Shown here: positions 1-64,000 of the stretch, in pieces
Numbering within the stretch: position 1 is the stretch's first letter
Layout: each line of letters begins with the position of its first letter
Origin: the human T2T-CHM13v2.0 reference genome, Homo sapiens
Assembly (NCBI RefSeq): GCF_009914755.1
Contig: NC_060925.1
DNA: 64,000 bases
Strand: one strand, 5' to 3'
Notes under the pieces: model-generated
Told to the model about the DNA's origin: nothing
Seen by the model: the letters and a program-made list of their open reading frames with translations, nothing else
Database searches by the model: none
Made by a program: the position numbers and the translations under genes

Positions 1-93
1 GCCTCCTGAGTTCAGAGGTGAAAACTCACATGGGAGGAGGAGCCAAGCTAGGCCCTACTTTGAGGAGGAGGAGTGGCATGGAGTGCTGCTTTA

Positions 94-276
<183 letters not shown>

Positions 277-964
277 TTATCCCTGCCTTGGGCTAGGCTT
301 GTCCTTGGTAAGGCAGAGTATATCAGCAGCCTGATTGGGCAGCTTCTTCCTCATAGAGCTGGCAGTGATTTTCATTTCCAGCCCTCGCGCTGGACAGCAC
401 TTAGAAAATGTCTGCTGACTTGACTCACCTTCACTAGGAGATCACACCTTGGGAAATGTGGAGATGCCCCAGAGTGTGGATAAAGGGTTGGAAGGAGTGA
501 GGGAGAAGCATCTTGAGAGGATTGGGACTCTCCACCTAATAGATTTCCCCAAACACCAATCCATTTGCCTTTTGCCATCTCATTTTTAAGAAGATTTTCA
601 AATTTCTTGATATATTTTAGTGGAGTGAGGAGTAGAAGTATGGATTAAGAGTGAGAATAAATGTATTTTAAAAAGATGTGTCTATAGAAAAAAGACTATT
701 TAAATGAAAAAACAGGAATCCTGGCTCTTTAAAATCTAGAGCTATATCCCTCTGTGAGTGTGAGCTACTGCTTGGATGAAAGTCAATCTGCTGTAGCAGA
801 AAGTCCACAGGGTTGGATGTCAGGGACATGACTTCTGGTTTAGGATCAGCTCACATGTCATCTCTGGACCTCAGTGTTCTCATCTGCAAAATGTGGGGTA
901 CCCAAGATAGTCCTTAAGGCCTCTCAGCTTTCACAGTTAGGTTTGTCCCTAAAAACCCAGGTAG

Positions 965-1278
965 GGCCGGGCGCGGTGGCTCGCGCTTGTAATCCCAGCA
1001 CTTTGGGAGGCCTAGGCGGGCGGATCACGAGGTCAGGAGATCGAGACCACGGCGAAACCCCGTCTCTACTAAAAATACGAAAAATTAGCCGGGCGTGATG
1101 GCGGGCGCCTGTAGTCCCAGCTACTTGGAAAGGCTGAGGCAGGAGAATGGCATAAACCCATGAGGCGGAGCTTGCAGTGAGCTGAGATCATCCCACTGCA
1201 CTCCAGCCTGGGCGACTGAGCGAGACTCTGTCTCAAAAAACAAAACAAACAAACAAACAAAAAAACAAACAAAAAAAA
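965..1278 (+). mobile_element. AluY-lineage element with 12-bp left-arm deletion (AluYc/Yd type)
   Basis: GAGACCAC-GGCGAAACCCC lacks the usual ATCCTGGCTAAC; A/(CAAA)n tail; TSD-like aaaaacccaggtag on both sides; in RPE65 intron 2. Confidence 0.9.
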
Positions 1279-1991
1279 CCCCAGGTAGGTTTATCCTTTG
1301 AGAAGGGCAGTGATTGACAGTGCTTCCTTGATTCCTACCAGTGAAGTTTTTCAAGCAAATGGATTATTTCCTATAACTAATAATGATACTGATAGTAATA
1401 ATTACTGTCTATTGATCACTTTGTGTTGGATAGTGGGTGAATCATTCTATTTACATTACTCCACTTAATTTTCACAACATCCTCATGACGTAAATTTTGG
1501 GTTTTTGTAGGTAAGGGAATTGAGGCTCAGAACGTTTAAGTAACTTAGAGGATTCACAGACAGTGAAATGATAGAGCTAGGTTAGCATCTACATCTGCCT
1601 CCCAGCAGAACCAACATTCCTCTAATAAAATGGGCATGAAACCCACCACCCTTTAATACTCCCAGGTGCTTGTCACTGGGCCTTCATTTATTCAGACACC
1701 AATGGAACAGACATTTATAGGACATTTACTATGTGCCAGGCACTGAGCTAGGCACTGACAGTTTGAAGATGACAAAGGTGTAATCCTGATCCTTAGGGAA
1801 TTCCAATTAGGTAGCGTTTTTCTGCATTAGAGAAATAAAGTAAAGGCGAATGAAAGAAAATGGGTTCTTGCTATAAAAAGCCCAAACCACCTGATCCCTC
1901 TCCCTGTGACCCACAGGGGGAGTCTGCACTGAGAGACGCCAAGGAATAGGAAGCCAGAGAAGAGAGACTGACATAAAAGAGGATGGCTTCA

Positions 1992-2132
<141 letters not shown>

Positions 2133-3279
2133 TCAAAGTCCGCAGAGATAGAGGCAGAGCTGCAGGAGAGAAGGCACTCTAGGGCTGGCTCAAAGCCTGT
2201 TCACTCCTGCCGGTCTAGTCTCAGCTGGGTGGGGGTGGGGGTGGGGGGAGAAGCGAAGGTGAGGGCGGGAGGAGCACGTGAGGCTGGGGGTGGGGAAGAC
2301 TACTCAGGTATGGAAGGGGGTCCCAGATCACTGCTCTGATGTCAAGAGACATGACCTCTCTTTTAATGTCAATGGTTACAGTGAACTTAATCCTGTCCTC
2401 TGCAGTTTTTCCTTACTTCGGAAGACAAATCAATCAATCCTACTGCCATCAGTTCACTTCCTGAAATTTGTTCCTAAACAGGGTCCTTCCCACAGTATTC
2501 TCCCACCCTATCAACATGCTCAGCTCACAGCATCATTGATTTTCTTGCCTCAAGGAGAGACCCATTTATCTCCTTCCTAGGGGTTGAGAGATGACAGCTT
2601 TTTGGGTCAGGTACCTCATCTTTCATTATTCACTCATATTATACCATAATTTTTTCCCCATCATCTCATTTCTCTACCAATCCCCAAGACCTACAGTACT
2701 TTTTCATCATAGTCAGACCAGGAGATTCAGGTTCTATATTTTTGTTTACTTTCTACATCCTCTGTTCAGTTTCATGTTGTAACTTCAAAGAGTGGAATCT
2801 CTGACCAGACTCAATTATAATAATTACCTTTTACTAAACAATTACTATGTCCTACATACCATAAAAAGAACTTTGCATGGTATTATCTCTTTTAAATCTC
2901 ACAGTAACATAATGGAGTAAAAGCTATTGTGACATCTTTCTATATACAGGAAAAGCTAGACTTAAAAAGTTAGGTAATTTGTCCAAAGTCACACACTAGG
3001 AAATGACTGGGCAAGGAGTGGAGCCCAAGTCTGTCTGAAATCCCCATACTCAAGACTGCTTCCAAACCCCGGGCTAAGTCACACAAACCCCCCATAATTT
3101 GGACCTGAATTCTAGCTAGTTGCTTTAATACATAAGCAGGAAAAAATTTCCCCACCAAAATTCAAGGGTCTTTCCTAAACAGGTCATTAATCAATGCCTT
3201 CTCTTCAGGAGCCCTTGAAATAGCACATTTATCATGAATCCATGAAGGTGTTTTAAAAAAGTCTCCCAGAGATACTTAC

Positions 3280-3290
3280 TGGATAGACAT
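3280..3290 (-). CDS. RPE65: RPE65 exon 1 coding part (ATGTCTATCCA, MSI-Q)
   Basis: ATG at 3290 followed after 11 nt by consensus donor gtaagt; joins exon 2 in frame to give the known N-terminus MSIQVEHPAGG; short 5'UTR extends to about 3344. Confidence 0.97.
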
Positions 3291-3344
3291 TTTCTTCCAG
3301 TTCAGGATCCAGAGTTCTGGCACCAACTGCAGAATGAAGAAGGA

Positions 3345-3600
3345 AGTTCTCAGCCAGGGGCCTTTTTATGCCTTCTAAATCCCTTAAAAGGAGTTATGGC
3401 TTTGGGAGCCCTTCCCCACCCCTTCAGCTGAGGGAGGGGGAACAGAAGTTGCTTTCAGCTCTCAGATCCCCCTGATGCTTGGCTTTATTTGGGCTTGCTG
3501 TTCCCATAACAGTTGTTTGGCTGTTTTCCAGAGACCTCAATCCTTCCCAAGGAGAATGAGAACAGATTAGAAAGAAAGGAGCTAGGTGGGAGTGGCCAGC
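3345..3600 (-). promoter_or_regulatory. RPE65: RPE65 proximal promoter
   Basis: TATA-like CATAAAAA at ~3363-3370 (minus), CAGCTG E-box 3425-3430, OTX-type TAATCT at ~3564-3569 (minus); directly upstream of exon 1; boundaries approximate. Confidence 0.7.
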
Positions 3601-4942
3601 GTCAGGCCTGAGCTGATCCCAGTCACCCCACTGGACCTTGGCACCATTCTCTGGGGCCCACCTCCCCCTAATACCTCTGTGCCTTCATTCTCACCCTCAT
3701 TCATTAACTCACTTATTTTTAAAAATATCTATTACATACCACCTATGAACCAGACAGAGATGGGTATTGTCCCTGTCCCTGTCTTCACAGATCTTATAAC
3801 TCTGTAAGAGTTATAGTAAACAAAGTATTCAACCATGTTTGATTAGTGCTAAGATTGGAGAAGTATAAAATGTTATGGAAGCACATTGTGCACCTCTAAC
3901 CCTCTCTAGCAACCTTATTGATACCATTCAGTGCCAATATTCTTCCAACCAGGTTGAGGACTTTTGATTTGCTGAGAATGAAATTCTGCATATCTTTGCT
4001 TGTCACTAATGCCTGTCTGCTCTCTGCCTCACCTTCTTGTCCATTGGTATATGTTTGGCACTCTGAGAGTATACAGCATCAATTCATTCATATCTCCAAT
4101 ACTCTTTCATTAAGTCTCAGTTGCTTGCCAGCACAGACAAGGTACTGCCCAAAGAAGTCCTTGGAAAACAGGCAAGATATATACTATACCAGCTAACAAC
4201 CTTAACATTTTTTTTGAGAAACTCATTAACAATTTTAAATTTAGTGTGCAGTTATGGCTACTTACCCTAGGGGTCTTCTTCAACAAAACTGTATAACAAT
4301 TAATCCAAGTGCTTCCCAAGATATACAACAGTAGCTTCATTTCCTTACAGTGAGGGCATAGGCATGTGATGGGCTCCACCCGTTAGGGACAGTGGTAGAA
4401 GTCCTAATGGTAGCACCTGGGGCTTAGCATCCATAATATCTCTGCCCATCCAAGGCAGTTGTAGTGTCTCCATTCAACAGTGGAGCCCGGAATATTGTTA
4501 CTGGCTGGGTAGCCTCCAAGCTCCATCCTTTAGCCATCCCAGAGATTGTTATCTCTCTAATATTTACAATATTTGCGTTCTGCTTTATTAGAGTTAGTTC
4601 CATTATTTGCAGCTAAGAGCCCTATGCCTATAAAATGATGGTAGTATAAGATACTACCATCATATTTTGGGGGGTATAATCACTTTTGTTGGATCTTGGA
4701 GAGTAATAGAAGAGGAGATTAATATCTATCTTTCCACATTAAAAGACCTGTTTCCAAAATATTTCAAATAAGAAACTTCTCCTCAAAGTACAAGGATAAT
4801 CCAAATCTTCTTAAACCAGCAATAAAAGCATAAAATTTTTATTTAGAATTAAAGCAAATACTTCTGTATCACAAACACAATATTAAACTTCAATAAATAT
4901 ACCACTAATTTGGAGTGAGCACTTATTTGCACAATACCATAC

Positions 4943-5141
4943 TTTTTTTTTTGCTATGAGAATGCTTTATTAGGCAAAACCATATACTATGAAAGTGCTT
5001 TAAAATGCAACAGGAGGAGATGTGAAGACACAAAGAACAAGTGCCTAGTGACACATGGATATCAGAACACACCAAGTAAAGTATCCACACTGCTTCCACC
5101 CTTTACCAAGAAAAGGAAGGATCTAGGCCACCTCCTCCTCG
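4943..5141 (-). pseudogene. 5'-truncated processed retrocopy of a TUBB8-type beta-tubulin mRNA 3' end
   Basis: Minus strand: GAG GAG GAG GTG GCC TAG (EEEVA*, beta-tubulin C-terminus; stop at 5125-5123), then ~170 nt resembling the TUBB8 3'UTR as I recall it (..GTTTTGCCTAATAAAGCATTCTCATAGC), AATAAA at 4971-4966 and A10 tail at 4952-4943. Confidence 0.8.
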
Positions 5142-5401
5142 TCACCGTAGGATGCTGTGGTACCACCCAGGAAGAACATTGATACTGGCATTAGGAACCT
5201 CCAGGAGAAAAAGGAAGTATCTAAGCTGAGATGGGATAAATATATAAAAGTTAGCCAGTCAAAGGGCAGGTAGAAGAGTGTTCAGGCACAGCTTGTGTTA
5301 TTTATAAAAGTCTAGAGGCTAACATAAGGTGGGAAAATAGCTAGAGATGAAACTGGACTAGAGATAATCATAGGCCAGATTGTGTAGAACATCATAAACT
5401 A

Positions 5402-5705
5402 GGCCAGGCACAGTGGCTCACGCCTGTAATCCCGGCCCTTTGGGAGGCCGAGGTGGGCAGATCACGAGGTCAGGAGATCGAAACCATCCTGGCTAACACG
5501 GTGAAACCCCGTCTCTACTAAAAATACAAAAAATTATCCGGGTGTGGTGGTGGGCACCCGTAGCCCTAGCTACTCGGGAGGCTGAGGCAGGAGAATGGCG
5601 TGAACCCAGGAGGCGGAACTTGCAGTGAGCTGAGATCGTGCCACTGCACTTTAGCCTGGGTGACAGAGCGAGACTCCATCTCAAAAAAAAAAAAAAAAAA
5701 AAAAA
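5402..5705 (+). mobile_element. Alu (AluY/Sc-like), full length
   Basis: Dimeric Alu with A tail; TSD agaacatcataaac at 5386-5399 and 5705-5718. Confidence 0.95.
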
Positions 5706-6080
5706 GAACATCATAAACCATTTACAGAAATCCAGACCCTTGTCATGAGAAAAGGGGAATCACTGAAATATTTTATCCAGAGGAGTGACATGATCTGATT
5801 TGCATTTTAGTAGGACGACTTAGAATGCATTGTGGATAATATACTGGAATAGGAGATTTGGGCAAGACAAATTAAAGGGAGGCACAGATCAAACAAGTGG
5901 AGATAGCTGTTGTAAGCAGGTACACTGAGGGATGGATACGAATAGTGAAATTCAAGAGATACTTCAGAGGAGGCCTAATCTAACTCTGGGACTGGTAAAT
6001 GTGTTGGGGAAATAAAAGGCATAAAAAAGGATTACCGGTGGGTTTCTGGTTTCTGGTACAATTCATTCAGATAATGCACA

Positions 6081-6082
<2 letters not shown>

Positions 6083-6113
<31 letters not shown>
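6083..6113. repeat. (GT)n microsatellite
   Basis: ~15 GT units. Confidence 0.95.
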
Positions 6114-6114
<1 letters not shown>

Positions 6115-8799
6115 TGTTTCAGGGATACAGAGAAAATGAATTCTGATTGTGATTTGAACTTATTTATTAAAGGAGAAGATCCCCGGGGCCTGTAATCATT
6201 TGAGAGCCTAATAGGGAGGCTGAATGAGTTAGCATCTGAAGGATAAGCTCAGTGTTGACATAGAAAAAAGATGGAGGTGGCATTCTTAGGGAAAGATGCA
6301 GAGTGAGAGAAGGCAGAGGAATGAGCATGTTAGAAAGACTTTCTCCTGCAGCATTTTTGTTGGATTTTATTTTCTCAGCAGTCTCTTCTCTTCGAGAAGA
6401 GCTACAGGCCATGTTGTCATACCTGTACACTGTCAGTTCATTGGAGAGAAATTCCACTAATATCAAGACCCAGCAGCTTTTTAAAATTTTCACCTCTCCC
6501 CTCCCATTACAAGAGGCTGAAAGAGAAGTCTTTGTCGGAAAGAAAGCGTATACTAGTTGAGAGAGAGAGCATTAACAAACTGCATTTAAGTTCACCTCCT
6601 GGGAGATGAGAATCCGGTCTTGCTGGTGCCCGTGTCTGCACCAAGTGCCTTTCTTAGATATCCCTGTGCTGCCTTTGGTGTTCTGGGGCTATAACCACAT
6701 TGTTTAAGAACAGCAACTGGTTTTAGCACTTTTTGCATTGTTTTGCGTCTGTGGTATCCTTTATGCTTCAACGTATAGATCCTAGAAGTCAGCTTCTTGA
6801 AGGATATTTCTTTTAAAAGTACAAATCATGGCAATTCATTCTAGGAATGCTCACAAACCCGTAGGCCATATGAATCATCAAATTAGTACGCTTGGAGAAA
6901 TTCAGGATGAAAACTAATTTCTGTGTATTAAATTTCATTGAACCCTGAGCTCCTCAGGTATAAGACAGGGAAAATATGCAAAAGCATTCTTTAGCCAGAA
7001 GTATTCCATATGAATATTAAGTAATGCTTATTAATGTCAATTCTCAGGAAGTTTGAGAGTGTCTAATCTTCTAGCTACTACTTCCTACCTCAGAAGTAAC
7101 CCATTTTTTTCTTATTCTGCCATTGGTGTGAAGTTAAAGATCAGATGTCCACATCCTTTCAAAGCATGATTTTGACCTCTTTGCTCCTATATCCTCAAAT
7201 GTAGACCTCTTTTCTAGGTCTAACTTTATCTTTCTGTGGTTTCAGTGTGATACACCGGATCCCCAATGTATTGTTACTTCTCTTTTCATCATCTCCTTTT
7301 ATTCCTTCCCCACCTTAATTTTTTGTCTTTTGGTAAAATCAGATCTTTATGTCCAATTTCTGTGTCTGCCTAAGAAACTGTTATTTTGACATACTTTGGT
7401 GTATTTACCAAAATAATATTCCATGAATTAAAATAGCAAAACACCTTTCTACAGAGATTTCTAAATAGAAACTGATTCCACATTTCTTTGAAGAAACTGG
7501 TTTAGAGGGTATTATAAAAGCTGCTTTTTCATCCTGATATTAGGCAGATCAGCTGGGGCCTGCAGGTCATGGTGAGGAGTTTGGATTGAGTTCTGAGAGC
7601 AATGGGAAGATATTCAGGGCTTTAAACAGGGGAATGACTGAGGGATCTGATTTATGTTTTGGAAAAAAATCACTCCCACTGGTATTTGAAGAATGGATTA
7701 TAAGTGTCTAGAAAGGAAGTAGGGAAACTGGCAGTTCATTTCAGGTGAGGTGATGATGGTGCTTAGATTACAGTAGAGCAATGCATATGGAAAAAAGATT
7801 GAAAGATTTGAGATATGTTTTGTAGGTAGAAATTATAGGACACATGATAGGTTGATATATATGGGATATAAGAAAATGAGTTAAAGATCATCACCTATCT
7901 ATTGCTAACATTGTAGCATAAAAGCCAAACAGCAAACCTCAGTGTCACACAAGAGTAAGTTTCTCGGGTGGTTGGCTAGGTGTATCTGCAATATGTCTTA
8001 ATTTGCTTTCATAACTGGAGTTTACCTTGCTGTCTAGATACTGGCTGAAATAAGTGAGGTTATTTGGCTCTGCTATACCTCTCCTCTCCAGCAGGCCAGC
8101 CAGGGCTTATTCCCCTGGCAATGACAAATGAAAGAGCAAGTGATAACAGGAGAAGCCGCTTAAGGCCTAGGCTCAGAACTGATCTACTGTCACTTTCACC
8201 ACTTTCTACTAGCCAAAACAAGTCATGTGGCCAGCTTAGACTTTGAGTGGGGTGAAAATAGCTTTGACCTTGGTAGTCTTCAGTGAGAAGGACTACAGTG
8301 TCACACTGCAGAGGTCATGAAAACAGGGAAGGATGTAGAATTGAAAGCATTTTTTCAGCACATGGGAGACCCAAATTCGATTTCTAGGTTTTAGAAAGAG
8401 CAATTGAATGACTGTCAAACTAGTCTCCAGGACTAGGGGAGAAATTGCTGAGTGGAAATGGGTATATTACGAATTCTCAGTTAAACGTGAGATGTGAGAA
8501 GCCTGTAAGACATTCATCTTCTCCAAGACACTTACTTGTCCCTCTTGCTCCTTCCCCAATAGCAGCCCTCATGCTACCTACCCTGAAGGAATTTTCTCAG
8601 TAGAGGTAGGATTTGACCCAAAGTAGTCTGAGCCTACATTTTATAAGTATTTCTTCCATCCACATATAGAAGTTCTAGCAAATATAATTTTCTCATTTTC
8701 ATTACATGCTCAATGATACTTTAGTACTCCTTATAGACAGATGATCCTGGAGGCTTCCCAGCTGACTTGCTGGAAAGTTAGCTGGGAAGGGTTGAAATC

Positions 8800-9320
8800 T
8801 CTCTTCAACTCATTCCCAACCATACTGCCAGAGGCATTCTTTTAAAGGAAAATCTGACCATCTTCCTTCCTTGAGGTTTTTAAGAGGTCTACAGAACTTA
8901 CTCAATAAAGTCCAATCACTTTAGCACAGCTATAAGATCCTTCCCATCTTGTCCCCTGCTGGCTTCTTAGTGCCATCATCTGCCATTTTCCCCTTTCCTT
9001 TGTGCTCTGGCAGTACCAAGCTGGCCACTGTCTCTCATGGATTGCATATTGTTTCAGGCCTCCCTTCACTTTGTTGAGCCCTTTGCTTGGGCCTCCCTTC
9101 CTTCTCTTGCCCGTCTGTCAAATTCCCAGTGTCTGTCATAACCCTGATAGAGTACAACCTTCCTGGAATGCCTCAGACAGGATGGTATCCTTTGTTCTTT
9201 TTCTGAAACTCATATATGTCTAGACCACATTATATTATTTCACTCGTTAGCATGTCTGTCTTGCTCTTCTTGCTTATTGTAGAGAAATAGAATTGTCATG
9301 CTTAGCACATTGATATTTGG
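8800..9320. mobile_element. Degenerate L2-like fragment
   Basis: L2-like motifs (catactgccagag..ttttaaag.aaatctgacca, ctcaataaagtccaa, cttagcacat); boundaries approximate. Confidence 0.5.
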
Positions 9321-12300
9321 CTAAACTGTTCAATACCTGTCAGGGTGGAAACTGGAGACAGCCACCTGTTCCCTCAGGGGAAAATGGACAGACTAGCAAA
9401 GCTTTGCACTCACTTCTGCTTCACACCCATAAATCACATGCAAGGCAACCTTCCCTGCTCCTCTTGTCTCTCCACCACTGCCAGAACTTAGTCTGCCCAG
9501 GCATCATTCAAAAATGTCATGGGGAAGAGGGACCTAGGGATAGCCCTGGCCATGTATCTTTCTATTTTCCCCCCTCTAGTGGATGTCAGAGTGCCCTCTT
9601 GCTGGTGGGTTTCATCTCTCATTTAGAGAATCCTTCTTGCCTTCCACTGCCTGTGTGAGTAATAAACATCAAAATTACTTGTGGTCTCTGGCTTGAGTGT
9701 GATATGTTTTGACATTTAATGTTTTGAAAAGGTAGCGCCTGGCAGCAGGCTTCCTGCAACACTTCTGCTTCATTATGCTTAGGGCATCAGTACAAGAGCT
9801 TAAAATTTGTTGATGGTTGACTAAGTTAGTAGAGGCCCACTAGAAGAGCTGCCTGAATGAACTGAGCAGGCAAGAGTAAAAGTTTTGTTTATAAATGAGT
9901 GCTTAATGATTTTTTTAAAAAGAATTTGAAGTATTTTACTTAAAATCTTGATTGTACTCTGATTTTAGTTAATCAGCTCTTGATTCACATCCACCAAAAA
10001 AAAGCACAAAAGAGGATTCTGGGTCAGCCGTATTGGATTAATGGTGGCTCAGCTATTGAAGGCCTATGGTACACTTGGAAGTTCTCAGGTCATGACAGTC
10101 AGTGCAAATGCTAAGAAGAATGGGAGGCTGAAATCTTCTAGGAAAAGAGACCCTTCTCCCTGACTCTTTGGACTCTTTGGACCAGAGAACTGGTTTATTT
10201 GATCAAAGAACCTCAAGTGTAGATTAAAACCACTTAACCTCTTACTGTAGGTATCAGACAAAGAGCTATTCTAATAGCATTAGGAATTCTGGCTGTGCTG
10301 AGCCAGTTTATGGAATTTTTTGGAATTAATAGATTGCTTGAGGGGGCCTTTTCAGACAATAAAGAATAGGCTTCCTAATAAGAGAGAGTTATTAATAAAT
10401 GGACTGAATGTCCACACTTATATTTATTTTTCTTTTTACCAGTGTGTATTTATTATCTGTTTTTATGTTTGATTCCCTACCTAGAGAGTTTCTTGAGAGT
10501 AGTGCCCCTGTTAATTTGTCACTGTATTGTAGAACTCATTACTTAATAAGTAAATCCTAGTCACCTCATTCTTTCTAGATTCTCAGCTTCATCTCCTCAA
10601 CTTCGAAAGTGTGTTGGCTGGCTTTATCTATGCTCACTTCTTGCATATCACAGCCTGGAAACTTTTTATAACACTAAGATGTTGCAATCGGATGGCTTTC
10701 ACCTTGTTTAGTGATTATTGTTCTTTATTTTCTGATGTCTTGTATCTTAAACACTGTTGTTTTATTTTTAAATTATTTTAGGCACAGACCAACTATGGTC
10801 CCTAGTGCTCAATCTTAGTTGGAAGCTGAAGTTCATAAATTGATGAAGACTTGTTTTGAAATAATTTCAGAGAACTGTCTGACCTTCATATAGAACAGTG
10901 TGTCAGGGTGGGAAGAATTTATGCTGTGAATCTTTAGATATGAGAAAATGAGATGATAAAGTTTCATGACTAAAATCATTAGGTATGATATGGTGGTAGT
11001 GGAAGTTAAATAATATAGGAGGTAAGAAACCTAAGAAAGACTACTGTTAGATTTATAAACTATAAATGTTTCCTGTCATATCCTATGTATATGGCAGTGA
11101 AATAGAAGACAAATTCCTTTTTTTAAATCAAACTTCATCCTAGTGAGGCAACAGGCAATATAACCAAAAAATACACAACATACGACTTGTGTTACATTAT
11201 AGCCTTATGCTGTCCCTGTTATAGCACTTGTTTCATTATTTTGTAACTGGCAATGTATTCATCTCTTTCTCCAACCAGTTTGTAAACTTCTCTAGAGTCA
11301 GGACCAGGGTATCTTATTTAGTCTTTTATTCCCATTGTCTAGCAAACTACAGAGCATATAGTAGGTATCAGTGAATGAATAGGTAAACGGACAGTATGAA
11401 TTTTTTGTATCAAAATTGATGGTCAAGGAAGTTATTTTGGATAAATGAGTCTTTTGGTTACTTTTAGCTAATTGCCCTGACATCTCTCAATTGAATGGCC
11501 AGTGCATTCATTCTCAACCCCCCACTGAGGGTGGTGTGTTATAATATGTTAAGTTCCATATATGTTTTCTAAAGTTCTAATAATAATCTTCTAGTGATGA
11601 CTTTATTTTTCCAGTTCTTTTGGCTTCACATTTAAACAAGTGAACAGTTATTCACTTATTTGAATCCACTAAATTCAAAGAAGACAGAAGCTAATTATGT
11701 GTCTACTTGTGTATTATTCAGTACTTACTTCACAATATGGTCAATACAGCTATGTGGCAAAAAATGCTGAGGCAAAAAAGGACAGCAACTAATTGTGTAC
11801 CATGTCCATGGCAGCAAGATCCTTGTATCTGTCCCTAGGATCTCGAATAATGTTGAGAAATGAATGAATAAATAGATGAATGAACAGTACCTCATGTATC
11901 CTTCTCAAGGCTAATTCACCATCAGTAAAATTAGTCTGAAAGGCAAGCTGGAAAAGAAAAGGTAAGCCATTCTCCATAGAAATATCTATATCTGATGAGG
12001 ATGTTATTATTATGGTTTATAAAGAGAATTCCCATTTCCCAAGAGGTGTCCTCTAAAACTGCCTGTTCAGCAAAGTGGGTATTTTATAACCAAATGGATG
12101 GACTTGGGCTATTATAGAGAATGGGCAAGCAGGTTATTTTTAAAAAATATCTGTGGAATAAAATGTTTTAGCTCAGGCCAAGCTATTCAAGTCATGTTCA
12201 ATACCTTAAATTCCAATCAAGTCTATAAAAGAGAGTTCGATTTGAAAACCTCTGCCAGAATTAGTTGTATTTTGAAGGTCCTTGTATGCAAACGATAAAA

Positions 12301-13200
12301 TAGGACAAGAACACACAGGAGAAGAGAAGGAGAAAAGCCACATATAAGAGAAAATGTGGTAAGGTTATGTGTAAGTTATTAGGCTTTAATCTTATTTTAT
12401 AATTAAGCATTTGGTGAAACATTTGATAAGACATCAAATGTAATTATGAAAAGGTAAAATAGCAGACTATAATCCATTAAGGATGCCTAAATCAGACTTG
12501 TTAAATTAGTTATTTCCAGAATCTGCTTATCTTGCATATGAGGATTTAAAAAAGCTGGGTGGTGGGCAGATTAGTAGATTCTAATAGTTTACCATGCAGG
12601 CTGTGATGATTAGTTTGCAGCTGCTGATAACAGCACAAAAATGTGCATTAAAGCTGTGAAATATTTCATGAAACTGCTACAACGTCATTCTCTGACATCA
12701 ATCTGTAAATGCAGAAATTCACACTCAATCAGGTCTGCTAGCAATTTTTTTTCCACTGTAAATCCCTCATAATCTTTCTTTAGCTAAGTTAATCATTTCT
12801 GCACAAGCTGTGTGCAGTTAAGGCAATTACCCAAAGAATCTTGGCCTTAAAAAACACTTTGATCGCTGATGTTCATACTTCTAAATGAACACTTTATTTT
12901 TTTGTCTGAATAATCTACTATTAAGTTCCTATTTCATTTCTTTTTGTGAGGACAAGTTTTTCAATACCAAAATTATTATTTTTTGCATTCATTAATTAGA
13001 GATGTTTTGTTTAACTAGGAATTCTTTTAACAACTGGATTTAGAAAGGTTCCAATTGCACTGAAATTACATTTCAACTGTTACATTCAAAAGATCTACCT
13101 TAGATTATTACGGCTGCAAAATTCATAATTAGCACATGATAACAGATTTGAAATAATCAGTAAAGTTAAAATTTGAAATGGGGTAGAAGAAGCAGGGTGG

Positions 13201-13586
<386 letters not shown>

Positions 13587-15469
13587 TGAAGGACATTAAA
13601 GGAATTCCTGCACTTTGAAATAGGTGAGCACTATTTCAACAATCGTTCGAGCACGGGACCCTTTCAGGTCTGGAACGAGAAGTAAAGGAATGACAAGGAA
13701 TTCCTTCTTCTTTCCTCTTTCATATCAAAACTTGGATTAAATGAAAAATATTAGCTGGGCTTGTAGAAACAGATGGATTTATTGGTCTTTATCATATTAA
13801 TTAATCAGTATAGTAAAACTGCAATCAATTCAATAAACTTTTCAGTCATGTCCATGACTTGTTATATTTTGTTTCACTAAACTGACTCTTGGAATCCAAG
13901 ATTCTTGTCTTTAAAGGAGTTTAGAGATAATCTCATCCAAATCTCCCATTTTACATATTGGGATATTAAATTTCAAAAAGATTAGTAATCTAACCTATAG
14001 TAAAAACCTGAGGGGTCTCATTACTTTTACTTTCAATTCAGTCAAAATTGAAATGGCATTGTTATAGCATATAGCAACTAGATTTTAGGCATATTAGAGC
14101 ATATTTGTTTTTATATTTATCAGTCTTATTCTTTTCTGCCACCAGAGAATGTTTATTTCCAACAGCCCATGTGTAGCCTATATGGATACCAGTTAGCAAT
14201 TTTCCACATCACATTTAATTATTAGGAATGAGAACCCTAGGTTTTGCCTCCTGGTTGGGCTATACCCAACACGTTGAAACAGAATGCCCAGGCTGAGTTC
14301 CCAGGCAAAGTTTACTTCTCACCACGGAAACCAATTTTCATGAACCCAGCTTTTAGGATCCAATTAAGCCCATCAGAATTAGACTGTATTTAAAGTCAAT
14401 CTAGTTAATAGGTATGGCAGGATTTACCAAATCTACGTGATTATAAGACTCACCAGTGGCACTTGTTAGAGATACGGTTCTCTCCTGAAGATTGTGACTC
14501 TTTAGGTGTGTTTTAATATATTACGCAAGGTTGAGAAACACTAGAGTAGGAAATGTGAGCTAACTGAAACAAGGCAGACACAGTAGAGTGTATTGATAGC
14601 TGTTTCAAAGAAGGAAAAGTTTAAAAGGCAAGCTCTAAACAGAAGCAGATCAGACATAAAGGCAGAGGATCTTGGACTTACTGGACAGAGAAGACTTCAA
14701 AGTTGAGGTTGTTGAGTGACGTTAGTGGCTCTGAGGACAGGCTCACTGCTGTAGACTTTCTTATTTGGTGCTTCCTCTAGAATTGTCTAATCAGTTGAGT
14801 TTAATATGTCAAACGCAAAGTCCCTGTGGATCTTAATATGCCCAGTGCCCAGCACCATTGTCACTTGATACATAATGCTGAAATTAAAACGGATTCCATA
14901 AAGATGGTGAGGAAATCTTATGCAGAGGAATTCTTCCCATTACAAATGATTGAAAAGGGTTTTGTTGTTGTTGTTGTTGTCGTTACTTTGTTTTTGTTTT
15001 CTGGCTTAGATGGTAAATGTACAAATATCTCTTTAACAATGATAGGACAACTTCACTTCCTCAAGTGGTTTAGCCTCTGAATCTTGTGGAAAAGAAATGC
15101 CTTTTGGTGTGACAGGAGCTCTGTAAAGGTGTTCATGTTCTCAGATGATCCAGAGATTGCTATTAAATTATCATCATCATCACAGAATTTATCCTCTGAG
15201 GCCTTTTGTTTCCTGGTGCAAAGGTAAATTGTTTCACCTTCCTGTTCCTCAGTTTCTTCATTGTAATATACCAAGAATAATTGTACCTACCTCAAAGAAT
15301 TCTTGTAAAAAATAAATTATTAATGTAAAGTGCTAAAAATAGTGTCTGGCAACAAGTTCTCAGTAAATTGTTAGCTATTATTATTATTATTATTGTCAGT
15401 TAAGAATGAGAGTAGCTAAGATACTATAGGGAAGAAAGAAAAAAATCATTGGACAATGGGGAAGATTGA

Positions 15470-15930
15470 CAGAAATGGTGGCCCAAATTTATATTTTCCC
15501 TATTTCCATGCTCTCTGCAATGTGTCTGGGCAACTCCTCTTATCAAGAGATGAGTCTATTTTTCCAATTCTTAAATCTGGGCTGGCCATGTGACTTCCTT
15601 AGGCCAGTAAAATGCAGTGGAAGGGACAGTGCACCAGTTCCAAGCCTAATCTTCTGCAGGCCTTGAACAATTCCACTCTGTCTTTTGAGATTTTGCCTCT
15701 GTCTTGAGAAAAAGCCCAGGGTAACCTGCTAGAGAATAAGAGACCACATGAAGCAGAAATGAGACATTTCAGCTGAGGCCATTCTATAGCAGCCAAGACC
15801 AGAAAACGTGCCCTTCAGATTCCAGGTGAAATTGATCACCTACAGAATTGTGAGCTAAATAAGTGTTCATTACTTTTAAGTCTCTAAATTTTGGGGTGGC
15901 TGTTTAATGCAAAAATAGTTACCTGATACA
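15470..15930 (+). mobile_element. MLT1-family MaLR LTR (old)
   Basis: MLT1-like motifs (tctgggctggccatgtgactt, agaattgtgagctaaataa, ttttggggtgg..atagttacctgataca). Confidence 0.65.
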
Positions 15931-16818
15931 AACTATAATTAAAAATAAGGAACAGGCATTAAGAAATAAATATTTGCTTTGCTCTGAGCCACCTATTATT
16001 AGCAGTTAACTAATCCTATAGAACATATTATCACATAATTTAAAATTTGAGGTAGACCTTAAAGATCTCTTGGTGGAAAATACTCAGTTTACAGGTGAAG
16101 AAACTAAGACCCAAAGAGGTTAAGCGATTTGTAAAAGATCATATAGATCATTGTAAACCTTGATTTACAAGGTGGTAGCAGAGTAATAAGAAAGGCAAAC
16201 CATAGCAAATGAATATCAATTTTGGAAACATAGTAAAGAAAAATGCTCAGAAACTCTTCTCATAAGACAGAAGAGAATAACACGTGGAGAGCTTAAGAGA
16301 GCAGCTCTGCCTGAGTGGGGATTTTCCCATCATTAACAGTATTCATGCGCTTCTCAACTCTCTTCACCAAAAGATGCTCCATGTTTAAGACCTAGCCAGA
16401 GGCCACCGGCTGGAGGGACCACATTTCTTTGAAGTTTCTTAAAAATTCATATAGCCTACCACATAAAATACTATGTTTACATGAGTACATCCTTTTTCTT
16501 CTCCAAAATGTTATGACAAATTGATTCTGCAGAAAGATGGGTCCTATCTGTCCTGTGTGTTCAATTATTCCCTGGCATATGACCTTGAATACTAATGGAA
16601 AAGCACATTAGGTCAAGATGGTGGGGCAAAACAGTCACATGCTATGCACTGAGGACTCAGTAGTTAGGCCTCAGGTCTTCTCTGTGGGTTCCTCATTGTG
16701 AGTCCTCCCTCCCTCACTCACTTTACAAATGTTTACTGAGTGTCTTCTATGTACTGGACAGTGTTCAGGCACTAGAGATACAGCAGCAAGTGAAACAAAA
16801 ATTCCTGCTCTCAAAGAA

Positions 16819-17393
16819 TGTATTAGTTTCCAATTGCTGCTGTAACAAATTACCACACATTTAAGTGGCTCAAAACAACACAAATTTATTATCTTATAGT
16901 TCTGGAGTTCAGAAGTCTAAAATAGTTTCAGGCTTCCCTTTCTTCACCCCATCTAGCCCTTTGCTTGGACCTCCTTTCCTTCCCTTGTCCATCTGGCAAA
17001 TTCCCAGCATCTGTCACAACAAACTCTTTCTGAAGCCCCTGGGGGATAAGATGTTCCCTTGCTGGTTCCAGTTTCTAGAGGCTGCTTATAGTCCTTGGCT
17101 TGTGGCACCCTCCTCCCTCTGTTAAATCAGCAGCACAGCATCTTCTCTCCTCTCTGATTTCTGCTTCCATCTCTACACCTTCTCTCTTTGACTGATCCTC
17201 CTGCTTTCCTCTTATAAGGACTCTTGTGATTATATTGAGTACATCCAGATAATCCAGGATAATTTCCTCACCTCAGAATTCTCACTTTAATCACTTATGC
17301 AAAGTTTTATTTTATCACGTAAGGTAACATAATCGCAGGTTTTGGACATTAGGATGTGGACTGATTTGGGGCCCCATTATTCTACCTACCAAA
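16819..17393 (-). mobile_element. MLT1C/D-like MaLR LTR carrying a foreign ~95-bp segment
   Basis: tgtattagtttcc..gctgtaacaaattaccaca start; ccagataatccaggataat..aaggtaacat..ggacattaggatgtggac..cattattctacctacc end. Confidence 0.8.
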
Positions 17394-17418
17394 GGAGGTT
17401 ATATTTTAGTAAAGCTTA

Positions 17419-17736
17419 TTTTTCTTTTCTTTCTTTCTTTTTTTTTTTTTTTTTGAGTTGGAGTCTCTCTCTGTCACCCAGGCTGAAGTACAGTGGCGTG
17501 TTCATGGCTCACTGCAACCTCGCCCTCCCAGATTCAAGTGTTTCTCCTGCCTCAGCCTCCCCAGTAGCTGAGACTACAGGCACACGCCACTGCACTGGGC
17601 TAATTTTTGTATTTTTAGTAGAGAAGAGGTTTTGTCATGTTGGCCAGTCTTGTCTTGAACACCGGACCTCAGGTGATCCACCTGCCTTGGCCTCCCGAAG
17701 TGCTGGGAATACAGGTGTAAGCCACTGCACCTGGCC
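17419..17736 (-). mobile_element. Alu (AluS-like)
   Basis: Antisense dimeric Alu with T-rich tail. Confidence 0.93.
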
Positions 17737-19671
17737 ATAAAGCTCATCTGTACAGGATAAAGTTGAAGTTCTTGAATATGACTCAAATGAATTTCTGTGA
17801 TGTTCTTTCTTGCTAGCCCTATCTCTAGTAATTCCCTGCTACAAATACATAGTTCAGCAATCCTGACCTTCTTCTATTACCCTCCCCACCTCAGAGCACC
17901 TCTGCTATTCTCACCCTTTTGATTTCCAGCTGTCTGCCAGGACATACACCCCCATTCCCCTTCCCTACATCTCTACACCCTTTGTCTGGCAAAATATTCA
18001 GCAAGGGCATCACCTTGTATAAGAAATGGGGCCTCTCCCATTTACTCTCAAAAGATCTGTGCCTGCCTCTACCACCAACTTCATCACACTATATAGATCT
18101 GTTTAGGTGTTGCCTGTCTTGCTCCATTAGTTAAAAAGCTATTTGAGAGCAGGGAAGGTGTCGTTCATTTTTCTAGCCCCATCACTTAACATAGTACCTG
18201 GCACAAAGTAAGGGTTTAAGAAATGTTAAGTGAACATGTGAGTATCACTGAAATTGTTTATCAGTTAATTAGGAGAGGAAGAAGCAGGGGAAGAGAAGGG
18301 GAAAGAGTTTTTATCTTGAGTTGTTAAGAAAGTTTAGTAAAGAGTGGATCTCTGCTGGGTGTGGAGAAGGAACAGCAGACAAGGGGAAGACGAGATGAGA
18401 TATACATGACTTTCAGGCAGTGAGGATAATGAGCCTGAGGCGCTGAAGCCTCAGGGCCGCATTTCTCAGCAGGGTTGCTTTTGATGTGTGCCTGCTTTGA
18501 TCCCTGCTGTGTAGCTATGGCCCAGGATGCTCTGGAATGAAGAAAATCTACTTATTGTGTCCTGTTCTCGGGATCCGTGGCGTGTGAGAGAAGAAACACT
18601 AGGGGAAAGGAGTGGTTTCCTGGTGGCAAAATAAAATCATTTCCCAAAGGTAAATAGTCTTTCCAACATGGTGGAGCACTGAAGCAGAAGAGAATATGCA
18701 GAGAGAGGACATGATAATGTAAGGTAGAGAGACACAGAACGCAACTTAAAAGCTGAGATAAGATCAAATAGACAAATGCAGAAGGGCTGCATCCCACGGG
18801 AGAGGGGAGCAAACTGTTCTGTTCATGGGAGCAACAGGACACTGGGCCATAGGTGGAGAGAATTTTTCTGCCTCTTGGACAAAATATGAGAACACAGGAA
18901 GTGACACTTCAAATGCCCCTACACCAAGGAACAGGGCAACACAGGTGGGCAGATCATGACTGGCAGAGAAACACAGAAGTAAGGAGAAACACAGAAACAC
19001 ACTGCTACCCCTCCCTGTATGGGAGGTCAAGGGGAACTTCCCATTGTGTAGTTTAGTTTTAGAAGCATAAATTCTGTCACTAATTCTGTTCAAGTTAAAT
19101 CAACCTTATTAAATGTAACTGGGGTATGAATTCAGTTATTCTCAAAAACTCCTTTTAGAAATAGTTTTCATTTTAGAAATGTTAAATGTGTACACTAGTC
19201 AGGTCCTGTTGACCATCGCAGACTAACCTAGTGTAAGTGTATTGCTATGTTAATCTGCCCAGGTTGTCAGAAAGAAAGAGGAGAATGTCATGAACTCTCA
19301 AAGAAAGGGAACATGTGGAACATGCTTTGGAGAATTATTGTTTGAAAGAAAATCAAACACTCCAATGCCACACATATTAAGCAGTTTAAAGAACAAACAA
19401 CTGGGGTGGTCCCTGAGCAAATACTTGATGGGACTTTATTTGAAAAAGAAGCATTTTTTAGAATATGCTATATTTTATGGTTAATTGTCTTAACCCTATA
19501 TCCCAGTATTCAAAGGGGTATGTAAGTGGAAGTGAAAATCACTATAGTTCTCCTACAAAAGTCTAAATTACATGTTTTAACCCATGGCAAGAACCAAGGC
19601 AAGACCCTTGTCTATTTTAATCAACGTTAGTATAGTTCCTGCCCATCATGAACACTCAAAAACAGTTGATA

Positions 19672-19957
<286 letters not shown>

Positions 19958-20509
19958 GATAGAATGAACATAAGGGATGAGAAGCTGAGGCATTGAGTTT
20001 GTAAAATTTGTGCTTATGAATGGGGATAATAACTAGGATAAAAGTCATGATTTCCCAAAGATGTGTGAGCCATTGAGGCTAGATTTTCTGTAGTTTAATC
20101 ATAGGAGAAAGTTAATAATATTCATACCTGCATTTTTATTGCATGTCCATTGTATGCTAAATATTGAGCTGGATAACTTAGCTATATTGTTTCTAATCCT
20201 CAGAATAAAGTCCCATAGTGTTATCCTGGTTTTACAAATGGGGAAATAGGTTATGAAAAGTTAAACAACTTTTCCAAAGTTACATAGGTAGTAAGTGGCA
20301 GAATGGTGACTCAAACCTAGATCTGACTGCTACATAATTACTTTTTACTCATACTACAGTATCACAAACAGTGTCTCTGTTTTTAAAAGCTTTATTCCTT
20401 GTCATAAAATTAGTACATATTCATGATTATAAATTTGGAAAATATAGAAATATTTAGGAAAAACAAATCAACCATGATACCTCCACTGTTTTGTAAACAT
20501 ATGGTACTA

Positions 20510-21145
20510 CAATTGATTCTCATTATTTGTAGAAGTTATGTTCTATAAAGTCACTGCAAATACTGAATTAGTGAATACTGAACTTTTGCTCCTAGCCGAT
20601 ACACAAGATTAGGCTACTGTAAGCCCAACATTTTTATCAATGAATCAATACATTACCTTATTTTATATTTATTTCTATTATAAAGACACATTATTTTATG
20701 TATATTGCTGATTCATTAACATCGAATGCACAGCCAACAGCACTATAACTCAGACCTGAATGAAGTTTATCTAACATATACGTTTTCTCTGTTAGTAAGG
20801 CACATTGGCCTTGTCCTCAGGGACTCTAGACAGTATCTCAGAACCAGACTTTGTGGCCATTTCAGACAGTGATATGGGCAACAAAAAGCAGAAAAATGTG
20901 GCACTAAACACACCTCAAAAAGGACACTTGTTTACAGTAGAAGAGCTGAAACAAGATGGTAGAATATCACCTTGTTTGACTTTGATAAGAAATGTGTATG
21001 TTGGGTGACTCAAATATTACACCACTCTGGGTATGTCTTTGAATAGCCATGAAAGTGCTGCAAGTACTGATTTGGGGGTTACAAATCCATTTTAGCAAGT
21101 AGGTGAATTTGCAAATATAGAATTATGAATAATGAGGATTGACTG
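20510..21145. mobile_element. Non-autonomous Tigger-type DNA transposon (MER82-like)
   Basis: Terminal inverted repeats caattgattctcattatt (20510) / aataatgaggattgactg (ends 21145); TA at left flank. Confidence 0.75.
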
Positions 21146-21330
21146 TTTCCTTCTGAGGAGTCAAAAATCTGATTGATTTTATCAAAATCAAGAAACTATG
21201 GAAGAGGACTTTTCAGAAACATTGTCAAAGCTTTCTTATGTACAGACTTTGGCGCCACAGGCCTGACACAAACCCAGTCTTCCATTTATTTCATTTAACA
21301 TCTTTTGAGTAACTTCTAAGTATATGTTAA

Positions 21331-21885
21331 TGTAGGAGCCAAGGGAAAATATCTACCTTGTGAAGGTTCACTGAAAAATCACATGACAAAAGCCAGCTTG
21401 GAGAAAGCATATAAATCTATTAGCATGCACACGGGGAGAGTCACAGAGTGATGAAATTCAGAAGCTCATATACTGTCTGGAGGATACAGAAAAAATAGGG
21501 GCTCAGAGCATGGCCCAAAACAGATGATGGTGGTTAAATCAGGTTATATTGGCAAGACATGTTATGGGAGAGAGAAGAGAAGAGGAGGCCTGGCTAGCAA
21601 AGATGGTCTTGTTAGATAAATGAAACCTCACAGGTAGTAACCCTCAAAGAGAATAGATGGTAAATGTTTCTTTCAGACCTTTAAAGGGTTCTGACTCTCA
21701 GTTAATCTTTCCTAGATCTGGACAAGAGAAGGCCTGCCTGCATCAATGCAGATTCTCTACAGATGTAAATCTCCTCCACAAAAGACAGCTTGGTAGAGCT
21801 ACTTCTGTTTACAGGATTTCTAAACAGCTATCTCAAAATATGTCAAGGAAATATATTTTGGAGTGAAATAGTTTGATTTACTTCA
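21331..21885 (-). mobile_element. Solo ERV1 LTR (MER39/MER34-like)
   Basis: TG...CA termini; minus-strand start tgaagtaaatcaaactatttcactccaaaatatatttccttgacatattttgaga resembles MER39. Confidence 0.7.
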
Positions 21886-22722
21886 CTAGGTACTGTGATA
21901 GGTATTGGAGTTAATAAAAATGAACAAGAAAGTTCTTACTCTCCAGAAACTCATGGTTTGATGGAAGAAGCCAGGCATATAAACAAAATATTTTAACAAA
22001 ATGTGGTAAGTTCAGTAATGGACACAGATACAGGGTCTTTTGGGAGCACACACAGGAGGAGATCCACTTAGTAGGGTAGGTGGTGCCTCAGCTGAGTACT
22101 AAGAAATTAGTCTGATTTAGTCAGGTGAAGGGTGGCAGAGATTGGTGACTATTACTGTGGATACTATGCAATAACATAGTAGATGTTAAAGTCTAATAAA
22201 TTTGATTCAGAAGTCTTTGGAAACTACAGGTAAGATAATTAATTACCAATTCTTCTAACCTATATCTTCCAGATATCACAGATTTTATTGTATCTCTTCT
22301 AGCCTAACCTGCAATGTCTGCATCATCATAGTATGAGGAATACATGTAACATGCCTTAAGTATTTTGTTAGATAGGTAAAGAATCTTGTCTCCTTGTAGC
22401 ATGTACCAAGGTAACCGTACTTATGTTAGTTTTCCACGTAGATGGTAGGCTCACTTCAAGGCAGAGTGCTTTGTTTAAAAGTCTGCAAATAGAAACCATT
22501 GTCTACTACATGACAAAGAGCTAGCAGTTGAATATATCTAGCTCAGCCTCTGCTTCCTCAGAGAATTATAGGTAGTTTATTCTAATCAATTTTGAGGAAA
22601 ATTGTATACAGGTTCCCTTAAGAGTATATTTTATGATTCCAAAGGAAGTTTATACAAAATCTGAATTGCTCTTTTAAACTTTCTTTTTTTTATATCTTGT
22701 TATACTTAGAAGCAAAGATTAG

Positions 22723-23052
<330 letters not shown>

Positions 23053-24426
23053 TTATCGTCCATTTTTAATGTAAGGGCAGTCTCATATATTTTTCTTTTC
23101 TAGGTGGTTTTTGTGTGTTTTTATTTTCAAAAAGTAATATTGTACATGATTGCAATTAAAATAATACCAAGGATATACACATTAAGAAATAAGACCCTTT
23201 TATAGCTCCAAAATTCAGCAACCACTATTTATCAATTTCTTATAACTATCTAACAGTAATATTCTATGCAGGTATTAACATATACATCTATAGCTAAATT
23301 TTAAAGGATGTCAGAATGAAAAGAGATGGATAAGTTTTCTAGGAAGACAGTTCCTTCATACTCTATTTTCTCTAAAAGGGCAATGATATGTTCACAACTT
23401 TTAAATTTTCTGGGCACAAAAGCAATAAATGGTCTAGAGATATTTCTGTTTTAATTTCAAGGAAAAGGGCACTATTATCAATTGAAGGCATACTGTATGC
23501 ACATTCTGTACTAGGCACTTTATACATGTCATTTGAGAACTCTCAAACATTTAATGAAGAAAATATTATCCCCATATTTTAAATAAAAAGCCTGCATCTC
23601 AGAAAGTTTAAGTAACATTTTAAAGGTTTCACACAGCTGGTAAGTAATGAGTCCCAAGAACGCAGTTCTGTGTGATCCCCAAAATCCGTGCTCATTCCAT
23701 ATATATTCCAGATGCTGTGCATTATGTTTGATATTTTGATTATTAATATAGACAGTCGATATTAGCTTAGTGGTTAAAAGATTTCTATCAGAGATCTGTA
23801 CCTGTAAATTCACCTTTTTAAAATTTGTGAATAACATCACTTTGTATTTGACATTATAAAGCTATATTTAGTAGAGCCAAATCCATTTTAAGAAGAAATT
23901 TCCATAAACTAAAAAGAGCTGCATCAGAGGAGGCCTGCAGATGGCACTGCTGCCTGAGAGTCACTTAAAAAAATGCATAAAGAATTACTTTAGAAATTAT
24001 CCAATGCTGATTCCAAAAGTTAAATTTCAACCAATATTTGAGTAATTTATAATTTGTGTAATTCCTTCCAGTTTATGGTTGATGTTGAAATTTAATTTTC
24101 ACTTTAATGAATGAGTAGAGTAATGCTTAGTAGCATTTCTATCCAGTAAAAGGTAGACTATAAGCCTGTGTGGATGGGACACATGAAGATCCATTAAGTT
24201 GGAGAAAAGAAAGAGATTCCGATTCTTTGCTTGGGCATAAGGTGCTGCCTGACAGATCAGATTACTGAGCAATCAGAAGACAGATGGAGACTGCTAAGAT
24301 CTAAAGATGAATGCAGGAATTTCCGAGTTATAAATCAGAAACCTAATGAAAACACATGAATACAAAAGTCTGAGACATTGTATGTAATAAACAAAAATGG
24401 CAGGTCTTTTATCACTGTATTTTTAG

Positions 24427-24739
<313 letters not shown>

Positions 24740-25089
24740 TCATGAATTTTTAAGGAAAGTTATTGCAAATCTTTAACCCTAGCTAATCATATAAGCTTTA
24801 GAAGACAAAAAGGTACTTTTTCTTGAGTAGTTAAGAGATATAAAGTTCTGGAGATAGACTACTCCAAGATTTTCATAGGATCATATCTGGATGATAAGAT
24901 TATAAGTGATTTAAACTTTCATTTCCAAATCATCTATATATATTTTTAAATATGAAATAATCAATAAATATTAAATTTTAAGATAACCAAAACCACTGTT
25001 CTCATTCCTTCTGTCTCTTACATATTAACACAAAACCTTTTTTTTTTTTTTTTTTTTTTTTAGTTTTAATGCTAGGGGTCCCTAGTAGT

Positions 25090-25490
25090 GAATGTGGGGT
25101 GTTCTGCACAGATTCTTTCAGAGTTGAGTCATTTATTCCTCCAGCTGTCAGGAATATTGGCTACATTCCTCTTTAGGAACTGTGCTTGGCTAAAGGGAAC
25201 TACGTTACCAAGCTTACATCTCTTCCCCAGGATCAGCCCATATCCATTGACTGGTTTATATGAAGGTAAAAGACCCAGCCCCATTTCTTAATTTGGGACA
25301 ATTCTGAAAAGTCATCACAGCTCCAGGACCCCCCATGGGATCAACTGAGGCCTTTATTGCAATTGCATTGTGGTTAAATTTTTTCTTTTGCCCCATCCCA
25401 CCTCCATCACTTTCTTACAAATGTCATTCTCAAGTAAACCTCATAAACACAAATATTTGTCTCAGTATTGTGGGGAACATGATCTAAGAC
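25090..25490. mobile_element. Old ERVL LTR (LTR16-like)
   Basis: cagcccatatccattgactgg..ctccaggacccc..tgggatcaactgaggcc motifs. Confidence 0.5.
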
Positions 25491-25559
25491 AAAACTAGGA
25501 GTAGTCCTAAGAAGCTGACATCAGCTCCCAGCCAACTTAGCAAACCTACAATCACATAT

Positions 25560-26990
25560 CACTCAATTGTTTTCTGGATTGCGTAGTTTTTGACAAGCAA
25601 TCTACCTTCATTCTTACTTTTTGTTACTCTGTATATGTTTTGTCTCTGGCTACTGTTAAGATTTTTCTTTTTATTACTGGTTTCCAGCAACTTGATTATA
25701 TGTGCCTTGGTGTGGTTTTATGTTTTGTTTTGTTTTGTTTTTTTTTTATTTTTTGCTTGAGGTTACTTTAGCTTCTGTGAGTTTATGTTTTTCATCACAT
25801 CTAGAAAAAAATTAGTCATTATCTTTGGCCAATAATTTTGTGTTCTTCCCCTTCCTTCTCAGCCTCCAATTGCACATGTTAATGTTTCATGTTTTTACAC
25901 AGCTCACTGAGGCGCCTTTCATTTTTTTTTGTTTTGTTTTCTCTTTATATATTGTTTTAGTTTCTACTGATATTTTTGAATTCACCAACCTCTCTTCTGC
26001 TGTATCTAATTTTCTGTTAATCCCATTCCATGTATTTTTTTCAATTTGGATACTGCATTTTTCTTTTTTTGAATTTTATTTGAATCCTTTTTATGTCTTC
26101 CATTTCTATTACTTTATTTCTGATTTCTTTTTTATCCTAGAATATTATATTTATAATAACTCCTTGGAAGTTTGCCTGTTAATTCCATTACCTCTACCAT
26201 TTCTGGGTATGTTTTGATTGATTCATTTTTTCTCCTGACTCTGTGTCATATTTTTTGTTTCTTTGCATGTCTAGTAATTTTTGATTGGATGATCAACATT
26301 GTGATTTTTACATTGCTGAATGCTGGATTTTGCTGTTTCTTGAGTGGGAAACTTTGTTCTGGCACACAGTGCTACTTGAAGACCAATTTGAACATTTTAA
26401 GGCTTGCTTTTAAATGTTAGAGTAAATCCATAGCAGCTTTTATTCTAAAACTAATTTGGCCCTGCTACTAAAGCACAACCATGTTGAGGATGTCACCCAA
26501 TGTCCCCTGTATTACAAGCTTTCTCCATTTTGGCTGATGGGAATGTTAACTATTCTTAGCCCTGTGAGACCCAGGAACTGTTCACTGCTTTCCAATCATT
26601 CCTTCCTTGGCTTTGTTACATACTACTCAAGTCATTTCCTTTACCCCATGCTAATTAATACTCAACAAAAACCTCTAGGGAGGACTACTCTGCAGATCTC
26701 TGGAGCTCTTTTTCTTTGCAGCTGCCTGAGTGATTCTGAACTCAGTCATCTTTGGTTTCTTAATTGCAGTGAGACCACTGGGCTTTATTTTGGTTCCTCT
26801 GCTGGCAACTGCCTTCAGGCAATAAGTTGGGGAAATCACAAGGCTCATCACCTGTTTTCCCTCTCTTGGGGATCATAGCCCTGCATTACCTGTAGTCCAA
26901 TGTTTGAAAAGGGTTGTTTCATATATTTTAGCTCATTTCCTAGTTGCTTATGATAGAAGGGACAATTTGGAAGTCCATTAATATACATGA
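25560..26990 (-). mobile_element. Ancient L1 (L1M) fragment, antisense
   Basis: T-rich degenerate sequence typical of antisense L1M 5'/ORF1 region; explains the Phe-rich ORFs at 25825-26878. Confidence 0.6.
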
Positions 26991-27535
26991 AGCTATGCTT
27001 TGGTAGAAAAATTGTGAGTTTTTATAATGAGCAGAAGTCGAACAATACTTTTACTTGTCTAATAAATTCTGTTTCCTCACTACACATTCTGAGAGGTTTT
27101 CAGAAGACATAAAAACAACTAACATATATGTTTCTCCCAGTTCTGAGAAAACAAAAAATTCTTAATAGAAGTTAATTCTGAGTAAATACATAAGTCTGAG
27201 TTGCTGTACTTACTGTATTTAGAACTGTTAAATTAATTTTGGTGAAACGATTTTCTTTCAATTTAATTCAATATTAAAACTAGCTATCCTTCATTTCTTT
27301 CCCAGAAATTCTTCAACAATACCACCCTCCCCCCCACACACACACGCATGCATGCACACACATTCTCTCTCTCTCTCTCTCCACTTTCAAAATAAAAGGG
27401 TGGTATATCTCTTGGTCGTACAGATTACCAGGATATAAAATTCCATAACCATCTTTCATTTCACCAAAAACGAGGTAAAGAAAATATTACCACTGATAGG
27501 GTAGAAAATATATTGTGAGACACAAGAAAAGAAAC

Positions 27536-30315
27536 TTGATAGCAAAAGAGTTTTAATCAGTAGAGATCTTAAACTCAATACAAGGCAAGAGGAAAGGACA
27601 TAAAAATCAAGCGTGGGCTTGCTAAATTCAAGATTTAAATATATTGCCTTTCTTTCACTACAATCACAACTCAGTTAGGTAGATACTTTAATTCACATTT
27701 TACAGATGAGAAGATTCAGAGTTTAAGCTTCCCAAGGACAGAAAGGTAAGTCAGTGGGAAATTCCATGTACATTCCATTACTAAATGCCACATAACTGTT
27801 TGGATAACATAAGAAGAGTGGGTCATTATATGATACCAATTAGAAGATATTAGGGATGGTGGAGGCAGTAATTTCTGGGATAAGAACTATAATTTACAGA
27901 ATAACCAGACATCATCTGATCTGGTGAAACCTGTGCATTCCCACAATTAGGCTTTTTCACACTTTCTCTCTTTAAATGTGCAACACCTTCCCCATCCCCT
28001 CTTTACTTGTAGCAGTTGATTTTGCTTCTTATATCCCGAGAAAGCAACTACCACCAAATCTACCAGTCAACTCATCTATATTTGAACTTAAAGATCTTTA
28101 TGTTAGAATGGAATCTATCCATGTTCCAGCTTAGGCGAAGCCCTTCTGAAGATATCCATTCCTTCCTTCCTCATCAAATTTTCCTTTTTGACTAGATTAA
28201 AAAATTTCAACCAGTAGGCATAATCAGAACCTTTGTCTCATAATGAAAAGATAGTTAATAAGGCTCATCAATTGTCCGTAATTTTGTTTTGGTTCATGTC
28301 TGTCCAAAGCAACAGAAAGGACCACATTTTTGCTAAGATCTCTTCTAGTGCTATAATCCTAGGTGATTCTAGTAAAATATTTATAGAGTGCTTATTCTAT
28401 GTGAGACACTGTGCTAACACTTTACATGCATTATCCTGCTTAATCCTCGCAATCCTAAAAAGAGGTACTATTATAATATTCATTTTATAGATAACAAAAC
28501 TGGGGCTTAGAGAAGTTAAGTAACTTGTCTGAGTTTACTAGCTAGTTAATAGCACAGTAGGATTCAAACCTGACTGGCAGAGTTTGTTATTAAAGCATTG
28601 TACCATGTATTTTGTAATCTCAATTGCATGTACATTAGTGCAAATGAAAGTTGCCTGCCTTTATTATTTATATATTTGTCTATAATACAAAAGCAAAATT
28701 ATATTGTTACAAAACCCCAAATAATTTTAATCTCAATTTGCAACATAATCCACATTTTACATATCTATAAACAATAAACGTTTTAGTATTCAAATGCCTT
28801 AGAAAGAATTCATTTTGGTTCAATAATTTTATAGCCAGGATAAAGTCATATTTATAATTTATAATTTTCTGTCCAGGTTTTTAATAAAAATCAGTAATGT
28901 TAAATGGAATACTATCATTTTATAGAGAAACAGTATGAAATTACATTGAGAAATGAGAACAGTCATTAAACATTAAGATTTTATTACAAACCATGCATTA
29001 TATATTTCTTTACACTTAAGGAATAGATATGAAACAATCTTGGAGTAAAAATTAGAAGGCAACTTGCTTCAAGTTTGTACCAAGTCAATCAAGCAGAAAC
29101 CTGAAGAACCTTGTTTTAAGATGAGAGTCATTTATACTTGGCAGGCATTTTCTTCCAATGAAAAAATAAAGTCAATGTGCCATTATCTTGACACTTATAA
29201 AAATGTTTATAAAAAGCATTTAGGCCATTGATTCTCACAGTTGGCTGAATATTGGAATCACCTAGATTAAAAAAAATACTAATCCCTATACAACATCCCC
29301 AAAATTCAGATTTAATTAGTGTAAGTTAGGCCCTGGGCATATAGGCTGTTTTAAAATTCCTCGGGTGAGTCTAATGTGTACCAGTTTGAAAACCACTAGC
29401 TTAGAGACCTGTTCCATCATCATAGAAGTCACTCTTTAGCTGAATGATTCTATATGCCCTGATTTCAGTGGGTAGTGTTGTTATTTTAAACATCTGATAG
29501 GTGTATCTCCCTTGATTAAAAAATAAATACCTTATGGAAGAGATTATATGTTTTATTTATCATTGTCTCTGCATATCTGGAACAACGAAAGGCACATAGC
29601 AGTTGCTAAATAAATATCTTTTGAATGAATATATGATTGCCTTATACTTCTTTTATATCCCCATCTTCTAATAGATTATGAAAACTAGAATTCAAAATAT
29701 ATATACTGAACAAATGAATGACTGAAGCAATTGGGGATAATATTTAAGGCAAAACCAAATCTGATAAAATATACACATATTTTAAAAACACATACATATA
29801 TATAAATAGATCAAAAGTGGAAAAAGAATATATAAAAGAGTGCAACATTTGGCAGCTGAGAATTATTTCATTGAGTTTTCAAATATTCTTCACATTCTTA
29901 TACTTAGAAACAAAGAAGTAACCCCAAACAACTAATTCATTAGCTAATATCTCAGAACTTGCACATTTGCAGATAAATTTTCTTTTAAGAACAGAATTAT
30001 AGTTTAATCCCTAACACAGCTCAGTTTTCAAAATTCAAGTAAATAAAATTTTAGCACACATCATGATAGCCTTACTGGATAGCTGTGTTAAAAACAAAAA
30101 GTATTTGGTATCATCTATTGTTATGTGCTCTCAGTTGAGATCTAGTTAGTTTCCTAAGAGTCTCACATTGATAACTATTTTGGCACTTCCTTACATAATG
30201 TGTTTATTTAGAAATACCTTATTAATGACAGACTTCCTTTTGAGTAGCTACATTCTCAGATATGGCTTCATTTATCAAAGTTCCACAAGTATTACATAAT
30301 TTTTAATTCAGTTAG
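27536..30315 (-). other. DEPDC1: DEPDC1 long 3'UTR (exon 12 non-coding part; 3' end approximate)
   Basis: Follows stop at 30318-30316; candidate poly(A) signals AATAAA (28985-28980) and ATTAAA (27557-27552); contains MIR/L2/MER5-like fragments. Confidence 0.65.
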
Positions 30316-30453
30316 TTATCTTAGACTACGGAACTTTGGTTTTCTTAAAATCAGCATTGGTTGCTTGATTGTAGGTTTGTCACCAAAAAGTGCTGCTTCA
30401 CTCTCCGTGGTTGGAAATCTTTTCTGATATATCAAAGGATATTCCTTCTGAAA
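30316..30453 (-). CDS. DEPDC1: DEPDC1 exon 12 coding part (138 nt incl. TAA)
   Basis: [45 protein letters not shown]; acceptor tttttaag. Confidence 0.96.
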
Positions 30454-31170
30454 CTTAAAAATGAGGTGAGAAATTAGAAGGTATTTAACATTATTTCCCA
30501 AGCTGAAGCAGTGCTCAACATTTTATAAGAATTCAGTGTTTTTCTCAAAGACGTAGTATAGAGATTAGTATCCTTTCATTTTATCCTTGCCTTTCCCTCT
30601 CTCTTCTCATGTGAATACTATAAGATCTCTTAGATCTCATTAACATTAACATTTTAGGATTCTTTCTCTTCCGATGTTAATTCTCCCCCTAAATTCCAGA
30701 TCTTCTTTCCCACTGATAAAACCTATGAAGGGCATAGGCATCTAGTATTCATATTTCTTTCAGTGTCTCAGACTTAGAATTAGACATGCCAAAATCATGT
30801 GGCTACTGGGCTTTCAGAGCTAAAAATTCTAAAACAGTGATAAGTCACTCAAAGATACATATCCATACCTTATAAATTGCTTTCCCAGGCTAATCCAAGC
30901 TATAATTATACAAAATACCAGTGAAAAAGGAGAGTATATATTATTACTGTTGGTATTATTTTAAAATTCAGGATAAAGAGCAAAATCAGGTAGGTACTCA
31001 CATGTTTTAGGTTAACGCACATATACAAGACATCATAATATATAGTCTATATAACTCAAACTTAAAATCTAAAATATTAAAATAAGAAAGTAGATTCTAA
31101 ATGTTATTAACAACCAGGAACAGCACATTAGAAAATGTTTACATGATTGAGAACTTGCTCATTCTCTTAC

Positions 31171-31356
31171 CTGTTTTAGTTTTTTTCTTTTCTCCTTTAG
31201 AGGTAAACTCCTGTTTTTAATAATATTTTCTAAAAGTTCTGCAATTGCAGCTTGAGAGGTAGAAACTTTTTGCTCATCAAACTCCTGAGCACTAATCTGC
31301 TTACAGTATGAGTAAGTTGGCAAAGGAGCAAATAGTCCATCTCCAGGATTTTCAAT
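31171..31356 (-). CDS. DEPDC1: DEPDC1 exon 11 (186 nt)
   Basis: IENPGDGLFAPLPTYSYCKQISAQEFDEQKV...KEKRKKLKQ; AG/GT boundaries, phase 0-0. Confidence 0.96.
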
Positions 31357-32527
31357 CTGTAGTGATCAAAATGATATAACTCTGTTAATTCTGGTCATGT
31401 TCTTATATGATAAAGTATTCTTTTGATGGGATCTAGCACCTATTAATTTACCACCAATCAAACATTCAGCCATTAAAAAAACTATGTATTATGCAGTAGA
31501 GGTATGTAAGTCAGTAGGTTCTAAACCCCAGCTCCATAATCTACTTGGTTTGTAGCATTCAACAATGTATTTAACTTTTCTTGGTCTGTTTCTTCATCAT
31601 TAAAATGGAAATTACATAAGAAAATGTATAGAAAGGGCTCAGCCCACAATAAGCATTAAATAAAGACAGGTATTATAATTATTACCATTAACTATGGATT
31701 TTATTCTTTTAACTATAAAATAACAATCTAAGTGTTATTCTAATTCATCTTAAGACTTTAATGTTCTGACAGTGCAGGTAGTAGATGATCAGCATATTTA
31801 CTGAAATGAAATATTTTTAGTTTTCATGTATTTTTTTTTTTTTTGAGGCCTAGGGACATAGGCAGAGCTTCTAACATCTTCTGATAAGAGAAAGAAATTC
31901 TAGGAGATAGTTATAATTATAAGCCAGGGCAATATTAGAATGGTATGTATGGGAAAAACATAAACATGTGTTGGGCAGCCAAAGACAGAATACAGTAGAT
32001 GTCTGTTATTTTGGCTGCTCAGTATTCCTTCTCTCCTTCTTTTAATAGTTCCTTCCCATTTTACCCCTCTACCTTCACCTTTTGTGAAGAATAAATTCTC
32101 CTTTGTGTAGAACCAATCAGAGTAAGGCCCTATCTCCATCCTACTCACTCTTAACAACCTAAACGATGCATATTTAACCTCAACTATGCTAAGAGTCTAC
32201 ATCCAGAGCTTTTAAATTGGAGACGGAGGAATGGCTCTTTTTCCTTTGAATTGCAAATGTAAGGCTCTAACTCATGAACTTCAACTAGCCACATTCCTCA
32301 TCATGTGAAGGAGCCATTGTCAAACACAGGATCAACACAGAAATAAGAGATGGAGGGATGGAAAGAGTCATATAGCTATTTGAGTCCCAGATTCTGTCTA
32401 CATTCCTGACTTTTAGAGGTTGTTTATGGGAGCTGATAAAGTCTCCCTTTTTGATTAAGCTATTTTGAGATGAGTTTGCCACTTGCAACTGACTATTGCA
32501 GAGAATTTTAAGACTCACAATACTTAC

Positions 32528-32704
32528 ATGTCCCTTTTTTAAGTAGTCAAGATGTTTTTCCACTGCAGTCTGTAAGTAAGAGGGTACTTGAAGAATTTCC
32601 TGATGATGATCCATTAAGAAAGAAACTAATCTTCCAGCAAGAAGCTCATCAAGATCCACTTCTTCAGCACAGCATAACACACATCGAGAAAAGGTATGTA
32701 TCAT
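32528..32704 (-). CDS. DEPDC1: DEPDC1 exon 10 (177 nt)
   Basis: MIHTFSRCVLCCAEEVDLDELLAGRLVSFLMDHHQEILQVPSYLQTAVEKHLDYLKKGH; donor gtaagt. Confidence 0.96.
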
Positions 32705-32904
32705 CTAGAAAAATATTAAAAGATGTGAATTTAAAAAGCTAAGGTTGCATACAAACTAGAATATCGGTAATTTCCAGGTAGCATTATGTGAAGTATTGGG
32801 AAAAAGTGGTAAGCAGCCCTCAGTTTAAAAATGAGGACAACGATTTATACAGTTAGAAATGTAAGAATTTGATTATACATAAATCCTTTTTAAAGTTTTT
32901 CCAT

Positions 32905-33273
<369 letters not shown>

Positions 33274-33639
33274 TTATCAGTAAACACCATAGGTTCTATT
33301 AATACCACATATATATGTTGCTTAAGCTTAAAGATTGTCAGAGAACAATAACTAATTACATTAAATGAATCCCACAGAAAAACACAAACCAGGAGAATGT
33401 GTAACATATAGAACACTTCTATTCATAAGTGGTTGCAAAGCTGATGCCATTTAGCTTTTGAAATGCTGGAAAATAGTTTTTAAAAATGTTTATTCTGTCA
33501 GTCTTTAGACAGCAATTTAAAACACACATTTTTCAATTCCATCTTATGGGATCTTCAAATCCTGGGATAAAATTGATTACTCTCACTTATTACTCTCGTT
33601 ACTTTCACTTATATCTATGCAACCCTCTAACTGTAACAC

Positions 33640-33668
<29 letters not shown>
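33640..33668. repeat. (CA)n microsatellite
   Basis: ~14 CA units. Confidence 0.95.
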
Positions 33669-33670
<2 letters not shown>

Positions 33671-34824
33671 CTCATTCTAAAATACTTAGAAATCAGAATT
33701 GTTTTAAATATTTCACACATAGTAGATGATCAGAATATTTATAGAATTGATACATTTTTAGTTTTATTCCTACACATCACTCGGGGTTTCCTGTCTCCTT
33801 CCATGGCTCAGACCTCAGCCTTTTGCTCTTTCTTCACACTCTTAGCCTTGTAGAGCTCATCTACTCTCATAGCTTCAAGTACTATCCCTATGTAAATGAC
33901 CAAATCAATTTGCATTCTCCCCTGATCTTTCTTCACCTGGCTCATATTTCCAACATTCTGTTGGACAAATTTCAATTTCTCTTGGAGGTCCTATGACTTC
34001 AAATCTTAAAAGTGCAAAACCAAAATTATCACCTTCCCAGTCATGTCTCTGAAAACATCTTCCTCTATAAACTTCCTAGCTTTTTAATAGTGCTATAATT
34101 ACTCAAGAATAATTCTTCTTCTTTATATTAGGTCTGTCATTGTTAAAGAACTATCTTTAATAACGCGTGGAAGAAAGCATAACTCCGGATTCCTTGCTAT
34201 AAGAACCTCTTGTAAATTGAAGTTGCATTTTGAGGAAGTGGTGACTTAAAAAAAAAGAAAGAGATTAAAGATACTATTTCAAGAGTTCATTTCCAATCAA
34301 TTGTCTGCATATAAATGCCCTTATCCTCATTTTCACAAGGAGCCTAAGGCTGTTTGGCAATAGTGCTTCCCAACTTCTTGTCCACGATGACCTACTTTTC
34401 CATTACTATATTCTCTGAAACACTGACTTACTGTATTAAGTTCCATTAGTTCTCTGCGTCCACAGTTATAGTCTCCTTAGGCTTTCAACAGTACCTACAT
34501 TTCTTCTTCCTTATCCACCAAACAGAATTGGCACAAGGCAACATAACGTGGTCTGACTGGTCAATCACTATGAAGTGATTCAGGATGAATGAGCAGGCAA
34601 AGTCCTTAGCCAGGATTAACATCAGCATGTGAAAGTATAACAGAGTGTGCACAAAAGATTAATACACCAAAATTCTGCTGCTAGGAAAGGTTAAAGAGCC
34701 TTTCCAACCTAAGAATCTAGCACTTTAAGACTAAGACATCACTTGAGTAGTACTTTTACGTAGTTTGGTTTTGTTATTTTGGTTTATGAATCAGACTTAT
34801 TCTTTCTATAAGAAATCAACTTAC

Positions 34825-34997
34825 CAGTGACCTCGTACCCATTGCATCATGAAGTTTGGGCATATCAACATTTTGACTCATTCGGGAAATCATACGCATT
34901 AAAAGTTGAAGCTTTCTACGATTTGGTGGGGGAAGTAACAAACAACATAACTGTAGAGCATCGATGGCAACCCTCTCTAAATGAGGTTGCAGCAAGC
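34825..34997 (-). CDS. DEPDC1: DEPDC1 exon 9 (173 nt)
   Basis: LLQPHLERVAIDALQLCCLLLPPPNRRKLQLLMRMISRMSQNVDMPKLHDAMGTRSL (RhoGAP-like helices); ttctag/gtaagt. Confidence 0.96.
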
Positions 34998-35431
34998 CTA
35001 GAATACAAAAATACCCCCCCAAAAAATCATCAATGACACTAGTTGCTTTCATACTACCAGTATATACAGCTATATAAAGAAGGTAAAATAATATCTTAGT
35101 ATTTCATCTTTTAACTATTTCTAGAAATTACGTTCCTCTAAAGCATGGTAAGATTCTCATTATTTTCTTTACAACTTATTTCTAAGTATTAAAATTCTTC
35201 ACTTATTACAAATAAAGTGACTCAGAATAAATGAAATTGCAAAAAAGAAAATAAGTTCCTTAGGTAAACAGAATAAATCTTGGTTATGTCACAGACAAAA
35301 GTCTTTTTAAATAATTCCTCTTGGAGGAAAAAAAATTAAGCAACTTCAAGGAAGAAAAGCCAGGTAAGCAAAACACAGAGTTAGTAAACACTCAAAGTTA
35401 ATATTGCATGCATTGAAAGCAACAGCCTTAC

Positions 35432-36283
35432 TTTGTGTGCCAGTCAACATAGAAGAAGCTGGAAGTAAAGAATTTTCTGAAAGTTCTATTGTACTTTTGC
35501 AGAGTCTTTTATTGATTGTGGCACTAGACTCTCCGAGTTCACTTTCCATAGCTGTTTGCACACTTGTGCTGCCTTGTCCAACATTTGGTTTCATGATAAT
35601 TTCAGCCACTGGTGTATTGATATAACTATTCCTTCTTGTACTACTTCTTAAAAGCAAACTCTGAGACCTACAAAGCTGTTTTGACTTGCATTTCCCATTA
35701 CACAACTCCTCTTGGTCTTGAACAGTCAAAGTAGAGGTTCTCTTAAAACCAGCACTGAATGGCTTTTGAATATTTTCCTCTGAATGAAGATTCAACAGGA
35801 ATTCCTGTTTGGGCTTAGACTCTAAAAACAGTTTATTATTTTGTCCTTCTATGTTCGGAAAAGATTGATGAAAGACACTGGATGCCTCTTTACTTGAATT
35901 CCCTGGCACATCTACAATTCCTTCCAAAGAACAGCACCTTGGTTTGCTGTTAGAGGATAGATCATGCATATTACTTAACCCTATTAAATTATGACAACTT
36001 CCTCCCATTATGTCATTAGCACTCACTCTTCTGTTTCTTAAATTAACTAGCTGCATTTTCTTAGCACATCTTTCTTGAAATCCTGGATTGCTTATCTGTA
36101 GTCTCTCAGTAGAATCTGATTCTTCTTTGTTTTTTTCTCTATGAAGCAGACTGAGAAGAAGGCACTCAGTTGATTTGAAGGAATTCAAATTGTTTAAGTG
36201 AAGGAATTTTGAAGACTGTGGATCATCTTGAATTTTATGTATCCCACTGGATCTATCTGAAACTGTGATGTAGCCACAAACAA
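35432..36283 (-). CDS. DEPDC1: DEPDC1 exon 8, 852-nt in-frame cassette exon
   Basis: VVCGYITVSDRSSG...MLTGTQ; phase 1-1, 284 codons; inclusion gives 811 aa and skipping 527 aa, matching the two known DEPDC1 isoforms. Confidence 0.96.
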
Positions 36284-36614
36284 CTACCAGGAAATGAAAC
36301 AAAAATTAAGATGCAACTGTATGACAGTGGACAAAAATAAAACAAAAACAATAGTAAAGTTAAAAAATAAAGCATTACTATAGTATATATTGTTAGTATA
36401 GTATACACAGTAGTTGCTTAATTCAGAAGCCACTTAAATAGGACACATGCAACATTCGGTTACAAACGTGCAAGACAGATGAGTGGTTTTCCCATTTGTA
36501 ATATAACTTTAAAAAATTATTTCAACAGCCTAATTAAATGGATTGAGCCAGAATACATTTAAAAAATCTGTTCTCAGTCTGCAAGTACTAGAAACCTCAT
36601 AAATATAAGATAAT

Positions 36615-37211
36615 TGTGGTATAATAAAATACATATATTTGATCTTTGTCCTTGGTACCTGGTATGGAGCTCCTAAAATCCTTGAAATTTCCTGAATGAT
36701 AGAAGTCTTTAGTTACTCATAACAAGCCTATTTCAGCGTATCTGAGTTCATGCTAAGGTAACTGAGGGCCGGCCATGGTTTGAATTTTCATCACCAACTA
36801 CAACCTTGTGGGAGGAGAAAGGGGCTAGAGATTGAGTTCAATTGACAACAGTGACCAATGATTTGGTCAGTCATGCCTTGGTAATTAAACTTCAATTAAA
36901 ACTCTAAAACATGCAGGCTGAGGGAGTTTTCTAGGTTAGTGAACACATGGATGTGCTGGGATCACGGCATGACCAGAAAGGGTAGAGAAACTCTGTGCCA
37001 CCCCCACCCTCATACCGTGCTCTGTGTAACTCTTCCATTTGGCTATTCTTGAGGTCTAGCTTTTATAATAAACTAATAGTCATAGTTAAAGTGCTTTTCT
37101 GAGTTCTGTGAATCATTGTAGTGAATTATTGAGTCTGGTAGGGGGTTGAGGGAAGTCCCGAATTGGTAGTTGGCTGGGCGGAAGTATGAGTAACCTCGGA
37201 ACCTTATTTCA
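36615..37211 (+). mobile_element. MER21C-like LTR in DEPDC1 intron 7
   Basis: tgtggtataataaaat..ggagctcctaaaatccttgaaatttcctgaatgatag start and cttccatttggct..ttttataataaact..ctgagttctgtga motifs. Confidence 0.75.
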
Positions 37212-37335
37212 CTGAATTTTAAAATAATTTGTAGGCTGCCACCTTTATATTTACCTATGGTTTTAGATCTTCTAAATTATAAGAAAGTTGAAAACTTTAA
37301 CAAAATGAACTAAAATCAGTAAAATCTATACATAC

Positions 37336-37476
37336 CCAAAATGTTTACAAATAATTCGTAATATTCAAAAGTAAGTAGAGGTTCAGGGAGATCTAGAAAA
37401 TAATCTGCGATTGTTCTGAATACATCTCGTTCAAATCCAACATAAGTTGGATTATTCATATCATTGCTTCTTGGCC
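37336..37476 (-). CDS. DEPDC1: DEPDC1 exon 7 (141 nt)
   Basis: WPRSNDMNNPTYVGFERDVFRTIADYFLDLPEPLLTFEYYELFVNIL (RhoGAP-like LPEPLLT motif); cttag/gtatgt. Confidence 0.96.
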
Positions 37477-38550
37477 CTAAGAAGTAGAAGGCAAGAGAAA
37501 AAGGTAAAGTATATTTTAATTTAAATACAATTTTTAAACATAAAAAGTATAAAATCTGTATTTCATGAAGGAGCTAGGTTTAACAACAAATTCTGCCACA
37601 GTTCAAAAATTTAAAGGGTGTATTTCATTCTTCCTCATTATCTTTCCACTGGAAGCAGTCAATTGCTAGTATTTTGTTTAACATTTGTATACCTGAAAAA
37701 TCATACATAAAGCAAAATTTTAATATCATTTTAAAAGCATTAGGGAAGCTTAGTTTAATAAGATTTTATTGTAATTCATTTTGTAAAGGAAAGAATATTT
37801 GGACAACACAAATAATTCCTTCAAATTGTCTTTTTGTAAATTTACATGTTCATGAATATATTTTGTCTGACATGAAGCATAGCCTTAATGAATTTAAATA
37901 ATATCTTTACATTGTTGTTTCTTAAGCTTGACACAACTATTGAAATAATCATACCTACTCATTTGTGTTTTCCTCAAAAATAAGATCTGATCTCATTTTA
38001 TAGATAAGAAAACTGAGGCTGAGAGTACCTTGCCCAAGATGAAAAAGACTCTGGTAGCAAAGTTTGAATTAGAAGTTAGAGCAGTGTAAAATAAGCACAA
38101 GGCCCAGGACTTTTAAAGCTACAACAACATTTAAAGTGTGGTTCATAGATTATATCACAGAATCATCCAATGTGCCTATTAAAAATACAAAGTCCTCTAT
38201 GGAGACCATAATCCATGAAGGCGGGGCCAGAAATTTACTGACCTAGAAATGTTTGCTTCTGGTTCACTGAGTGTTTTCCAAACACTAACCTGAGAATCTT
38301 CACTATAGTAATCTTCTGGAGGCATATATATATATATATATTTTTTAAAGATTCCTGACCTACAGAATCTCTGGAGAGTCTCTTTAGTGACTGTGGTATG
38401 CATCTAGGTTTTAGAGCCATTATACTATCTTTCAAGTTAAAATGTTTCTCTTCCCAAGTCCAAATAATATTTCTTACTTCTCTGTTTCCAAACTTTTGTA
38501 TGGACACACAAATGTGAGCACACACTGAAAAAGAATTAAAGAAAACAATT

Positions 38551-38575
38551 CACACACACACACACACACACACAC
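38551..38575. repeat. (CA)n microsatellite
   Basis: ~12 CA units. Confidence 0.9.
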
Positions 38576-39500
38576 TCTTAACAACAGAGCAAAATAGATA
38601 TTTTTCTAAGGACATAAGAAATAGTATGTGGAATAAAAGATTTGATAATCATTAGAAAGTTCTCTAAGACAGAAAATACATGTTTACAGGAATTAAAAAT
38701 ATTAAAAATATAGAATTTATAGAGAATCTAGGTTTGAGCTCTAGCTCATTTGCACTAAAAGAAGATACTCTAAGCTTTGGCTTTCTCTGTTGGAAAAATT
38801 GGGATGGTATACTGATTACTAATTCCTACATCTCACAGAATTACTCTGGGGGATCGAATAACAAGTAAAGTAAGTCTTAACACTGCCTCTGGCTAAATAC
38901 ATTGTTGCTAATTTGGAATCCAGTAAGTTATATAATTGGTATCGTTTAGGTATTACATAGACTGAAACGAGAAGGAAGACAGAATCCCTGAAGACCAGAT
39001 GTCAGAGAAATCCCTGTCAGTATGCCTATCTGAATTCCTAACCATGAGCAAAGGAATGAAAGAGAGGAATAGCTAACTATACCTGGAAAGTAGAAAGACA
39101 AATTCAAGTCTTAAGTTCATAATAAAGATTTTAATCTTAATTTGATAAAATGTTTCTGTAAATATATTTAATTTATTGCTATTTATTCAATGTCATTTTA
39201 TCATATTGACACCCAGTGGACAACAAAGGAATATAAAGTTACCCTGAACATTAATAAAACCCTATTAGCATTTAGAAAATGCTAATTTTGTATGAACTAG
39301 AAAATTATACTTGTAACTATTAAAACATAATTTAGCTTTTGATGATTTAGCTTATATCTTTGTACATTTAAAAAATTAACTTTGAAAGCAATTAGGATTT
39401 TGTACTCATACTAGGGTTTTATGTTACAAAAATCAATTATCACTGATCACTACGAAAAGCTTGATCAATTAAATGCTAAAAAAATTTCTGGATTAGTGAC

Positions 39501-39891
39501 TGATAAGGTTTGGATCTGTCCTCACCCAAATCTCATGCCAAATTGGTAATCCCCGGTGTTGGAGGTGGGGCCTGGTGGGAGGTGATTGAATCATGGGGGT
39601 GTATTTCCCCTTTGGTGCTGTTCTTGTGATACTGAGTGAGTTATCACAAGATCTGGTTGTTTAAAAGTGCGTACCACCTCTGCACACAACCTTCCTCCTG
39701 CTCCAGCCATGTAAGACATGCCTGCTTCCCCTCCACCTTCTGCCATGACTGTAAGTTGTAAGTTTCCTGAGGCCTCCTCAGCCATGTTTCCTATACAACC
39801 TGTGGAACCATGAGCCAATTAAACCTCTTTGCTTTATAAATTACCCAGTCTCAAGTATTTCTTTACAGCAGCACGAGAACAAACTAATACA
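39501..39891 (+). mobile_element. MSTA/MSTB-like solo MaLR LTR
   Basis: tgataaggtttggatctg..aaattacccagtctc..actaataca; 5-bp TSD gtgac/atgac. Confidence 0.9.
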
Positions 39892-40262
39892 ATGACAGAT
39901 AATCTTTTTTTTTCATAACATAAAGTCACATTAATATATCTAGTATTCTATGCTTCTACACTATAGAAATACCAAGGAGTTCAAGCCATTTGAACTCTGA
40001 GCCTCACTGAGGCAATTAGTGTGGATTTCACTTAAAAAATCCTTTGAGATCCTCTAGGCTATGACTTTATAATATATGTGAACTAAACCATAAATAATAT
40101 GCTTGAATTAAAAAATCGCCACCTTTCTAAACAGAAAAAATTAAGGGCTCCATAATGTAATAAATTCCACTAGACTTTCATTTATAAATAAAGAGAAATG
40201 ATATACTTTAATTTTATCAGGACTTTATTAAATTTCCTTGGTTCTTGTTAAATACTATCAAT

Positions 40263-40266
<4 letters not shown>

Positions 40267-40308
<42 letters not shown>
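40267..40308. repeat. (CA)21 microsatellite next to DEPDC1 exon 6 donor
   Basis: 21 CA units; reads (UG)21 in the pre-mRNA. Confidence 0.95.
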
Positions 40309-40313
<5 letters not shown>

Positions 40314-40322
40314 TTAACTTAC

Positions 40323-40370
40323 AATTTGCTAGGCACTTCATGGCAGATAATACCCAGTGAGGGAGGTCAT
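40323..40370 (-). CDS. DEPDC1: DEPDC1 exon 6 (48 nt)
   Basis: DDLPHWVLSAMKCLAN(W); tgtag/gtaagt; phase 1-1. Confidence 0.95.
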
Positions 40371-41759
40371 CTACACAAAAAGAAAAATATTACTAAGTAA
40401 ACCATACATTTTTTATGATAGTATATTTTAAAATATCACACTTACGTGCAATTATATATATGTATATACACATACACATACATGTTACATTTGTATATGT
40501 GTGTATTACCAGGATTAAAAAGTATTATATGTTTAATAAGACACAGGATCAAGTCAATATTTTAAAATAGAAAAAGTCTGAAAAAATTATGGATTCTGAG
40601 TTTGATTCATATTACACATAACAATTAAATACTGCCAAATTGAGGATTATTTTGAGGGAGTGTTTAGATATAAACTCCACGTTCATTTTTATCTACTACC
40701 ACTATCTTTTCTTCATCCTTGTTTCTATTCTGCCTATTGCTATGCTATTTGAATATTACTGATTTGGGTGAGACCTAAGATTGAAATGAACTGTATCTCA
40801 CTATTATGCTGCTTTTATAGTGAAGTTTGCTTAAAATCTTTCGAGTGCCACTAAATAAAATATGTTCCATAGAAATCTAGCATTTTTTTTACACAGGGTT
40901 ACAAAGAATAGAAATCTTAAATGAGGGAATATACTGTTAACCATATTATTTTAGGTAATGGAAGAAGGGACTGGTCTACAGCCACATACATATGCCACAT
41001 AGCAAACTCATCAGTTTTAACATTTACCTTTTGCTCCTACAATTAAAAACTCAAAGTTCTTGCCCATAAAAAGAAAACCAAAGTAGCATATGTCAGTTAA
41101 TTCCACAGACAGAAACTTATCATAAAAACATCAGCTACGATTTTGAGAGATTTATGGATACCTTTCTCATAATCTAAGTTTTCTAATACATCTATCTAGC
41201 TTGAATTATTTCCCTGATTTTTGTATCTAAATCTGAAATCAATCAACTATATAAATATATAAAACAAAAAAGCCAGTCCCTTTAGAATCCTCATCTTGAA
41301 AGTCTGAGCTTATTTTGTTGTGTTATTACAGTTTTGTATATATGTTTGACTCCTGTTAATTTGTACATAACTACTCATGTAAGCCTCATGAGAGTATGGA
41401 CCATTTCTATCTTACTTATCATTAATCTTTAGCACAATCTCTGATGTGTTGGAGGCCCTCAACAAAAATGTGCTTAATCAAAACTTTTCTTATATTTGTA
41501 TACCTTTTGGATGCTTAACTTTGTCATTTTTTTAAATACCATGCATGAATTTATCTTAGCAGACAAAATATTTCTTATACTAGCACGAATAATACTCACT
41601 TAAAAATTATTCCACTGTTATTACTAAAGAACTTATGATAGCCCCTCTGATGCTCCATGAAAGTATTCTACTTTCAATATTTGGGTCTCTCTTTACACTA
41701 CTATAGCTGCAACCTTGTTGGCAAGTTTTTAAAAGTCCAATTATTTTATTAATACCAAC

Positions 41760-41890
41760 CTGATTTGTTTTGTAGTATAACTACTCCACGTTTACTTGTA
41801 TTGGCCATGTTGTACATTATATATTGGGGAATTACTTGTTTTGGATTTATGACTTCTTCTAGGGATGGCACACCTAAAATGGTTTGCAGG
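41760..41890 (-). CDS. DEPDC1: DEPDC1 exon 5 (131 nt)
   Basis: LQTILGVPSLEEVINPKQVIPQYIMYNMANTSKRGVVILQNKS; tttag/gttggt. Confidence 0.95.
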
Positions 41891-42301
41891 CTAAATAGAA
41901 GAAAGAATATTAACTTTTTTTCTTCATAAATAGATTATACATATGAATATGACTAGTAAACAAAGCCATCAGAATATTTTATTTTTTTAACCAAATTTCT
42001 AAGACTTATATTTAGTATCCCCTTTCAAATACATTTATCTCAATAATCTTAAAAGGATTCCAATATATATCCCAAACTATGGCCATAATGTTGATTCAAA
42101 GAAAAGGTGAATCATACCGAAACATTCAATTTCTACTCTACTAGAGCTATAACAAGAGTATTTATTTAAAAACACATATACAGGTTGCATTCTAAGCTTT
42201 CAGAATTAATCTGTTCTGATTCATTTGCATATTTTGATGAAAATGTCAAATTAATAATCAGAACACATCAGGAACTTCATTAAAGCTTAATTTTATCTTA
42301 C

Positions 42302-42420
42302 TAGATCAGAATAACATATCTCCAAACTTCTTCAACATCTTCCTGGCTTAGTTCTCTATTATCAATTGCATTTTCTTGATCTTCATTGATTATTTCATGC
42401 TTTATTTTCTCGCCATTTTC
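42302..42420 (-). CDS. DEPDC1: DEPDC1 exon 4 (119 nt)
   Basis: ENGEKIKHEIINEDQENAIDNRELSQEDVEEVWRYVILI(Y); tttcag/gtaaga. Confidence 0.95.
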
Positions 42421-42837
42421 CTGAAAAAAGGATTATTTTGGTTTAATCTGTTATGCTCAAATTTTTTAAATATTGAAAGCAACAATAATTCTATTACTAT
42501 CAGTCCATTGTGGAGCTATAAAGTATCTCCCAAAGAAATAATGTAATATGGTAATGGAGTTTTTAATTTTGCAGTTGTCCCTACCACCCTCAAATCAATT
42601 TAAACCAAAACACACTTAAATTATATAACTGTTGTTTTCAATTATGTCTCACTATCATTTTTATTATTCTTTCTATGGGTTACAAACAATTTTATATATA
42701 CATATTTAGAATGTAATGTAGGTTAGGAGGTTTCAGTTCTGGCTTTAAATATTAAAGAATAATTTACTTTTAATGATTCTATCATTGAGTACATCATAAT
42801 TATATTTAAACTAGTAATTAGTAAAAGGATGTGTTAC

Positions 42838-42994
42838 CTGAGATAAATGTAATCCATGCCTTTTAGGAGTTCTACGAGATAAGTTTCGTAATTTAAAAAT
42901 GCTATCTTTATCTTTGGAAAAGTTCTCTATGTTGTTTTTTCTCAATTCTGGATACCTTCGTGGTAGAGTTTTAAGTGGCGAAGTTGCAGGAAAT
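42838..42994 (-). CDS. DEPDC1: DEPDC1 exon 3 (157 nt)
   Basis: FPATSPLKTLPRRYPELRKNNIENFSKDKDSIFKLRNLSRRTPKRHGLHLSQ; accag/gtaaca. Confidence 0.95.
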
Positions 42995-43500
42995 CTGGTT
43001 TAAAAACAATAAGCAATTAAATAATGTGAGATTAGAAACAAACTTTTAGAGCCTATTTTTTTTTTAAAATTCACATAAAGAGCCTGACTTATTAATACTA
43101 CCAAGTAATAAAGATTCTAGACAAATAAATTTTCCCATTAAACCTTTAAAAAAAATAGGTTCCTTTTTTCTTTAGTATATTGTGTATATTTTAACTTTAT
43201 TTCTGGATAATTCAGGGTTATTATTAGGGTCAATTCTGGTAGAGGGGTATTGCTTACACACAAAATGGCTCTAGAATGCTACATTTTCTAAATTTCTTTG
43301 ATGAGTTATCTAGTTTGTATATTCCCTCTTTTGTTTGTGTTTGTCCTCATTTCTGGAACTTAGTTTCTATTGCTTCTTTTGATTGTAATGTTTTGGCCTC
43401 CTTTTATTTTAATATAAAATACTTCAAAGATATAATAAAACAATACCCATGTATGTAACTGGCAACCAATGTAATTGTTGACATTTTGCCAGACTTCTCC

Positions 43501-44963
43501 TTTAATTTTTTTAAACTTTTATTTTAAGTTCAGGGGTGCATGTGCAGGTTTCTTACATAAGTAAACTTGTGTTGTGGAGGTTTGTTGTACGGATTATTTC
43601 ATCACCCAAGTATTTAGTACCCATTAGTCATTTTTCCTGAACCTCTCCCTCCTCACACCTTCCATTGTCCAATAGGCCCCAGTGTCTATTGTTCCCCTCT
43701 ATGTGTCCATGTGTTCTCATCAGTTAGCTCCCACTTGTAAGTGAGAGCATGTGATATTCAGTTTTCTGTTCCTTAGTTTGCCTCCACCTCCATCTATGTT
43801 CCTGCAAAGTACATGAACTCATTCTTTTTTATGGCTGCATACTATTCCATGGTGTGTATGTACACATTTTCTTCATCCAGTATACCACTGAGGGACATTC
43901 AGGTTGACTCATTGTCTTTGCTATTGTGAATACTGCTGCAATGAACATACGTGTACATGTGTCTTCATGACAGAATGATTTATATTCCTTAGGGTATATA
44001 CCTAGTAAAGGGATTGTTAGGTTAAATGGTAGTTCTGGTTTTAGGATTTTAATGAATCATTATACTGTTGTCCACAACTCATATGGAACCAAAAAGAGCC
44101 CAAATAGCCAAGGCTATCCTAAGAAAAAAGAACAAAGCTGGAGGCATCATGCTACCAGAATTCAAACTATACTACAGGCCTGTAGTAACCAAAACAAAAT
44201 GGTACTGGTATAAAAACCAACACATAGACTAATGAAACAGAATACAGAGCCCAGAAATAAGGCCATGCACCTACAACCAACTGATCTTCAGCAAAGCTGA
44301 CAAAAACAAGCAATGGGGGAAATGATTTCCTATTTAACAAATAGTGCTGGGATAACTGGTAAGTTACATGCCGAAGATTGAAATGGGACACCTTCTTACA
44401 CCATATACAAAAATTAACTCAACATGGATTAAAGAGTTAAGTGTAAAACCCAAAACTATAAAAAACCTGGAAGAAAACCTAGGCAATATCATTCTGGACA
44501 TTAGAATGGGCAAAGATTTCATGATGAAGATGCTAAAAGCAGTTGCAACAAAAGCAAAAATTGACAAATGGACTGTAGTTACATGAAGGAGCTACACAGC
44601 AAAAGAAAACTATCAATGGAGTCAACAGACAACCTATCGAATGGGAGAAAATTTTTGCAAACTATGAATCTGACAAAGGTCTAGTATCCAGCATTTACAA
44701 GGAACTTAAATTTAAAAGCAACTCCATTAAAAAGGGGGCAAAGGACATGAACTGACACTTTTCAAAAGAAGACATATATGCAGCCAACAAGCATATGAAA
44801 AAAGTTCAATATTACTGATTGGAGAAATGTAAATCAAAACTATAATGAGATACCATCTCACACCAGTCAGAATGGACACTATTAAAAAACAAAAAAATAA
44901 CAGGTGCTGGCAAGGTTGCGGAGAAAATGGAATGTTTATACACTGTTGGTGGGAGTGTAAATA
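43501..44963 (-). mobile_element. 5'-truncated, 5'-inverted L1 (older L1PA-type)
   Basis: 43501-44077 is the L1 3' end on the minus strand; 44078-44962 is the preceding ORF2 part on the plus strand; TSD ctccttt; TT/AAAA target. Confidence 0.9.
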
Positions 44964-45161
44964 ACTCCTTTTTTAAAAAAAATGAAATTCTTTGCTCATT
45001 CATATCTCCCTCTAAGGGAGAGTAAAATATAAACTTACAGTTTCATAAAATAAACCTATAGTTGTATTTCTTTTCCATGCTTTTATACTTTTAATAAATG
45101 TATATAAACAATATGTGGTTTGGTGTTTTTTCACTTTATCATATCTTTTACCATATATCAA

Positions 45162-45442
45162 TTTTTTTTTCTTCTCCAAGTTTTACTCTGTCACCCAGGA
45201 TGGAGTGCAGTAGTGTGATCACGGCTGACTACAGTCTCAACCTCCCGGGCTCGGCCTCCCAAGTAGATGAGACCACAGGCATATGCCACCATGCCTGGCT
45301 AATTAATTTTTTTTTTTTTTTTTGTAGAGACAGGGTCTCACTATGTTATCCAGACTGGTCTCGAACTCCTGGGTTCAAGTGATCCTCCTGTCTTGGCCTC
45401 CAAAAGTGCTGGGATTACAGGTGTGAGCCACTCTGCCTGGCC
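45162..45442 (-). mobile_element. Alu (AluJ-like)
   Basis: Antisense diverged Alu. Confidence 0.9.
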
Positions 45443-45743
45443 CCATACATCAAATTTATTCAAAAAGTTTGTAGTGACCTCAAAAGTTTGAACACCTCAG
45501 AAGTTTGACCTTGGTCTTCAAAATTCTCTTAGACTTTTACCAAATGAATTTTAGAATCTGCTTATCAAGTTCCACAAAGAAACTATATTGAAGTTTTGAA
45601 TGAAAATGCACTGAATTTCTATTTCAATTTGGGAGGAATTGACTTGTATATACATGTACTAAGTATTTTCATTCATGAACAGGGTATCTTTCTCCATTTA
45701 TTCTATTTAATACAATTTAATACTTTTCTCCAATAAGGTCTTA

Positions 45744-46118
<375 letters not shown>

Positions 46119-47112
46119 TTATAGCCTAACAAAAAGAAGATTCATCTTGGAGAGAGATGTGTACAGATCAGAGAACTACTTAGGGAGCACAATAGACTAA
46201 ATCATATTTAAAGGACAAGAAAGGGAAAGAATCAAGGCAACTATAGGGAAGGCAATGCAATTTATTCAGATAGGAAACCTAAGAAGACAAAACTTAGGTT
46301 AGAGGGTGATAGTCATTTTTCTATACGGTTTATTTGAAGTGCCTTTCCAGGAGGCAGATGAAAAAACATGGGCCGAAAGCTCAGGAAAGATATTTCAGGA
46401 GAGGCCTGAAAGTCTTAAGAAAAGTAGGCGAAGACATGGCATGAGATTGCCTAGGGAGAAGGTGAAGTAAGGACAAGGGCAGGAACTTGAAGATGGGAGA
46501 GTTAAAGGATGAGCAGCAGTAAAGGAGCCCACAAAGATAACTGGGGAGTAGTTAAGAGAGGGAAGATTTGTAGAGTGCTATACAAAATGGATTATTCATA
46601 TGATTGTTATTGTAGTTTACTTGTATGACATAAATCATTTTTGGTACATAGGAAACAATAAATTCTTAGACATTTCATTTGAAAAGTACCTAATGTTGTA
46701 GGAAAAAAAAAGCATGGGCATTAGATTCCACAGGCCTAGTTTAATGGATACATAACAAAGAACCGTAGGTCATAAGAGAAAAAGCAATTATGCTGACCTG
46801 TGGGAATCAGAAAAGCTCCACAGAAGAGGCTATAAAGGAGCTGAGATTAAAAGAAATGTATAAGTTTACTAGCCTGACAAATGTGTACAGTGTCTCACGG
46901 TGGAAAAACATTTCAGGCAGACAGAACAAGATTTGTTGAAGCATGGTCTCAGTTTCCCCATCTGTTAAAAGGGGTTAATACCTACCCTGCTTGGCTACTA
47001 TAGCAATTAAGTAAGAACACATATGTAAATCATCAAACAGAGTTTCTGTTATATCTTAACTGCTTAATAAATATTCTCTTTAACCTGTGGTATATTTCTT
47101 CTGTTATCATTG

Positions 47113-47385
<273 letters not shown>

Positions 47386-47815
47386 CTGTTATTTGTCTGT
47401 TATTTATTATGTAAGATTTGCTATTATCCTATTACATGTATTCTTAAATTAAATTATATGTTTGAAGGGAAGGATCTGTGAACTTATAATCTAGAAACTA
47501 TGCAACTAAAGGTCAGTAATATGTCCTTAAAATGTTATAAAGTGTTCAGAATATGCGGAAGTGATAATATATCAGTATTTCCCTTCCAATTCCCTACTTT
47601 ATTATATATGCTAACACTTAAAAACTTTAAATTTTGTAGCAATTAACTTTCACATTACAATTTTTCTAAATGATTTTAGTTGAACTAACAGCATTAATAG
47701 TTTTCCAAAGAAATAAAACTTCTTTGAAGAAGCTGCTGTTATAGTAAAAGTATAATATAAGTAGAGATAAAACTTTACAGTAATTCAGTTTTACAGTTAC
47801 ATATCTGTTCATTAC

Positions 47816-48081
47816 CTGAAGAGCTGGTTGTTATCATCAACATTTTCTGATCCCCACCTCCCTTTGATATCTTCAATTACATGATTCTTAAGAAATTTCC
47901 TCAACAGTTGGATAGTCTGTTGCCTTGTAACTTCAGGACCAAAATTGCTATTATTTCTTAATAGGTCATAAAGCCAATCCACTGCTTCTCCTGCTGTGAA
48001 ACAATTGCCATATTTTTTAAAGTGTTGTCTGTGTTTTCTTAGAGGCATTCCTGCTCGAAAAGATGTGGTAACTTCATTCCA
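47816..48081 (-). CDS. DEPDC1: DEPDC1 exon 2 (266 nt), DEP domain
   Basis: [89 protein letters not shown]; [11 protein letters not shown] is a DEP signature. Confidence 0.97.
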
Positions 48082-48215
48082 CTGTAAAAAGAAGGAAAAT
48101 ATTTTTAAAAAATTGAAGAAAAATTAAATCTCATATTGATTTGAAGTACATTAGGTAAAGAAAATTCTTTAATTCACATCTGATTATATCATAAAAATTC
48201 TTGAAGAATCATTCA

Positions 48216-48540
<325 letters not shown>

Positions 48541-50244
48541 ATTATATCTTACACTGCTTTCTTTTTATTAATTCTAGTGCTGTAGTAATATTTTTATGTA
48601 ATAGCTTTTTTATTAGAAGAACTTCATTGGCTGATCTAAGATCCTTATTTAAGATCCTGAGCTTATTTAAGAAATCTGGAAATAAGGAAGAACTACAATC
48701 AATAGAGAAAACATTCATCCCTGTTTTTTACCTCAATTAATATTAATGTTGGTAGCACTGTGCTTCACATTCATTATTTCACTTTAATTACCCCAATTCT
48801 ATGAATAGGTACTATTAATTTCTCATTTTTCACATAAGGAAAATAAAGCAGAGAGATTAATAAAATGACCAAGGTCACACAGCTAAGTGATGAACCTAGG
48901 CATTCAAACCCAGGTGTGATTGACTCTAGAAACTGATATTGAGCTGCTCACTCTGTACTGGCCTGAGGACACAGTAATAAAAATGACAGAAAGGGACTCT
49001 GTACTAAGGGAGATTACAGAACGGCTTTCCTGAGATGCAGTACAGGGTAGTGGCTTTAAGAACAGGCTCTGGAGTTAGACTAGTAGGGCTGGTTTCCCAG
49101 CTCTAGCTCTGCCACTATTGTTTATGACTTTTTGGGCCTATCTTCAATCTCTATGCCTCAATCTCCTTAACCACAAAACAGGGACAAAAGGACCTAACGA
49201 ATGGGCTTATTGGAATGATAAAATGATGTAATATATGTGAAGTACTAGTAAGCATTCAGTGCATGTTTTCTTTTTCAGCGTGCTTATACTACTTTCATCT
49301 AATGGGTTTTAAATAATGTGGCAGGACTACTGATTGAGGTTCCTTCCTGTCCTAAATTCTATCCTTCATATTGGTAAATATAGCCAATAACTTACTAAGT
49401 AGCAGAATCCATGTAAGATCGCCATACCAGGAAGATCTGAATTCTAGCTCTGCCACTTGCTGTTGATGTGACTCTAGAGGGCATTTAACGTCTGTGAGCC
49501 TCAGTGTGCACCTGATAAAGTAGGGCTAATAATACATGCTCGTCTGAAGGGCATTCCTAAGAGGAAAATGCTTGTTATTCTGCAGATCACAACACACTTT
49601 AAAAAACAGCATCCTCCTGGGAAACCCCTTAAGGCAAGCATGTATTAGTAACCTTTACCAATGTGGAAACAGGCTCACAGAAGGTAGGGGACTCACCTAA
49701 CGTCACATAACCAGCACCACAGTATCCTATAGAACCGAAGACCCAACTGCACAAAACGCGTTAGGAGTGCTGTACGTGCAATTCAGGGACCACCAGCAGT
49801 GGTTACTGATGGGTACTCAGAAATACCGTTTTGAAACAGGCAGCTGTTATCCTAGTGCTATTCGGCCGATACATCCTGCGTTAAATTCTATGGGTTCAAT
49901 AAACAAAATTGCCACATTCGGGCTTGCCCCCCACCTAACCCTACAAAGCTTTGGACCTCATTCCCAATTGTTCCCTAATTCTGAGGCGGGTAGAAAATCA
50001 GGCGAGGTGAGCGGCCAAATCGGAATATTCTAAGACGCCCCCACGGGACGCCGGCCACACCAGGCACAGGAGTCGCTCCTCATAGCGAGTCTGGTGCGGC
50101 CTACGCGCGGCGCTTCCTTTCGGACCTGAGGCCCAGACCCTCAAAATAGAGGGAGCGGTGAGTCTGGCAAGGGTTGCATACCCGCTACTTCTCCTCGCCA
50201 GCCTTTTCACTGAACCTAGGGATCCTGGGACTCATCCCTCCGAC

Positions 50245-50286
50245 CGAGGTAAAACTGCGAACGGTCGAGGTAAAACTGCGAACAGT
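50245..50286. repeat. 21-bp tandem duplication
   Basis: cgaggtaaaactgcgaac(g/a)gt x2 (50245-50265, 50266-50286). Confidence 0.95.
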
Positions 50287-50337
50287 GGTGACTGCCGTCA
50301 GCCCGCTGACCGGTCCCGTCTATCCGAGCTGTCTTAC

Positions 50338-50385
50338 CAGCTTGGTGGCCCGATAAGGCCCGGGAGGCACACCCTGACTCTCCAT
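50338..50385 (-). CDS. DEPDC1: DEPDC1 exon 1 coding part (48 nt)
   Basis: MESQGVPPGPYRATKL, ATG at 50385, donor gtaaga; all 12 exons sum to 2436 nt with no frameshift. Confidence 0.96.
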
Positions 50386-50392
50386 AGGTCTG

Positions 50393-50413
50393 TCAGCGCC
50401 CGGTGGCGTCCAT
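50393..50413 (-). promoter_or_regulatory. Upstream ORF (MDATGR*) in DEPDC1 5'UTR
   Basis: cgccgccATGG context, 6 codons + TGA, ends 7 nt before the main ATG. Confidence 0.75.
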
Positions 50414-52442
50414 GGCGGCGAAGGCGACACTCAGGCCCAGCGGCCGCGGCAGTGGCGAGTCTCGGCACAACCGTTGGCCCCGCCGCCGATTTGAATAGCA
50501 TAGAGGGCTGCGCGGATTGGCCGCGCCGCGGGTCACGTGACGCCACAGCCAGGCTCGGGAAGGAGTCGGCGAGGGCCGCTCGGCTGCGTCCTGGGGCTCC
50601 AGTAGCTGGCGCGGGCTGGGGTGGGCTGGGCTGGCCTGGGACCGCCTCGATGGGACAGGCTCGGGTTTCCCTGGCGCTGTTTCTCCCTCCTGCGGTCTAC
50701 GGCGAGGCGGAGTCACAGAGTCCTGTTTTCGTGCTCAGAGGGGATGAGCTCTTTAGTTCCAAACGAAATTATTTGGAGTCCAGCCTTTGGTTTAAGGGAA
50801 TTTGAAATTTGAAAAGACAAGAAAATACGGTTTTTCTGCCTGGCCCTACAGGATCTTCAGCAGTTAGCTTAGAAGGCAAAGCAACCTGATGGATATGTGT
50901 CGCAGTTTCTCTCTCTGCTGCCTATCCTCTCTCTCAGCAGGTGCCATGATTCTCTGAAGTGCTAAAATCTAGGTTCAGAACCCCCTAATTGTGCAGTAAA
51001 ATGGATCATTCAGAACCCCCCAGTTGGGTAATAAAATGGATTATAGGTAGTCTTTCTTAAGTACATACAATGTGGGGCTTGGGAAAGGTTGTGTACAACT
51101 TGTCAAATTGCTTCCCTTAAACTCTACCACTGTATAAGAATGTTGGTTATGTTTGGATCGTGATTATACACTTAAAATTTCACTAGGATCTTAGAAAATA
51201 AATCTTCAACAGAAGTCAATTTTCAAATGACAAAAACTACATTCCGAGAGTTGAAGAGACTTACTCAGTCTTAGGTCTCCTTGGCAAAGCACAGACTTCA
51301 TGCTTTTAATAAATACCCTGTCACCAGTCTGAAACTATCTGATGCTAAGAATCCCTTAGTAAAGTGGGAGATTGCTTGAGTGATTTGAAGCTGTGGAAGA
51401 ATTCACTTGGAAATTAAATAGCAGTTTAAGAGGATAGGATGCAGTAAAAAGAAGAGATAAAGAAAAATGTTCAGGGAGTGGTAGTGTAGGTCTGTGGAGT
51501 TTTCCTTAATTTGGGCAGAAGCACATCTATTTTCTACCAGGACCAGTGGGTAGGAATTTTCAAAAACATACTTGGTAAACAGGAACAATCTACTCAATTT
51601 TCCACTTATGTTAAGGAAAAGTAAAATGATTGATGTTACAAAATAATGTTAACTGTTTCTTACCTGGCTTTATGATACATTGTCCCAGGATTTTCGTTTT
51701 TCTTTTCTTTTTCCTTTCAGAAGGAAATGGAGATGAGACTGTGGAAGCCAAAATTTATTTTTGCCCAGCTCCCCAAGTTGAAAATCATCTCACATACAGC
51801 CTTTGATATAGGTAGCCACAGCTTAATAGTACCTTAATAATCCACTGTGGCTGTGGATTCACTCTGCACCATCCACTTTCACATTTATAGTGTCTTTAGA
51901 TGATAAAATATTTAAAAGTTAGGTTTTTGTTAAATGTGAGTGGTCTGAGTTTCTTTAAGGTAACTTTACATACCTTTGCTCTTAACAATTATTCATTGAT
52001 TGCATAGTTTAAATCTTGGAAGTCATTTTATTTCCTCTCATTACCAATTCTGCGAGAGTCACTTTATCATCCTTTTCCTAATTCTCCTACATTAGAATTT
52101 CTCAGAGTGGGTTAAAAACTACATGTTTTAGAATTTCCTGCAATACCTGTTAAAATGCTGATTCCTGGGATTCCCCAAATCCTGATTGGGGTGTATGTAT
52201 ATATGTGTATGTATGTGTGTGTGTGTGTGTTTGTCATGGGAGGGAGAGTACAGGGTAAATGTGTAGGGTTGGAGGAGGCTGTATCTCTGAAGACTGTGCA
52301 GCTGAGATGCTGTAATGCCCATGAACTGCCTAGCTGTGGACTTATATATGAAAGAAATATGAGCCTCTGTTAATTTACTCTTCTAGCTGAACCTAACCTA
52401 ATCTACTCATTGTGATACAATGAGTATCACAAAAGAAAATGA

Positions 52443-52526
52443 GCTCTCTTCTTTTGTCTGCCACCATGTGAGATGTGCCTTTCACCTTCTGCCATGATCG
52501 TGAGGCGTCCCAAGCCACACAGAACT
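52443..52526 (+). mobile_element. THE1-type MaLR LTR internal fragment inside the L1 TSD
   Basis: gctctctt..ccaccatgtgagatgtgcctttcaccttctgccatgatcgtgaggcgtcccaagccacacagaact matches the THE1 LTR transcribed portion; LTR termini absent. Confidence 0.8.
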
Positions 52527-52542
52527 TAATTCAGGTAGCTGG

Positions 52543-55500
52543 AGAGATAATGGTGGATGGGAGGCAGGACTAGATTGCAGCTCCCACTTGGATGGAAAGA
52601 GCAGAATGTGGAGGCTTGCACTGTGAACTTTTGCTCCAGAATGACTGCAGGAATAAATCAGGAAAGCTGAGAGAATTGATAGACCATCTGAAGGAAGTGG
52701 ATTGCTCCTGCAGGACCCGGAAGACACCCCAAATACTGTGCTGGCTGGTATCCATGACTGAGAGACCCACAGACAGTTCACATCACACGACTCTGTGCAG
52801 ACAACCCCCAGTACCAGCCCAGAGCCTGGTAGACTTGCTGGGTGGCTAGATCCAGAGGAGATAACAATCACTACATCTTGGCTCTCAGGAAGCCACATCC
52901 CTAGGAAAAGGGGGAAACCACTACATCAAGGGAACACTCCATGGGACAAAAGAATCTGAACCACAGCCTTGAGCCCTAGGCCTTTCCTATGACAGAGCCT
53001 ACCCAAATGAGAAGGAATCAGAAAACCAACTCTGGTAATATGACAAAGTTCTTTAACACCCCCCAAAAATCACACTAGCTCACCAGCAATGGATCCAAAA
53101 CAAGAAGAAATCCCTGATTAACCTAAAAAAGAGTTCAGAAGTTTCATTATTAAGTTAATCAGGGCGATCCAGAGAAAGGCAAAGCACAATTTAAGGAAAT
53201 CCAAAAAATGATACAAGAAATGAGGGGAGAAATTTCCAATGAGATAGATAGCATAATTAAAAAACAATAAAAACTTCAGGAAACCATGGACGCACTTATA
53301 GAAATGCAAAATGCTCTGGAAAGTCTCAGCAATAGAATTGAACAAGCAGATGAAAGAACTTCAGAGCTCAAAGACAAGGTTTTTGAATTAACCCAATCCG
53401 ACTAAGACAAAAAAAAAAAAAAAGAATAAGAAAGTATGAACAAAGCCTCCAAGAAGTCTGGGATTATGTTAAATAACCAAATCTAAGTATAATTGGCATT
53501 TTTGAGGAAGAAGAGAAATCTAAAAGTTTGGAAAACATATTTGGGGGGATAATCGAGGGAAACTTCCCTGGCCTTGCTAGAGACCTAGACATCCAAATAC
53601 AGGAAACTCACAGAACACCTGGGAAATTCATCACAAAAAGATCATCACCTAGTCACATTATCGTCAGATTATCTAAAGTTAAGATGAAAGAAAGAATCTT
53701 AAGAGCTGTGAGACAAAAGACCAGGTAACCTGTAAAGAAAAACCTATTGGATTAACAGCAGATTTCTCAGCAGAAACCCTGTAAGCTAGAAGGGATTGGG
53801 GCCCTATATTCGGCCTCCTCAAACGATTGGGGTCCTATATTCAGCCTCCTCAAACAAAACAATTATCAGCCAAGAATTTTGTATCCAGTGAAACTAAGCT
53901 TCATAAATGAAGGAAAGATATAGTCTTTTTCAGACAATCAAATGCTGAGAGAATTTGTCACTACCAAGCCAGCACTATAAGAACTGCTAAAAAGACCTCT
54001 AAACCTTGAAACAAATCCTGGAAACACATCAAAACAGAACCTGTTTAAAGCATAAATTTCACAGGACCTATAAAACAAAAATACAATTGAAAAAAAACCC
54101 AGAAAACTAAGGTATACAGGCAACGAATAGCATGATAAATGGAATGGAACCTCACATCTCAATACTAATGTCGAATGTAAATGGCCTAAATGCTCCACTG
54201 AAAAAATACGGAATTGCAGAATGGATAAGAATTCACCAACGAACTACTTGCTGCCTTCAAGAGACTAACCTAACACATAAGGACTCACATAAACTTAAGG
54301 TAAAGGGGTGGAAAAAGTCATTCCATGCAAATGGACACAAAACATGAGCAGGAGTAGCTATTCTTATATCAGTCAAAATAAACTTTAAAGCAACAGCAGT
54401 TAAAAAAGATGAAGAGGGACATTATATAATGATAAAAGGCCTTGTCCAACAAGAAAATATCAGAATCCTAAGTATATATGCACCTAACACTGAAGCCCCC
54501 AAATTTATAAAACAATTACTGCTAGACCTAAGAAATGAGATAGAAAGCAACACAATAATAGTGGGGGACTTCAATACTCCTCTGACAGCACTAGACAGGT
54601 TATCAAGACAGAAAGTCAACAAAGAAACAATGGATTTAAACTATACCCTGGGACAAATGGACTTAACAAAAGGCATTCTACCCAACAACCGCAGAATATA
54701 CATTCTATTCATCAGCGTATGGAACTTTCTCCAAGATAGACCATATGATAGGCTACAAAATAAGCCTCAATAAATTTAAGAAAATTAAAATTATATAAAG
54801 CACTCTCTCAGACCACAGTGGAATAAAACTGGAAATCAACTCCAAAAGGAACCTTCAAAACCATGTAAATACATGGAAATTAAATAAACTGCTCCTGCAT
54901 CCTTTATTGGGTCAACAATGAAATCAAGATGAAAATTAAAAATTTCTTTGAACTGAACAATAATAGTGACACAACCTGTCAAAACCTCTGAGATACAGAA
55001 AAGGCAGTGCTAAGAGGAAAATTTATCTTCCTAAACACCTACATTAAAAAGTCTGAAAGAGCACAAACAGACAATCTAAGGTCACACCTCAAGGAACTAC
55101 GGAAATAAGAACAAACCAAACCCAAACCCAGCAGAGAAAGGAAATAAGCAAGATCAGATCAGAACTAAATGAAATTGAAACAAAAAAAGAAGATAAATGA
55201 AATAAAAGCTAATTCTTTGAAAAGATAAATACAGTTGATAGACCATTAGCAAGATTAACCAAGAAAAGAAGAGAGAAAATTCAAATAAGCTCAAATAGAG
55301 GAGATGGATAAATTCCTGGAATGATACAATCCTCCTAGCTTAAATCAGGAAGAATTAGATACCCTGAACAGACCAGTAATAAGCAGTGAGATTGAAATGG
55401 TAATTAAAAAATTACCAACAAAAAAACTCCAGGACCAGATGGATTCACAGCAGAATTCTACCAGACATTCAAAGAAGAATTGGTACCAATCCCATTGACA

Positions 55501-58063
55501 GTATTCCACAAGATAGAGGAAGAGGGAATCATCCCAAATTCTATGAAGCCAGTATCACCCTAATACCAAAACCAGGAAATGACATAACCAAAAAGAAAAC
55601 TACAGACCAGTATCCCTGACGAACATAGATGCAAAAATCCTTAACAAAATGCTAGCTAACCAAATCCAATGGCATATCAAAAGATGATTTTCCATGATCA
55701 AGTGGGTTTCATGCCAGGGATACAGGGATGTTTTAACATACACAAGTCAATAAATGTGATATACCACATAAACAGAATTAAAAACAAAAATCACATGATC
55801 ATCTCAATGGATGCAGAAAAAGCATTTGACAAAATCCAGCATTGCTTTACGATTAAACTGTCAGCAAAATTGGCATACAAGGGACATACCTCAATATAAT
55901 AAAAGTCGTCTATGACAAACCCATAGCCAACATAATACTGAATGGGGAAAAGTTGAAAGCATTCCCTCTGAGAACTGGAACAAGACAAGGATGCCCACTC
56001 TCACCACTTCTCTTCAACATAGTACTGGAAGTCCTAGCCAGAGCAATCAGACAAGAGAAAGAAATAAAGGACATCCAAATCAGCAAAGAGGAAGTCAAAC
56101 TGCCACTTTTTGCTGATGATATGATTGTTTACCTAGAAAATCCTCAAGACTCTTCCAGAAAGCTCCTAGAACTGATAAAATAATTCAGCAAAGTTTCTGG
56201 ATACAAAATTAATGTTCACGGATCAGTAGCTCTTCTATACACCAACAGTGACCAAGCTGAAAATCAAATGAAGAGCTCAACCCCTTTTACAGTAGCTGCA
56301 CAAAATAAAAACAAATAATAACAACAAAAAACTTAGAAATATATCTCACCAAGGAGAAGAAAGATCTCTACAAGGAAAACTACAAAACATGGCTGAAAGA
56401 AACCATGGATGACACAAACAAATGGAAACACATCCCATGCTCATGGATAGGTAGAATCAATATTGTAAAAATGACCATACTGCCAAAAGCAATCTACAAA
56501 TTCAATGAAATTCCCATAAAAATACCACCATTGTTCTTCACAGAACTAGAAAAAAGAATCCTAACATTCATATGGAACCAAAGAACATTCCACATAGCCA
56601 AAGCAAAAAGAATAAATCTGAAGGCATCACATTACCTGATTTCAAACTATACTGTAGAGCCATGGTCACCAAAACAGCATGGTACTGGTGTATAAATAGT
56701 CACAGAGACCAATGGAGCAGAATAGAGAATGCAGAAATAAGCCCAAATACTTACAGCCAACTGATTTTTGACAAAGCAAAGAAAAACATAAAGTAGGGAA
56801 AGAACACCCTATTCAACAAATGGTGCTGGGATAATTGGCAAGCCACATGTAGGAGAATGAAACTGAATCCTCATCTCTCACCTTATACAAAAATCAACTC
56901 AAGATGGATCAACGACTTAAATCTAAGACCTGAAACTATAAATATTTTAAAAGATAACATTGGAAAACCTTTCTATACATTAGCTTAGGCAAGGATTTCA
57001 TGACCAAGAACCCAAAAGCAAATTCAATAAAAACAAAGATAAATAGCTGGCATTTAATTAAACTAAAGAGCTTTTGCACAGCAAAAGGAACAGTCAGCAG
57101 AGTAAATAGACAACCCACAGAGTAGGAGAAAATCTTCACAATTTATACATGTGACAAAGGACTAATATCCAGAATCTACAATGAACTCAAACAAATTGGC
57201 AAGGAAAAATAAACAATCTCATCGAAAAATGGGCTAAGGACATGAATAATCAATTCTCAAAACAAGATATACAAATGGCCAACAAACATGAAAAAATGCT
57301 CGACATCACTAATGATCAGAGAAATGCAAATCAAAACCAGAATGTGATACTACCTTACTCCTGCAAGAATGGCCATAATAAAAAAATAAAAAAAAATAGA
57401 TGTTGGTGTGGATGCAAAGAATAGGGAACACTTCTACACTGCTGGTGGGAAGGTAAACTAGTACAATCACTATGGAAAACAGTGTGGAGATTCCCTAAAG
57501 AACTAAAATTAGAACTACCATTTGATTTTGTAATCCCACTATTGAATATCTACTCAGAGGAAAAGAAGTCATTATATGAAAAAGATACTTGCACACACAT
57601 GTTTATAGCAGCACAACTTGAAACTGCAAAAATGTGGAACCAACCTAAATGCCCATCAATCAACAAGTAGGTAAAGAAATTTTGGCATACATATATGATG
57701 GAATACTACTCAGCCATAAAAAGGAATGAATCAATGGCATTTGCAACGACCTGGATGAAATTGGAGACTTAATTCTAAGTGAGGTAACTCAGGAATGGAA
57801 AACCAAACATTGTATATTCTCATTCATAAGTGGGAGCTAAGCTATGAGGATGCAAATGCATAAAAATGACACAATGGACTTTGGAGACTCAGGGGAAAGG
57901 GTGGGAAGGGAGTGAGGAGTAAAAGACAACAAATAGGATGCAGTGCACACTGCTCAGGTGATGAGTGCACCAAAATCTCACAAATCACCACTAAAGAACT
58001 TACTCATATACAAACACCACCTGTTCTCCAATAACCTATGGAAATAAAAAAATTTTAAAAAAA
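52543..58063 (+). mobile_element. Near-full-length decayed L1 (L1PB1-like)
   Basis: 5'UTR start gataatggtggatgggaggcaggactagattgcagc; ORF1 remnants (~53030-54050); ORF2 EN (VNGLN, GDFNTPL) and RT (QGCPLSP, FADDM) motifs with stops/frameshifts; L1PB-type 3'UTR and A tail; 12-bp TSD aaaagaaaatga at 52431-52442 and 58060-58071. Confidence 0.93.
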
Positions 58064-58550
58064 GAAAATGAATTGCATGTACCCTGTATTATATATAGTG
58101 AGACAAATTTTTTCCGCCTAGACAGAAATTATCTATTCTAGTAGGCTTTCCTCATTCTGCCCATGGAATTCATATATTCCCACTAGAAAATAAGTTCCAT
58201 GGCCAAGACTTTATCCAGTTTGATTAGTGCTCTATCTCCAGCCCCTAAACAGCACATAGTAGGAATTTAATAAATATTTGGTGAAAGGATGAATTTTTTC
58301 TTATCACAAAAAGGAAAGTTTATATATAGGGAATATAATTGTCTTTCCTTTCTAGGTAACCTTTAATAAAATATTCCTGAAAGTCTGTAAAATTTATTTA
58401 TCCTTGAAGTTAGCCATTGCACCATGCTATGTCTAGTTATGAGTCTTATTTCGTGAATTTTGTCTAATATTTGGTCTGGTCTGAAATTTCTTTTAATTTT
58501 TTTCTTTTAAATTGCTCCTGGCTGTTGTCCTGCCTGCTTCTGAAACTATT

Positions 58551-58865
<315 letters not shown>

Positions 58866-59504
58866 TGAAACTATTATTAATTATTTGATCTTCTGGATCT
58901 ATCTTATTTTTCTGATGTCTTTCCTTCTATAATTTTCCTTTTATTATTTTTTTCTTCAAATTCTGAGAGAATTCTTCCAGCTGAGCTTCTATTTAATTTT
59001 CTTTTATGCTCAGTTTTTCATTCATCTCCAGGAAGACTTTTCTATTCTCTCATTATTATTTATTTCTGTATTGCCTGCTCTTGATTTAGGCTTGGAGATA
59101 TGAATTATGAATAAGACTTTAATTATTTTTCCCTTTTGTCTTAAACTAGCTCACAGTAAAATGCTCAGAATGACCCTCTTCTTTGAACTGCTGATTATTT
59201 TATTGTTTGCATTGCTTTTAATTTAAATTTATGTTTTCTTATACAAGGCTTTTTTTAAAAATTTAACATCAGTAACTGAAATAAGCCTCAGTGAAGATCA
59301 GTTATGTCCATGTAAGTATTTTTCAGATAATGACTTTTTATTTTTCAACCGTCATTCCCCAAATCCTGCATCCTCAAGTATTCAGACAGCTGGTGTAGTT
59401 TAGGATTAGAAGTACAGTTGACATGTATTGTCTTGTCTGGCAATCAGCTCTCATTTCCTTTGGGAAAAGTATACCTCCTCATTTGGGAAAATACTTCTCT
59501 AGCA

Positions 59505-59808
59505 TTTTTTTTTTTTTTTTGAGACAGAGTCTTGCTCTGTCATTCAGGCTATAGTGCAGTGGTACGATCTTGGCTCACTACAACCTCCACCTCCCAGGTT
59601 CAAGTGATTCTCCTGTCTCAGCCTCCTGAGTAGCTGGGACTACAGGTGTGTGGCACCATGCCTGGCTAATTTTTGTATTTTTAGTAGAGACGGGGTTCAC
59701 TACTAAAAATTTGGCCAGGCTGGTCTCAAACTCCTGACCTCAAGTGATCCTTCCACCTATGGCCTCCCAAAGTGCTGGGATTACAGGTGTGAGCCACTGC
59801 GTCTGGCC
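59505..59808 (-). mobile_element. Alu (AluSx-like)
   Basis: Antisense Alu with polyT. Confidence 0.92.
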
Positions 59809-60408
59809 CTTTCTAGCTCTAAAATGTATTCTGAGAGAACTTTTCTTTCTTGTCTCAGGGATCTAGGAGTGAACACTTGCTCCAACTGAGTCACAGTTCT
59901 GCTCACCCAATTCCAATGAGGCGGTCACATGACCCAAGCTGAGTCAGTAAGATTTTTAAAAACTGGATTAAGAGGGAAAAGCCTTCTCTTTCTGGTGACT
60001 AAGATGAGAGGCTATGAACCAGGAGCCAGTGTGGTTATAGTTACACCTGAATGGAGACTCTCTAGTCAGGTGAAATGCACTGATGACCAAAGAGAAGCAG
60101 AAAGGAGAGCTAGAGAGTGCTAATTTTAGTCTTTCTGCGGTTCACTTAGACTCCTGAAATTTTATTAAGTGGGACAATAACAATTTTTTATTAAACAAGT
60201 CAGTTTGTTTAGATTTCTTTCATCTACCCTCCAAAGGTCTCCAGTAAAAGACACGTTTTCAAGAATGCTAATGACAATGACTTTTCTCAAGGGCACAGAT
60301 GCCATTGAGCTCCTAGGTAAGGTTCTATATCATTCCAGTACGTTACAACACTCTACATAGACGTCAGAGCAACTATATAATTGTATTTGAGAGATTTTTC
60401 AGGATTGC

Positions 60409-60837
60409 TGATATAGTTTGGATATTTGCCCTTTCCCAAATCTCATGTTTAATTGTAATTCCTAACGCTGGAGGTGGGTCCTGGTGGGTTGTGTTTGGAT
60501 CATGGGAGCAGATTCCTCATGAATGGCTTAGGCCATCCTCTTTGGTAATAAGTGACCTCTCTCTCTGAGTTCACAGGAGATATCGTCATTTAAAAGTGTA
60601 TGGAATTGCCCACTCTCTCTCTCACTTGCTCCTGCTCTGGACATATGACATGCCTGCTCCCCCTTAGCCTTCTACCATGCTTGTAAACTTCCTGAGGCCT
60701 CATCAGAAGCCAAGCAGATGCCCAGTTCCATGTTTCCTATAATGCCTGCAAAATCATGAGCCAATTTAAACTCTTTTCTTTATAAATTACCCAGTCTCAG
60801 GTATTTCTTTATAGTAATGCAAGAATGGCCTAATATA
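60409..60837 (+). mobile_element. MSTB-like solo MaLR LTR
   Basis: tgatatagtttggat..aaattacccagtctcagg..ggcctaatata; perfect 5-bp TSD attgc. Confidence 0.9.
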
Positions 60838-61153
60838 ATTGCTCACAATAAAGTGCTCTCTTCCTGAGAAATGTAGATGTTTGACAGCTAAGTGATCTTG
60901 AGACCTTTGAGTGTTTGTGAGGAGTTTTACCTTCAGAGACCACTGATATCCCACCTAGTACAAAGTAGATGGAAGTCCCTAAATTCTCCAAAGATTCTGG
61001 TAAAGACTGTAGTATGAAATGGACCATCCACATCTACTGAGAAAAACTGGGAGGACAGTGACAGGTACTTGTAGTCATGTTGCCATATCCCATATAATTC
61101 TGTGCTGTATTTGTATGTAATAGGATGATTTACAGGAAAAAAAATCATTTGGG

Positions 61154-64000
<2,847 letters not shown>

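What the first reader, a model, noticed from the sequence alone, without database searches (positions are those of the whole stretch)
52431..58071. L1PB insertion whose TSD encloses a THE1 LTR 'exon': apparent LTR-promoted, spliced 5' transduction
Seen: the 12-bp direct repeat aaaagaaaatga flanks the whole block (52431-52442 and 58060-58071). The left copy is not adjacent to the L1 5' end; between them lie ~84 bp of THE1/MaLR LTR (52443-52526) and a ~16-19-nt linker. The piece has no TG..CA termini and no 5-bp TSD of its own, unlike the intact MST LTRs at 39501 and 60409. Established: THE1/MaLR LTRs start transcription near the ctctct tract after their TATA and carry a splice donor at (G)GAACT|GT(A/G)AGT; the fragment starts at gctctc and stops exactly at agaact. 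Inference: a source L1 was transcribed from an upstream THE1 promoter, spliced from the LTR donor to an acceptor just 5' of the L1, and the chimeric mRNA was retrotransposed in full. If other copies share this cap it would define an LTR-driven L1 source lineage.
Basis: partly seen in the sequence, partly recalled or inferred. Interest (0 to 1): 0.8.

Follow-up and report, generated by a model that had tools for sequence, protein, structure and literature searches.

The report
THE1 LTR exon fused to LINE-1
An old LINE-1 copy was pasted into this spot together with an 84-base leader copied from a THE1 LTR, running from where the LTR should start transcription to its splice donor; this kind of chimera was recently catalogued for gene exons.

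Summary
The 12-mer aaaagaaaatga occurs only at 52431-52442 and 58060-58071 in the window (0.01 expected). It encloses an 84-nt THE1 LTR piece (52443-52526) plus a decayed L1PB1-like LINE-1 (52529-58059).

The piece starts about 26 nt after the LTR's TATA-like box. It ends on the last exon base before the LTR's GT[AG]AGT donor.

Three points are new:
- The "linker" is mostly the L1's own 5' terminus (ATTCAGG). Only 2 nt (ta) plus a private ~10-nt insert are unexplained.
- A second copy on chrX has the same layout inside its own TSD. It carries a different THE1 subtype and belongs to a different L1 sublineage, so it is an independent event.
- The window's L1 also lacks a ~950-bp GT..AG-bounded 5'UTR intron, like a SpIRE.

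No other copy shares either cap, so there is no capped lineage and the cap is not part of the family consensus.

Best reading: one retrotransposition of a chimeric RNA made of a THE1 first exon and a full-length L1. Whether the join was cis-splicing upstream of a source L1 or a join in trans is open. The kind is already described for gene exons (Law & Burns, Cell Genomics 2026). This locus is a new, LTR-derived member of moderate interest.

The parts
52431..52442 (+). Left target-site duplication, aaaagaaaatga. It is preceded by ..tatcac, so the bottom-strand nick site reads 5'-CTTTT/G.
   Evidence: only 2 copies in the window, 0.01 expected.
52443..52526 (+). 84-nt THE1 LTR piece, equal to the LTR's presumed first exon (from about the TSS to the last base before the GT[AG]AGT donor).
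   Evidence: 91.4% mean identity with no gaps to 11 THE1 LTRs. It starts at gcacaa|GCTCTC and ends at gaact|GT.
52527..52528 (+). 2-nt junction 'ta', assigned to neither THE1 nor L1. The chrX copy has 'tt' here.
52529..52535 (+). The L1's own 5' terminus, attcagg.
   Evidence: 10 other family copies begin exactly at ATTC[AT]GG beside unrelated flanks.
52536..52545 (+). Roughly 10-nt insert (tagctggaga) private to this copy, between ATTCAGG and GAT(C)ATGG.
   Evidence: absent from the other 5' ends.
52529..58059 (+). L1PB1-like LINE-1. It is full length except for the removed 5'UTR intron. Its ORFs are decayed; the longest + strand ORF is 114 aa.
52731..52744 (+). Exon-exon junction in the L1 5'UTR (aaatact|gtgctgg, between 52737 and 52738). 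Siblings carry about 950 bp here.
   Evidence: the missing segment starts with GTGAG in 10 of 15 siblings and ends with AG in 15 of 15; 111 spliced-type against 697 intron-type junctions in the genome.
58040..58059 (+). 3' end of the L1 and its A-rich tail (ggaaataaaaaaattttaaa).
58060..58071 (+). Right target-site duplication, aaaagaaaatga.

Best explanation
One target-primed reverse transcription event inserted a chimeric RNA. Its 5' leader is the first exon of a THE1 LTR: transcription begins about 26 nt after the LTR's TATA-like box, and the exon is cut at the LTR's own splice donor. The leader is joined, through 2 unassigned nt, to the very 5' terminus of a full-length L1PB1-like RNA. That RNA had also lost a GT..AG intron from its 5'UTR.

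Most likely route (inferred): a source L1 lay downstream of a THE1 LTR in the same orientation. Transcription started in the LTR. The LTR donor was spliced to a cryptic acceptor in the flank immediately upstream of the source L1. The L1-encoded proteins then copied this RNA into the present site. This would parallel the RAP1GDS1-L1PA2 case.

Shown: co-insertion within one TSD; the exon-like boundaries; recurrence in an independent chrX copy; a splice-like deletion in the 5'UTR.

Inferred: promoter use; cis-splicing; position of the acceptor.

My confidence that the two parts arrived together as one retrocopy is about 0.85. The figure given for this explanation is for the whole cis-splice scenario.
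For: - The TSD encloses both parts.
- The THE1 piece ends at the base before GT[AG]AGT in 10 of 11 type-1 LTRs. It starts at the same LTR nucleotide (within 1) as the chrX cap.
- The chrX copy (G000:C23:84179758-84192564, minus strand) has its own TSD, ATAAATGCAGTGGTA / ATAAATAAAGTGGTA. That is 13 of 15 matching, with an exact AGTGGTA core. The TSD encloses a 93-nt cap, then tt, then ATTCTGG...
- The caps come from different THE1 subtypes. The window cap is 91.4% identical to type 1 and 79.4% to type 2. The chrX cap is 89.1% to type 2 and 77.1% to type 1. The two caps are 74% identical to each other.
- The two L1 bodies lie in different sublineages. The AU test rejects them as a clade, p = 0.0038.
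- The L1 5'UTR deletion has GT..AG edges.
- Papers, passages read: MaLR LTRs supply promoter, TSS and splice donor but no acceptor, and act as complete first exons (PMC5538554). [quoted passage not shown]
- Law & Burns, sections and Table S5 read: 17 exon-L1 5' chimeras, 6 of them ending at donors. They include a SpIRE source driven by a host promoter through a cryptic acceptor 15 bp upstream of the L1.
- The TPK1 row of Table S5 ends in a THE1-like string stopping at ..GGAACT with an annotated GU donor (compared by eye).
Against: - No source locus was found. None of the ATTCWGG-starting copies or the 76 intron-less 5' ends has AG followed by T[AT] before the L1.
- Two independent events both join 2 nt before the L1 terminus (ta and tt). 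That is a coincidence under splicing into arbitrary flanks.
- The family has an internal acceptor near position 89, used in the CREM chimera of Table S5. Neither capped copy used it.
- The TSS is inferred from the TATA distance and the shared start, not measured.
- The empty site in other primates was not examined.
- If the source already lacked the intron, the 5'UTR deletion says nothing about splicing of this particular RNA.
Confidence: 0.5

Rival explanations
1. The end product is the same, but the join was made in trans. A THE1-initiated 5' exon, cut at its donor, was attached to the 5' terminus of an independently transcribed L1 RNA. The route could be trans-splicing, RNA ligation, or the L1 reverse transcriptase jumping from the end of the L1 RNA onto a free 5'-exon splicing intermediate. 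The 2 extra nt would then be untemplated.
For: - Two independent events, with different THE1 subtypes and different L1 sublineages, join at the same place: donor, then 2 nt, then the most upstream known L1 base.
- No source locus was found.
- Law & Burns report that no L1 acceptor exists when the L1 part starts within its first 10 bp. They also report that 15 of 17 parent genes hold no intronic L1, and they raise trans-splicing, ligation and template switching.
- Several Table S5 rows list short '3' untemplated' stretches at the junction.
Against: - An L1 RNA that starts at its own TSS has no upstream AG to act as an acceptor, so classical trans-splicing does not fit.
- Ordinary family copies often carry extra Gs before ATTC. 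The capped ones carry T[AT] instead.
- No direct evidence exists for 5'-exon intermediates as templates.
- The one case with a known source (RAP1GDS1) is cis.
Confidence: 0.3
2. Two unrelated events. A pre-existing fragment of a THE1 LTR happened to lie where the L1 later landed, and the 12-bp repeat is chance.
For: The repeat is A-rich and lies next to an A-rich tail. No empty site was checked.
Against: - The 12-mer has 2 hits in the window against 0.01 expected.
- There is no alternative TSD next to the L1's own 5' end.
- The fragment would have to be trimmed exactly at the TSS-like and donor positions.
- The same trimming recurs in the chrX copy inside a different TSD.
Confidence: 0.04
3. 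The THE1 piece is a heritable part of an L1PB subfamily's 5'UTR, that is, a capped source lineage.
For: Two capped copies exist. L1 5'UTRs are known to be replaced over time (recalled, not read here).
Against: - Four pattern scans with different anchors found only the window and chrX copies.
- A 78-nt junction query found only itself.
- 17 of 17, 10 of 10 and 76 of 76 other 5' ends lack the cap.
- The two caps derive from different THE1 subtypes, and the L1s do not form a clade.
- Caveat: the scans need exact anchor matches, so decayed copies could be missed.
Confidence: 0.03

Closest known systems
Exon-LINE-1 5' chimeras (5' transductions with mRNA or lncRNA first exons), Law & Burns, bioRxiv 2025 / Cell Genomics 2026 (PMC13174262)
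   Same: - Sense-oriented non-L1 leader inside the TSD.
- The leader begins at a transcript start and ends at a splice donor.
- The L1 is near full length and joined within its first bases.
- Short unassigned nucleotides sit at the junction.
- Several of their L1s also carry an intra-5'UTR splice.
   Different: - Their class was defined on unique, non-repetitive exons.
- Here the whole leader is a THE1 LTR exon.
- Neither this locus nor the chrX one is among the 17 rows of Table S5 (all 3 parts read).
- 'THE1' occurs 0 times in the main text and in the 6 readable supplements. mmc7 could not be read.
RAP1GDS1-L1PA2 chimeras: a SpIRE source rescued by a host promoter (same paper, section read)
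   Same: - An L1 with a spliced-out 5'UTR segment.
- Upstream promoter exon(s) spliced to a cryptic acceptor a few bp before the L1.
- More than one offspring insertion.
   Different: - There the source locus and supporting RNA reads are known, the linker is 15 bp, and the offspring share one leader.
- Here no source is known, the linker is 2 nt, and the two copies carry different leaders.
- The chrX copy keeps its intron.
SpIREs (spliced integrated retrotransposed elements), Larson et al. 2018, PMC5860796
   Same: An interstitial 5'UTR deletion with GT..AG edges in an otherwise TPRT-typical L1, with the same junction recurring in many copies.
   Different: - Their probes came from L1.3. They found SpIRE97/622 only in L1PA1-PA6 and none in L1PB (passage read).
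- The L1PB1-type junction here is a different intron.
- It makes up 111 of 808 junction hits, against about 1.8% in their count.
LTR-initiated, LTR-spliced host transcripts (THE1B-CSF1R; MaLR first exons in oocytes)
   Same: The LTR supplies promoter, TSS and donor, giving a short first exon (PMC5134097; PMC5538554).
   Different: Those are RNAs of host genes. Here the exon is preserved as DNA because it was retrotransposed attached to an L1.
U6/L1 and other small-RNA/L1 chimeras
   Same: A sense-oriented foreign RNA at the 5' side within one TSD.
   Different: In those the L1 part is usually 5'-truncated and the partner is a complete small RNA. Here the L1 is full length and the partner is an exon cut at a donor.

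Membership tests
Canonical L1 TPRT insertion | Target-site duplication flanking the whole insert | tested here: met
   A 12-bp exact repeat; 2 hits in the window against 0.01 expected.
Canonical L1 TPRT insertion | 3' A-rich tail directly before the 3' TSD | tested here: met
   ..aataaaaaaattttaaa at 58043-58059.
Canonical L1 TPRT insertion | Endonuclease-type nick site (TTTT/A-like) | tested here: inconclusive
   The bottom strand reads CTTTT/G at the start of the TSD. It is close to the consensus but not identical. The consensus itself is recalled.
Exon-L1 5' chimera / 5' transduction (Law & Burns class) | Sense non-L1 sequence between the 5' TSD and the L1 5' end | tested here: met
   52443-52528.
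Exon-L1 5' chimera / 5' transduction (Law & Burns class) | The non-L1 part ends at a splice donor of its parent | tested here: met
   It ends at gaact|. GT[AG]AGT follows in 10 of 11 type-1 LTRs and in 7 of 11 type-2 LTRs, i.e. 7 of 10 distinct loci. The same donor is annotated in the TPK1 row (by eye).
Exon-L1 5' chimera / 5' transduction (Law & Burns class) | The non-L1 part begins at the parent transcript's start | tested here: inconclusive
   It begins about 26 nt after a TATA-like box, and both caps start at the same LTR base within 1. No TSS data were consulted.
Exon-L1 5' chimera / 5' transduction (Law & Burns class) | Both parts arrive at the same time in a multi-species alignment | not testable with these tools
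   Only the window's own genome is held (header).
Exon-L1 5' chimera / 5' transduction (Law & Burns class) | Identified source locus (needed for classical cis 5' transduction) | tested here: not met
   No copy has AG followed by T[AT] before ATTCWGG among the 27 pattern hits or the 76 intron-less 5' ends. The search was limited to exact anchors.
SpIRE-like spliced L1 | Interstitial deletion whose edges in intact relatives are GT..AG | tested here: met
   GTGAG is at the left edge in 10 of 15 siblings and AG at the right edge in 15 of 15.
SpIRE-like spliced L1 | The same junction in independent insertions | tested here: met
   111 genomic hits to the junction 23-mer with up to 3 mismatches, against 3 in the control. 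The window's own junction is not among them because of a 4-nt repeat (ctgg).
SpIRE-like spliced L1 | The deletion arose by splicing of this insertion's RNA rather than being inherited from an intron-less source | tested here: inconclusive
   The intron-less state needs at least 14 changes on an 85-row tree, against a mean of 20.5 for shuffled labels (0 of 300 shuffles reached 14 or fewer). It is clustered but not monophyletic. The tree uses about 190 columns and is weakly resolved.
Integrated THE1 (MaLR) LTR | Complete LTR with its own termini and its own short TSD | tested here: not met
   Only 84 nt of an LTR of roughly 350 nt are present. About 260 nt upstream and 90 nt downstream of the aligned LTRs are absent. 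It is a retro-copied piece, not an integrated LTR.
Integrated THE1 (MaLR) LTR | Sequence homology to THE1 LTRs | tested here: met
   Mean 91.4% to 11 LTRs. Subfamily names (THE1A-D) were not assigned by any tool.

The most novel reading that the evidence does not exclude
The donor-cut first exons of LTR (and gene) transcripts may be attached to the exact 5' terminus of L1 RNA by a recurrent mechanism that needs no particular source locus. Two options fit. One is a reverse-transcriptase jump or ligation onto free 5'-exon splicing intermediates. The other is a cryptic acceptor built systematically by the L1 target site (T-rich nick site plus an A-rich TSD containing AG), so that any full-length L1 downstream of an active LTR can be mobilised with an LTR leader. 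Germline-active MaLR LTRs would then have been a regular outside driver of L1 mobilisation, including promoter-crippled spliced copies.
Probability: 0.25. Interest if true: 0.7.

Novelty: new member of a known kind. Interest (0 to 1): 0.45.

Why it matters
The locus is a fossil record of an RNA in which one retroelement's promoter exon was fused to another retroelement, and the fusion was copied into the germline.

Two independent THE1-L1PB cases with identical junction geometry add LTR-derived leaders to the recently described exon-L1 chimeras. Their geometry is donor, then 2 nt, then the first L1 base. That bears directly on the open question of how such chimeras are joined: cis-splicing into the source's flank, or a join in trans.

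It also shows that L1PB-type elements had their own 5'UTR intron and spliced copies. This was outside the reach of the L1.3-based SpIRE survey.

There is no sign of a function at the DEPDC1 / DEPDC1-AS1 locus. The L1 is decayed and lies in intron 1 of DEPDC1-AS1.

Tried and rejected
1. Sibling copies with the same cap.
- A 78-nt junction query found only itself.
- Pattern ATGATYGTGAGG..GGTGGAYRGGAGG found only the window. Its gap range of 40-70 excluded the chrX copy, whose gap is 38.
- GTGAGG..CAGRACTAGATTGCAG gave 3 hits: the window, chrX and one unrelated chr13 site.
- CCATGAT..GGCAGRACTAGA gave 5 hits: the window, chrX and 3 unrelated sites.
- All these scans need exact anchors, so 2 is a lower bound.

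2. Source locus. ATTCWGG..GGYRGAYRGGAGG gave 27 hits against 5 in the control. None has AG followed by T[AT] before ATTC. Of the 100 junction hits listed, the 78 with 2 or fewer mismatches were fetched. 76 of them gave an L1 hit and none shows such a flank or a cap.

3. 'Same source, alternative THE1 promoters.' Dropped, because the two L1 bodies are not sisters.

4. 'The linker is the start of the THE1 intron.' The two copies' linkers match each other in 7 of 9 positions, but each matches the LTR's gtaagtcc only with a gap. The stretch is explained better as the L1's own terminus.

5. THE1 caps on L1PA 5' ends: 0 hits with one strict pattern.

6. Last scan. It gave 11 hits against 0 in the control, and none looks like a capped L1. 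Nine share one repeat-like string that, from recall, resembles the antisense strand of another MaLR LTR.

7. The paper search for L1PB, THE1 and transduction gave nothing relevant.


Full report
**Observation**

The repeat aaaagaaaatga stands at 52431-52442 and 58060-58071.
- These are its only two matches in the 64-kb window on either strand. 100 dinucleotide shuffles gave a mean of 0.01, and none had two.
- The right copy follows the A-rich end of a LINE-1.
- The left copy is followed at once by gctctcttc...cacagaact (52443-52526).

**The 84-nt piece is THE1 LTR**

A genome search with 52443-52640 returned THE1-type LTRs covering query 1-84 at 90-93%, and L1 5' ends covering roughly query 95-198. 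It scored 40 of 3019 candidates.
- Aligned to 11 such LTRs with their flanks, the piece matches without gaps at a mean of 91.4%.
- It corresponds to the stretch from ..gcacaa|GCTCTC.. to ..ggaact|.
- In the LTRs a TTTTAWAAA-like box lies about 26 nt before the first base of the piece.
- GT[AG]AGT follows its last base in 10 of 11 LTRs.
- The roughly 260 nt of LTR upstream and 90 nt downstream are absent from the window.
- So the piece has the boundaries of an LTR first exon. The donor end is read directly from the alignments. The start is an inference from the TATA distance.

Passages read in papers agree with this.
- MaLR LTRs carry promoter, TSS and a splice donor near their 3' end but no acceptor, and they serve as complete first exons (PMC5538554).
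- A THE1B LTR starts and splices the CSF1R transcript (PMC5134097).
- One row of Law & Burns' Table S5 (TPK1) ends in a THE1-like string stopping at ..GGAACT with an annotated GU donor (compared by eye).

**The 'linker' is mostly L1**

The family's 22-mer GGCAGGACTAGATTGCAGCTCC has 787 genomic hits with up to 2 mismatches, against 0 in the control.
- Seventeen sampled siblings have mutually unrelated sequence upstream of ..GATCATGG... The THE1 piece is therefore not part of the family's 5' end.
- A pattern scan found 27 sites, against 5 in the control. Among them, 10 further copies of this family begin exactly at ATTC[AT]GG next to unrelated flanks, often after 1-5 extra Gs.
- In a wider table of 52 distinct 5' ends, remnants of ATT..GG precede GATCAT in a minority. 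The rest start a few bases further in.
- Hence the L1 begins at 52529. Only 'ta' (52527-52528) is unassigned, and tagctggaga (52536-52545) is private to this copy.

**A second, independent capped copy**

One search also hit chrX (G000:C23, minus strand) across the junction.
- There..ataaatgcagtggta | g tctttctctc...catgaaact | tt | ATTCTGGATCAT.. opens an L1 of the same family.
- That L1 is interrupted by a younger L1PA with its own 17-bp TSD.
- It resumes and ends in an A-rich tail followed by ataaataaagtggta.
- The TSD is therefore 13 of 15 matching, with an exact agtggta core, and it again encloses cap plus L1.
- All 40 scored hits to this cap start at query 91-98, so LTR homology again begins at the ..aag|ct(t)tctc.. 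position.
- Its relatives are a second THE1 subtype with extra bases in the middle.
- Reciprocal identities separate the caps. The window cap is 91.4% to type 1 and 79.4% to type 2. The chrX cap is 89.1% to type 2 and 77.1% to type 1. The caps are 74% identical to each other, with 3 gaps. Each LTR set was chosen as the best hits to its own cap.

The L1 bodies are not close either.
- They are 82.6% identical, near the bottom of the window's range of 82.3-88.8%.
- On a 28-row tree the window sits in a starred 10-row clade and the chrX copy in the other half.
- The AU test rejects the pair as a clade (lnL difference 38, p = 0.0038). I had named this grouping before seeing the tree.
- These are two separate events with the same geometry: TSD, exon from start to donor, 2 nt, first base of the L1.

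**No capped lineage**

- A 78-nt junction query found only itself.
- Three further anchor pairs found only the window and chrX copies, plus 1 and 3 unrelated sites.
- None of 78 fetched intron-less copies has any similarity to either cap.
- The scans need exact anchors, so decayed copies could be missed.

**The L1 itself looks spliced**

Relative to most siblings the window lacks about 950 bp between 52737 and 52738.
- In 15 siblings the extra segment begins right after ..aaatact with GTGAG in 10 of 15. It ends with AG before g[tc]..ctgg in 15 of 15.
- Genome-wide, the exon-exon 23-mer has 111 hits (control 3) and the exon-intron 23-mer has 697 (control 2), both with up to 3 mismatches.
- The window's own junction is not counted, because of a 4-nt repeat.
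- On an 85-row tree built from about 190 columns, the intron-less state needs at least 14 changes. Shuffled labels gave a mean of 20.5, and 0 of 300 reached 14 or fewer.
- So the state is clustered but not one clade. I cannot tell repeated splicing from an intron-less sublineage.
- The with-intron rows were picked as best matches to the window, which biases this comparison.
- The chrX copy keeps the intron.

**Comparison with what is known**

Law & Burns (preprint sections 24 and 25 read; passages of the Cell Genomics version; all three parts of Table S5) describe 17 L1 insertions whose 5' side carries first exons of genes or lncRNAs in sense.
- Six end precisely at donors.
- Most have near full-length L1.
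- Some are joined within the first 10 bp of the L1, where no acceptor exists.
- Several have short unmapped junction bases.
- One source is known: a SpIRE L1PA2 in RAP1GDS1, spliced from the gene's exon 2 to a cryptic acceptor 15 bp upstream of the L1.

The present locus has that architecture with an LTR exon as leader.
- 'THE1' and 'MaLR' occur 0 times in the preprint's main text, and 'THE1' occurs 0 times in the 6 readable supplements. mmc7 could not be read.
- Neither locus is among the 17 rows.
- Larson et al. found SpIRE97/622 only in L1PA1-PA6 and none in L1PB, using an L1.3-derived probe. The L1PB-type spliced copies seen here were outside that survey.

**Mechanism**

Shown: co-insertion, exon-like boundaries, recurrence.

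Inferred: initiation in the LTR, and how the exon was joined.

Cis-splicing into the flank of a source L1 is the only route with a documented precedent, and I rank it first at about 0.5. Three things count against it:
- no source was found;
- the internal acceptor near L1PB1 position 89, used in the CREM chimera, was ignored in both copies;
- two independent events both stop 2 nt before the L1 terminus.

A join in trans (ligation, or a template jump onto a donor-cut 5' exon) would explain the constant geometry, and I give it about 0.3. A speculative middle way is that the T-rich nick site plus the A-rich start of the TSD of a source L1 builds a cryptic acceptor a few bases before the element. 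This is my own inference and is untested.

**Verdict**

The linker, the acceptor and the lineage parts are not. This is a new, LTR-derived member of a kind described in 2025-2026.

Noticed in passing
window 52731-52744; genome-wide: L1PB1-type elements have a roughly 950-bp GT..AG-bounded 5'UTR segment that is missing from 111 of 808 junction hits, an L1PB counterpart of SpIREs. The published SpIRE survey used an L1.3 probe and reported none in L1PB.
   Followed up: partly
G000:C23:84179758-84192564 (loci L032, L049): The second capped L1 is split by a full-length L1PA with its own 17-bp TSD (aaaaaaaatacaaaggt). It landed directly beside an older 5'-truncated L1 whose own TSD (cagtggta) overlaps the new one.
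   Followed up: yes
Law & Burns Table S5, TPK1 row (hg38 chrX:81175826-81181203): The last exon of that published gene-L1PA chimera reads like a THE1 LTR segment and stops at the same ..GGAACT donor. The paper does not name it as THE1. Compared by eye only.
   Followed up: no
window 53794-53855: A tandem duplication of 31 nt (94% identical) inside the L1, in the ORF1 region.
   Followed up: no
window 39501-39913: A MaLR-type LTR, 64-66% identical to the THE1 LTR examples. The one at 60409 gave no hit to my two THE1 queries.
   Followed up: partly
window 52200-52232: A (TG)n / (TA)n microsatellite about 200 bp upstream of the insertion.
   Followed up: no
one search hits (e.g. G000:C9:129315698, C11:44344843): Nine sites share AGCCA..GGAAACTT..AATCATGG[CT][AG]GA. 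This is probably another repeat family (antisense MaLR, from recall) that shares an 11-nt word with the L1PB1 5' end. They could not be fetched.
   Followed up: no
loci L041 (C23:2208286) and L048 (C24:2272090): The flanks are identical. This is the same THE1 LTR in the X/Y pseudoautosomal region, so the 11 type-2 LTRs are 10 distinct loci.
   Followed up: no
window 50062-64000: The insertion lies in intron 1 of DEPDC1-AS1, in the same orientation, about 2.3 kb downstream of its first exon (hub annotation). No sign of exonisation was looked for.
   Followed up: no
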